Positions 1-64,000 of a DNA stretch of 64,000 nt are shown here, piece by piece (position 1 is the first letter of the stretch; every line of letters begins with the position of its first letter). The stretch spans positions 146,320,001 to 146,384,000 of the forward strand of contig NC_042997.1 in NCBI RefSeq assembly GCF_006345805.1, read 5' to 3'. Both the position numbers and the translations under genes were made by a program. The notes under the pieces were generated by a model. It ran no database searches, was not told the DNA's origin, and saw only the letters and a program-made list of their open reading frames with translations. This DNA is from Octopus sinensis. Taxonomy: Eukaryota.

Positions 1-117
1 GGGAGTGGTCAAAAACCATAAAATGTCTGTCAGAAAACTCCTTCCCTTTCCCCATACATCACTAGTATAGAAGGAATGTCTTTATTTAATTTCAATGCAT
101 ACATACAAACATGTATG

Positions 118-218
<101 letters not shown>

Positions 219-240
219 CACACACATATATATATGTATA

Positions 241-559
241 TAGGAGGAGTAGCTTGCTTACCACTACTGCGTGGCACCTTGGCTAGTGTCTTCTACTATA
301 GCCTCGGGCCGACCGAAGCATTGTGAGTGGATTTGATAGATATATGTGTGTGTGTGTGTATGTTTGTGTATCTGTGTCCCCTCGACATCGCTTGATAACC
401 GATGCTGGTGTGTTTATGTCCCCATAACTTAGCGGTTCGACAAAAGATACCGATAAAATAAGTAATAAGCTTACAAAGAATAAGTTCTGGGGTCGATTTG
501 CTCGATTAAAGGTGGTACACCAGCATGGCCGCAGTCAAACTACTGAAACAAATAAAAGA

Positions 560-561
<2 letters not shown>
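241..561 (+). mobile_element. SINE family A (tRNA-derived octopus SINE), partly deleted head
   Basis: Matches the family consensus seen at 36548 and 58459, including the ...CAGCATGGCCGCAGTCAAA...CTGAAACAA tail. Confidence 0.85.
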
Positions 562-603
<42 letters not shown>

Positions 604-660
604 TTGTGGGTGTATATATATATATATATATATACACCCACAAACACACGCACACATACA

Positions 661-1908
661 GACGTGGATGTGTGGTAAAAAGCTTACTTTACAACCACAC
701 GATACCGGGTTCAACTCCACTATGTGGCACCTAGTGCAAGTATCTTCTATTATAGCTGTGTGAGTGGATTTGGTAGACGGAAATTGAAAGAACTCCGCCG
801 TTTATATACAGGGTGGGTGGAAAGTAACGAGGTATTAGAAATTGCTTATAGAGCTTTTAGTATCACTGAAATCATGAGGAAAACATTTTTTTAAACAGAC
901 AACATTAATGGGGGATTTCTTATTGTCTTATTTCTTTTTTTTTTATTTTCCAGATAGCTGGTCTCTTGACTGTTCAGGAGCGAGCTAAGAAGGTAGCACG
1001 CTATGAAGTGTGGAATTCCATTGTTTTGGCCCAGAGATTGTGACATTCATAGAATGGTAAGCATGCAACACTACGTCCGGAGATATTAAATAGCTGTCAT
1101 ACAAAGCTGATGATCATGGGCTCTGTGAAAGATGCAAGAAGTGGCCGTGCTTGTCCAACCACATCCCGATCAGCGGAGAACGTGTCAACAACGATGGAAA
1201 TGTTTAATCGCTGCCCATAAAAATTAACACGTCAAGCAGTTCATAAAAGTGAACAAGACACACAATACGTACAGTGTCGCATAATGAATTGAATGTTTGT
1301 CCGTAAAAACCCCATTACGCGCAGGAGCTAAAACCAGAAGATTGTGACAGCAGAAGTCCAGATCTCACTGCATGTGATTTTCATGTGTGGGGTTACACAA
1401 AATAAGAGCTGTACAAAACAAAACCTCGCACACTGGTGAACTTGGAGACACGGATTCAGGAGGTTCTCAATGATATCCAGGACGACGTCCTTCAAAAAGT
1501 TCATTCCATCCCTGACCGTTTGAAGAAAATGGTAGACGTCACCGGGGCTTACGTTGAAATATGAAGGTTTACTTTCATTTTCCCATGTAATAAAGAAAAT
1601 GTATAAGTTGTTTCAATAAATATATGTACAAGGAATATGGATTTTATTACTAATTTTTAATGCCTATTTACTTTTCACCAACCCTGTATATATGTATATG
1701 ATTGTGTGTGTGTCTGTGTTTGTTCTCCCACCATCGCTTGACAACCGATGTTGGTGTGTTTACGTACCCGTAAGCTAGCGGTTTGGTTTAAGAGACCAAC
1801 AGAATGAGTACTAGGCTTACAAAGAATAAACCTTGGGGTCGATTTGTTCGACTAAAAGCGGGACTCTGGCATGGCCGTAGTCAAATGACTGAAACAAGTA
1901 AAGGAATA
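661..1908 (+). mobile_element. SINE family A split by the mariner at 809-1686
   Basis: Head 661-808 and tail 1687-1908 are collinear with the family consensus. Confidence 0.8.
809..1686 (+). mobile_element. Internally deleted Tc1/mariner-superfamily transposon (DUF4817-type transposase remnants)
   Basis: TIRs CAGGGTGGGTGGAAAGTAA / TTACTTTTCACCAACCCTG with TA on both sides. Remnants LTVQERAKKVARYEVWNSIVLAQRL and RSPDLTACDFHVWGY (from 1352) match the WPPRSPDLTPCDFFLWG motif. Confidence 0.85.
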
Positions 1909-1982
1909 TATATATATATATATATAAAATACAAAATGGGACATGAACGCAAAACATCCGGACAACTAGGTGATACAAAAAG

Positions 1983-2029
<47 letters not shown>

Positions 2030-2032
<3 letters not shown>

Positions 2033-2592
2033 TATGGTGGCTGACCCCTCGTTATCGAGTATGGCCATTGCACGAAGCTTAATCAATATTGTTATCGTGC
2101 AATGCCTGTGCAAGAAGATTTTTTGTTTAAAGTGAGGAAAGGCTGTGCACTGAGTCAGTCGCACTCACTAAGCAACAGCAGCCATAATCCGAAAAGAAGA
2201 ACAAGTCAAAATCATCGGTAACCACTGAGCCGCAGGTTTTATGTCGGCGTTATTCCAGTTACCTGAGTTACCTTCTCCTAGAAGGATGCCCTAACATAGG
2301 CTAGGAGTCCTTCACTCCCAATGGTATAACCACGCGATCGGGTATTCAGTCCGATTATTTCTATGTCCCCGCGCATGATACAGCCTTAAGGTATTTATTG
2401 GATGGCCGTTGACTCTCAAGAGTTCCTCTGCCCTTTGACGGGCTTTGTTTTTCATCCTGCAGGGTGTCCAATAAACACCCTTCCCAACAAGTAAGCTTGA
2501 TGGGTTTGCCGGTTTAGTCGCCGGCGACCCGACCATGCAGCAGGTTGTACTGGGTTACATCTTACCAGTAGCACTCGAAGTGACCTGACACA
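2030..2592. mobile_element. Possible non-LTR retrotransposon UTR fragment (RTE-like)
   Basis: GC-richer island flanked by (TA)n. AGTTACCTTCTCCTAG...GCCCTAACATAGGCTAGGAGTCC recalls RTE-family UTR motifs; a loosely similar island lies at 11990-12190. Resemblance only. Confidence 0.3.
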
Positions 2593-2595
2593 ATA

Positions 2596-2642
<47 letters not shown>

Positions 2643-2651
2643 ATATATATA

Positions 2652-2686
<35 letters not shown>

Positions 2687-2697
2687 TGGTGTGTGTG

Positions 2698-2746
<49 letters not shown>

Positions 2747-2940
2747 GTCGTCCCCATATATATATGTTGTAAATTTATAAATAAAGAAGTGTTGTGGTAT
2801 TTTACTCTTCAAATCAGATGATTAATACATGGAAGATAATGATATACCTTGGATATACAAATTTTGTTTGTCTCAAGAAATTAACAACGGATAGGGTACC
2901 ATTCGCCCGGATTTAGCTAAACTTTATTTTCCTTCGTTAT

Positions 2941-3015
<75 letters not shown>

Positions 3016-3117
3016 CATACATACATACATACATACATACATACATACATGCATACATACATACATACATGCATAAGTAATACATACATAGCTATATTGG
3101 CATATGTGTATGTGCGA

Positions 3118-3176
<59 letters not shown>

Positions 3177-3344
3177 CAGACAGAGAGACAGAGAGACAGA
3201 GAGACAGAGAGACAGAGAGAGACAGAGAGACACAGAGAGAGAGACAGAGACAGAGAGAGAGAGAGATGGATAGAGAGATAGGTAGGTAGATAGACATGAA
3301 TATAAAGATATACTCAGAAACATACTGACATATATATCTATCTC

Positions 3345-3735
3345 AGACGTTGTTGTGTGGTAAAAAGTTTGCTTCCCAACAACATGGTTCAGTGTTCAGA
3401 CCCACTGTGTGACATTTTGAGTAAGTGTATGCTGAGCCAACCAAATCCTTATGAGTTGATATGGTAGACAGAAATTGGAAGAGGCCCGCCGCACTCACGG
3501 ACATATATATATTTAATCTTGTACTTGTTTCAGTCATTAGACTGCGGCCATGCTGACTCACTGGCCTGACATATTTTACTCGAACAACTCGACCCCAGGA
3601 GTTATTATTGTCTTAAAGCCTAGAACTTATTCTATCAATCGCTATTGCCGAACAACTACGTAACAGGGACGTAAACACACCAACACCAGTTGTGAATAGC
3701 TGATTGGGGTGAACAACCAAAGACTCAAAGACATA
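3345..3735. mobile_element. SINE family A: head on plus, tail on minus
   Basis: Head 3345-3500 (+); tail 3516-3735 is reverse-complemented. Confidence 0.75.
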
Positions 3736-3768
3736 CACATAGATATATACATACATAGATATATATAC

Positions 3769-3839
<71 letters not shown>

Positions 3840-4419
3840 CAAAGTTTAGAGGACTGACCACTAAAAGCGGACAGCCTATACGCTAGATATAGACGCCAAA
3901 ATCGCCATTTTCCACGAAAAATGTGTTCTCAAGAAAAAACTCAGCAAAAAATCAAAGTGTCAAAATAAGCAAGACAAATGAAAATATACAAAATAAAAAA
4001 CGATTACCTATGTACTAATTAGTTTCACTTGTTAATATTTACGTATATGGGTACGCAATATCTGCAAAATCATCAGCATAGTCTGTCGTTTACAAAACAC
4101 AATTTCCAGAACTAGATATAGAACGCTCAACCGAAATCCAGTATGTATAAAGTTCTACAATTTATATTTATGTGTATCTTTCAAATGCCTTTACTTTGGC
4201 GCGCTGAGATCGGAAATTACTCTGCAGTTAATAAACTACAGCAGTCAATTTAACGGTTATAGAACATTTTTTTAATTTAAAATTAAATAAGTGGTCAGTT
4301 CTCTAAATTTTGTATGTTAAAAAATTTTTAATCTTCGGATTTTTTTTTAGATATGCTAGGCCACTGGTTTTAATTGATTAATATCCATTTCTACCCTAAT
4401 TGAATTTTATATATATATA

Positions 4420-4825
4420 TACGACGCTTTTCTTTCAGTTTCCGTCTGCTGAATCCATTCACAAGGCTTTGGTCGGCCCAAGGTTACAGTAGAAGACACT
4501 TGCCCAAGGTGCCACGCAGTGCGACTGAACTCGTAACCATGTGGTTGTGAAGCAAGCTCTTTATCACACAACCACGCCTACGCCTATGTATGTATATATG
4601 TATATATATTTATAAATGTATGTGTTTGTGCGCCTTTATGTTTGTACTCCACCATCTTTTGACAGCAGGTGTTAATTTACGTCCCTGTAGCTTAGCAGCT
4701 CGGCCAAAGGCACGATAGAATAACAACCAGCCTTTAAAATAATAAGTAATGGGGTCGACTAAACCCTTCAAGGTGGTGCTGCAGCGTAGCCGCAGTCCAA
4801 TAATTGAAACAAGCAGAAGACAAAT
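4420..4825. mobile_element. SINE family A: head on minus, tail on plus
   Basis: Head 4420-4586 (-); tail 4615-4825 (+). Confidence 0.75.
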
Positions 4826-5051
4826 GATAAAAGACTTTACATATATGTACAGCAATAGCTTGGGATTCAAGGGCCCAAAGCTATTTAATAGTCTGCAAAA
4901 AAAAAAAAAATAAATAATAAAACCTGAGAGACCTACAGAATAGGGGTAAATGTTTTCAAGAAACAACTTGACCTCTTTCTATCCAAGGTCCTAGAAGAAC
5001 CTACATAACGGAAAGAAACACAAAAGACGGTGGCAATATCGAACTCCTTCC

Positions 5052-5643
5052 AAGTCGGCGTGCTGGCAGAAACGTTAGCACGCCGGGCGAAATGCATAGC
5101 GGTATTTCGGCTGCCGTTACGTTGTGAGTTCAAATTCCGCCGAGGTCGACTTTGCCTTTCATCCTTTCGGGGTCGATAAATTAAGTACCAGTTAAGCACT
5201 GGGGTCGATATAATCGACTTAATACCTATGTCTGTCCATGTTTGTCTCCTCTATGTTTAGCCCCTTGTGGGTAATAAAGAAATAGGTATTTCGTCTGTCG
5301 TTACGTTCTGAGTTCAAATTCCGCCGAGGTCGACTTTGCCTTTCATCCTTTCGGGGTCGATTAAATAAGTACCTGTTACGCACTGGGGTCGATGTAATCG
5401 ACTTAATTCCTTTGCCTGTCCTTGTTTGTCCTTTCTGTGTTTAGCCCCTTGTGGATAGTAAAGAAATAGGTATTTCGTCTGTCTTTACGATCTGAGTTCA
5501 AATTTCGCCGTGGTCGACTTTGCCTTTCATCCTTTCAGGGCCGATAAATTAAGTACCAGTTGCATACAGGGGTCGTTCTAATCGTCTCCCCACCCCCAAC
5601 CACCAAACAAAAATTTTCGGGCCTTGTGCCTAGAGTAGAAAAT
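5052..5643 (+). mobile_element. SINE family B trimer with 17-bp TSD
   Basis: Three GTTCAAATT(C/T)CGCCG(A/T)GGTCGACTTTGCC units. The direct repeat AATATCGAACTCCTTCC occurs at 5035-5051 and 5644-5660. Confidence 0.9.
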
Positions 5644-5989
5644 AATATCGAACTCCTTCCTTCGCCAAAAGCCAATCGCATAAGAATTGTCATTCACTGA
5701 CAGTACCCAAGCATGGCCATAGCCTTTGGGCTGAAACGCATCAAAGAATAAAAGAATACACGCACACATACACGCGCGCGCGCTCACATATACACACAAT
5801 ACATATACAGTTAAAACATATACGTATGGTAGCTTGCTTAGTGTACTCTATCGAAAACCGCTATTTGGTCCAGGATGTTGTCTTCATATAAACTAAACGA
5901 ACAATACTGACTGGTATAGTGGCCGAAAATCCAACCCATGTTTAATGTTTTTTTTATGCTTTTTTATTGCTTTGTTGTTGCTCCTATTG

Positions 5990-7700
<1,711 letters not shown>

Positions 7701-8006
7701 GGGTGTATTAAATCTCTGAGTGAGAGGTAGAGAGTAAAATAAATTTATCAATTAAATGTGGCGGTCCCATAAAGGACGATGTTACTGTTGTTTTTAGCCC
7801 CAGGAAGACATCTTCTCTAGTTGGCTAACGACACACTGTCTGTGTCCGATTAGTATTTGTGAAGGGAGGTCATCGCTCATGTCTCTAGCCTTACATGATA
7901 CACACAAATCCGGGTTTCTGAGTAGTTACCCGTTTTCAGTGTATGATAATAACCAGCTAGTGGTATATATATACACACACACACATATATATATAAATAT
8001 ACATAC

Positions 8007-8040
<34 letters not shown>

Positions 8041-8115
8041 AAGTGTGTGTATATATATATATGTATATATGTATATATATGTATGTGTATGTAAGCATCA
8101 CTATATATACATGCT

Positions 8116-8172
<57 letters not shown>

Positions 8173-9155
8173 ATACATACATACACACACGTACATATAT
8201 GTGAGATATTATACACACACACGCACGCACTCATATATGCACAAATATAAAACTATTTTTGTACACATACTTGCTAACACGCACACTTATACACACATAC
8301 ACACAGTATCTGGGGTTGCATCATGTTTGTCTTAGTCGTTCCCAAACACTTACCCATCAGCTCACAACGCCATCAGAATATTAAGGAAAATTATTTGAAC
8401 TCACTCTTTAGTAATAAGTTAATAAATAAGTTCGCTTTCCTATATTTTTTCTGTGTCACAGTGTTGAAGTTTATGGCATGTTTTTTTTCTCTTTGGCTGC
8501 CAATTTCCAGTCTCTTCAATTTCTATTCGAATTGATTTCATATTCGGCGTTATGATATAGTTTTATATGCTAATCAATGCCATGAAAAGATCCAGATACA
8601 GATTCGCAAAAATTCCCCAAAATATCAAAAGTTATGAGGTGTTATATGGCGTGGGTAAAGTAGAATTCTGCCAGTATTTCGTTTGTTTACATTTGACAAC
8701 ACGTACTGTCACGCACAAAATGATAGCTTCCAAATCATATTTTCTGACTTTAAACTTCTATAACTAATTTTTAAAAAAAGTGAAATATCTCCTGAGATTC
8801 AGCTTGGAAAATTACATTAATACACCAAATTTTAAAATTTTCAATACACTCAGAAATTTCCGCAGATGTTGCCAAACAGAACAGATTAATCGGGGATGTC
8901 CTCTTTTTCAATATTCATGCTTCACCTATTAAAAAAAACCCGGTTTATGTAACCATTCAGTTTGCTGAAATTGGAGCCAAATCTCCCAGCAGTTTCATTC
9001 CCTTTAAGGTGATAATATTCATTAGAAAACTCAACGAATATTACAGACACTCACTTCCCCATCACTAATTGTATTAGTTACAGATCACATGTCCTCCAAA
9101 TTATGATGTTGTCAGGTTTGCCTAACTGCCCGGTATGTACATACGTACGTACGTG

Positions 9156-9187
<32 letters not shown>

Positions 9188-9630
9188 TGTATGTATGTAT
9201 GTATGTATGTATGCATGTATGTATGTATGTTTGTATGTATATTATATCTATCTATCTATATATATACACACACATACATATATACATATACATACATACA
9301 TACATACATATATATATATATATGTATGTATGTATGTGTGTATGGTTGATGAGATCCTAAAACATCTTTACAGCTGTTTCGAATATTCAGTGAATAGTTA
9401 ATATTAAAATGCATGCAATGCAAATAGGTGTGCATTATGAAGCAATATAAATCAAAATCATATAAGTAAACATATATCAACGCACATTAATCATGACACA
9501 TGAGTACCTTCATCCGACAAATACAGAACACTATCTTGGGAAGCAAGAGTAGCAAATATAGACGCACATCTATATATGTGAGGATGTATGTATGTATATA
9601 TGTATGTATGTGAAGATGTATGTATATATG

Positions 9631-9677
<47 letters not shown>

Positions 9678-11815
9678 ATACATATGTGTCTCTATGCATG
9701 TGTATACTCCTGTAGATACATACGTTTAAATGTTTATTTCCACAACAATGTCGCTTTTATTCAGCAACAATATCTTCACGCATTACGAAATATTATTATA
9801 ATCGCCAACAAGACAATAACAACAAATAAATGCCTTTCTGCCTGTTTGTCTTTCTCTGTCTCTGTCTCTCTCTCTCTCTTACCCCTTCACTCTTCATTTA
9901 TCGTCATCAATGACACCATAGCCAACACCTGTACCAGGAGTGCCATCAGTGTCTTACTCTGAGTTACTTCCCTTAGTTACATATATTCTTTGCGTTCTAA
10001 AGATAGAAGGATATTAACGAGTATGTTGATCATGTCACTCGATAGCGAGTATATATTGCTTTTTATTTGTTTCCTTTAATGACACATATTTGTTTAATAA
10101 ATCTACGCGCTAATATCTATAGATAAATACTGCAGATAATAGATAACTACAGATAAAAGCGTGATTCTTGAATCTGGATATGTATCAACATATAAATGGG
10201 TATTATAAACACGCATACAGAATTACTCACATGGATATATACGGATTTCAGTATATGCCTATATACCTGAATTTGTTTGTATGTGTTTGTGTAATTTTAG
10301 TAGCCATCAGCCATGTTTTGTAGCTTGAACAAAATTTTGGATGTGCAGGTTGAAATTATAGGAAAAGAGTTATAGACGTTCTCTGTACGGTACATAATAC
10401 AGTATATTATGCATGACTAGAAACAATGGTTTTTTTCTTCTCTGTCATTCATATTGTTTTATATTAAACCACGAACAGGAACATTAAGATTACGGTGACA
10501 CCTTACACCATTATTTTACAGCGTAATGAAAGGGAGACCTGATCATGCTTTACCAATAAAAGTATTCCTTCTGACGTTCTAATTTACACTTTAAAGATCA
10601 GTCTACATTCGTATATGCTCTCATACTCCCATCATTGTATCAGCAAATGTCGGCGAGGTCTCAAAATGGGTGACCAGATCTTTATTTACGTATAATGAAT
10701 GAGCTTCCGCATGCATTCCTATTGTGAGCTTTGTTACCTTGAGTAACTTAAGAAAGCTACACCTGCACAGGATATGGATAGAAGACAAAAACCAGTAAGA
10801 AAAGTAATAAAAATAAATAAATAATAAAATACAAAACTTACTTTATACTTAGAAATATCTTGACAGATTAGATAAATAAGAATTGGATAATTTCTTGAGC
10901 AGATATTTAAATTGTATAAACTTTTATAAAGGTTAACACTATTAAAGCGGGGGAAAAAATCAGCATTGATTCTCTATCATTACACCGACTAACATTAACA
11001 ATGTAAAATAGTAAAGGTTAAACAAGAAAAAGAATAGCTTTGTTGGGGGTATATTACTGTGGAGGAGACGAAAACACAACAATCTGTTCCAAACATGATT
11101 TATTGCCAGGATGCACCGTTAGCTATTCCACAAGTGTCTGTTAACAAGATAAATATCATACAAAATAAGAAAGGTATCCAGCTGTGTTCGCGGCTTAAGT
11201 GTTAAAACTTATGGTGGGATTGAAACCTTATGTACCTACAGCAGCGTTCCCTATGATAAATATTCTCTTGGCGAAGCCTGTTGAAAAGCCTGACAGATAA
11301 AACAGATTTTCAAACGAATGAAAGAGCATCTCGATGTAGTCACTCAACCTACCAGATATAGCAACTAAATCCCAATTGAACTACACTCTACTAATTTTTA
11401 AAAGGACACGATAGATAATGTAGTCTTGTGCGCATCATAGTAGGTGGGGTTGTTGTGGTTAGAATGCATTGGCTGATCCACTTGTTCAGTCAGATCCGAC
11501 TTGGCGCTAAACAGCATGAATGATTACTAATGTTACAGATATTTTTTACGCACTATTTTTATGAAGTAGCCTATATGACATTGGTATTTCAAAATAAACG
11601 TTCTGACTATAGTCATAAAGGAAACAGTATGACCGGAGTTTCATACTCTTGTCACTTTTGTCAAATATGAACTATTTCAAATCACAGATAACGAACTGTA
11701 AACCCAAATTCTATGCATCATAGTCTGTCAAGTTTAAATATCATGTTTTAGATAGTTATTAATCCAATGACTTTAGATAAAAAGAAGTGAGATAAAATAC
11801 CTCTGCACCTAATAA

Positions 11816-11858
<43 letters not shown>

Positions 11859-12845
11859 CATGCAGTCATACATACCACCATATATATATATATATACATA
11901 CATACACACACATATATATATATATATATATACATACATACATACGTACATACGCATATATATATATCCAGGTCTATTCCTCATTTTTTTAGGAGGGCTA
12001 GCCACAACAAGACACACACCAGGCATTCCATTCGTTTCCCAGCTCAAAGAGGCGAGCCCCATCCTATGCTCGGGTCAAGGCATAGAACGTAACCCCCAAT
12101 ATCAGTAGCGGGGCTCGACAACAAATGCTGGGTTACCCCCGCCGCATCATGCTGGTTCCGAATACCTTTCAGCAACTTCAAACTCATCCGTCTACAAACA
12201 CTCTCCAAGCTTTGCTATCCTTTATTAACACTCTGCGCCTGATAAAGTATTTGTAAATGTGTTTAAGAGCACCAGTACCAGTTGCAGTTCCGATGGCTTG
12301 TTTCAAACTACGAAGGAATACATTAATACTAATACTGATTTGTGATATACGTAAAAGGCATGAAATTCAAAGGAGAGACTTAGTCGATAAAACCATCACC
12401 TGTACGTCTGGTACTGTTTCTATCGACTCTAGAAAGGTTGAAATCCCTAGATAAATTCAGTGAAATTTACACTTACAACGTAAAGTGTGAAAATATATAC
12501 CACAAGTATCAAACGATTCTGCCAATCTTTAGAAATCAGCTGAATTTTGCACAAAACAAATAATACGGAAACAGGCAACGTCGATTTGATGAAGGGAGTG
12601 AGATACTGTACGGCACATGCATTTGATCACTATAAATAAATCATTTCTGCAGATCGTTCGGCAAAAAAGGTGAACATTAATACGTCACCTTCAACGGGAG
12701 AGTCCAGCACACACACACACACACACACACATACACACACACACATGCACGCACGCACACACACGTACGCACACACACACACGCACATTGATGTCTTAAG
12801 AGGGCTATTACGCGAATATGTTTATCATCATCATCATCATCATAA

Positions 12846-12918
<73 letters not shown>

Positions 12919-13045
12919 TCCTTTCCTCCTTTCGGGGCCGATAAATTAAGTACTAGTTGCGTACTGGGGTCGATCTAATTTCAGGTCTGGTGCCTAGAGT
13001 AGAAAAGAATATTTTGGAGAAAGAATTATTTCCCACTACTGCAAT

Positions 13046-13429
13046 GTCAACCGGCCGTCGCGTTATCCAGACTTGACAAGCTCCGACTTGTTAGAGTACC
13101 TCAAGGAGATGCTTTATGTCAACAAACTAGAAACCCTGGAGCACTTAAAGGAGAATATCACTAGAGAAATCAGGGAACTGGGCCTTGCAACCCTTACAGC
13201 TGTCATAGAGCATATTTTGGAAAGGGCATGGATGTGTGAACCTGAAAATGGATGCCATTTAGAATATGTAATTTTTCATATGTAATGCAGAGGTATGATG
13301 AAAAAGGACTAATGCGAATTAAGCTCTATTGTCTCCTCTATATTGAATTAAAATTTCATACATCTGTTTGTAAAAATAAGGGAGTTATTAAAAATTAAAA
13401 CACCCTTCAGTTACTTTTGGGCCACCCTG
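13046..13429 (+). mobile_element. 3' fragment of a Tc1/mariner transposon of the same type
   Basis: Translation RYPDLTSSDLLEYLKEMLYVNKLETLEHLKENITREI...GCHLEYVIF resembles the transposase C-terminus. Right TIR TTACTTTTGGGCCACCCTG is followed by TA. Confidence 0.8.
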
Positions 13430-13674
13430 TATATTCATCTATTCACAGATAATTCCCTTTAATAGTAAAAACTTGTCGACTTCAATATAGATCTACATGA
13501 ATGCAGGTAACAAAACACACATACATTAATCAATTAGTTGAGTAATTAACTAAAAAGTAAATGATTAGTCTATCAATCTTCTACCTCACAAATGCAGCTC
13601 GCAACATTTTACCGCCATTTTGTGCCTTGCATACACTGGTTTAAAATGTTTTACAAGGCCAGATGTTTCAATAG

Positions 13675-13850
13675 GGGAATTAAGTCGATTACATCGATCC
13701 CAATGTTCAATTGCTACTTATTTTATTGAGTCCGAAAGGATGAAACGCAAATTCGACCTCGGCGGAATTTGAACTCAGAACGTACAGACGGGCGAAACGC
13801 CGCTAAGCATTTTGCCCGGCGTGCTAACGATTCTGCAAGCACACCGCCGT
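13675..13850 (-). mobile_element. SINE family B monomer
   Basis: Reverse complement of head and core. Confidence 0.85.
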
Positions 13851-16154
13851 ATATCTTGTCTATATTATAATGGAGAAAGCTGCTTATTAATTAGGTATGT
13901 AACAGTTACTAAAAGAAAGTAATTATTAACGACTTGACCGTCTGGAAATCCTTTTATAAATTCATCTAAGAAATTTCCTTTAATTTCGTTTCCTTTAATT
14001 TCGTTTATTGAATATTTGAGCTACAAGTTTTTCACAAATTTAAATATTCGTTGCATTCACTGCAGAGTAGATGTTCATGTTTAATAAACAATATTATTCA
14101 TTTGCTACAGTCTCTCGCCTCTATTTTCATTAATTATAATTTAATATATATTCACTTCAATGTTTTCATTTCAAGTTTTAATTCGCTATTTCCAAAATAC
14201 ACAGTTTATTCTATACATGTTAGGTAAAAAAAAATATTTATTGAATGAATGAATGCTATTAGACTGTATAACTTTGAGCCTTATGATACAAGGCACAATT
14301 TCAATAATAATATCAGTTTCTGGAGTTTGTTAAATGAATATTTTTGATAAAATGAAAATATATTAATATATACCGTTATAATGTTTTTTAAATTAAGAAG
14401 TGATTTTGTTGGTATGGCTATCTTGAACGCTATGAGCCTTACAATAATAACTATGCGATCGCTGATATTTCTAGCAGCTAAACGTAGTTGGGTTACCTTG
14501 AAGTTTGTTTAAATTAGAGATATATTACAACTACGATAAATTACTGAAAGAAATATTTACTAAGCAAGTAATATTTTTTATGAATTGAAGTTTTCAGGAA
14601 AATTTATTTTCTGAACTTCCTTTTATTATTGAATATTTCAAGTTCACAGATTTAAATATTCGGTGCAAGATAGTTTTTAACGAGCTTTTACAGGTTTGAC
14701 TCTCTGGAATTTTATAATTCCTCTGTTAATACATATCGATAAAAAGACAATTTCGAAGCGTCTGTTATAATTTAATATCATATATTTAAATATTCGTTGC
14801 CATGCTTTATGGTCTCTGCAGAGTAAGTTTTAACATTTGATAAACAAAATTAATATGTTCGGGCGAAATTTTTTGTTTTCATTTGCAACACAGTCTCTCA
14901 CTCTCACTCTCTCTCTCTCTCCGCCTCTAATTTTTTTCATTAATAATAATTTACTTAAATCATTGCAATTTTTTCATTTCAAGTTTTATTTCGTAATTTT
15001 AGATGAGGATATCAGGTGTTTTGTTGACTTAAATTCGCTGTGTAAATGCCTTCAATTTATTGTTTATACATACTGGAAAAAATTATATTGGACAACTTGC
15101 TATGGCTATTTGATACGCTAGAGGTATTAAAATATCTCAATGTGATCAGTGCTATTTTTGCTCGCTAAACATAGTTGGACTGCCCTGATATTTGTTTAAA
15201 AAAGAGAGATTATGACTGCAATAAAATAATGAAAGCGATATTTATTAAGCGATTGAGCACTATTATACAAAGAATAATTAGACGTAAAATATCATTAAAA
15301 TTATTAGAATTAGAAATCAAATGTGAAAATATTATCAACTGGCTAGCAGAAAACCGCCCGGAGGGTGGCCTTTCTGGTACTATATATTAATGCATTTAAT
15401 TGTTTTTGTTTGCTTGTTCATCAGTATATGCGCGTGTAATTGTAATTGCGATGATGTGTTGTCCGTGTTTATGGTGGTGTACATGGGCCTCGTGTGAACG
15501 AAATTATATGTGTGTGTGTGTGTGTAAGGTCTGTGGATTCATTTATGTATACGTGCGTGTGGAAGTGTGAGTAGAGGTGTGTGTGGAACTGTGTAATAGA
15601 TAATAATAATTACCTATAAAATTATATAATTTACAATAAAGATTAAGACAAACCAAAATTAGGCGCAGGCATGGCAGGTTAAGAAGCTAGGTTTTTAACC
15701 ACAAGGCTTTAGGTACAGTCCGTCAGCGTGGCCTCTGCTAGAAATATCGACCAAATCTTCGAATGCTGCATGTCGTCTTAACAACGGACTACTTAGGCAA
15801 CGTGATCCTAAATAAAATGTCTGAAAAGAGAAAAATATGAGAATTTTAAGACTTAAATGTTTTCGTATTAAAAGAGTATTTTTGTATTAACCTGAGGCTA
15901 AACAAAAATAATAATTATTCAATCATGTAAACTTATTTTGTATTATCCATATTAATTTAGAGTTTATTTTGATTATTTTATTGTGTTAAATAAACAATGA
16001 CTATCTATGCATACTGACAGCCAATTCCAAGAGACAGTAATTCATACTTTCATTCTGTATACTTTTAGAGTTTTCAGCCATTGGATTGCGACCATACTGA
16101 AAACCGCCGTCACTATACATACATACATACATACTACATACATACATACATACA

Positions 16155-16185
<31 letters not shown>

Positions 16186-16225
16186 GCACATATGATATAT
16201 GGATGTATTTTATTCTTTTATACTT

Positions 16226-16513
16226 TTACTTGTTTCACTCATTTGACTGCGGCTATGCTGGAGCACCACCTATAGTCGAAGAAATCGACCCCAGTACTTA
16301 TAAGCCTAGTACTTATTCTATCGTCCCTTTTGCCGAACTGCTAATTTGCAGGGACGTAAACACAACAACATCAGATGTCAAGTGATAGTTGGGGGACAAA
16401 TACAGACACACATATACGCACATACATAATATATATATTCATATACGACGGGCTTCCTTCAGTTTTCGTCTACCAAATTCACTCACAGGCTGTAGTAGAA
16501 GACACTTGCCCCA
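16226..16513 (-). mobile_element. SINE family A, 5'-truncated
   Basis: Reverse complement of the consensus tail and body. Confidence 0.85.
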
Positions 16514-17183
16514 GTGCCAGACACTGGGACTAAACCCAGCTATCCGGTACTCCTGGCCAAAAGGTACTTCACAGATACTCCAAAAGTGAACAGGGACACA
16601 GTAGCAGGAACACAGCTTCAAATAAAAAAAAATCTACCACAAATTGGTAAAAATTCAGGAAAATTTTTCACAATGTTTGGAGGCGAGATACGCCCCCAAA
16701 ACAACACAAATTTTACAATTAAGTTCTTCAGTTCAAGATCACTGCAAAGAAACGTCTTGACATCACAAGTACAGAAGTAAAACTAACTCATGCGCGTAAA
16801 TGAGCTACTTACCACGCAGCCACTCATGTACCTATATATGTGCGTCTATATATATATATATATATATATACATGCATGTATGCATGCATACACGTACATA
16901 CGCGCACACACATACACACTCACACATACATATACACGCACATACACATGTATGTATGATAAATGAAGATGCATTGATTGCCTATAGTTCTATCCTTGCT
17001 ACAAATTTTTCAATAGTATGGTAATAGTAGGTTCGAAACGTGAAAGACTTTTCCATTTTTCCCGAGCGTCAAACTAATACACTTGGTTGATGTTCACACA
17101 CCAGTCTTCGTCTTTTGTTTTTTTTATAAATTTCAGCTATATATAGACACACACACACACACACACACACACACAACACAATA

Positions 17184-17247
<64 letters not shown>

Positions 17248-17255
17248 TATACATA

Positions 17256-17372
17256 TCACGTGATCACGTGACCGACCAGTCCATCAGATGTAGTTACACA
17301 TCGCTGGTCACAATGCGTTTGCATTGTTTTAGCCTTCGAATGACGCCACCCCGTGGCTAAGCGAGCAGGCCA
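17256..17372 (-). mobile_element. 3' tail fragment of a further retroposon family, inserted in (TA)n
   Basis: GC-richer island ending (minus strand) in tandem CACGTGAT units and flanked by long (TA)n tracts. Family assignment is from recall only. Confidence 0.45.
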
Positions 17373-17393
17373 ATATATTATATATATATATAT

Positions 17394-17522
<129 letters not shown>

Positions 17523-18897
17523 CATATATATGACTGAGGGCGTTATAAACAAATACATTGCTAGATATAAGAGCTAAACACTCTAATTCTGCACTCAAAC
17601 CACATAATTGTATACATACATGCTGACAGAGCTCGTAACCACTCGAAAAGAAGCAGTCGAGATATTCCCGGACTGATCAGTCAGTTTTGGCTTTCGATGT
17701 AGCCTCTTCAGTGGGAACGGCCCGACTCGGTAGATTCTGGACGATGATCACTCTCAGCGTATATGTCTACGCCATAGAAATTTAGGGATGATTTAGCGAA
17801 TGCTAATGTGTATAAAAGCTAGGAAAATGTTATCAACGAGCCATCATTAATCATAACTTTGCTTCTAATCCACAAGTTATGTACTGGAGAATGTAGAAAT
17901 GGATTACCTGAGTGCAAGAACAACAACAACAAAGTACCCCATTCCCGGACCCTTTTAATACCAACCCGCCTGAAACAGCCCTTGTTTCTATATTACAAAT
18001 TATGTTTTAAAGTGATCTAAATTAACACTTGTGTGTTCTAAACACTAGCTTGATAATAACAAACTTATTTAAAACTAAATTCTTCGTTATTTTCAAAGTT
18101 AATTGAAACAAAGTCAGTGCATGTTGAAAAGAATATGGTGGCAAAATTGTTATCAAATGAGCTCAATCAGAATGTATTGCAATTAAAAATAGTGTATCAT
18201 CACTAAATCTTAAGCACAAACAATCTTTGAAATTTACACCAAACATATCGAAAGACTACATACTGGGAAGGCCCAAGAAGGAGACTTTTTAGTGGTATAC
18301 TAGTGGATTTTAACGCTCTACGAAGTTACTAATATGTATAAATAAACATATGGAAAGTTAAATTAAAATTAAAATTTGTCATGCCTTAGCATGGATAAAT
18401 CTTCTAGCTGAGGTGTCCTTATTAATTCCTTCAAGACCAACCTAAGTCCAGTATGGTAGTGACTGCTGAGCAGGCAGACGGAAAAGGAACGTAGAAGAGG
18501 ATGAACCGTGATTCTGATGAATGAAAATACTGTAGAAACCTAGCGATGATTCAGCTTGTATACTGAAAGATGTCATTCTGTTTTTCATTCTGGATTACTG
18601 GGGTCACTGCAATTGGAAAAACTACCTGTTACTTAATTTGAAAGTATATCTAACCACTAGAGTCAAGCCATCCGTAACAAAAACTGTTTTGGAGAAAATA
18701 TAGAAATTGCATTTCTTGTTGAAGACATGCAAATATATCAACACAAAAAAATACTTGGGGAACATTTTCATTAAAACGTCCGTCGGGTGGAAATGTATCA
18801 AGCCTTGGTAACATTTCTTTCAAAACTGTTAAGAATAAGAATATGAATTAAAAAAAGGAAAACTACTTCGAAATCTAAATCTTTTTGTACCAATATT

Positions 18898-19250
18898 TCC
18901 CAACCACATGATTCCGAGTTTAGTTCCACTGTGTGGCACCTTGGTCAAGTGTCTGCGACTATAGCCTCGGGCCGACTAAAGCCTTGTCAGTGGATTTGGT
19001 AGACGGAAACTGAAAAACGTCAGTCGTACATACATATAAGTGTGTGTGTGTGTCTGTGTCTGTGTTTGTCTAACCACCACTACTTGTCAACCGGTGTTGG
19101 TGTGTTCATGTCCCTGTAACTTTGCGCTTCTGCAAAAGAGATGGATAAAATAAGTACCAGGCTATGTATGTATGTATGTATGTATGTATGTATGTATGTA
19201 TGTATGTATATATATATAATATATTATCTATATATATATATATATATATC

Positions 19251-19283
<33 letters not shown>

Positions 19284-19482
19284 TGGTTAAAAACGGTAAG
19301 ATAACAAAAGAAAGAAAGAGACCTCAATATTATGTAAATAGGAATTTATCTGTAAAATAATAGTGACAAGATTTATTTCGGTAGCCAGATAACCGAAGAG
19401 ATGGTGGTGTGGATTTCCACCTCGGCATCCGAAACTCAGAGTTTTATCTTGGCTACCGAATAATTGTCACATATTATTTTAC

Positions 19483-19551
<69 letters not shown>

Positions 19552-19640
19552 ACTGAGGTCGATTCATCCGACTAAAATTTTTTCAAGGCGATGCCCTAGC
19601 ATGGCCACAGTCTAATGACTGAAACAAGTAAAAGATATAT
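18898..19640 (+). mobile_element. SINE family A interrupted by microsatellites and a palindromic insert (~19265-19483)
   Basis: Head and body 18898-19165; remainder of tail 19548-19640. Confidence 0.75.
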
Positions 19641-20345
19641 TTATTTCTATCTAAAATAATTGGTACATTTGGTAATTGGCAGTCAATGTATAAGTGGCAA
19701 TTTCGTAAAGCTGCTGCTTTCTGACAAAAAAATGGAAAAAAATGATTAGCCAACACATACTTATGAAATATAATCTATATGCGGAACCGGGAAAATATTC
19801 AGCACTTTTCTAAAGTTTAACATGTTTATTGTTATTGTTATTACGAAAATTCTAATGATAGAAGACTTGTACATTGCTATAACGTAGTCCTTTTCTTATA
19901 AGATCAAATCAAATTATTAAAGAATAATTATATAGTATCTACATACATACTTATATACGCATGTGTGTGCTTGCATGCACGTATATGTGTGTGTGCATTG
20001 TGTATATATGTGTGCAAGTATGTGAATCAAAAGGAAAAAGAATATATAAGAGGAAAGAGAAACAAATTTCTGAGTTTGCGTGTGAGCGTTAGTATTCGTA
20101 TCTGTATACATGTTCGCTCGCCCAGTCAGGTGTCGCACCTTCCCCTCCGTTTCAATGCCGTGATCTTACAACTCTTGCCCTATCAAGTTAACATTTACCA
20201 TATCAAGTGATACATTTGAGAAAACTACCTTTGACTCATTTATGTGAACTTAGATGGTGTTATATTCTTCCACAATGCTTGTATGTGTGTGTGCGTGCAT
20301 GTGCGTGTTGTAGGTCTGTTTGCACGTGTGCCTTCGCCTAACCTC

Positions 20346-20444
<99 letters not shown>

Positions 20445-20653
20445 GTAATACAAGAGGTGAAAAGAATATTAAAATATATTTTACGTAGAGTAAACATTAT
20501 CTGATATAGAACTTAATACGTTGCGTAGAATGGATGTATATATTTATTACATCAAATGTTCTCTGGCCGCTCCGAGTTTCGCTCCGTGCCGGGTTGTTCA
20601 TGAATGTGAGGCAGACGAAATATTTCGCAGGTAGGTTCACTCATACTGATATA

Positions 20654-20738
<85 letters not shown>

Positions 20739-20755
20739 CACTCACACACACACAC

Positions 20756-20860
20756 AAGCAGAAATACCCGGCGTTGTCCGGGTTAAAGAAAGTAATAAAA
20801 TTTTAAAACGCCGTCTAGATTACGCAGGTCTCAACTGCTAGTAGCTGAAAAACGAACTTT
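20756..20860 (+). mobile_element. HINE-like 5' end fragment
   Basis: AAGCAGAAATACCCGGCGTTGTCCGGG hairpin of the same type as at 62089. Confidence 0.45.
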
Positions 20861-21559
20861 CTACATTAATAACTCTCCAATCTATGCCAGCATGGAACAT
20901 AGACGTGAAGTGGAATGTTAAAAGAAAGTTTTCAGCTCATATATGTATATTGAGTACACGTCATTCAAAAACATGTTTTGTCTAGTCTATTTCATGCAGA
21001 AATACACAGATGCAGAAGATAGTAAACAATGAAAACAACTTTGTAACGGAAATTATGTTTCTCAATACGACGGGCTGAAAGTAAATAAAACTTTTTTAAC
21101 GGAAAATAAAGAATTGTACGAGTTGAAGCAAAATTTGTCACTCAGTGAACCAAAGAGCCAGTGTCGAAGAAACCTGACAAAAAAACGTCAATAGAAAAAC
21201 ACAAAACTGTTGCAAAAGTAAATAAGAATTTTTTAGGGAAATTTACTAAATGAACGGATTTAAGTAAAAATTTTAAAGTCACTTCTGTCAGTAAATCTTG
21301 AATTTACTTTTATCAGTAATTCCGTCAACAAAACATAAACATTGTAAAAGTAAATAAGAAATTTGTAGGCAAATTTAACGAAGTATACTGAATGAAGTGA
21401 AATTTATGAAGTTACTTCGGTCAGTAAATTATAAAATTACTTTCATCAGTAATTGTTAATTTCTTTCTGTCAGTAATTTGTCGTTGTTGTTTGTAAATAA
21501 CAATTGAAAACTTACAGAGAAAAGAATAGCGTCTGAAAAATGAAAGTGAAAACAATAGA

Positions 21560-22205
<646 letters not shown>

Positions 22206-22944
22206 AAATGTTTCTATAAGAAAGGTGAAGAATAGAATTTTGAAGAAAGAAATATATAAGAAGTTGTAACATTCATGACAAAACAAAAACAAAAAAAAAC
22301 AACAAACAAACAAAAATGCGACTGAAATTAAGAAGTGGTTTAAATGTAAATATTCAATACATGTTGTTGTTACGTCAGTGACGCTAGAAAATCGGAAGTA
22401 AATATTTTAAAGAACTTTCAAAGACGTGAATCTAATATAAAAAGCAATATTACTTATTTTTAATAAAAAAATCAAATGAATAACCTACAATGTGTCCGAG
22501 GACAAATTATTCATGCATCACAAGTATGAAAGTAATTGGTGAAGCCATTTTCACGTAGAAATCAATACACACACATCTCTATTTTACATATTAGATATAT
22601 ACATGTATGTATATACATACACACACACATATACACACATATACATATATATATATATACTTATATATATGTATATATATATGTATGTATGCATGTATAT
22701 ATACATATATATATATATTAATCAATATAGGGTGGCAAAAAAAAAATTTTGTAGAATTTTTTTGCCACCAGCGGCCTAGTGGGAAAAAATTAAATAGTCA
22801 TAGACCATTTTTAAGTTCAACATCAACAATCAAGGAACGGCCATAATAGGCCATTCACCCACTAGAAATAACAGCCAAAGCTTCAACCGCAAATAAAAGT
22901 CAATTCCGTAAACAGGAGAAAATTTAAAAAACATTTACCCTGTG

Positions 22945-23051
22945 ATTTCTTATACGATGCACCGTTTCATCTGCTGTTTCATGGTAAACTAACCTGATTA
23001 AATTAAATCAAGCCAATCTTCCATAGGCCCTCAGATTCTTCAGTAAGAAAT
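22945..23051 (-). ncRNA. Type I hammerhead ribozyme, intact core (unit 1)
   Basis: Reverse complement of the 107-nt reference motif. Predicted cleavage between 22953 and 22952. Confidence 0.9.
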
Positions 23052-23441
23052 AGCCACAAGTCGGAACAGATATTTTCACGAGGCATTTCCGACCCTGCCA
23101 AGGTAATATCTGACCTAAAATTTTCAAATCATCGCACTCGCGCCAAATTTATCGGCAGCAAATAAATATAAGCCGTCGATTCCATTACGGAATTAACCAG
23201 AAAATTCATAATTAATCAATATAGGGTGGCAAAAAAAAAAAAATTTTGTAGAATTTTTTTGCCACCAGCGGCCCAATGGGAAAAAATTAAATAGTCATAG
23301 ATCATTTTTAAGTTCAACATCAACAATCAAGGAACGGCCATAATAGGCCATTCACCCACTAGAAATAACAGCCAAAGCTTCAACCGCAAATAAAAGTCAA
23401 TTCCGTAAACAGGAGAAAATTTAAAAAACATTTACCCTGTA

Positions 23442-23547
23442 ATTTCTTATACGATGCACCGTTTCATCTGCTGTTTCATGGTAAACTAACCTGATTAAAT
23501 TAAATCAAGCCAATCTTCCATAGGCCCTCAGATTCTTCAGTAAGAAT
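23442..23547 (-). ncRNA. Type I hammerhead ribozyme (unit 2), 1-nt deletion in helix I
   Basis: Core intact. TAAGAAT instead of TAAGAAAT at 23541-23547 (possible homopolymer error). Confidence 0.85.
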
Positions 23548-23936
23548 AGCCACAAGTCGGAACAGATATTTTCACGAGGCATTTCCGACCCTGCCAAGGT
23601 AATATCTGACCTAAAATTTTCAAATCATCGCACTCGCGCCAAATTTATCGGCAGCAAATAAATATAAGCCGTCGATTCCATTACGGAATTAACCAGAAAA
23701 TTCATAATTAATCAATATAGGGTGGCAAAAAAAAAAATTTTGTAGAATTTTTTTTTCCACCAGCGGCCTAGTGGGAAAAAGTTAAATAGTCATAGACCAT
23801 TTTTAAGTTCAACATCAACAATCAAGGAACGGCCATAATAGGCCATTCACCCACTAGAAATAACAGCCAAAGCTTCAACCGCAAATAAAAGTCAATTCCG
23901 TAAACAGGAGAAAATTTAAAAAACATTTACCCTGTA

Positions 23937-24043
23937 ATTTCTTATACGATGCACCGTTTCATCTGCTGTTTCATGGTAAACTAACCTGATTAAATTAAAT
24001 CAAGCCAATCTTCCATAGGCCCTCAGATTCTTCAGTAAGAAAT
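23937..24043 (-). ncRNA. Type I hammerhead ribozyme, intact core (unit 3)
   Basis: 107-nt reference motif, reverse complement. Confidence 0.9.
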
Positions 24044-24432
24044 AGCCACAAGTCGGAACAGATATTTTCACGAGGCATTTCCGACCCTGCCAAGGTAATA
24101 TCTGACCTAAAATTTTCAAATCATCGCACTCGCGCCAAATTTATCGGCAGCAAATAAATATAAGCCGTCGATTCCATTACGGAATTAACCAGAAAATTCA
24201 TAATTAATCAATATAGGGTGGCAAAAAAAAAAATTTTGTAGAATTTTTTTTGCCACCAGCGGCCTAGTGGGAAAAAATTAAATAGTCATAGACCATTTTT
24301 AAGTTCAACATCAACAATCAAGGAACGGCCATAATAGGCCATTCACCCACTAGAAATAACAGCCAAAGCTTCAACCGCAAATAAAAGTCAATTCCGTAAA
24401 CAGGAGAAAATTTAAAAAACATTTACCCTGTA

Positions 24433-24544
24433 ATTTCTTATACGATGCACCACCGTTTCATCTCTGCTGTTTCATGGTAAACTAACCTGATTAAATTAAA
24501 TCAAGCCAATCTTCCATAGGCCCTCAGATTCTTCAGTAAGAAAT
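24433..24544 (-). ncRNA. Type I hammerhead ribozyme (unit 4), 5 nt of insertions in helices II and III
   Basis: GCACCACCGTTTCATCTCTG instead of GCACCGTTTCATCTG; core nucleotides retained. Confidence 0.75.
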
Positions 24545-24932
24545 AGCCACAAGTCGGAACAGATATTTTCACGAGGCATTTCCGACCCTGCCAAGGTAAT
24601 ATCTGACCTAAAATTTTCAAATCATCGCACTCGCGCCAAATTTATCGGCAGCAAATAATATAAGCCGTCGATTCCATTACGGAATTAACCAGAAAATTCA
24701 TAATTAATCAATATAGGGTGGCAAAAAAAAAAATTTTGTAGAATTTTTTTTTGCCACCTGCGGCCTAGTGGGAAAAAATTAAATAGTCATAGACCATTTT
24801 TAAGTTCAACATCAACAATCAAGGAACGGCCATAATAGGCCATTCACCCACTAGAAATAACAGCCAAAGCTTCAACCGCAAATAAAAGTCAATTCCGTAA
24901 ACAGGAGAAAATTTAAAAAACATTTACCTGTA

Positions 24933-25038
24933 ATTTCTTATACGATGCACCGTTTCATCTGCTGTTTCATGGTAAACTAACCTGATTAAATTAAATCAAG
25001 CCAATCTTCCATAGGCCCTCAGATTCTTCAGTAAGAAT
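24933..25038 (-). ncRNA. Type I hammerhead ribozyme (unit 5), 1-nt deletion in helix I
   Basis: Core intact; TAAGAAT at 25032-25038. Confidence 0.85.
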
Positions 25039-25424
25039 AGCCACAAGTCGGAACAGATATTTTCACGAGGCATTTCCGACCCTGCCAAGGTAATATCTGA
25101 CCTAAAATTTTCAAATCATCGCACTCGCGCCAAATTTATCGGCAGCAAATAAATATAAGCCGTCGATTCCATTACGGAATTAATCAGAAAATTCATAATT
25201 AATCAATATAGGGTGGCAAAAAAAAAAATTTTGTAGAATTTTTTTGCCACCAGCGGCCTAGTGGGAAAAAATTAAATAGTCATAGACCATTTTTAAGTTC
25301 AACATCAACATCAAGGAACGGCCATAATAGGCCATTCACCCACTAGAAATACAGCCAAAGCTTCAACCGCAAATAAAAGTCAATTCCGTAAACAGGAGAA
25401 AATTTAAAAAACATTTACCCTGTA

Positions 25425-25531
25425 ATTTCTTATACGATGCACCTTTTCATCTGCTGTTTCATGGTAAACTAACCTGATTAAATTAAATCAAGCCAATCTT
25501 CCATAGGCCCTCAGATTCTTCAGTAAGAAAT
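25425..25531 (-). ncRNA. Type I hammerhead ribozyme (unit 6), C15.2-to-A variant
   Basis: GATGCACCTTTTCAT at 25437-25450, the same variant as the copy at 25998-26104. Confidence 0.8.
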
Positions 25532-25997
25532 AGCCACAAGTCGGAACAGATATTTTCACGAGGCATTTCCGACCCTGCCAAGGTAATATCTGACCTAAAA
25601 TTTTCAAATCATCGCACTCGCGCCAAATTTATCGGCAGCAAATAAATATAAGCCGTCGATTCCATTACGGAATTAACCAGAAAATTCATAATTAATCAAT
25701 ATAGGGTGGCAAAAAAAAATTTTGTAGAATTTTTTTGCCACCAGCGGCCTAGTGGGAAAAAATTAAATAGTCATAGACCATTTTTAAGTTCAACATCAAC
25801 AATCAAGGAACGGCCATAATAGGCCATTCACCCACTAGAATAACAGCCAAAGCTTCAACCGCAAATAAAAGTCAATTCCGTAAACAGGAGAAAATTTAAA
25901 AAACATTTACCCTGTAATTTCTTATACGATGTACCGTTTCATCTGCTGTTTCAGGGTCGGAAATGCCTCGTGAAAATATCTGTTCCGACTTGTGGCT

Positions 25998-26104
25998 ATT
26001 TCTTACTGAAGAATCTGAGGGCCTATGGAAGATTGGCTTGATTTAATTTAATCAGGTTAGTTTACCATGAAACAGCAGATGAAAAGGTGCATCGTATAAG
26101 AAAT
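25998..26104 (+). ncRNA. Type I hammerhead ribozyme, C15.2-to-A variant (helix III weakened)
   Basis: Same motif but GAAAAGGTGCATCGTA instead of GAAACGGTGCATCGTA. Confidence 0.8.
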
Positions 26105-26494
26105 TACAGGGTAAATGTTTTTTAAATTTTCTCCTGTTTACGGAATTGACTTTTATTTGCGGTTGAAGCTTTGGCTGTTATTTCTAGTGGGTGAATGGCC
26201 TATTATGGCCGTTCCTTGATTGTTGATGTTGAACTTAAAAATGGTCTATGACTATTTAATTTTTTCCCACTAGGCCGCTGGTGGCAAAAAAAAATTCTAC
26301 AAAATTTTTTTTTTTGCCACCCTATATTGATTAATTATGAATTTTCTGGTTAATTCCGTAATGGAATCGACGGCTTATATTTATTTGCTGCCGATAAATT
26401 TGGCGCGAGTGCGATGATTTGAAAATTTTAGGTCAGATATTACCTTGGCAGGGTCGGAAATGCCTCGTGAAAATATCTGTTCCGACTTGTGGCT

Positions 26495-26601
26495 ATTTCT
26501 TACTGAAGAATCTGAGGGCCTATGGAAGATTGGCTTGATTTAATTTAATCAGGTTAGTTTACCATGAAACAGCAGATGAAACGGTGCATCGTATAAGAAA
26601 T
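26495..26601 (+). ncRNA. Type I hammerhead ribozyme (reference copy)
   Basis: Helix I ATTTCTTA 26495-26502 / TAAGAAAT 26594-26601. Core CTGAAGA 26503-26509. Helix II ATCTG 26510-26514 / CAGAT 26573-26577. GAAA 26578-26581. Helix III (A)CGG-TGCA-TCG(T) 26581-26592. Cleavage triplet GTA ends at 26593. Confidence 0.92.
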
Positions 26602-26987
26602 TACAGGGTAAATGTTTTTTAAATTTTCTCCTGCTTACGGAATTGACTTTTATTTGCGGTTGAAGCTTTGGCTGTTATTTCTAGTGGGTGAATGGCCTAT
26701 TATGGCCGTTCCTTGATTGTTGATGTTGAACTTAAAAACGGTCTATGACTATTTAATTTTTTCCCACTAGGCCGCTGGTGGCAAAAAAATTCTACAAAAT
26801 TTTTTTTTTGCCACCCTATATTGATTAATTATGAATTTTCTGGTTAATTCCGTAATGGAATCGACGGCTTATATTTATTTGCTGCCGATAATTTGGCGCG
26901 AGTGCGATGATTTGAAAATTTTAGGTCAGATATTACCTTGGCAGGGTCGGAAATGCCTCGTGAAAATATCTGTTCCGACTTGTGGCT

Positions 26988-27094
26988 ATTTCTTACTGAA
27001 GAATCTGAGGGCCTATGGAAGATTGGCTTGATTTAATTTAATCAGGTTAGTTTACCATGAAACAGCAGATGAAACGGTGCATCGTATAAGAAAT
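26988..27094 (+). ncRNA. Type I hammerhead ribozyme, intact core
   Basis: Same 107-nt motif as 26495-26601; carries the C variant that gives a G-C pair in upper helix I. Confidence 0.9.
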
Positions 27095-27337
27095 CACAGG
27101 GTAAATGTTTTTTAAATTTTCTCCTGTTTACGGAATTGACTTTTATTTGCGGTTGAAGCTTTGGCTGTTATTTCTAGTGGGTGAATGGCCTATTATGGCC
27201 GTTCCTTGATTGTTGATGTTGAACATATATATATATATATATTTATATATATAAGCACTCACATAAATAAAGAAGAAAATAAAGATGTATTCATATACAG
27301 ATACATACATACATACATACATACATACATACATACA

Positions 27338-27370
<33 letters not shown>

Positions 27371-27387
27371 TATATATATATATATAT

Positions 27388-27678
27388 CGTGAAGGCACGT
27401 GGCATAGTGGAAAGAGTATTCCGCTCACGATCATAAGACCATGAGTTTGATTTCCGTTGGCTCGTTATGTCCTCCGGCAAGTCAATTTATTTGGTCCAGT
27501 CCCCTCAGTTGGCAAAAATGATTTGCACCTGTTATTCAAAGGACTGGCCTTGTCATATTCTGCGTCACGCTGAATTTCCCTGGGAACTACATTAAGTGTA
27601 CCCTTGTTCGTGGAGTGTTCAGTCATTTGCACGTTAATTTCACTTGCAGACTTTTCTGTAGATCGGATCAACTGGGAC
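27388..27678 (+). mobile_element. SINE family C (tRNA-like head, CORE/V-like body)
   Basis: GTGGCATAGTGG A-box-like and GAGTTTGATTTCC B-box-like motifs, then GTCC(T)...GGCAAGTCA...CTCAGTTGGCAAAAATGA. Confidence 0.6.
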
Positions 27679-27719
27679 AGTTAGTTAGTTTGCATGTACG
27701 TACAACTGTCAGCTTCAGT

Positions 27720-28117
27720 TATTAGGAGTGGTGAGAAGTTTGCTCCCCAACCACATGGTTCTACGCTCAGTGCCACTGCGTATCACCGTGTGGAAGTGCC
27801 TTCTACCATAACTCCTGGCCTTCTGAGCGGATATGGTAGGCAGATATATAGGCATATATATGTATATATATATTTTTTTTCTTTTTATTTCTATTCTAAT
27901 TCCCTTTATATTTCCTATATCCACCCTTTCCCGAAATAACTACTTGTATTGAACTCTACTAATTCCCTCTAGTTAACTCTCCCATGTCGTCTCTGATGAA
28001 GGGACATTCCAAATATTCCAGGAACAGCTGTAAGACTACCTTTCTCTTTATAAATGTCCTATGAATTCTACACACCCTTGGTTTGTTGTCTCATTATATT
28101 TAACACACACACATATA

Positions 28118-28160
<43 letters not shown>

Positions 28161-28380
28161 TATCTATATATATATATATGTGCACATATCTACGTGTGCG
28201 AGTCTTATTGTGTAGGTTTGACACACCACTGCCGCTTGGCCACCGGTGTTGGTTTGTTTATGTCCCCATAGCTTAGCAGTTCGGAAAAAAGAATGATAGA
28301 ATAAGTACCATGCTTACAAAAAGTAAGTGCTAGGCTCGATTTGTTCGACTAACCCTTCAAGACACTGCCCCACCAAAATC
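27720..28380 (+). mobile_element. SINE family A with a PLE-like fragment inserted in its internal microsatellite
   Basis: Head ~27720-27820, tail ~28195-28380; the insert carries the decayed hammerhead at 27989. Confidence 0.6.
27989..28036 (+). ncRNA. Decayed minimal hammerhead-like motif (PLE-type)
   Basis: GTCT-CTGATGA-AGGGA...TTCCA-GGAAC-AGCT-GTA-AGAC. Helix I is GTCT/AGAC, loop AGCT is palindromic, triplet is GTA. GAAA is mutated to GGAA and helix II is imperfect. Confidence 0.5.
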
Positions 28381-28977
28381 GCAGATTTGTGTAGGTTTAC
28401 AACTATTCGTACTGATGTATTTGTAGAGACAACTTCATAAGCTGCGAGCTGTGACGAAACAATTCACCATCGAAATCATTTTTGACATAAACTGTATTCA
28501 GTGGAATTAATTTTCTGTATTTAGTAAATTTTGGAAACTTCAACCAAAAAGTGTGTGTGTGCTGGGAAAGGTACGGCCGAATGTTTAAGAAGCTTTGTAA
28601 CGATGAGGTCACGCTCGATCCCACTATTTGACGTAACGGGCTATTGTCGTCTGCTGTAGCCTGACAGACGACAACTTGCAGGGTATCAGTGTGTTGGGAA
28701 AGGTACGGCCGAATGTTTAAGAAGCTTTGTAACGATGAGGTCACGCTCGATCCCACTATTTGACGTAACGGGCTATTGTCGTCTGCTGTAGCCTGAGATG
28801 TAGTCAGACATGAGTGAAAATGGACAGACGACAACTTGCAGGGTATCAGTCGAGTCGGTTACACTTGTATTTCGAAAGACCATCATGTCACGCTGATTAT
28901 ACCCAAGGCTTACGTTAAGGGAACACATATCTGCAAGGTAATCATCTTTACACTTATATGCTTATAGTATAAGCACG

Positions 28978-29200
28978 TAAGGTGGCGAGATAGGAGAATC
29001 AATAGCGCGCCGGGAAAAATGTTTAGCTACATTTCTTCCGATTTTACGTTCTGTGTTTAAATGTCGCCGGAATATTCATTGCCTTTCATACTTTCAGGGT
29101 CGATAAAATAAGTATCATTTGAGCACTGAGATCGATGTAATTGACTTACCTCATCCCCTGAAATTGCTGGCCTGGTGCCAAAATTTGATATCAATACTAT
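28978..29200 (+). mobile_element. SINE family B monomer, diverged
   Basis: AAGGTGGCGAG head, TTGCCTTTCAT core, GGCCTGGTGCC tail. Confidence 0.75.
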
Positions 29201-30431
29201 GAGCTGGTGATTAAGATTATCAAGCAAGTGAAATTCTTATTGTCGAAACTGACGGAGGATATTTCTTTTATCTATTTTTAATATAGAAAATCTGTGTAAT
29301 CTGGGAAAAGAAGCAAAAATCAGCTTTGAAAAGGAATCAATGACTTCCGGATTCAAAGTATACGAAGATCCATCTGGCCTCTGTAACAATGAATACAAAC
29401 AGGCAAAGTTTTGGACTTTGGACACACCTTATCTCAGTTCTCTCTCTACTGTACACGGTTAAAAAGAAAAAAAAAAACGTGCGACGATTAAAAACCTTTC
29501 TCTCAGGTAATTCAATCCTAGTTTATTTAACACTATTGTTACTATCTCTGCTTTAACACCTGTTGAATATGCTTGATATCTGACGATCCGCCTAACTCAA
29601 AAAAAAAAAAAAATAGAAAATAAAAATAACCATCAGGTGAGATCGCTTGATTTCTTACTCGCAATGATATCGACACCAGACTAGTGTTGATTACAAGATC
29701 TGTCGGAATTTTCCCCTTTGAAATATTTTTACAGCATTGATTTCTCGTCTTTGAAAACATCTGAATTTGATCCCCATTTTTATAGTTCCACTTATTTATC
29801 TGTCTTGTGTATTCACTTGATGTTGGATGAAAACGAAGAAAAACCAACGAAAACAAAGTAAAAAAAAATAAACAACAACAAAAACATTGTTTCTTAGAGT
29901 AAAAAAGCGGAAATCAGTTTGATAGTTATATATCTATGTATCTAAGTTTTATTATCTTCTGTGGGTCACTAAACATATGCTCTTCATTGTGGTTATTTTG
30001 GTAGACATACAAAAAATGCATAAACGAACATACACACAGAAATTCACACATGAACACACGCTTACACATAGTCGGTAGCTTTGTACTTCCACGTGACTTC
30101 TTCTTTTTTTACATCGTCTAAAAGAAGAAATAAAGAAGTGAATATATGTGTAGGTGTGTATTTATATATTAAGTGCTAGTAAGGACAGGGTATTTCGTTT
30201 TGCAACCATAATATACTTCCTAGTATATTAAAGGCTTATAAGTTAGTATTGTGTCCTACTTTTGTGTTAGCAATGAGTTGTCTTCATTTTTAAATTCATC
30301 TCTACAGATTTTCTATAGAATTTAGAACCAGCACTGAAAATTACGACGTTTTGTATATAAATACGTGTATGCAAACAATGCGATCGAATATAAATGAGAT
30401 ATTTGTTGAATATACTAGCATTTAGTATATA

Positions 30432-30952
30432 CCGTAAATCATCGAGTATAGTCCGCCCTTGAGTCCGCCCTTGAGGGGATTTTATGAGGCTGTACCTCTA
30501 AAATCCCTAAACCTTGTGTATAATACGCATCCCTTCTCTAACTTGAGTCGTGCATAATTAAGTCAGCAGCACCTAGTCGAACAAACACTTCCGTGTATGC
30601 ATAATACAATAACGGCAATGTTCTTAACTGTTATATGGGAATGTAAATATGTTTGCAAATTGTTTTTGTAATATGTTATTCTGTGTTCTGAACACTTTTA
30701 TTTTAATAAATGTTGCTTACTGCAAGTTATGGATGATTCTTTTATGACTTCATTGCTTTCAGGCTTAGCTTAATGTATTTTCGCGCCTGACATCACAAAA
30801 TGCGTCTGAATAAACATTGCCGGACAACAAATATAGACTCGGACATTGCTTAGAAAATATTTTTCGCTTTTAACCTCGTATATAGTACGCACTAGGGATT
30901 TTGACCTTTAAGTTTTTAGGAAAAAATGCGGATTATACTCGAGGATTTATGG
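30432..30952. mobile_element. MITE, Tc2/pogo-like
   Basis: ~25-bp TIRs CCGTAAATCATCGAGTATAGTCCGC / GCGGATTATACTCGAGGATTTATGG, TA on both sides, no coding capacity. Confidence 0.8.
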
Positions 30953-31105
30953 TACGTACCAGTTGTTAGGAATATTTATATGTTTAACATGGAAATTGAT
31001 CTATCCAGTTAAACATAGTCGCTATTTTAGCAGTGCATTTGTGGAAAGTTGATGGGTTGTATGCGGTGCTGAAGAAGGAGCAATAATTCCTGAAATATGC
31101 GTATA

Positions 31106-31270
31106 CAGTAATCTCTCGACTATTGCGAATGTTACGTTCCAAAAAGCCCCGCAATAGGTGAAAATCCGCGAAATAGAAACAGTACTGTACTATATATATA
31201 TATTTTATTTTTGTAATTTGTATATATTTATTTTATTATAAATGCACAACAACATCACACACTCACCTCC
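31106..31270 (+). mobile_element. Tigger-like 5' end fragment
   Basis: TA followed by CAGTAATCTCTCGACTATTGCG resembles Tigger/pogo TIRs; no partner TIR found. Confidence 0.45.
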
Positions 31271-31804
31271 AGAATTTCCTTTTTCATACAATATGTGCGA
31301 TTCTTTGTTTACTCATCTACGGAGTGTGCGTGTGTGTATGTATGTGTATAGAGAGAACAGAATGAGTGTTAGACATCACCCATGTTAGAGAAGCTCCTGT
31401 TAAGGAATTCCGGACTTTAGCCTCTAGCTTACCAAACAAATTCTTTGAATTACAATTAAAAAAAAATGTTTTCAATTGTTCTCAATATTCTTGCCCGCGT
31501 CCTCTTCGACACCTTATTTGTACGTGCACCAGTCAAATTATTTTGTCCTAGTATTGTTGCCAACATTTATTCGTACCCTCCCCCTTCATTTGTGTGTCCA
31601 CCAATTCAACTGACCTAGGTCTTTCTATTAATTTTTTTTGTATAACAGTTACTCCCTCGTTGTTTAGTTTTCTCCCTTTGAAATCGCATTTAATTTGGTA
31701 AAACTTTTGTTATATTCAATAAATGTCACTTGTGTGAGAGAGTGTGATATGTGAAGAGTATACGTTTGGCTAGAAATGAAAGGGCTTTGGAAATATAATG
31801 TATG

Positions 31805-32232
31805 ATAGCAAGTGTAGTATATGGTTAAGAAGCTTGCTTTCAACTATGTGGTCTAGGGTTCAGTTCTACTGCGCGGCATCCTAGACAAGTGTTCTTTATT
31901 ATACATCCAGGCCGACTAAATCATTGAAAGTGAATTTGATTGACGGAAACTGAAAGAGTCCCATTTTATATGCCTGTATGTGTCTGAGAGATAGAAAGAG
32001 AAATAGCGGTGTGTTGTCTTTGCGTTTGGTTTTGTTCCCCATTACTGCTTTAAAACCGTCGTTGGTGAGTTTACGTCTCGGTAACCTAGCGGCTCAGCAA
32101 AAGATATCCAAGGAATAGGTACCAGGCTTTTAAAAATAAGTACTGGGGTCGATGTATTCGATAAAACCTTACAAGACAGTGCCGCAGCACGACCGCAATC
32201 CAATTACAGAAACAAGCAAAAGCTAAAAGAGA
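31805..32232 (+). mobile_element. SINE family A, diverged full length
   Basis: Head, internal microsatellite and tail are collinear with the consensus. Confidence 0.8.
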
Positions 32233-32684
32233 AAAGACAGTATTGATTTTATATGAAACAAAAAAAAATATCTATTTAAGGCTGTAAAAATCTTTGAATA
32301 GTGAGGCGACTGGTCTTTTAAAAGCTTTTGCTTTGATATAAAGTATTATACAGTATTACTAATCGAATAACTTCAAATAAGTGGGTTAATGACCGTATGT
32401 TAACTGATTTATTATCTATTCTCAATATTATTTTTGTTAATATTAGTTATTACCGGTAATATTTCTTTCGCTCAAGGACTAACGAGTGGAAACGTTTTTC
32501 GCTATGTATTTTTTAATAATCTCAAAATCTGTTTATTATAGTTGCCTTAAACAGATCTAAGACAAATATCGCAGATAAAATTTAAGACAATTTATAATTA
32601 CATAGCGCACGGTATCTTCAAACTATCGTCCGCCTCTCATGAGAGACAAAATATTTATGGTAACTATTATATCACAATCATAAT

Positions 32685-33665
32685 AATAATCCTTTCTACT
32701 GGAAACCCAAGGCCTCAAATTTTGGGGGAAGGCAGTAAATCGATTACATCGACCACAGTAAGTAACTGGTACTAATTTTATCGATCCCGAGAGGATGAAA
32801 TGCAAAGTCGACCTCGGCGGAATTCAAGCTCAAAACCTAACGGCGGACGAAATACCGCTGAGCTTCGCCCAGCGTTCTAAGAATTCTGTCAGATCGCTGC
32901 CTTGATCATAATAACAATGGTTTCAAATTTTGCCACAAGAGCAACAAGTTTGAGGGAGGGGAGAGTGGATTATATCGACCCTAGTACTCTACTGGTACTT
33001 ATTTTATCAACCCCGAAAGGATGAAAGGCAAAGTCAACCACGGTAGAATTTGAACTCAGAACGTAAGGACGGACGAAACGCCACTAAGCATTTTGCTTGG
33101 CGTGCCAGCGATTCTGACTGCTAGCCACCTTAATCATAATAATGATAATCATTTCTATTAAAGGCACAAGGCCTGAAATTTGTGGGGAGGGGACTAGTTG
33201 GTTACATCCACCCCTGTGTTTCACTGGTACTTAATTTATCGACCCCGAAAGGATGGAAGGCAAGTCGACCTCGGAGGAATTTGAACTCAGAACACGAAGA
33301 CAGACGAAATACCTATTTCTTTACTACCCACAAGGGGCTAAACACAGAGGGGGCGAAGAAGGACAGACAAACGGATTAACCGATTATATCGACCCCAGTG
33401 CGTAACTGGTACTTATTTAATCGACCCCGAAAGGATGAAAGGGAAAGTTGACTTCGGCGGAATTTAAACTCACAACGTAACGGCAGACGAAATACTGCTA
33501 AGCATTTCACCAGGTATGTTAACGATTCTGGCTGCTCAGCTTCTTTGCCAGCTCGCTGACTTATCATAGTTCCCAACTTTGCTACAAAGGCAACAATTTT
33601 GGGGGAAGGGGCTAAGTCGATTACATCGACCTCAGTGTTCAACTGCTACTTATTGTATCGCTGCC
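32685..33665 (-). mobile_element. Cluster of SINE family B copies (two monomers, one dimer, one tail fragment)
   Basis: Repeated reverse-complement GCAAAGTCGACCTCGGCGGAATTTGAACTC-like cores, separated by AAT-rich tails. Confidence 0.85.
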
Positions 33666-33668
33666 TCT

Positions 33669-33716
<48 letters not shown>

Positions 33717-33816
33717 TTAATAATAATAATAATAATTACACACATACATATATATATACATTCATTCACAGACACATCTATATATACACACATATTTATA
33801 TTCATATTTATAACTA

Positions 33817-33910
<94 letters not shown>

Positions 33911-34088
33911 TTAATAATTATATATATATATATTTAATTATTTTAGGGGAGAAAGCGAAAACAATTCTTATCTCCTCCATACTCAATTAATGTCGTAGCA
34001 TTACGAAGCTACCGAAAAGACCCCAATAAATACATGCGATTGAAAGCGGGCTAGTGAGAGGTGTATGTATGTTTGTATGCATATATAA

Positions 34089-34139
<51 letters not shown>

Positions 34140-34257
34140 ATCGTATACAGACATATTCATATCATCTTTCATGCATATAGAGACATCTATATAATTTCTC
34201 AACTTTCCTAGCTTTGAATGTGTTTTTATTAGTTTAAACGTTTCCATATACGCATGA

Positions 34258-34324
<67 letters not shown>

Positions 34325-34859
34325 TGTGCGTGTGCGTGCGTGTGTGCATGTGTGTAAGTCTCCATATACGCGCCATTTGTGTTTCTGCATGCACGTATGC
34401 TTGTTTGCTGGTATTTGAATATATTCATGTGTGTGTGTCCTATGACATGAGCAAACATACAAGCTAAGACATGCAAACAATTTTCTTAGTGCGCTTATGT
34501 CTGATTTACAAGTGATGAGGTTCTGAAAAGATTTTATTAGACTGCAATCCATTGTAAGAAGTAACAAGATGATCAACTCTACGTTATCAAATGGTTGATA
34601 TCAGTTACACGTCTGGTAGACACCACCAGCATACACACACAGGTGCGTGTGACGTGACGTTGGGTCGTGATTAAAGAAAACTTCTGTTTAATCCGGCCTG
34701 ACATACCTAAGCCTTTCAATTGCTGTTGTGTCGTGTTCATTACTTCAAAATTATACGGCTACATATATGTGTATGGGGAGGGGGTGTATGCGTATGTATG
34801 TACATATAAACACACACACATATATATGCATGTATGTGTGTGTGTATATATATATATGC

Positions 34860-34890
<31 letters not shown>

Positions 34891-35163
34891 GAAGGAGAGA
34901 GATACATAGATACATAGTGAATCTTTATGTATGTAATGTATGTATATTTGTGTGTGCGTATATGTGTGTGTATGTTTGTGTATGTGTGTGTGTGTGTGTA
35001 TGTAGACAGTTATATAGTCAGATACATAGACAGAGAAACATTTGATATACATGTATATACGTGTGTGTGGGTGTATATATATATATATACATGCATACAC
35101 ACACACGTATATATACATATATATACATACACTCACACACATGTATACACACACACATATATT

Positions 35164-35194
<31 letters not shown>

Positions 35195-35256
35195 GTCTAT
35201 ATACACACATGTATATCTGCATATACAAAGTTTCACACACGTTTGCACATACACAC

Positions 35257-35287
<31 letters not shown>

Positions 35288-35913
35288 TGTATGTACGTAC
35301 GTGCGGAGGTATGTATATCGGAGCATGGTTAAAATATTCTCTTCACAAACCAGTTTGTTTTGGTTTCAAATCCAACTGTACATCTCGGGCCAATGTCTTC
35401 TACTATATTCGACCAAAGTTTTGCGAGCGAATTCGGGAGGTGGAAACTGCATGGAAGCCTATCATATGTTTATGTATTTTCCCCCTCTCCAGATGTCTCT
35501 GTATGTGTGCGTGTGCGTATAGGTGTTTGTGTGAGAGAGCGTGTGGGGGGGGGGATTAGATTTTTTTTATTTTTCTCTAAATTAGGGTTTCAGCAGAAAA
35601 TATGACGGAAAGGTTGTGGGGACCGATTTGACCAGCTAAAATCCATTTGGACACTGCTAAAGAGGGACATAGTCTATTGACTGAACTAAATAAAAGCACA
35701 AGGTACATTTATGTACATATACAGGGACACATATACCGATACTCACATACAGTTATTGATAAATGAATGTACAGAGATAGATATATGAAATACATGCATA
35801 TATACATACATGCATACATACATTCATACATACATACATAAATACATACATGCATACATACATACCGGTTCCCTCCTCAGTGGAAGATTTATAATAATTA
35901 AATACATACATAC

Positions 35914-36265
35914 ATTATTGGGGCCCTGGAATATGTAACACACTGCCTAAATACCAATTTTGAGAAATTAGGCTTCTCAAAACCACAAAGGAGAAAGCTG
36001 ATTCAAAGACTACAGATCCAATCCATCACTGAAACTGTAAAAATCTGTAAAACATTTCAGGAATTTATCATTTAAGTATATATGAGCATATCTAGGTATG
36101 CAAGTATATACATAAAACAAAACATATAAATCTACACATATACATACATGCATACAAAAATACCCTGATGTTGATGTTGAAATTCCAATGAAGAAGCCTT
36201 GGATCTAGGTTAGAAACCGGCTCTTTCTCTATTGGCAAAAAATATTGAAATAAAACTGAATAATG
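35914..36265 (+). mobile_element. Second copy of the REL-LINE 3' end (coding 35914-36075 plus 3' UTR)
   Basis: IIGALEYVTHCLNTNFEKLGFSKPQRRKLIQRLQIQSITETVKICKTFQEFII*, homologous to 40166-40330. Confidence 0.8.
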
Positions 36266-36316
36266 ACATGCATACATACATACACACACATACATAAGTA
36301 CATGCATGCATGCATT

Positions 36317-36351
<35 letters not shown>

Positions 36352-36547
36352 ATATAAACAAAACAAGAAAATGGAATTTTTTTATATCGTTTATCTCCAC
36401 TGCACGTCTTTCATATTCCACAGGAATCACAAAAGTTTAAATGTTATATAGACATGATACGAATTTCCCATTAGAGAAATTGTCAGACTGAGAAAAAAAT
36501 TATAATATGAATTCTCTAATAAAAAATTCCTTACATGTCTATATACC

Positions 36548-36965
36548 AGGCGCAGGAGTGGCTGTGTGGTAAGTAGCTTGTTTACCAGCCACATGGTTCC
36601 GGGTTCAGTCCTACTGTGTGGCACCTTGGGCAAGTGTCTTCTACTATAGCCTCGGGCCGACCAAAGCCTTGTGAGTGGATTTGGTAGACGGAAACTGAAA
36701 GAAGCCTGTCGTATATATGTATATACATATATGTGTGTGTGTGTGTGTTTGTGTGTCTGTGTTTGTCCCCCTAGCATTGCTTGAAAACCGATGCTGGTGT
36801 GTTTATGTCCCCGTTACTTAGCGGTTCGGCAAAAGAGTTCGATAGAATAAGTACTGGGCTTACAAAGAATAAGTCCCGGGGTCGATTTGTTCGATTAAAG
36901 GCGGTGCTCCAGCATGGCCACAGTCAAATGACTGAAACAAGTAAAAGAGAGAAAAGAGAGTAAAG
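36548..36965 (+). mobile_element. SINE family A, well-preserved full length
   Basis: AGGCGCAGGAGTGGCTGTGTGGTAAG (A-box-like), GGTTCAGTCC (B-box-like), internal (TA)/(TG)n, and an AAAGAG-repeat tail. Confidence 0.92.
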
Positions 36966-37136
36966 AAATAACATGTAAATCTTTGTGATTCCTAATGGCA
37001 AATGAAACACCTGTAATGAAGAATAAATAATATTTCCATTTTCTTGTTTTTTTTTTTTTTTATTCAACAAGTCAGTAAATAATATTTTTACAGCCCTCAA
37101 TCTTAATGTTTTGATTTACACGCAACAATAATAATC

Positions 37137-37353
37137 GTTTCTACTATAGGCACAAGGCCTGCAACTTGCGTGGCGGGGGACTAGTCAATTACACCGACCC
37201 CAATATTTCACTGGTATTTAATTTAACGATGCCGAAAGGACAGAAGGCAAAGTCGGCCTCGGTGCAATTAGAACTCAGAACGTAGCGAGCGATGGGCATA
37301 ATACCGCTCAGCATTTTTGTCTAGCATGCTAACGATCCTGCCAGCTCGCCGGC
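37137..37353 (-). mobile_element. SINE family B monomer
   Basis: Reverse complement of the full monomer. Confidence 0.8.
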
Positions 37354-37870
37354 TTACACACAAAAATAATAATAGATGCATATTGATTGTAATAATGGAT
37401 TCAGGAGAAGTGCTTCAAGAGGAAATAACTGGGATTTACCCTAACTACCTACCTATATATATTAATGTGTGTCTGTGTACGTACGTACGTACGTATGTAT
37501 GTATGTATGTATGTATGTATGTATGTATGTATGTATGTATGTAGTATGTATGTATGTATGTATGTATGTATGTATGTATGCATGTATGTATGTATGTATG
37601 CATGTATGTATGTATGCATATATATAATAATAATTGATGAAGGAAACGGAAGATAGATTTGGTATCAAAGTCTAGTACCAAATCTGTCTTTCGTTTCGTT
37701 CATCAATTATTATCATCTCAACTAACACTGCGAAATTCCTGAAGTAGATCCAGTAGAAATATACCCCAATCATGGATGACACCAGGTAGCCCAAACTGTG
37801 AACGTGCTTTACTCAACAACACACGAAGTAACATATGCCCATTAGTCCCAAAAGTTACATGTATATATAA

Positions 37871-37921
<51 letters not shown>

Positions 37922-37931
37922 GATACACATT

Positions 37932-39205
37932 CAGTAGAACTTTAATTTGGACTTCCTCTAAACACGGGCTTTTTCATAACTCAAATTTAATTTGTATAAT
38001 CGATGCAGAGTTGTAATGAGAAAGTTTAAATAGTTTTAGTCAGGTATTGTACTGAATGGATGAATCAACACTTGTTCTCAGAATGGTTCATACAAGAATT
38101 TGTGCCAGCTGTACAAAAGCGCTCTCACAAATTAGATAAATCTGATTCAAAGTGCCTGCTGCTATTAGTCAATTGTAGAGCACATCCTCACGAGTCAAAA
38201 TTAGTGTCATCATACGGGAATGTTTTTGTGTGCTACTTACCACCGAATATGACATCTCTCATACAACCTATGGAGGAAGGGATTATTTGGAACTTAAAAT
38301 GTTAGTATAGGCGATTTCTAGCGCAATTTTACCATTAAAGATGCCATTTTTTTTTTATCTCGCAAGCGCATGAATCAGGTTCGAGCAGGCACATTAACAA
38401 AAACGTGGGGAAAATTATATCCAGCGTCTAGTGCTCCTGAAGTGAAAGAAGCAGAGAATGAATCCGGAGTACAAAATATTCTTGAAACTACACCATTTCC
38501 AACCAAATACGCTGTTCTTCAATCACTTGATGCAAAGAAATGTGGGTGCGACATGATGAAGAAACCACTGAACAATGTCCCGAAGAAAATAATGGTCATG
38601 GAATTAGCAACAGCGACAGCTCCCATTCGAGTGAGTCTAATGTAAATGGCCAAGAACACTCTAATGAGGAAATATGGGATAATACAGAGAAATCGATGGA
38701 GATTATGATAAAATGTCTTGAAAGAAATCCTTACTTTAGTGACAACTATGTTTTGCAAGCAATGTTCCTTCAAAAGGATATGATCATAAAGCGACTACAA
38801 CACCAAGAAATAGTGAAGTTTCGCGATCGCTTGAGGAATGTAATGGCAATCCCCGTGAGCTCGACAAATGAAGACGGAAACGAAAGTGAAGAAACTCATT
38901 CAATCAATGAATAAAAGTATTCTACATAGATAATTGGTTATTAAATGCTGTTAATTTATCTAATAAATACCTAACTACTAACATTATCTAATATTAATTT
39001 ATTTTCATTTTTTTTCCTTGCAGTATTTAACGATTCTTTAAAATATATAATGCACTCACCTTAATATATACATCAAATACTAACGGGGGTACCCGGAAAT
39101 GTAAAAGGAAATATTTTAAATACCTTTATGTATTTTCTTCCCGTAATTTGAACTGCGTCCTCAAACTTGAACATAGCACACGTTCAAATTAGAGGAGTTC
39201 TACTG
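37932..39205 (+). mobile_element. Decayed pogo/Tigger transposon with DDE_1 transposase pseudogene
   Basis: TIRs CAGTAGAACT / AGTTCTACTG. ORF 38060-38305 reads WMNQHLFSEWF...LLLLVNCRAHP...LPPNMTSLIQPMEEGII, the DDE_1 signature, with stops and frameshifts. Confidence 0.9.
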
Positions 39206-39500
39206 TGTAAATATATATATACCAATATATATATATATATATATATTGAATATCTCGAAGCACTTACATAATGCTATAAATGACAGCATGAAAATATATG
39301 AATAGGAAAACAGTACTGGAGAGAAAATGTTGAAGGCTGACCGTACAGATGTAGGTTCGTCTCCCACAAGCAGCCTTCACCTTTTTCTATCCAAAATGTT
39401 TTTACAACCCAATATTTACATGCACTTATTTGTAGCTTTATATGCATTTTGAGATCAAGTTCCAAAAAGTATACGGAAACGGGCGCGAGTGTGTATGAAT

Positions 39501-39552
<52 letters not shown>

Positions 39553-39937
39553 GTGTATGTGTGTGTGTGCGCATGAGTGAGTGTGCATGTGAGGTAATGT
39601 GTACAAAGTATCAGAATGAGTATGCTACAACCACGCACGCACGCACACAAACATACGCGTGTAAGTATGCGCATGCAAACACACGCACGCACAAACACAC
39701 ACACATACATACACACACGCATGCACTCACACACATACTGACATACACTCATATGCGTATAAATACGCACAGACATACACACACACATACATACACTCAC
39801 ACACATATATATGTATATATCGCCATCTTTGTATTACTAAATGTATATGCATCGTTAGAAGGCATGAAACTGAAATTCTCTTTCAGTATCTCTTATAGAC
39901 TTGAGTTTAAAACGATATATATTGGCGCGATATCTCT

Positions 39938-40020
<83 letters not shown>

Positions 40021-40165
40021 ATTGTCTGTCTGTCTAGAAAGCTAGTTACCTAGCTATCTGCATCTGTCTATCTATCTCTTTGTATGTATGTATGCGCAGA
40101 TTTGTATGTTTTATCTATGTATTCTCATGCATATAGTTGCATATCTAGATGATGCTCATATATAT

Positions 40166-40541
40166 TTAAATTATAAACTTCTGGATAGTTTTACAGATTT
40201 TTTACAGTTCCAGTGATGGATTGGATCTGTAGTCTTCGAATTAGCTTTCTCCTTTATGGTTCTGAGAACCCTAATTTCTCAAGACTGGTATTTATGCAGT
40301 GTGTTACATATCGCAAAGCTCCAGTAATTACAGGTATAATCCTGAACTTGTAATCTGGATAGAGGACACGCAGATTTCTCTATAGTTCAGCATAGGTATT
40401 CTATTTTTTACTGATCTTCAGCTTTATGTTAACATCCGCAGGGTAGCTAATTTCCACACCTGTGCACAGTTTCTCTTCTTTATCCTAAATCATTATATCT
40501 GGTCTGTTGTGCTTATATTTTATTGAGGTCTTCACTGGTAC
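40166..40541 (-). mobile_element. 3' fragment of a non-LTR retrotransposon with restriction-enzyme-like (REL) endonuclease
   Basis: Hand translation: KHNRPDIMI*DKEEKLCTGVEISYPAD...IIPVITGALRYVTHC...LQIQSITGTVK. This has the RPD and E-x-S-x-P motifs and the PVIxGALG motif, with in-frame stops. Confidence 0.8.
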
Positions 40542-40837
40542 ATGTATGTATTCTTGCTTGCATGTATGTATGTATGTATGTATGTATGTATGTATGTATG
40601 TATGTATGTATGTATGTATGTATGTATGTATGTATGTACACGTGCAGATTTATATGCTTTCTTTTATGTATGTCTTCTCATGCATATACTTGCATATCTA
40701 GATATGCTCATATCTAGACATGCTTTATGTATGTATCCATCTATCTATCTATTTGCTTGCCTGTCTATCTATCTCTGTCTATGTATGTGTGTGTGTATGT
40801 ATGTATATATTTATCTATCTAACTTTCTGTCTGTCTG

Positions 40838-40898
<61 letters not shown>

Positions 40899-42072
40899 TA
40901 TATATATATACATTTATCTATCTATCTATCTGTCCGTCTGTCTGTTTCTCTGTCTCTCTGTCCGCCTGCCTATCTGTCTGTCTGTCTGTCTGTTTATTTA
41001 TCTATCTATCAATCGATTGATCGATTGGTCGATCGACCTTTCTATCTATGCTTTATCTAGCTATGCTTGTAGTTGAACATCCTGCAGACACATGGATACC
41101 TTTGACGTCATTCTCAACTGTAATCAGCGTGATACAATGTGACAAGGGTGGGCCTTTAAATTACAGGTATATTACATGAATGAGTGTGTGAGTATAAACA
41201 CCCATATAAATATGCGCGTGTATAATACGCATGACCGTAAACACATGTCTATACACACACACACATATACATATACATATATATACATACGTATATGTTT
41301 GTATACATACAGACATGCATTCATACCTACCTACCTATCTACCTACCTGCCTACCTACATACCTATTTACCTACCAACCTACCTACCTACCGACCTACCT
41401 ATCCACCTACATACATACATACATACATACATACATACTACATACATACATACATACATACAAACACACATATACGTTTATCTCTGCACGTATGTATAAT
41501 ACGTATGTGTGTACGTGTGTAAGTGAACATATATATGTATGGGTGCATGTATGTGCTAATGTGTGCTTACGAACTCTATGTAAAACGGTGTGGCTTAAAG
41601 GTGGGTAGGTTTAGGGTTGGAGAGAAACTGGTGTGGTGTGACCTATAATGTAACAGACCGAAGACCAGTGACACCGTCTCTGTTGTCTGCTTAGGTTTTT
41701 GTCGGTGCTGGATCAAAGCATCTGACACCAGCAACGAGCACCTGCAAAGTATCATATTGTTTGGTCTACCTTCATCAAACTCTTACCACCATGCGAGAAT
41801 GAGTGTGAGGAGGAGGAGAAGGTGTACGGAGTGGGTAAGGAAGAGATGTAGAAAAGAAGCAGAGAGCTGAAAATTTAAAGGGAGAGAAAAAGAGCAAATA
41901 GCTTGTAATGATTCAATAACGCTGTTACTGATAATAAATACATATATATAAGGATTCTGTTATGCCCACTTCTAGAATTCACCGAGTAGTTGATGGGGAT
42001 GGAAGTTGGTATATAGATTGGCTGAATCGGTAGAAGGTTAGATAAAATGCCACGTAGTAGTTATTAATATAT

Positions 42073-42255
42073 AGGCGCAGGAGTGGCTGCGTGGTAAGTA
42101 GCTTGCTTTACCAACCACATTGTTCTGGGTTCTGTCCCACTGTGTGGTAACTTGGGCAAGTACCTTCTGCTATAGCCTCGGGCCGACCAAAGCCTTATAA
42201 GTGGATTTGGTAGACGGAAACTGAAAGCAGCCCGTTGTGTATGTATGTATATATA

Positions 42256-42290
<35 letters not shown>

Positions 42291-42465
42291 CGTGCGTGTG
42301 TATGTTTGTGTATATGTGTCTCTCGACCCCACCATCGCTGACAACCGATGTTGGTGTGTTTACGTCCTTGTAACCTAGCGGTTCGGGAAAAGAGACCGAT
42401 AGAATACTAGGCTTAAAAAGAATAAGTTCTGAGGTCAAATGACTGAAACAAGTAAAAGAATAAAA
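42073..42465 (+). mobile_element. SINE family A
   Basis: Near-consensus, with a deletion in the tail. Confidence 0.9.
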
Positions 42466-42659
42466 GGATAAAATATCTCTTTATGTCTTGAATTCAAATT
42501 TCGCCGAGGTGTATTTTACTTTTCTTGTTTCCATCGAAGTCTATAATTTAAGTACCAGCCAAGCATTGGTACACTGTGCGCAATTGAATCGAATACATTT
42601 CGTCACTCGAATATCTGAAGGATAGCCTTTTGAAGTGGCCTTGTGCATTTATTAGAACG

Positions 42660-42840
42660 TATTGGCGTCGAGTTGGTAGAATCATGAGCACGCCGGGCAA
42701 AATACAATTACGTTCTGAGTTCAAATTCCACCGAGGTCGACTTCATCCTTTTGGGATCGATAAAATAGGTACCAGTTGAGCACTGGAGTCGATGTAATCG
42801 ACTTACCCCTCCACCGAAATTGTTGGTCTTGTGCCAAACA
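42660..42840 (+). mobile_element. SINE family B monomer (another partial copy at ~42480-42560)
   Basis: GTTCAAATTCCACCGAGGTCGAC core. Confidence 0.8.
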
Positions 42841-43570
42841 TTTGGCATAAGGCTGTATCTTTTTTTCTTAAACCTGGTTGAAGAACTATTTCGAGTATAC
42901 TTTCTCAAACCGGAGAGATAAGAAAAACAAAATGCACTTAAATGTTTTTGTTAAAAGTAGTGGTATAGTAACAGTATGTGCCACCTGGGTCAGTCCATGA
43001 GTGTGTCGCCTCTAGTGAGCTAACCAACCATTTACATGCTTATACAACAAGCAAGCCCAAAATCCCACCTCCATAAGAGCGTCCCCTGAGACGGATCGGC
43101 AATTCGCTCCACCTTGGGTAGGTTACAGGTTGTAAGGTAGTTTGCCGTCTTACATTTAAAAGACTGTACAAGTTGTAAAATATTTACAGACTATGTGAGA
43201 CTACCTTAACGATGTTTCCAGAGTATAGTATTGATATTTCATGTAGATTAATTATATGTGTAAATCCTGGGATTTTGCATTTATATTTAATCACACATTT
43301 TGTTGATCATTTTCAAGGCAGCTGTAATTATATGAATCGTTTCTTTTCTTTTATTACCTATTATAAAAGGGACAATACAATATGATCTGGATTCATATAC
43401 AACAGATGGTATAAAAATTTATAATGACAAAATGAAAAAAAAAGACCGAATGGGACACAGAAGACAATAATATACAATGAAAGACACTATGAGATTTAAA
43501 AGACAGGTATGCTCCGACCCCACGAGCTCTGTCTTCTCAACCGACACTTTTGGTAATCTCTATGACGTAC

Positions 43571-44848
43571 TCACGCAGGGCCTTTCACTCCCAGCATACG
43601 TGTTACACGCGTCCATTTTTTTTTTATTAACATACACTCTGACAGACACCTCCTTTCCAACCCCACCTTCCTTTTCAGGTGAAAAGTGAAAACATTCACC
43701 AAAGCAAGGCCGAAGACAAAGCTGTCTATCACAGTACCTTTCATTCTCAACTTACATATCACCTCTCTCGCAATTGCTACTACAACGAGAAAACAATTAC
43801 CTTCTTCCGTAAGGAAATCCGGTGGGTTAATTTTTAAAATTGACTCAGACAATAGCTGTACTCTTCTCCCATCTGACAACAGGTGTTCTGCATAAGTCCA
43901 CGCTTCTGATATACCCGGACCCTGAACAATAGCGTGCAGGACCATTTCCACGTCCCGCCCGCATCTTGGACAGGGCGACAGCCCAGACTGGCTGTGTCTG
44001 GTGAGCTTCTCGGTAACACTGCCAGGCCAAAGACTTTTGGAAGTTATCCAGTGTCTTCGGCCCGAATGTTCTTCGGAACAGGCTAACTGATTGTTATCGA
44101 AACTTAGGATCCTTCCAAGGGCATCATCATTTCCAGCCTCTACCAACCTCCTCTAGTAAGCCGCAGTGGTACCGAAACCGCTGGCGTTGCCCGATTTGCG
44201 GAATTGGAGAAGAGCCTTGCGGCACTCCGTATACAGGGTACCCAATCTCGATCTTCGACGAAACCAGTTTTCTCTACCACCAAAACTAGTAAAGCTGGGG
44301 AACATCCGTTTAGCAAGCGAACACCACACCCGTTTACAATCCAAGTAGAGCCAGAGATGCTTCAGCATCAGCGCATGCTTGCGCATCAACAGCCAAGGCA
44401 TCCCTAACCCACCCTTTAACGGATTTTGACAGCAAATAGAACGCCTTACAAGTGGGGTGGAGTTCTTCCACAAACAGCGAAAGATTTGCCTCTCCAACTT
44501 GCTCAACCACGAATCAGGACAAGGAACGACGGTTAGGCGGTAAACGATGACCGATGCGATAAACACTCCGCCCTCCCTTCCAAGGATAGCCACCGCCAGG
44601 TAACGATGGTCTAAACTATCGAATGCTTTAGCTTGATCTAAATGGACCAGTGCCCCACCTTTGCCAGAATCTTTACCATACCCTTCTTCTACGGTGTAGC
44701 GTATAAGATGGTTCTACCGGGGACCGCACAGGTTTGTGCTTCCCCGATCAGGCCATCCGCGACACGCGTCAATCTTTTTGCTAGCACCTTGGCCAAAGTT
44801 TTCATCTCTGCGTTCAGCAGAGTGATGGGCCTAAAATTATCTATTCTG
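43571..44848 (-). mobile_element. Decayed Tx1/L1-clade LINE ORF2 fragment (RT N-terminus, post-RT region, C-terminal zinc-binding motif)
   Basis: NFRPITLLNAEMKTLAKVLAKRL...QTCAVPGRTI...DQAKAFDSLDHRYL, then FRCLWK...GGLGMP, then CPRCGRDVEMVLHAIVQ. Stops, a frameshift and loss of the RT core. Confidence 0.9.
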
Positions 44849-46124
44849 CATGAATGATAAATAGTTAAATCGATTCTAACATATTTGATGTTAGTGAATT
44901 AATAAATATTAACTGGTTAAAATTGCAACAATGGTTATGAGTAAAAATCATTTGTTTAATGATGAATTATAGTCAAGATAGGCAGGGTTAATATCTTATT
45001 CGGTTTGGTGTTAGACAAGAAGCGAAGAGGTCAAACAAAACGTAAGACATAAATAGGAATGGTAAATGATACCATGCGTGTGGTACGTAGTTGGGAACGG
45101 AAGATTGAAATAGATTAATCAAGGAAGAAAGGTGATGGAGATAGAAAGAGAAAACAGATAAGATAGAGACATAGATCCGTGTACAGATCAGTAGATAAAT
45201 CAGTTTACATGTGTGAAATGAGTAAGTAAAGAGATAATCATGCTATTATACGGACGGTTAAGTTGACGGAGTGATAAGCAGAGAAATAAAGAAGATTGAT
45301 TGACAAACAGAACAGTCATATAAATAGAAAGATTTAGTGAATCTGATGTGGATATAGGAAAGGTGAGCGAAGAAAAACATAATGACAAGCATTTAGATAA
45401 AATAACAGATAAAGCCTAAAAGCTGAGTAATATGACAGCATGTAGAATCATACAGAAAGTATAACAAAAACGAGCAGTCACACCGATTCAGAGCCAGTTA
45501 TACGTTTTATGATCTTTCAATCTTGATCTACATGTAACAAACGTTTCCTCGCTCAGACTTTTATTTTATTTTCATTGTTAGGTCAGAACGAAGATGTGCT
45601 CATATCCTTTGCAAGCTTTCCTTTTCTATTATAATTTCATTGATATCAAGGCCGTTGTAGAAATATAAATGAACTGTTTCGTTGAGACTTTTCTTCATCT
45701 ACACCGGGGCGATACAAATCATGGTTGACCTCGGCGAAATATGAACTCAGAACGAAAAATGCAGTAACTAACTACCTCAAAGAATTTTGTCCTACGCTCT
45801 AACAATTCTGCCAAGGTGATCGACGAGTTTAGCGTTCTTTAAATACTGTAAATTGACGGTTGCACGAAAAAAAATAAAATAAAATAAAATAAAACAAGAA
45901 AATGGTAGGAATTCCAAGGGAGAGATACTCTGGGGCATAAGAACTGGGTCGAGTTGTCAGTGCAAAGCCTAAAGACAGAGATGTAGGTAGGCACAATGTG
46001 GCTGACTGGATCCGTTCTAACTTGTCATCGCTGCATACCATAGATTTTTACAACCATGTGAAAGTAGCTAAGCATGCGTCAATGCATAGTTAATATATGG
46101 AATAGTAAAACAAATCTGAATTTT

Positions 46125-46515
46125 TTTTTTTACTTGCTTCAGTCATTAGACCGCAGCCATATTGGGACTGCGCCTTGAAGAGTTTTAGTCGAATGAATCG
46201 ACTCCAGTACTTATTTTTTAAAGCTTGTTACTTATTCTATCGGTCTCCTTGCTGAATAACTTAGTTACTGGGGCATAAACACACCAAAAGAGGAGGTGGA
46301 GGGACAAACACAGACACAAAGATAGGCAGATACACACACACATACGCTTATACATATACGATAGGCTTTTTCAGTTGCCATATACCAAATCTGCCCAGAA
46401 GGCTTTGGTTGGCCCGAGGCTATAGTAAAAGACACTCGCCCAAGGTACCACGCAGTAGAATTGAACATAGAACCATGTGATTGGGAGGCAGCCTTCTTAA
46501 CGAACAGTCACGCCT
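46125..46515 (-). mobile_element. SINE family A
   Basis: Reverse complement of the consensus, diverged. Confidence 0.85.
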
Positions 46516-47789
46516 ACGAAAACAAAGAAATATTACTCGACGAATTTTCTTTTTCTTTCTCTTTTTATTTCCCCTGGCAATTATGAGGCACAACTCCGGA
46601 TGTTCCCATATCTTTGAAAAGTACAGTCTCATCGTAGGTAACTTGTTGAAGTGTTAGCGAACGAACCGCTAACTTAATATAGAGAAATGTATATTTGTTA
46701 GTAATAAGTTACTACTACGAGTTTACACTCCAGTGGAGGACGATCAATAAATCTGATATCCGGAGTTTTCTTTTATATCTTCCGGAACAATGAAAACATA
46801 AAATTGTCAACATTGTTTTCTTTTTTTATCAATGTCAGTATGTATTTTATTCTAATAAAGCGTTTCAAGGCTCTGCGTATTAAATATATCACACATTTAC
46901 TGTTCATTGTGCCGATGACATCTCAAAATGATTTAGCATGTAACAGGAGTTGATAACTATCAGTAATTGCTCTCATATCCATCATAATGAAGTATTTGAT
47001 GAGACTGCTGCTGGCTCACGTGAAATTTAACATGTTGATCAACATTGATTAGCTTAATGTTCGAAGAGATAAGAAATGCAGTTTCAACGATACATCATTC
47101 TATATTGATCTACTTGCTGGCGTGAAATATATGTCAAAATATTATCTGTCTGCAGGAAGCTGTTGTACCTATGGCGTTTACAAGCTTGTGAATTTGACGT
47201 GGTCAATGTTTGTCTTGAATAGTTGTAATTTGACAGCTATAATAAACAGATGAACGAGGTGGGAATTCCAAACAGCTGGAATACAGAATCAACGTGACGC
47301 AATACAATGGTGTAGAGTATTCTTTAATATATAATTGAAAGGATCCTAATTCCAGTTGACCGAGTTACACGTTTCCGATCATTCAAATGGTAACACAAGC
47401 CTATTTTTTCCTTTGAAATATCTCCTGTTTGAATATATTTTCGAAATATCATCATTACAAAGTTAAGAAGAAAACGCTTGTTTTTATATTCTCTTAAAAA
47501 AATATAATAAAAACTTCTGAGCGACGCGTGCAGAAACAGCTGCTTCAAGCTCACGTTTTTCATTTAATTTCCGGCACTCGCGAGAATATTCCAACGGTCT
47601 TAGACTTCACAGAAGTAAGATTACTGCACTAACTTCCTTCTGAAATTATGTTGTTCATTTAATAATGAATTGTTCATTGTTCATTGTTCATTTAAAGTAA
47701 AAAATTTAAACCAATTAGAGACGTGTACATTATTTACATTATTTATTTTATTTACATTTGATGGATATTTGTCATCTTGTTTGTTGCTA

Positions 47790-47833
47790 ACACAACGTTT
47801 CGGCTGGCATACCATCCAGCCTTTATCAGGTGT
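47790..47833 (-). ncRNA. Decayed minimal (Penelope-type) hammerhead motif within a PLE-like repeat fragment (~47700-47990)
   Basis: Minus strand: ACAC-CTGATAA-A-GGCTGG-atggtatg-CCAGCC-GAAAC-GTT-GTGT. Helix I is 4 bp, helix II is 6 bp, and helix III is reduced to the ACGT palindrome. G8 is mutated to A. Confidence 0.65.
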
Positions 47834-49164
47834 CCTGGGGGGACTTCGAACCTGGGTTCTCGTTCCTAAAGTATTTTTCGATGCTGTTATTATTATTATT
47901 ATGACAAAAATTCCTTGGACGATACTTACTCGGACAATATCTCCACATTGAAAATTCTTATGGCGAGCAACAAAATCTACCATGATTAACAAAATATAGA
48001 AAGTAAATACATAATAATAAAAATTTTCAAATAGAAAAATCAGTTAGTAATTAGATAATTAATTTTTTAATTATTAAATATAAGTAGCTTTAACTGAAAA
48101 TTCTGAAACACATATTACTTTCATTATAGAAATTGAAAGATTACTACACTAATGCTTTCGTTAAAGCAAATATATTACTTTCATTTGGCACGAAAATTTA
48201 TTTGAAGAAAAGAAAATAAATCTCTGCAAAATAATTTTGTTGCTAAAAGAAAAAAAAATAAAGTGTTGGGGTTTTGTTTTACTTTGCACTTTAATTCAAA
48301 ATCTTTGGGTATTTTGTCGAATTCTTTCCTACCAAAGGACAGTTTTGTTCGGACCGCTAGGTGCGCATATGTGTGTGTACATTAGCATACATATACATGC
48401 ATATACGTATGAATATTCGTAATTACACATATACGTGTATGATTCTGTAAACAACTTTGTGTTTTAAGAATCCATATTTGCATTCCAAAATTATATTGGA
48501 AGAAAATTGTTCTGTTAAATGTCGTCTGCTTATTCATACATTCTCCTATCTTGTATAATATAGATACATAATCAAGCTTCTATTGCATATATTTGTTATA
48601 TATTTGTTTTATTCTTATTTTTATTTGATTCATCAGTTCTCTCTGTGTGCTACGGCCTTCATATCACATCAATATCTCGTTTTGATACCTAATTACCGAA
48701 AATGAAATAACACTGGATTTTATTACTTACAAACAGATTCTGAAATCAAAAAGAGAATGTTTCTCGTGAACAAGCGAAGAATGGTAGTTTTCGATAAACA
48801 AACAACCATTACACCATAACATTTTCAGTATTATATCCCTCTCGTCCAATTTAACATATTGATTTATTTTGTGATAAGAAACTCAGAAAACGAAATTGAT
48901 ACTTTTAAGCTTTATATAACATACCCGCATTTCCGCAAGGCGATTGTTTCTATTACACAAGCCGATTGGTCTATTGCGCAATTGACTCCGCACGCCAATC
49001 TATGGAAACATACAACAGTCAAACCACGTTAAATGGACAAATGCGTTAGTATAAGAGTGGAGTGAGGAACCCTTTATAAAGTCCAAATGTTTTCGTAATA
49101 TATCGTGCCCTTAAGTACACTAATAAATTGTATGCGTGTATATATACACATACACACACATGTA

Positions 49165-49197
<33 letters not shown>

Positions 49198-49199
<2 letters not shown>

Positions 49200-50212
49200 T
49201 AGCATTATGACCCGTCGTTGCCGGGTCATAGTGCTAGTGCATGTATATATGTGTATATATATATGTGTACATATTACATGTACATCTATATATATACATC
49301 TACATATAAAATACAAAATACAAAGTTATATCTTGATATCGCTAGTGATAACAATACTCAAAATATATAACTGTAAGCCCGTCTCTTGCAATTTCGATCA
49401 ATTGTATTTTGTCCTCCCTCTTGTATAGAAGTGTGGCTACAATCCAGCCTACCTCTACTTCTCGGGGGGGGGGGGCATTTTAAATTTTATCCAGGACATC
49501 CTACGTCCCAGATATAAAGGTAAAAATAAAATATTTCCACTTTGCAAGGTTCGAGTCGAGTACTCCCTTGCACGCTCCGTTGACTCGAACCTAGCTTCTA
49601 TTGTGGCGAATTTACCGCCTCTGGTTAGATATCTTTCATAGTCGCACCAAGACACATTTCGATGGTGCTTTCCTCCAGGTTTCAAATCTTCTTTTTTCTC
49701 TACATTGTATATTTTATAGACAATAGTCTTTTCTTTAATTTAACTTTTTATTATCCATCTGGACTATTCCATTTCTGCACGCTAATTTTATTTTTAATTT
49801 ATTCCCATTCATGTGAAACCACTTACTCAAGTTCAAGTCATTGATGCAATTTTATACCAATTGCTATTTTTACTTTTGTTATTTTACGATTATATTATAG
49901 TTTAGTTTGATTTTAATTATTACTTACAACATATAATTCAATTGTTATTATTATCTCTAATGTTTATTGTTAAAGTGAAAGTATCTGACATAAAATAGAG
50001 AAATGTTTTTATTTCACTTTTAACATGTAATACTAAAATAGTGGAGAAGATATGATATTGCTTTGGGCTCGCCCTAGGCAAGAAGCTGAACATTCTTTTT
50101 TCCCATGAAACTACATGGACCCTAAGTAAAGCATGTGTAAAATTTGAATGAAATTGGTTGTGTAGTTCTCAAGTTTTAGGAAAACACACCGACAGACAGA
50201 CACACATTCTCA

Positions 50213-50222
<10 letters not shown>
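49198..50222 (+). mobile_element. HINE/Helentron-type element, ~1 kb
   Basis: 5' 17-bp hairpin ACTAGCATTATGACCCG-TCGTTGC-CGGGTCATAGTGCTAGT; 3' ACAGACAGACAC...CAGTTTTATATATA end. Confidence 0.65.
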
Positions 50223-50257
<35 letters not shown>

Positions 50258-50419
50258 ATGCATGTGTATGTGCGCGCGTGTGTTTGTGTGTATGTATATT
50301 TATTTATACATATAATGTTTAATGAATACTGAATTTATACCATTGCAGTATACCATTGATATTCACGGACTGCGAAAATTCAAGTAGCTCACATATAACT
50401 CTTGTATTCAATAAATGAT

Positions 50420-50885
50420 AATCTGTCATCCCATAAATAATGCGGTTTTTTTCAATTGCATGAACTAAAAGTCGGAGTGGGGTGGAATAAACTATATGCA
50501 TCAACTTGCTATAAAAGCTGCTAGTAATTTTACCAAGTACTTATTCTTAGCGCAGGTTTTGAAGAGTGCAATTCGATTTTGACAGATTTTCAAAGCTATA
50601 ATGGAAGTTACAAAGGAGCATATTCTGTTTATTTTGCTTTATGAGTTCAATAAAGGCAATAACGCAACGGAAAGTGCGAGGAATATCAATGCAGTATATG
50701 GGGATCGGACAATAAGTGTAAAGCAGTGTGAATGGTGGTTCCAGAAATTCCGAGCCGGAAACTACAGCCTAGAAAACAAGCCTCGTCCTGGAAGATCTGC
50801 AGAGCTCGACAAGGACATTCTGCAAGCTCTGGTGGAACAAAACCCTATCGTAACTGATGAGGAACAAACAGACAAGCTTGGGTTG
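50420..50885 (+). mobile_element. 5' fragment of a mariner transposon (N-terminal HTH of transposase)
   Basis: ORF from 50601, MEVTKEHILFILLYEFNKGNNATESARNINAVYG...WFQKFRAGNYSLENKPRPGR, is mariner/SETMAR-type HTH. It is truncated by a SINE fragment at ~50885. Confidence 0.9.
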
Positions 50886-52442
50886 GTCTACCAAATCCAC
50901 ACAATACTTTGTATGGTCTGTGGCCATAGTAAAAGACACTTGCCTAAGGTGCCACTCAGTGGAAATGACATGGGGATTCGAGAATATCAACAATTTATGC
51001 AGTTCCCTTCGTTAGTGTAAATATCATCATTGGTATATGATTCCTAGTTATTTCAATGTCTGTTTGTCAAGCTATTTTTCTGGTGCCTCTCTCTCTCTCC
51101 CTCCCTCCCTCCATCTCTCTCTCTTTCTCTTTCCCTCTTCTTTTCCCTCTTTCCTCCTCACTCTCACTCTCTTTCTCGTGGTTCGTTAGACTGCCCCACA
51201 AAGCCATCTATATTTTTATCGTTCTTACTGCTGCGGTTGTTGTTGTTGTTGTTGGTGGTGGTGGTATTTAGCCTTACTTTCACCGTAATTCTTATAGTAG
51301 ATAACTCGAACTGACAGCAGCGACAATTTATTACCTCAAATGTAATCCAGTCATAACTATACAAAGATTATTTTCTATATAAGGGAAAATATTGACCAGC
51401 ATATACTTTTATAAAAATGGAAACATGTGATTTGAGGGAGACTTCGCTGCTATTTCAAATAGTTCGAGCCCCTCATAGATGTTTCGTTATTGGCCCGCAC
51501 AACCAATGTTGACCTTACACGAGCAAATATGTACATAGGATACATAAGGTACGTGGGGTACATTTGAATGAATACGTCTAACTTCCGGTACGATTGACTT
51601 AGTCATATAACAACAATATATAACGAGTTGTATAGAATTACTTACCAAGCTGCTAGTTAAGAGTTTTAGATTACATTCTATTTTACACCTACTCACTTGA
51701 CTCCTTTCCTACAAACCAGAGTAGAGGCTTTTCTCGTGGTCACTCTGTCTGCTGGAAATAGCAGCTAATGTGCCTTAAATAACATCCCATAGTTTTAAAT
51801 AATAGAAAATAAGGGGACACTTGATAATGTACTCCTGATTATATGACACAAAAGGGAAGAAAAGAGTAGTCAGGATTAAGCAGAGTGGAATCTCATAAAT
51901 CAAGGGTAGTACCCGATACGGTTTTAAAAGGGCTAAAAATATCAAATATAACAATAACAGCAACAGGAACGACTCCTACGATCCCGCAAGGGTGTCTCGA
52001 CACTCTCACACATGTTAGATATAGCATCCAAATTTTCTTTAAATCTAGCAGTATCGTAAAAACGGAAAGACACAACATATCAAAAGGAAACAAAAAAAAA
52101 TGTCACGAGCAAATTCCTTTGAATATAAATCTCAGGGCAGCCTCTGGGCTAGATAACTCCATGTACACTCTGGGGTAAACAAACAAATATTGACTCATGA
52201 CTAAATAACTTCATGTGTAAATGAACTTCGGTTATAGTTGCAAGGATGTACTCATAACCAGATCCATATAGCCACTAGAGGTCTAATTTTAGTACATTTA
52301 TCTCCATAGACAAGATAACTCAGACCCAAGGGCAGTAACAATATACCGTAGGATGAACCTGTGCAGCTCAGTTCCTGTATACATATTCACAAACATGCAA
52401 ATATTACGCACACACACACATACATACCATATACATATTATA

Positions 52443-52487
<45 letters not shown>

Positions 52488-52592
52488 TACATATATATAT
52501 ATGTGCATATATATATATGTATATATATGCATATATATATGTATACATATATACATATGTATATATATATATGCATATATATATATATATAG

Positions 52593-52631
<39 letters not shown>

Positions 52632-52652
52632 ATAATATATATATTATATATA

Positions 52653-52695
<43 letters not shown>

Positions 52696-52931
52696 CGCTA
52701 TATCAAATCTATGAGCGAAGGTAAACAGAAACAGTACGGAATTGTAAAATATATTTGCCAACTAAATGTGGCGGCCCCAGGAAGACATCTCCTTCAGACA
52801 GTGTATAGTTAGCCAGCTTGAGGAGATGTCTTCCGGGGGCTAAAAACAACAGTAACATTGTCCTCTATGGGACCGCCACATTTAGTTGGCAAATATATTT
52901 TACGATATATATATATATATATACACACACA

Positions 52932-53193
52932 CAAAATTAAGAGGAATGATCACCAGGGTGGACTCTTAATATGCTAAATACAGACGTTAAATCGCCTTAC
53001 CACGAAGTCTGAGTTCTCAAGATTACGTAGGTAATCGTTTATATTTCGTATGTTTTCATTTGTCTTGCTCACTTTTACATTCTGGCGTTTACTGAAAGTT
53101 TTTTCTGAGAACACACTCATCGTGGTAAGGCGATCTGACATCTATATTTAGCATATTAGGAGTCCACTTTGGTGATTATTCCTCTTAATTTTG
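52932..53193. mobile_element. MITE with ~75-bp imperfect TIRs
   Basis: CAAAATTAAGAGGAATGATCACC...ATCGCCTTACCACGA versus TCGTGGTAAGGCGAT...GGTGATTATTCCTCTTAATTTTG. Confidence 0.8.
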
Positions 53194-53283
53194 TATGTAA
53201 TATAATTTTTAATCTTCAGATTTTCTAAATATGCTAAGCCGCTAGTTTTAATTTATTAATATCAATTTCTACCCTCACTATTG

Positions 53284-53340
<57 letters not shown>

Positions 53341-54020
53341 AATTTAGGTAATGGTGTAGGTAAAATCCAGTCTACATATGTTTTCTAGCTAGCAAAACCT
53401 TAGAAGTAATAATTACTCAACCAGGGGTACTCGACTGACTAATCATGGAGTCGAAGATACCTTAGTTAAGTGGAAGTTACATTATCGTCAATGGATCCCG
53501 ATGTAACTCGCAGGAGTTATGACTTAAAATGAGTGGTGAAGCAAGAAAGACAGAGTGAAAAAAAAGAAAATAGAAAAACATTTGTATTCTGACATAATGT
53601 ATGGGAGTGTGCAATTGTTTAGGGTTTTTATGAATAAAGAAATGTAGAGGCGGGAAGAAGAGGAATTTTAGTTAGAGTGAAGCTAACTAGGGGAAGGTCG
53701 TGAATATTAAGGATCTTACAATTACATATAATTTTACATACATGTATACATACATACATACATACATACTACATACATACATATATATATATATACATAC
53801 ATACTTACATACATATATGCATACATGTATGCATGCATGTATGTATGTATGTATGTATGTGTGTATGTATGTGTATGAGTGTATGTATGCTTGTATGTAT
53901 GTGTTTGTATGTGGAGACACACACATGAATGCATGTCTATCGAAGTACAATTTATATATAAATTTATACATATGCATATATACATTGATTTATACACACA
54001 TACACACACATGCACACGCA

Positions 54021-54072
<52 letters not shown>

Positions 54073-55381
54073 GAGAGGATAGAGAGCAACAAGAGAGAAA
54101 GAAGAGAAAAAAGGAGGAAATATTTGTGCCGCTATTGAATGATTTACTCATGGATTCGATCTAAATCGAACGCCTAAACATGTGGCACCACAGTTTTAGC
54201 AAATGTGTGGTATGCTTAAGCAAGCTATATATTAGTTGCACACTCCGTAGACAAATGAATATTATACTAGCTGAATTATGACAATCTATAAGTAAAAATT
54301 TAAAGGCGTTGATTGCGATCAAAGTACTCTTATGACATGGAGATGATGTTGCTTAAAATTATGAAACGTAAAATATTTTTTAGCGCAGTGGTGACTAAAT
54401 TGAAGTAAAGTATATATAATAAACAGCTTTGCTACAGACACTTTGTTTCACAAGGACATCTGTGAATCGTCGAATGACAATACGGCAGGATATGTTAACA
54501 TAAAATGTTCGCGGTCTTTCTTTTCTCTTATAACGTTGAATAGCTGCCGAGCGGTATCCATTACCGACTAGCGGCCACTGTGAGAAAGAGAACAGTCCTC
54601 TTTAAAAGGAAAATACAGAAAAGGAAATTAAATAGAAAAACAAGGCCACAATAAAAATGAGAAAGAAGTAAAGATAAGAAGAAAATAAAAAAAAAGGATG
54701 AAAGAAATATAGACGAAAGCGTAACGAAATTAACTATGGTAGCGGTGTGTGCATATGATAGCTACAGGGGATGAAGTTTAGGCTCTTTTTTGGTTTAGGC
54801 CCGTATGTTCAGGCTGAGATGTCTGTTTCTTGAGCCGTTCATATGACAGTTGATAATTAAAAGATTAAATCTCTTGCCCACTACACACACACACACACAC
54901 AAAAGATGTCTAATTCAAAACTAAGAGTAAAGTTTAAAAATTTCTTTTCTGCTTTGATTTCATTTTTTCGTTTATACACATATCTAGTGTTTGGTTTCAT
55001 AATTTTTTTTTTCTTTGTTTAGCCCATAATTATTTTTTTGCTTTAAATTTTGTTTCTATCATAACTCAATCATCGATGTTCCTCCGTGGAATCAGCTGAA
55101 CCGATTCCAGTGTATTACTTTCTTTTACATATTTTACCAACCCGGATATATGAATATCAAAATGCCGTCAGAGAAAACTTCAGAATTACAGACGAAGGAA
55201 AGAACATTCTGCAAGTTCTTCAATCTAGAGCACTGCACCGTTTCTGAAATTTCTCTCTTATCTATCTGCTAAGCATAGCCATAATATGCGCAAGGGGCGT
55301 TTCTCGAAACTTTTGCGAATTATTTTACCGGTATCAATTTTAAATTGGAAAATATACATTATAAATATATTTATAATATAA

Positions 55382-55435
<54 letters not shown>

Positions 55436-55455
55436 GCTACTACTACTACTACTAT

Positions 55456-55487
<32 letters not shown>

Positions 55488-55565
55488 ATAATAATAATAA
55501 TAATAATATCTATAATAATAATAATAACAATAATAATAATGATAAAATAATAAATTATGTAGACG

Positions 55566-55596
<31 letters not shown>

Positions 55597-55619
55597 TATA
55601 TATATATATTATATATATA

Positions 55620-55657
<38 letters not shown>

Positions 55658-55720
55658 GACGAGCTTCTTTCAGTTTCCGTCTACCAAATCCACTCACAAG
55701 TGTTTGTCGTTAATTGCTTG

Positions 55721-55786
<66 letters not shown>

Positions 55787-55997
55787 CAACATTTAACGAC
55801 AAACACTTGTAAGTATTAAACGAACTTTAGGTTAGTTAAAATATGTTGTGACATTTTAATTTCTAAAGACAAATTCACTGCATCTACGTAGAGAGAAAAA
55901 TATCTCTTATAGTAAAACGTGTAAAAGCACATCTACCCAGTACTTCACCGGTTGTCAAGTACGGCAAATGTCAAGTGCAATGCAAAGACACACACAC

Positions 55998-56107
<110 letters not shown>

Positions 56108-56114
56108 TATATAT

Positions 56115-56157
<43 letters not shown>

Positions 56158-57129
56158 AGAAACATCCCAGATCAAAATTCCCAAGAACAGAAAAATAGCA
56201 TTCAGCCAACACATTCGACATTTGCGCCAGTAACAAAAATACAAGCTTCAGAATTTTTTCTCTACCAATTCAGGGACGATACAACTTGTAGCCAACGAAT
56301 TAGTAAAGAGACTTTATTACAAAATACAGGCCCATTTTCAAGGCACCTACAACAAACGACAAATCCACCTCGGCCTTAGAATAACACACGCAAATATTAA
56401 TAATGATACATTCAAAAGACACCCAAGAATTCATTAAAAACAGTCCAAATCACTGCTATAATCCACAACGTATCACTTTTAGATCACTTGACCATTTCAC
56501 ATCCTACTACTATCAAACCATCGCGCATTCTCTTATTCTCTCTTCTGCTCTTTCTCCTTCTTCGTCTTCTTCTTCCTCTCCGCCACCTCCTTCCTTACTT
56601 TACTACTACTCTGTTTAGAATAACACCTACGTAGATATTATAAACAATACATTCAAAAGAGATATCTCAAGAATTCAATCACTACTACCATCCACAACAA
56701 GTCACTTTCGGGGCACTTGACCATTTAGCATCCTTCTACAATCATAGCACTCCCGCATTCTTCTTCACAACGATATGAATACTCCTCATTATGAATATAA
56801 TGAAGAGTATACAAATACCTATATAATAATAATAAATTGGAAAAAATTCTATGTAAATTTTAAACGTCTTTCTGTTTATATTTGTTTTCCTTTAAATCTC
56901 ACCTACTGAAGAGTACAAATTCGATCTTTATGATGTTCTCTTTATGGAAATCTTGGTCCTTTTGTCCGAAAATGATTGTCTGGGAAAATGAAATAAAAGC
57001 ATAATCCATTTTAACATCCAATCTGCTTCATTTCATTTATTTGATGAAATTTATTGAAATTTGTTTAATAAAGTCTGATATTGATTGTTTCTTTACATAC
57101 TTTCATAGCTATATGATTTAAAAATTCGT

Positions 57130-57650
57130 AAACTACGTATGAAGAAAAGACATTAGAAATCTATGGAAAAAGTTCCTATTAAATGACGAAGATAAATTCA
57201 TCGTTATATACATACATACATACATACACACGCGCGCGCATATATATATATATACACACACACGATCGAAAAGATGAATGACAATGAACTTTTTGTGTGA
57301 ACTGTCTGTGACAGACCATAACTGTCTTTTGCTGGGCTCAAATCTCACCTTCGAAACCATGGAAAGTAAACCTCCACCAACTATTCTGCCTACATCCCTG
57401 TGCACACCTTTAAATGCAGTGTATGCCAGAATGTTTGCAAATCCAACGGAGGCCTTAAAAGACATTTTAAGATCCACAAAGATCAGAATTTATCTGCAGC
57501 TCTTGGTGGTCCAAATTCGATGTGCAATCTGTGTGGTTGTCTTTTCAGAACATTGTCTGGCGTAACAAGACACATCAGATGCCATGATGGTGCTAAAGTG
57601 TAGGTACAAGAGGTGGTCAAACTCTGCATAATGAGTAGACAACCACCATA
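57130..57650 (+). mobile_element. 3' end of an RTE-like LINE with three C2H2 zinc fingers
   Basis: One frame 57274-57603: (C)TVCDRP(C)LSFAGLKSHLRNH, CSVCQNVCKSNGGLKRHFKIH, CNLCGCLFRTLSGVTRHIRCH, with stops in finger 1. Upstream IRNLWKKFLLN. A short 3' UTR ends in (TA)n. Confidence 0.6.
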
Positions 57651-58350
57651 TATATATATAATATATATCATATAATATAATATAAAGAGAGACAGATAGA
57701 TTAGACAGACAGAGGTATGTTAATTCGAAAGTGATCTGTGAGTGATCATTGATAAATTAGTATTCTGGGATAAATTAGTATACTCGACCATAGAGGAAGA
57801 TGAATACTGAACTTCAGTCTAAAACGATTTAGAATCTGCATAATTACCAAAAAACAATACATATGAAAATTAATTAAGAATATTTCTCAAACAACTACAA
57901 TAACACTAGGATGTAGTTTTTACGATAACTTGTAATATTACAAGATGCATGAGCATATATGTATGTGCGCGCGCGTGTATGTGTATACTCGTGTATTTAC
58001 ATGCATGCATATATATAATATATATATGGATCTCCATACGTAAAACACACACATGTAAGTAGTGTACATAACTCCTCCTCACACACGCACATACACATAT
58101 ATATGCATACAAGTATATTTATGAATACACAAACACCCACACACACAAAGAAGCACATAGATGCAAAACAAGGTGAAAAAAATAGTACTCGAATACCAAA
58201 GGTAGAGTTATATGATATTTATTAAAGCTGAAAAAATCTTTACAAATTGTTCCCCAGGATCTTACCTGACCGTTCATCAGACAGTTGTAATATATACACA
58301 TATATACATACATATATACCTATATGCGTGTGTGTATCAAGTTTGTATCA

Positions 58351-58440
<90 letters not shown>

Positions 58441-58458
58441 GCATGTATGTATGTATAT

Positions 58459-58604
58459 AGGCGCAGGAGTGGCTGTGTGGTAGGTAGCTTGCTTACCAAC
58501 CACTTTGGGCAAGTGTCTTCTACTATAGCCTCGGGCCGACCAAAGCTTTGTGAATGGATTTGGTAGACGGAAACTAAAAGAAGCCCGTTGTATATTTGTA
58601 TATG

Positions 58605-58654
<50 letters not shown>

Positions 58655-58871
58655 GTGTGTGTGTGCTTGTGTGTCTGTTTGTTCCCCCAACATTTCTTGA
58701 CAACCAATGCTGGTGTTTTTACGTCCCCGTAAATTAGTGGTTCGGCAAAAGAGACCGATAGAATAAGTACTAGGCTTACAAACAATAAGTCCTGGGGTCG
58801 ATTTGCTCGACTAAAGGCGGTGCTCCAGCATGGCCGCAGTCAAATGACTGAAACAAGTAAAAGAGTAAAAG
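58459..58871 (+). mobile_element. SINE family A
   Basis: Near-consensus, with a deletion across the B-box region. Confidence 0.92.
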
Positions 58872-58946
58872 TGTATATATATATATATATATATAGATCT
58901 ATATGTATATCTCTATCTATCTAAATATATATATATATATATATAT

Positions 58947-58989
<43 letters not shown>

Positions 58990-59545
58990 CACACACACAC
59001 ACACACAAATAAACCAAACACACACAGATATTCTTTATTTATATTTCTTTTATAATTCTCTTTGCCCATTTACCACCAACATCCATCAAGATGCAAAGCC
59101 TAATCACTCAACTTGTCATCCTTTCACCGAATAAAACCATAGTGTTATTTTTTTACTGGGTCACTAATTGTGTTTGAAAAGGCTTCTTTTTGATTTGTAG
59201 GTCAGAATAATTGAAGCCCCTTACTCCTAAGTCCATGCCCAAGCGTCACCCTAACAATAGGACCCCTTTCTCCACTGTGGTAGCGTTTTTTTTCTTTCTC
59301 TTTTGTTTTTCTTGCTTACTGTAGGTTCATGGAAAACGAGTTCCCTTGACGAATAATGAATGGTGGAATAGCTTGAAGTCCTCTCTGTTCTGTTTGTTGA
59401 TGCTTACTTCTGAGAAGCGAAGTTAAAAGGATTTCGTCCTAGGAGGTACTGCCGATATCACCCACAAAGTGAAGTTGAAAAAAGAAGTCCCTTGTCCTTC
59501 TATTCCTTTCTTCTTCTCTTCTTCTTCTTCTTATTCTTATTCTTC

Positions 59546-59580
<35 letters not shown>

Positions 59581-59733
59581 TTATTATTGTTTTATTATTG
59601 TTGTTGTGTTGTTGTTGTTGTTGTTGTTGTTGTTTGTTATATTATTATTATTATATTATTATTATTATATTATTATTATTATTATTATATTATTATTATT
59701 ATTATTATTACCATTATTATTATTTTCTTTCAT

Positions 59734-60102
59734 GAAGATCGGTGAGCTGGCAGAAACGTTAGCATGCCGGGTGAAATGCGTGGCCGTATTTCCTCTGTCG
59801 CCACGTTCTGAGTTCAAATTCCGCCGAGGTCGACTTTGCCTTTCATCCTTTTGGGGTCGATGTAATCGACTTAATCCGTTTGTCTGTCCTTGTTTGTCCT
59901 CTCTGTTTAGCCCCTTGTGAGTAGTAAATAAATAGGTATTTAGCCCATCGCTACGTTCTGAGTTCAAATTCCGCCAAGGTCGACTTTGGTTTTCATCATT
60001 TCAGGGTCGATAAAGTAAGTACCAGTTGTGTACTCGGATCGATTGTAATCGACTGGCCCCTTCCCCCAAAATTTCAGGCCTTGTGCCTATAATAGAAAAG
60101 AT
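59734..60102 (+). mobile_element. SINE family B dimer
   Basis: Two units; the first has a deletion between two GGGGTCGAT direct repeats. Confidence 0.85.
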
Positions 60103-60958
60103 TATTATTATTGTTGTTATTATTATTATTATTATTATCATATTATTATTATCAAGACTCTCATCTTTGCAACGAAAGTTTTGGAACCAAGCTTGAATTG
60201 CACGTTTATTGCAGTTCCGTGGTCAATTGCATGTTTGACGTCACGAGTAATTCTTGTTACATTGAGTTCTCGAATTTGTTTTTGTTCACTTTTATTTTGA
60301 CAACCTAAGATAATTAAGAATAAATGCTGAAAGCAAAACCATTAACATAAACCAACGCAACAAATTATGTATAAAATTACATGTGCCTAGCTAAATAAAA
60401 TTCGAAAATAAGCATCAAAATTTAAAATAAGAAATATCGCAATTACCTTATTATACTAAGGGAAACGTCCTGTTGTCGTCTCTTCCCAATATGCTAATTT
60501 TGGTTTTGGCGTATACCGGCCAGTTAGTGACCGTTTGACCCTGAATAAATTTCTGTTGCATTATTTCACTTGTATTTATTCCAGTCACTCTTTGAGTTAT
60601 ACCTTTCTATTTTTTTAGTTGGGTTGACCCTTTACAAGATCATGAAGACTGATAGGAGGGAAGATGGAAGTAATCCTGAAACGACGTATCAAAAATGACC
60701 ACAAATGATATGCAGCAATTGAATAAAATTCAATCTTTAAAGTTTCGTATTGTAGCAAAACTCGAAACCGAGTAGTCAAATTAAGAAGTTTAAGTTACGC
60801 CATAGTACAAACTTATTGACAGAAAAGGTCGAGTTATTGACTAATCAGCAACCAGACTTCACGTGATAGGTTCTTCTATATCGTTCTGGAACATGTCAGT
60901 ACAAGGGCTGTTTGTAATATAAGAGGCTTGCTTTTAGCGTCAATTTTCTAAGTGTGTG

Positions 60959-61574
60959 AAGGCGGCGAGCCAGCAGAGACGTTAGCACGCCGAGCGAAGT
61001 GCTTCGCGGTATTTCGCCCGTCGCTACGTTCTGAGTTCAAATTCCGCCGAGGTTGACTTTGCCTTTCATCCTTTGGGGGGTCGATAAATTAAGTACCAGT
61101 TACGCATTGGGGTCTATGTAATCGACTTAATCCCTTTGTCTATCCTCGTTTGTCCCCTCTATGTTTAGCCCCTTGTGGGCAATAAAGAAATAAGAAACGT
61201 TAGCACGCCGAGTGAAATGCTTAGCGGTATTTCGTCTGTCGTTACGTTCTGAGTTCGAATTCCGCAGAGGTCGACTTTGCCTTTCATCCTTTCGGGATCG
61301 ATTGAATAAGTACCAGATACGCACTGGGGTCGATGTAAGCGACTTAATCCGTTTGTCTGTCCTTGTTTGTCCCCTCTGTGTTTGGCCCCTTGTGGGTAGT
61401 AAAGAAATAGGTATTTTGTCTGTCTTTACGTTCTGAGTTCGAATTCCGCCGAGGTCGACTTTGCCTTTCATTCTTTCGGGGTCGAGTAAATAAGTACCAA
61501 CTGCGTACTGGGGTCGATCTAATCGACTGGTCCCCTCCCCCAAAATTTTGGGCCTTGTGCCTAGAGTAGAAAAG
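60959..61574 (+). mobile_element. SINE family B trimer with 17-bp TSD (1 mismatch)
   Basis: Three units. AATTTTCTAAGTG(T/C)GTG at 60942-60958 and 61575-61591. Confidence 0.9.
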
Positions 61575-62088
61575 AATTTTCTAAGTGCGTGGTGACATGC
61601 AGTCAACTCCATATACTCTCTTGCCGTTTTTAATAGTCGTTTTAACGACATTTTGCTCAACGTGGATACGGCGATATACTTAGATGATATCAATCAACTG
61701 TGTATATTTTCTCTTGTCTTGACAAACTTCAGTACAGACTTTTGTAATCAACTATAAATAACACATCTGAATTGTTCCTTCAATTGTGTTAAATTGTTGT
61801 GGAGCTTCATAACCCATGACCAACCTCAATATTACGAGTGTGGTGAAATAAAATTTATTATTAAATCTTTGCTTGGTGTTGTTACATCAATCGAATGCAG
61901 CCTCACATGCATATTCATCCAAGCAACAGTAACTTCTATATTTCTAATCCCTTCAAGCAAAACAGGTTTCTGTTTTTCATAATTAACACTAAAAACTACA
62001 TCTGTCTAGAAATTTTCAAACAAATCAAATCTGGTGTGTGAAACTGAAATGATCTGATATAGCCTTGAATGTTCTTCTTTCATCATAA

Positions 62089-62477
62089 ACTAGCTGTATC
62101 GCCCGGCGTTGCTCGGGTTTGTTTCGACCCTTTAGAATTGGAATTTTTGAAAAGTAAAAATTTTGCATTATGTAGCTTGTTATTCTCTTTAAGTGAACAT
62201 TTTTCTGGTTGAAATACACCGAAAAATGGCGACATAACAGTTTAAAAATCGTAAAAAGTAGGGATTTTCATAGAAAAAAAGCACCTTTTTTATGTAAATA
62301 ATTTTTGGTGGTAATATGGTCCGATTTGAATTTTTTCTTCTACGGAATGAAGAGCAAGCCTTCTTCTATCATACTCTCAATTTTAGTCAACTTGTGCCAC
62401 AGGGTCTCGGAGGAGATAGTGTTAGTTGAAGGCTACCAAACTTGCCATATACAGACAACTTCAGCTTTATATATAGA
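62089..62477 (+). mobile_element. Non-autonomous Helentron-type element (HINE/DINE-1-like)
   Basis: 5' ACTAGC...CCCGGCGTTGCTCGGG hairpin and 3' ACAGACAACTTCAGCTTTATATATAGA end; no TSD. Confidence 0.7.
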
Positions 62478-63429
62478 GAGATTTGATCTAACAGAGCTAA
62501 CCAAGAGTTACACAAGAAGCAAAAATAACAACATCAAATGAACAAACGATAGTGGAGCACCCTAGTCTCTCGACCTGCTAGAATTACCACTATAAAACTT
62601 CATAAATATGTCTGGATGATGTAATTCTGATTATTAGAATCCTTGAAACAAATACAAGATTGGTCACAGCAGGAAATCAGATCGAACACTGTAAAATTTA
62701 TCATAAATGTATCTCCCAACACGTGCAGACGTCATCGAAAAGCAGGAAAGTAACGACACTGCATAAAAAATGAAGGAAAAACTATAAATGTATTTGCTAC
62801 CAAATTCCCGCACAGCTACGAACACATGCTCCAGCGTTTACGAAGCATATATAAACATTTCAGTGAGAATATTCAATAACAACAATATAAAAAGAAGTGA
62901 TTTTATTATCTCTCTTCTCAGCATCACAGCGCTGCATGGAATGCATTAAAACTTTTCTCGTTAATTTAGAAGCCAAAAAAAAAAAGTCAAAAATGTCATC
63001 AAAGATAAACCTAAAAAGTAATTTTAAAATGTTTGAAATACTACGATACAAAGGCCTAAAAAAAAAAAAAAAGAAACAGTTTTATGCAGCAAGACAAATT
63101 TCTCCTACAGTCTTAGTACAGAAAGTAAGCATAGTACAATGTAGTCCAAAATACATTATACCAAAGAAAAAAGACGAGATCATCAAGGTTTATAGGCTCT
63201 TGATCAAAGTCGTGTTCGATTGCAATTGACCTCAGGCCAAACAACATCAGCAATAACAACTGTAATAAGACGACGTATAAATAGACAGGAGGGTGAAAGT
63301 GCAACATTCCCACACTGCCTCTCAGCACGACATGTACGCTGGATGTGACACCATGGCACAGGAGAAACATACTCACGGTCGATGTAGTTGACTGAACTCT
63401 CTGAAGGTGGTATTCAATCATAAACACAG

Positions 63430-63569
63430 TGCATGAGTGGAATTAGTTGCTTCCCAACCACATGGTTCTGGGTTCAGTCCCACCGTGGGCAAGTATCTTC
63501 AACTGTAGCCTCTGGTTGACTAAAACATTGTGAGTGGATTTGGTAGACGGAAACTGAAAGAAGCCCGAC

Positions 63570-63600
<31 letters not shown>
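63430..63600 (+). mobile_element. SINE family A head
   Basis: CCCAACCACATGGTTCTGGGTTCAGTCCC...GGAAACTGAAAGAAGCCCG. Confidence 0.85.
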
Positions 63601-63601
<1 letters not shown>

Positions 63602-64000
63602 ATGTATATGTATGTATATTTATACCTTACTTTCCTTTAATTTTCTCTGTCGTTTGTACTCTGTGTAAGTTGGATGTAATAATTCTGCTTGTTCCTCCAT
63701 TACTTAGCCCGTCCGTTACGCCTCTACGTGATTAGTTGAAGGAGGAAGGGAGATGTCGGGGAGGGGAGGCATAGGTAGTGGTACTGAAATGTGTAATTTT
63801 TTTAACTGAGTATTTTTCTCTGTTACTTATCCCGTTTGTAACGCTTTCACGTGGTTAGTTGAAGGAAAAGGTGAAGAACGAAAGAAAAAGGTGAGGGAAA
63901 TAAAGGATAAAGCGAAGAGTGATAGAGAAATAAGAAGCGTGTTGTGTATTACGGATTCCATGGACAGACGTTTACGGATTCCATGGACAGCGAGGCTCAC

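What the first reader, a model, noticed from the sequence alone, without database searches (positions are those of the whole stretch)
22717..27224. Tandem array of ~495-bp units each encoding a type I hammerhead ribozyme (candidate octopus retrozyme / self-cleaving satellite)
Seen in sequence: nine complete copies (plus one half copy at 25917-25953) of a 107-nt motif carrying all conserved hammerhead core nucleotides. It has CUGAAGA and GAAA, a GUA cleavage triplet, a perfect 8-bp helix I (AUUUCUUA/UAAGAAAU), a 5-bp helix II and a 4-bp helix III. Predicted cleavage sites are 492-500 nt apart. Established knowledge: tandem monomers with one type I hammerhead each define newt satellite 2, Schistosoma Sm-alpha, cricket pDo500 and metazoan non-LTR retrozymes. 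Their multimeric transcripts self-process to monomers that can circularise. Inference: this is a young, non-coding, ribozyme-processed mobile RNA family, large for its class and probably mobilised in trans by an autonomous retroelement. I do not know of this family having been described, but I could not search.
Basis: partly seen in the sequence, partly recalled or inferred. Interest (0 to 1): 0.95.

Follow-up and report, generated by a model that had tools for sequence, protein, structure and literature searches.

The report
Hammerhead-ribozyme tandem repeat (retrozyme) in octopus-like DNA
A 4.5-kb block of about 494-bp non-coding repeats, each carrying a hammerhead self-cleaving RNA motif, looks like a previously unlisted member of the known animal 'retrozyme' class of mobile circular-RNA elements. 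It is inserted head-to-head in a (TA)n microsatellite, the way Penelope-like retroelements insert.

Summary
Window 22717-27224 is a 98%-identical repeat of about 494-bp, 36% GC, non-coding units. It has nine full hammerhead motifs and one half motif, and predicted cleavage sites lie 492-500 nt apart. A descriptor scan found no such motif in 300 shuffled windows.

- The block is two inverted arms, not one array. Six and a half units have the ribozyme on the minus strand (22717-25953) and 2.6 units have it on the plus strand (25954-27224). Their 5' ends meet head-to-head, and both outer ends abut (AT)n.
- All nine copies keep the catalytic core, but only four match the consensus motif throughout. 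Two carry C15.2-to-A, two have a 1-nt deletion in helix I, and one has two insertions.
- No Rfam hammerhead model matches, even at E<=10. Helix II carries a roughly 58-nt extension and starts with A-U rather than G-C.
- 494 bp is within the published size range (51-972 bp), so it is not large for its class.

Best reading: a new family of metazoan non-LTR retrozyme in an octopus-related genome. The inverted, 5'-truncated architecture in a (TA)n target matches published Penelope-like element insertion structure. Cleavage, circular RNA and mobility are untested. No other copies could be retrieved.

The parts
22717..25953 (-). Left arm: 6.5 head-to-tail units in ribozyme polarity on the minus strand. 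From the junction outward these are L0 (29 nt), L1-L6 (492, 492, 500, 496, 495, 497 nt) and L7 (236 nt). The 3' end of the arm is the outer end at 22717.
   Evidence: TRF; sequence; unit splitting and alignment
25954..27224 (+). Right arm: 2.6 units in ribozyme polarity on the plus strand. These are R0 (143 nt, 5'-truncated), R1 (497 nt), R2 (493 nt) and R3 (138 nt). The 3' end of the arm is the outer end at 27224.
   Evidence: TRF
25952..25955 (.). Head-to-head inversion junction. The left arm is 5'-truncated inside helix II of its first hammerhead (alignment column about 476). The right arm is 5'-truncated at column about 352. There is a 2-nt 'CA' microhomology.
   Evidence: Sequence read directly and unit alignment
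26483..26607 (+). Consensus hammerhead, with predicted cleavage after A26593. In order it has: distal helix I CUUGUG/UACAGG, a GCU bulge, helix I AUUUCUUA/UAAGAAAU, the core CUGAAGA, helix II AUCUG/CAGAU plus a roughly 58-nt imperfect hairpin extension, GAAA, helix III ACGG/UCGU closed by the palindromic loop UGCA, and then GUA with cleavage after the A.
   Evidence: The catalytic three-way fold costs only 1.5 kcal/mol more than the minimum free energy fold (-34.7 vs -36.2 kcal/mol).
26976..27100 (+). Hammerhead with consensus core and helices. A U-to-C change at 27095 turns a G.U pair into G-C in distal helix I. Cleavage is predicted after 27086.
25986..26110 (+). Hammerhead with C15.2 changed to A (A.G mismatch in helix III), probably impaired. 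Cleavage site after 26096.
   Evidence: fails the descriptor
25419..25543 (-). Hammerhead with the same C15.2-to-A change. Cleavage site at 25433.
   Evidence: fails the descriptor
24927..25050 (-). Hammerhead with a 1-nt deletion in the 5' strand of helix I (AUUCUUA). Cleavage site at 24941.
   Evidence: helix I scored as 6 bp
24427..24556 (-). Hammerhead with an AG insertion in the 3' strand of helix II and a GUG insertion in helix III or its loop. The core is intact. Cleavage site at 24441.
23931..24055 (-). Consensus hammerhead. Cleavage site at 23945.
23436..23559 (-). Hammerhead with a 1-nt deletion in helix I. Cleavage site at 23450.
22939..23063 (-). Hammerhead with consensus core, plus the same U-to-C (G.U to G-C) change in distal helix I as the outermost right-arm copy. 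Cleavage site at 22953.
25910..25953 (-). 3' half of a hammerhead (helix II 3' strand, GAAA, helix III, GUA, helix I 3' strand), cut off by the inversion junction. It carries a G-to-A change in loop 3.
26280..26321 (+). Perfect 15-bp hairpin inside each unit (GGUGGCA9 / U9GCCACC); the copy in unit R1 is given here.
   Evidence: the repeat finder I1; present in the minimum free energy folds
22595..22716 (.). TA/TACA-rich microsatellite that abuts the left outer end. The last 12 bases are pure (AT)n.
   Evidence: TRF
27225..27253 (.). (AT)n microsatellite that abuts the right outer end.
   Evidence: TRF

Best explanation
This is one genomic locus of a metazoan non-LTR retrozyme family in an octopus-related genome. 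It is a non-coding repeat of about 494 bp with 36% GC, and each unit encodes one type I hammerhead ribozyme.

Inferred life cycle, by analogy with the coral, mussel and axolotl retrozymes:
- A multimeric transcript of ribozyme polarity cleaves itself after GUA in each unit.
- This yields monomers of about 494 nt. Their ends are held together by the 8+6-bp helix I.
- The monomers are ligated into highly self-paired circular RNA, by a host tRNA ligase or by the ribozyme's reverse reaction.
- The RNA is copied and integrated in trans by a Penelope-like element (PLE) reverse transcriptase/GIY-YIG endonuclease.

What is shown here: the motif, the repeat, the lack of coding capacity, the predicted structure and the insertion architecture. 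That architecture is two arms whose 5'-truncated ends meet head-to-head and whose 3' ends abut a (TA)n microsatellite.

What is inferred: cleavage, circularisation, transcription and PLE-mediated mobilisation.
For: - Repeat: 98% identical units of 492-500 nt.
- Ribozyme core: C3-A9 (CUGAAGA), G12-A14, A15.1-U16.1 and A17 are invariant in nine copies, and the helices are arranged I-core-II-GAAA-III-GUA-I' with helix I open, which is type I.
- Chance: no descriptor hits in 300 shuffled windows, against 7 hits in the array.
- Folding: RNAfold independently predicts helices I and II and the long helix II hairpin (z = -3.9). The catalytic fold lies 1.5 kcal/mol above the minimum free energy fold.
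- Helix I change: the one substitution in distal helix I converts G.U to G-C.
- Unit properties: GC is 36% and the longest stop-free frame is 52 codons. There are no protein relatives.
- Circular monomer: -139.7 kcal/mol, 60% paired, z = -5.1.
- Definition: the locus meets the published operational definition, a TRF repeat with at least two consecutive units holding a complete type I hammerhead. It also matches the class description of low GC, no LTR/PBS/PPT and species-specific sequence, with molluscs included.
- PLE link: published PLE insertions are partial tandems with an inverted 5'-truncated copy adjacent at the 5' end, and they favour microsatellites, (TA)n for Naiads. This locus has that layout. 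Pure (AT)n>=6 runs cover only 3% of the window.
- Host: transposon relics in the window match Octopus sinensis DNA.
Against: - No Rfam hammerhead covariance model matches, at gathering score or at E<=10, even when only 151 nt are searched.
- The pair at the base of helix II is A10.1-U11.1, not the usual G-C. Helix II also carries an unusual extension of about 58 nt, so activity may be low.
- Whether the GCU bulge (8 bp from the core) and the AG/AG internal loop (5 bp from the core) make the usual loop 1-loop 2 contact cannot be judged.
- Five of nine copies carry helix changes, and variants are no rarer in the ribozyme than elsewhere in the unit: about 7 of 27 events fall in 25% of the length. 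There is therefore no sign of selection at this locus.
- Only one locus is visible. There are no other copies in the 64 kb, none in the searchable DNA collections and none in a 21-kb O. sinensis stretch.
- No PLE is present in the window.
- The two shared substitutions at mirrored places in the arms do not fit two independent cDNAs without extra events.
Confidence: 0.78

Rival explanations
1. This is a locally amplified satellite DNA that carries a hammerhead relic. The repeat and its inverted arm arose purely at the DNA level, through unequal crossing-over and a fold-back inverted duplication at a fragile (TA)n tract. The ribozyme is no longer active and there is no mobile RNA stage.
For: - The two arms share two substitutions at mirrored positions: C15.2 to A next to the junction, and U to C in the outermost units. 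This suggests one arm was copied from the other or from one template.
- Five of nine ribozymes are altered and there is no sign of selection.
- The A10.1-U11.1 pair and the lack of any Rfam match allow for weak or absent activity.
- Only one locus was found.
Against: - The arms are not mirror images. Their outer ends fall at different unit positions (column 236 vs 138), their inner ends differ too (column 476 vs 352), and the unit numbers are 6.5 vs 2.6.
- All invariant core nucleotides are intact in nine of nine copies.
- Classical 'satellites' with type I hammerheads have been shown to be expressed retrozymes.
Confidence: 0.12
2. The units are not an independent non-autonomous family. They are a pseudo-LTR (terminal, non-coding) segment of an autonomous Penelope-like element, left here as a tandem and inverted array without the coding body.
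For: - Type I hammerheads lie in PLE pseudo-LTRs.
- PLE insertions are heavily 5'-truncated partial tandems with inverted copies in microsatellites.
- Xenopus retrozyme families are sister to PLE pseudo-LTRs.
Against: - PLE hammerheads are usually minimal versions that lack helix III and tertiary contacts. Here helix III has 4 bp, and helices I and II are long.
- Eight complete monomers with regular 492-500-nt spacing and no trace of RT or GIY-YIG coding sequence in or beside the array.
Confidence: 0.1
3. The hammerhead resemblance is a chance or spurious match in an ordinary repeat, and there is no ribozyme.
For: No Rfam hammerhead hit. The base pair of helix II is non-canonical.
Against: - No comparable motif appears in 38 Mb of shuffled sequence, even at looser helix thresholds than the ones observed.
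- All core positions are correct.
- Thermodynamic folding finds helices I and II unaided.
- The genomic context is the classical one for type I hammerheads.
Confidence: 0.03
4. The inverted arrangement, and perhaps the unit counts, are an assembly artefact of long-read sequencing through a tandem repeat. The real locus is a single head-to-tail array.
For: - Many differences between units are single-base indels in homopolymers (alignment columns 190-191, 209-212, 402), which are typical of long-read errors.
- The PLE literature notes that such structures trouble assemblies.
Against: - The arms differ in length and in private substitutions.
- The junction is a clean breakpoint with 2-nt microhomology.
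- Unique flanks continue on both sides.
Confidence: 0.08

Closest known systems
Metazoan non-LTR retrozymes (Cervera & de la Pena 2020, PMC7229834): coral Acropora 220-240 bp, mussel Mytilus 350-390 bp, axolotl 330/350 bp
   Same: - Head-to-tail repeats of a few hundred bp, each with one type I hammerhead.
- Low GC, no ORF, and no LTR, PBS or PPT.
- Highly self-paired monomer RNA.
- Species-specific sequence.
- A mollusc member (mussel) is known, and its hammerhead also lacks the archetypal loop-loop nucleotides.
   Different: - The unit is longer (494 bp) than those examples, though inside the 51-972 bp range reported in 2026.
- Helix II has an extension of about 58 nt and an A-U base pair at its foot.
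- Helix III is comparatively stable: 4 bp plus a palindromic UGCA loop.
- Rfam models do not detect the motif.
- Expression and circular RNA are unverified.
- The locus is two inverted arms.
Penelope-like element (PLE) insertions (Craig et al. 2021, PMC8557442)
   Same: Partial tandem copies, with an inverted 5'-truncated copy adjacent at the 5' end. Insertion into microsatellites, (TA)n for Naiads.
   Different: - No RT or GIY-YIG ORF, and the unit is only 494 bp.
- The hammerhead is a full three-helix motif, not the minimal PLE type.
- No 30-40-bp tail could be recognised.
- Similarity to any PLE pseudo-LTR is untested.
Newt satellite 2, Schistosoma Sm-alpha and cricket pDo500 hammerhead repeats
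   Same: Type I hammerhead, one per repeat unit, in tandem or dispersed repeats of animals. A palindromic loop 3 would allow the dimeric, extended helix III mode described for newts.
   Different: - Those have a very short helix III and a compact helix II.
- From my own knowledge, Sm-alpha is SINE-like with pol III boxes. Here no tRNA-like part was found, and T-runs of 7-10 on both strands argue against pol III.
- There is no sequence relation; no direct sequence comparison with these repeats was run, and no Rfam hammerhead model matched.
Plant LTR retrozymes (Cervera et al. 2016, PMC4918200)
   Same: Non-autonomous, hammerhead-processed, circular-RNA-forming retroelements.
   Different: Plant elements have type III hammerheads in LTRs, PBS/PPT, 4-bp target-site duplications, GC above 55% and Gypsy-dependent mobilisation. 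None of these features is seen here.

Membership tests
Hammerhead ribozyme, type I | Conserved catalytic core: C3 U4 G5 A6 N7 G8 A9, G12 A13 A14, A15.1-U16.1, H17 (not G) | tested here: met
   CUGAAGA, GAAA, the A-U closing pair and GUA are present and invariant in all nine copies.
Hammerhead ribozyme, type I | Three helices around the core, with helix I open-ended and helices II and III closed | tested here: met
   - Helix I: 8 bp, then a GCU bulge, then 6 bp.
- Helix II: 5 bp plus a long hairpin.
- Helix III: 4 bp with a UGCA loop.
These are intact in 4 of 9 copies and altered in 5.
Hammerhead ribozyme, type I | G10.1-C11.1 pair at the base of helix II (usual but not invariant in natural hammerheads; stated from my own knowledge) | tested here: not met
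   The pair is A10.1-U11.1 in all copies. An axolotl retrozyme hammerhead with a U.U mismatch at this position is described.
Hammerhead ribozyme, type I | Recognition by the curated Rfam hammerhead covariance models | tested here: not met
   No hammerhead family matched at gathering score on the whole window, at E<=10 on 6 kb, or at E<=10 on 151 nt. The helix II extension of about 58 nt is the likely reason, but that could not be tested because custom sequences cannot be submitted.
Hammerhead ribozyme, type I | Tertiary contact between a helix I loop or bulge and loop 2 | tested here: inconclusive
   Candidate elements exist: a GCU bulge 8 bp from the core, and an AG/AG internal loop 5 bp from the core. 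Their geometry cannot be assessed from sequence.
Hammerhead ribozyme, type I | Site-specific Mg2+-dependent self-cleavage | not testable with these tools
   This needs in vitro transcription.
Metazoan non-LTR retrozyme | Tandem repeat with a complete type I hammerhead in at least two consecutive units (operational definition of Li et al. 2026) | tested here: met
   TRF repeat. Consecutive intact motifs lie at 26483-26607 and 26976-27100.
Metazoan non-LTR retrozyme | Non-coding, low-GC unit without LTR, PBS or PPT | tested here: met
   GC is 36% and the longest stop-free frame is 52 codons. No protein relatives were found. No terminal repeats other than the units themselves.
Metazoan non-LTR retrozyme | Monomer RNA highly self-paired | tested here: met
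   Linear monomer z = -5.5. Circular monomer 60% paired, z = -5.1. The antisense strand is also structured (z = -4.4 to -4.7), so this feature is weakly discriminating.
Metazoan non-LTR retrozyme | Expressed as monomeric linear and circular RNA | not testable with these tools
   No transcriptome was searchable by nucleotide sequence. ORF-based look-ups in Logan and other assemblies found nothing.
Metazoan non-LTR retrozyme | Multiple loci in the genome (mobility) | not testable with these tools
   There is one locus in the window and none in 21 kb of O. sinensis. The searchable DNA collections hold no cephalopod genomes.
Penelope-like-element type insertion | Partial tandem plus an inverted 5'-truncated copy adjacent at the 5' end | tested here: met
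   The arms meet 5'-to-5' at 25953/25954 and both are 5'-truncated within a unit.
Penelope-like-element type insertion | Microsatellite target, often (TA)n | tested here: met
   Both outer ends abut (AT)n, and the joined flanks would read as one (TA)n tract. Such tracts cover 3% of the window.
Penelope-like-element type insertion | Sequence similarity of the unit to a PLE pseudo-LTR of the same genome | not testable with these tools
   No octopod PLE sequence was available, and no PLE is present in the window.

The most novel reading that the evidence does not exclude
The octopod unit carries a structurally divergent but active type I hammerhead, with a helix II extension of about 58 nt and an A10.1-U11.1 pair, that standard covariance-model annotation misses. 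This locus also preserves the footprint of a Penelope-like integration of a retrozyme RNA: head-to-head, 5'-truncated arms in a (TA)n target. If so, it would be direct structural evidence that animal retrozymes are mobilised by PLE machinery. That evidence would be independent of the phylogenetic argument published in 2026. It would also imply that retrozyme censuses based on Rfam-type models under-count such families.
Probability: 0.3. Interest if true: 0.55.

Novelty: new member of a known kind. Interest (0 to 1): 0.4.

Why it matters
Retrozymes are a recently recognised class of abundant circular-RNA-forming mobile elements in animals. A cephalopod family is not described in any paper I could search.

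Three details would interest specialists if confirmed:
- The hammerhead escapes all Rfam models because of a long helix II insertion and an A-U base pair. This bears on how completely such ribozymes are annotated.
- The insertion layout matches Penelope-like elements, so it gives a locus-level test of the proposed PLE dependence of animal retrozymes.
- A 494-nt self-processing unit could be a natural scaffold for circular RNA expression.

Otherwise this is an expected kind of element in an invertebrate genome.

Tried and rejected
- Rfam scans gave no hammerhead or other ribozyme family at gathering score or at E<=10. The only hits were microsatellite-driven miRNA false positives in the flanks and a CRISPR-repeat chance match.
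- I looked for other copies through ORFs of the unit. Exact look-ups of the 34-aa and 39-aa ORFs found nothing. A word-indexed search with the 52-aa frame found nothing. A full HMMER scan of 1.84 billion representatives with the 46-aa frame gave one marginal, unrelated hit (E = 1.8e-4, 37% identity).
- Exact DNA patterns from the 5' and 3' ribozyme halves gave no matches in metagenome contigs or prokaryote genome contigs. These collections are not expected to hold cephalopod DNA, so the negatives say little.
- A gapped core pattern in viral contigs gave two related phage contigs. They lack helix I, so I rejected them as chance matches.
- A tRNA or SINE origin was tested with ARAGORN, which found nothing.
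- A search for a repeat shared between the left and right flanks, as a possible carrier element, gave only weak matches of about 73% to interspersed repeats.
- A PLE or other autonomous partner was not found in the window. Pfam detected only pogo DDE_1, mariner HTH_48 and a weak C2H2.
- A higher-order (3-unit) periodicity, suggested by the shared helix I deletion in L2 and L5, is not supported by any other variant.
- Microhomology between the (TA)n target and the unit at the two 3' ends is at most 2 nt, which is uninformative (read).

Full report
**What is there**

Tandem Repeats Finder reports two adjoining arrays: 22717-25957 (period 496, 6.5 copies, 98% matches) and 25952-27224 (period 493, 2.6 copies, 98%). 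GC and AT skew change sign near 26000. Reading the sequence and splitting it at the predicted cleavage sites shows these are the same unit in opposite orientation.

- The left arm (22717-25953) carries the ribozyme polarity on the minus strand: units L0 (29 nt), L1-L6 (492, 492, 500, 496, 495, 497 nt) and L7 (236 nt).
- The right arm (25954-27224) carries it on the plus strand: R0 (143 nt), R1 (497 nt), R2 (493 nt) and R3 (138 nt).
- In RNA polarity the two arms meet 5'-to-5' at 25953/25954, with a 2-nt CA microhomology.
- Both arms are truncated inside a unit, at different unit positions (alignment columns about 476 and 352).
- Their 3' ends point outward and also stop at different unit positions (columns 236 and 138).
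- Both outer ends abut (AT)n tracts.

The majority consensus unit is 494 nt with 36% GC. Its longest stop-free frame on either strand is 52 codons. No other copy or fragment lies elsewhere in the 64 kb.

**The hammerhead**

Nine full copies and one 3' half copy of the motif are present. In the consensus copy (26483-26607, plus strand) the order is:

- distal helix I, CUUGUG/UACAGG (6 bp, two G.U pairs)
- a GCU bulge
- helix I, AUUUCUUA/UAAGAAAU (8 bp)
- C3-A9 = CUGAAGA
- helix II, AUCUG/CAGAU (5 bp), continued through an AG/AG internal loop into a long imperfect hairpin (about 58 nt in all)
- G12-A14 = GAA
- helix III, ACGG/UCGU (A15.1-U16.1, C-G, G-C, G.U), closed by the palindromic tetraloop UGCA
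- A17, giving GUA with cleavage after A26593

The open helix is helix I, so the topology is type I. All invariant core positions are identical in the nine copies.

RNAfold, which knows nothing of the core, predicts helix I with its bulge and distal part, and helix II with its extension (-36.2 kcal/mol, z = -3.9). Forcing the full three-way junction costs only 1.5 kcal/mol (-34.7 kcal/mol).

A descriptor scan I wrote (helix I >=5 bp, CUGANGA, helix II >=4 bp, GAAA, helix III >=3 bp, UH) finds seven of the nine copies and nothing else in the window. It finds nothing in 300 first-order Markov shuffles of the window on both strands. A much looser descriptor (3/3/2 bp) gives only 27 hits in those 38 Mb. 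The motif is not a chance match.

1. The block is two inverted arms, not one array.
2. Only four copies match the consensus motif throughout: 26483-26607, 26976-27100, 23931-24055 and 22939-23063.
   - Two copies have C15.2 changed to A, which gives an A.G mismatch in helix III (25419-25543, 25986-26110).
   - Two have a 1-nt deletion in helix I (24927-25050, 23436-23559).
   - One has an AG insertion in helix II and a GUG insertion in helix III (24427-24556).
   - Many indels sit in homopolymers and may be sequencing errors.
3. Variant events are no rarer in the ribozyme than in the rest of the unit: about 7 of 27 events fall in 25% of the length. This locus gives no evidence of selection. 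With 98% identity none is expected.
4. No Rfam hammerhead model, and no other ribozyme family, matches. This holds at gathering score, at E<=10 on 6 kb and on 151 nt. The likely reasons are the helix II extension and the A10.1-U11.1 pair, but I could not submit an edited sequence to prove it.
5. 494 bp is above the 150-450 bp quoted in 2020. It is well inside the 51-972 bp range of consensus lengths reported in 2026, so it is not large for the class.

**What it most likely is**

The features match the published description of metazoan non-LTR retrozymes:

- tandem units of a few hundred bp, each with a type I hammerhead
- low GC
- no LTR, PBS or PPT
- non-coding
- monomer RNAs that are highly self-paired
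- sequences that are species-specific

Molluscs are among the hosts. The mussel has repeats of 350-390 bp whose hammerheads also lack the archetypal loop-loop nucleotides, cleave slowly, and still give abundant circular RNA. The locus also meets the operational definition used by Li et al. 2026: a TRF repeat with at least two consecutive complete type I hammerheads.

The monomer, taken from cleavage site to cleavage site, folds with z = -5.5 when linear. As a circle it gives -139.7 kcal/mol, 60% paired and z = -5.1. The antisense strand is also structured (z about -4.5), so this evidence is supportive but not specific. Each unit also holds a perfect 15-bp hairpin, GGUGGCA9/U9GCCACC.

T-runs of 7-10 on both strands, together with the absence of any tRNA-like part, argue against a pol III SINE-like origin.

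**Mechanism**

The following steps are inferred by analogy and were not tested here.

- Multimeric transcripts of ribozyme polarity cleave after GUA.
- The 8+6-bp helix I keeps the 5'-OH and 2',3'-cyclic phosphate ends of each 494-nt monomer together for ligation into a circle.
- The RNA is then reverse-transcribed and integrated in trans.

The palindromic loop 3 would also allow the dimeric, extended helix III mode known from newt hammerheads. With a 4-bp helix III, however, monomeric cleavage is plausible.

**The link to Penelope-like elements**

Craig et al. 2021 describe PLE insertions as heavily 5'-truncated partial tandems. [quoted passage not shown] They also report a microsatellite bias, (TA)n for Naiads.

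This locus has that layout. Two 5'-truncated arms are joined 5'-to-5', and their 3' ends lie in what would be a single (TA)n tract if the insert were removed. Pure (AT)n>=6 tracts cover 3% of the window, so the target is mildly non-random. Neither retrozyme paper I read mentions this architecture. It therefore adds a locus-level argument to the phylogenetic case that animal retrozymes derive from, and depend on, PLEs.

Three points weaken the link. No PLE is in the window. Similarity of the unit to a PLE pseudo-LTR could not be tested. PLE hammerheads are usually minimal, unlike this one.

**Unexplained**

The arms share exactly two substitutions, at mirrored places:

- C15.2 to A in the ribozymes nearest the junction.
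- U to C (G.U to G-C in distal helix I) in the outermost units.

This suggests a common template or exchange between the arms. Yet unit numbers and all four end points differ. A simple DNA palindrome, two independent cDNAs, or rolling-circle copying of a monomer or trimer each need extra events, such as unequal crossing-over, gene conversion or assembly error.

**Host**

A degraded non-LTR RT-like stretch (43508-44713, minus strand) has its only named protein hit in Octopus sinensis (67% identity over 44% of the query). It is 72.6% identical over 1.1 kb to O. sinensis chromosome CM016876.1. A SINE-like element present in at least 14 copies in the window matches the same O. sinensis stretch at up to 89% identity. 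The window therefore comes from an octopus relative. The species is not established.

**Searches for relatives**

- ORF-based look-ups and protein searches with frames of the unit found nothing.
- Exact DNA patterns found nothing in metagenome or prokaryote collections.
- Two phage contigs matched a gapped core pattern by chance.
- No cephalopod genome or transcriptome could be searched by DNA.

As a result, copy number, conservation, covariation and expression remain open.

**Literature**

No paper in the searchable library describes hammerhead repeats or retrozymes in cephalopods. The 2021 PLE paper says cephalopods, Octopus spp. included, harbour Naiad PLE remnants, and that Naiads lack canonical hammerheads.

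**Verdict**

The classification as a type I hammerhead retrozyme-type repeat is well supported in silico (confidence about 0.78). Activity and mobility are untested. It is a new member of a known kind. Three modestly unusual features deserve follow-up: the extended helix II with an A-U base pair, invisibility to Rfam, and the PLE-like head-to-head insertion in (TA)n. Interest is about 0.4.

Noticed in passing
window 43508-44713 (-): Degraded non-LTR retrotransposon relic, seen as RT-like ORF fragments at 44156-44713 and 43574-44152. It has no Pfam hit. It is 72.6% identical over 1.1 kb to Octopus sinensis chromosome CM016876.1 (L003:9794-10901).
   Followed up: partly
window 5131-5644, 13683-13771, 32740-33465, 42722-42835, 59815-60103, 61038-61573: A SINE-like interspersed repeat of about 90-140 bp is present in at least 14 copies on both strands. 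It is up to 89% identical to L003:3237-3369 of O. sinensis. In six-frame translation it gives the recurring peptide '...SRPRRNLNSERNDRRNT...'.
   Followed up: partly
window 38030-38302 (+) and 50583-51017 (+): DNA-transposon relics: a pogo/Tigger-type DDE_1 fragment (E = 3.7e-15) and a mariner Mos1-type HTH_48 N-terminus (E = 3.8e-20).
   Followed up: partly
window 28557-28796 and 21210-21454: Two short tandem duplications lie near the array: 132 bp x 1.8 at 99% identity, and 133 bp x 1.8 at 79%. They are unrelated to each other, to the retrozyme unit and to anything else in the window.
   Followed up: partly
window 22583-22718 and 27213-27405: TA/TACA/TG microsatellites flanking the array give spurious sub-threshold Rfam miRNA matches (mir-3149, mir-297, mir-1277 and others). 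These are low-complexity artefacts, not genes.
   Followed up: yes
window 57370-57600 (+): A short ORF shows a weak C2H2 zinc-finger match (24.1 bits, just below Pfam's cut-off of 25.2). It is possibly an exon or pseudogene fragment.
   Followed up: no
whole window: Microsatellite density is very high. There are 83 pure (AT)n>=6 runs covering 3% of the bases, plus many (ATAC)n, (ATAG)n, (AC)n and (AG)n tracts. GC is 29-41%.
   Followed up: partly
L001:4857-4923 and L002:100-166 (IMG/VR phage contigs): Two related phage contigs contain CUGAAGAAUCUG...CAGAUGAAAC with a plausible helix III but no helix I. I judged them chance matches inside phage sequence.
   Followed up: yes
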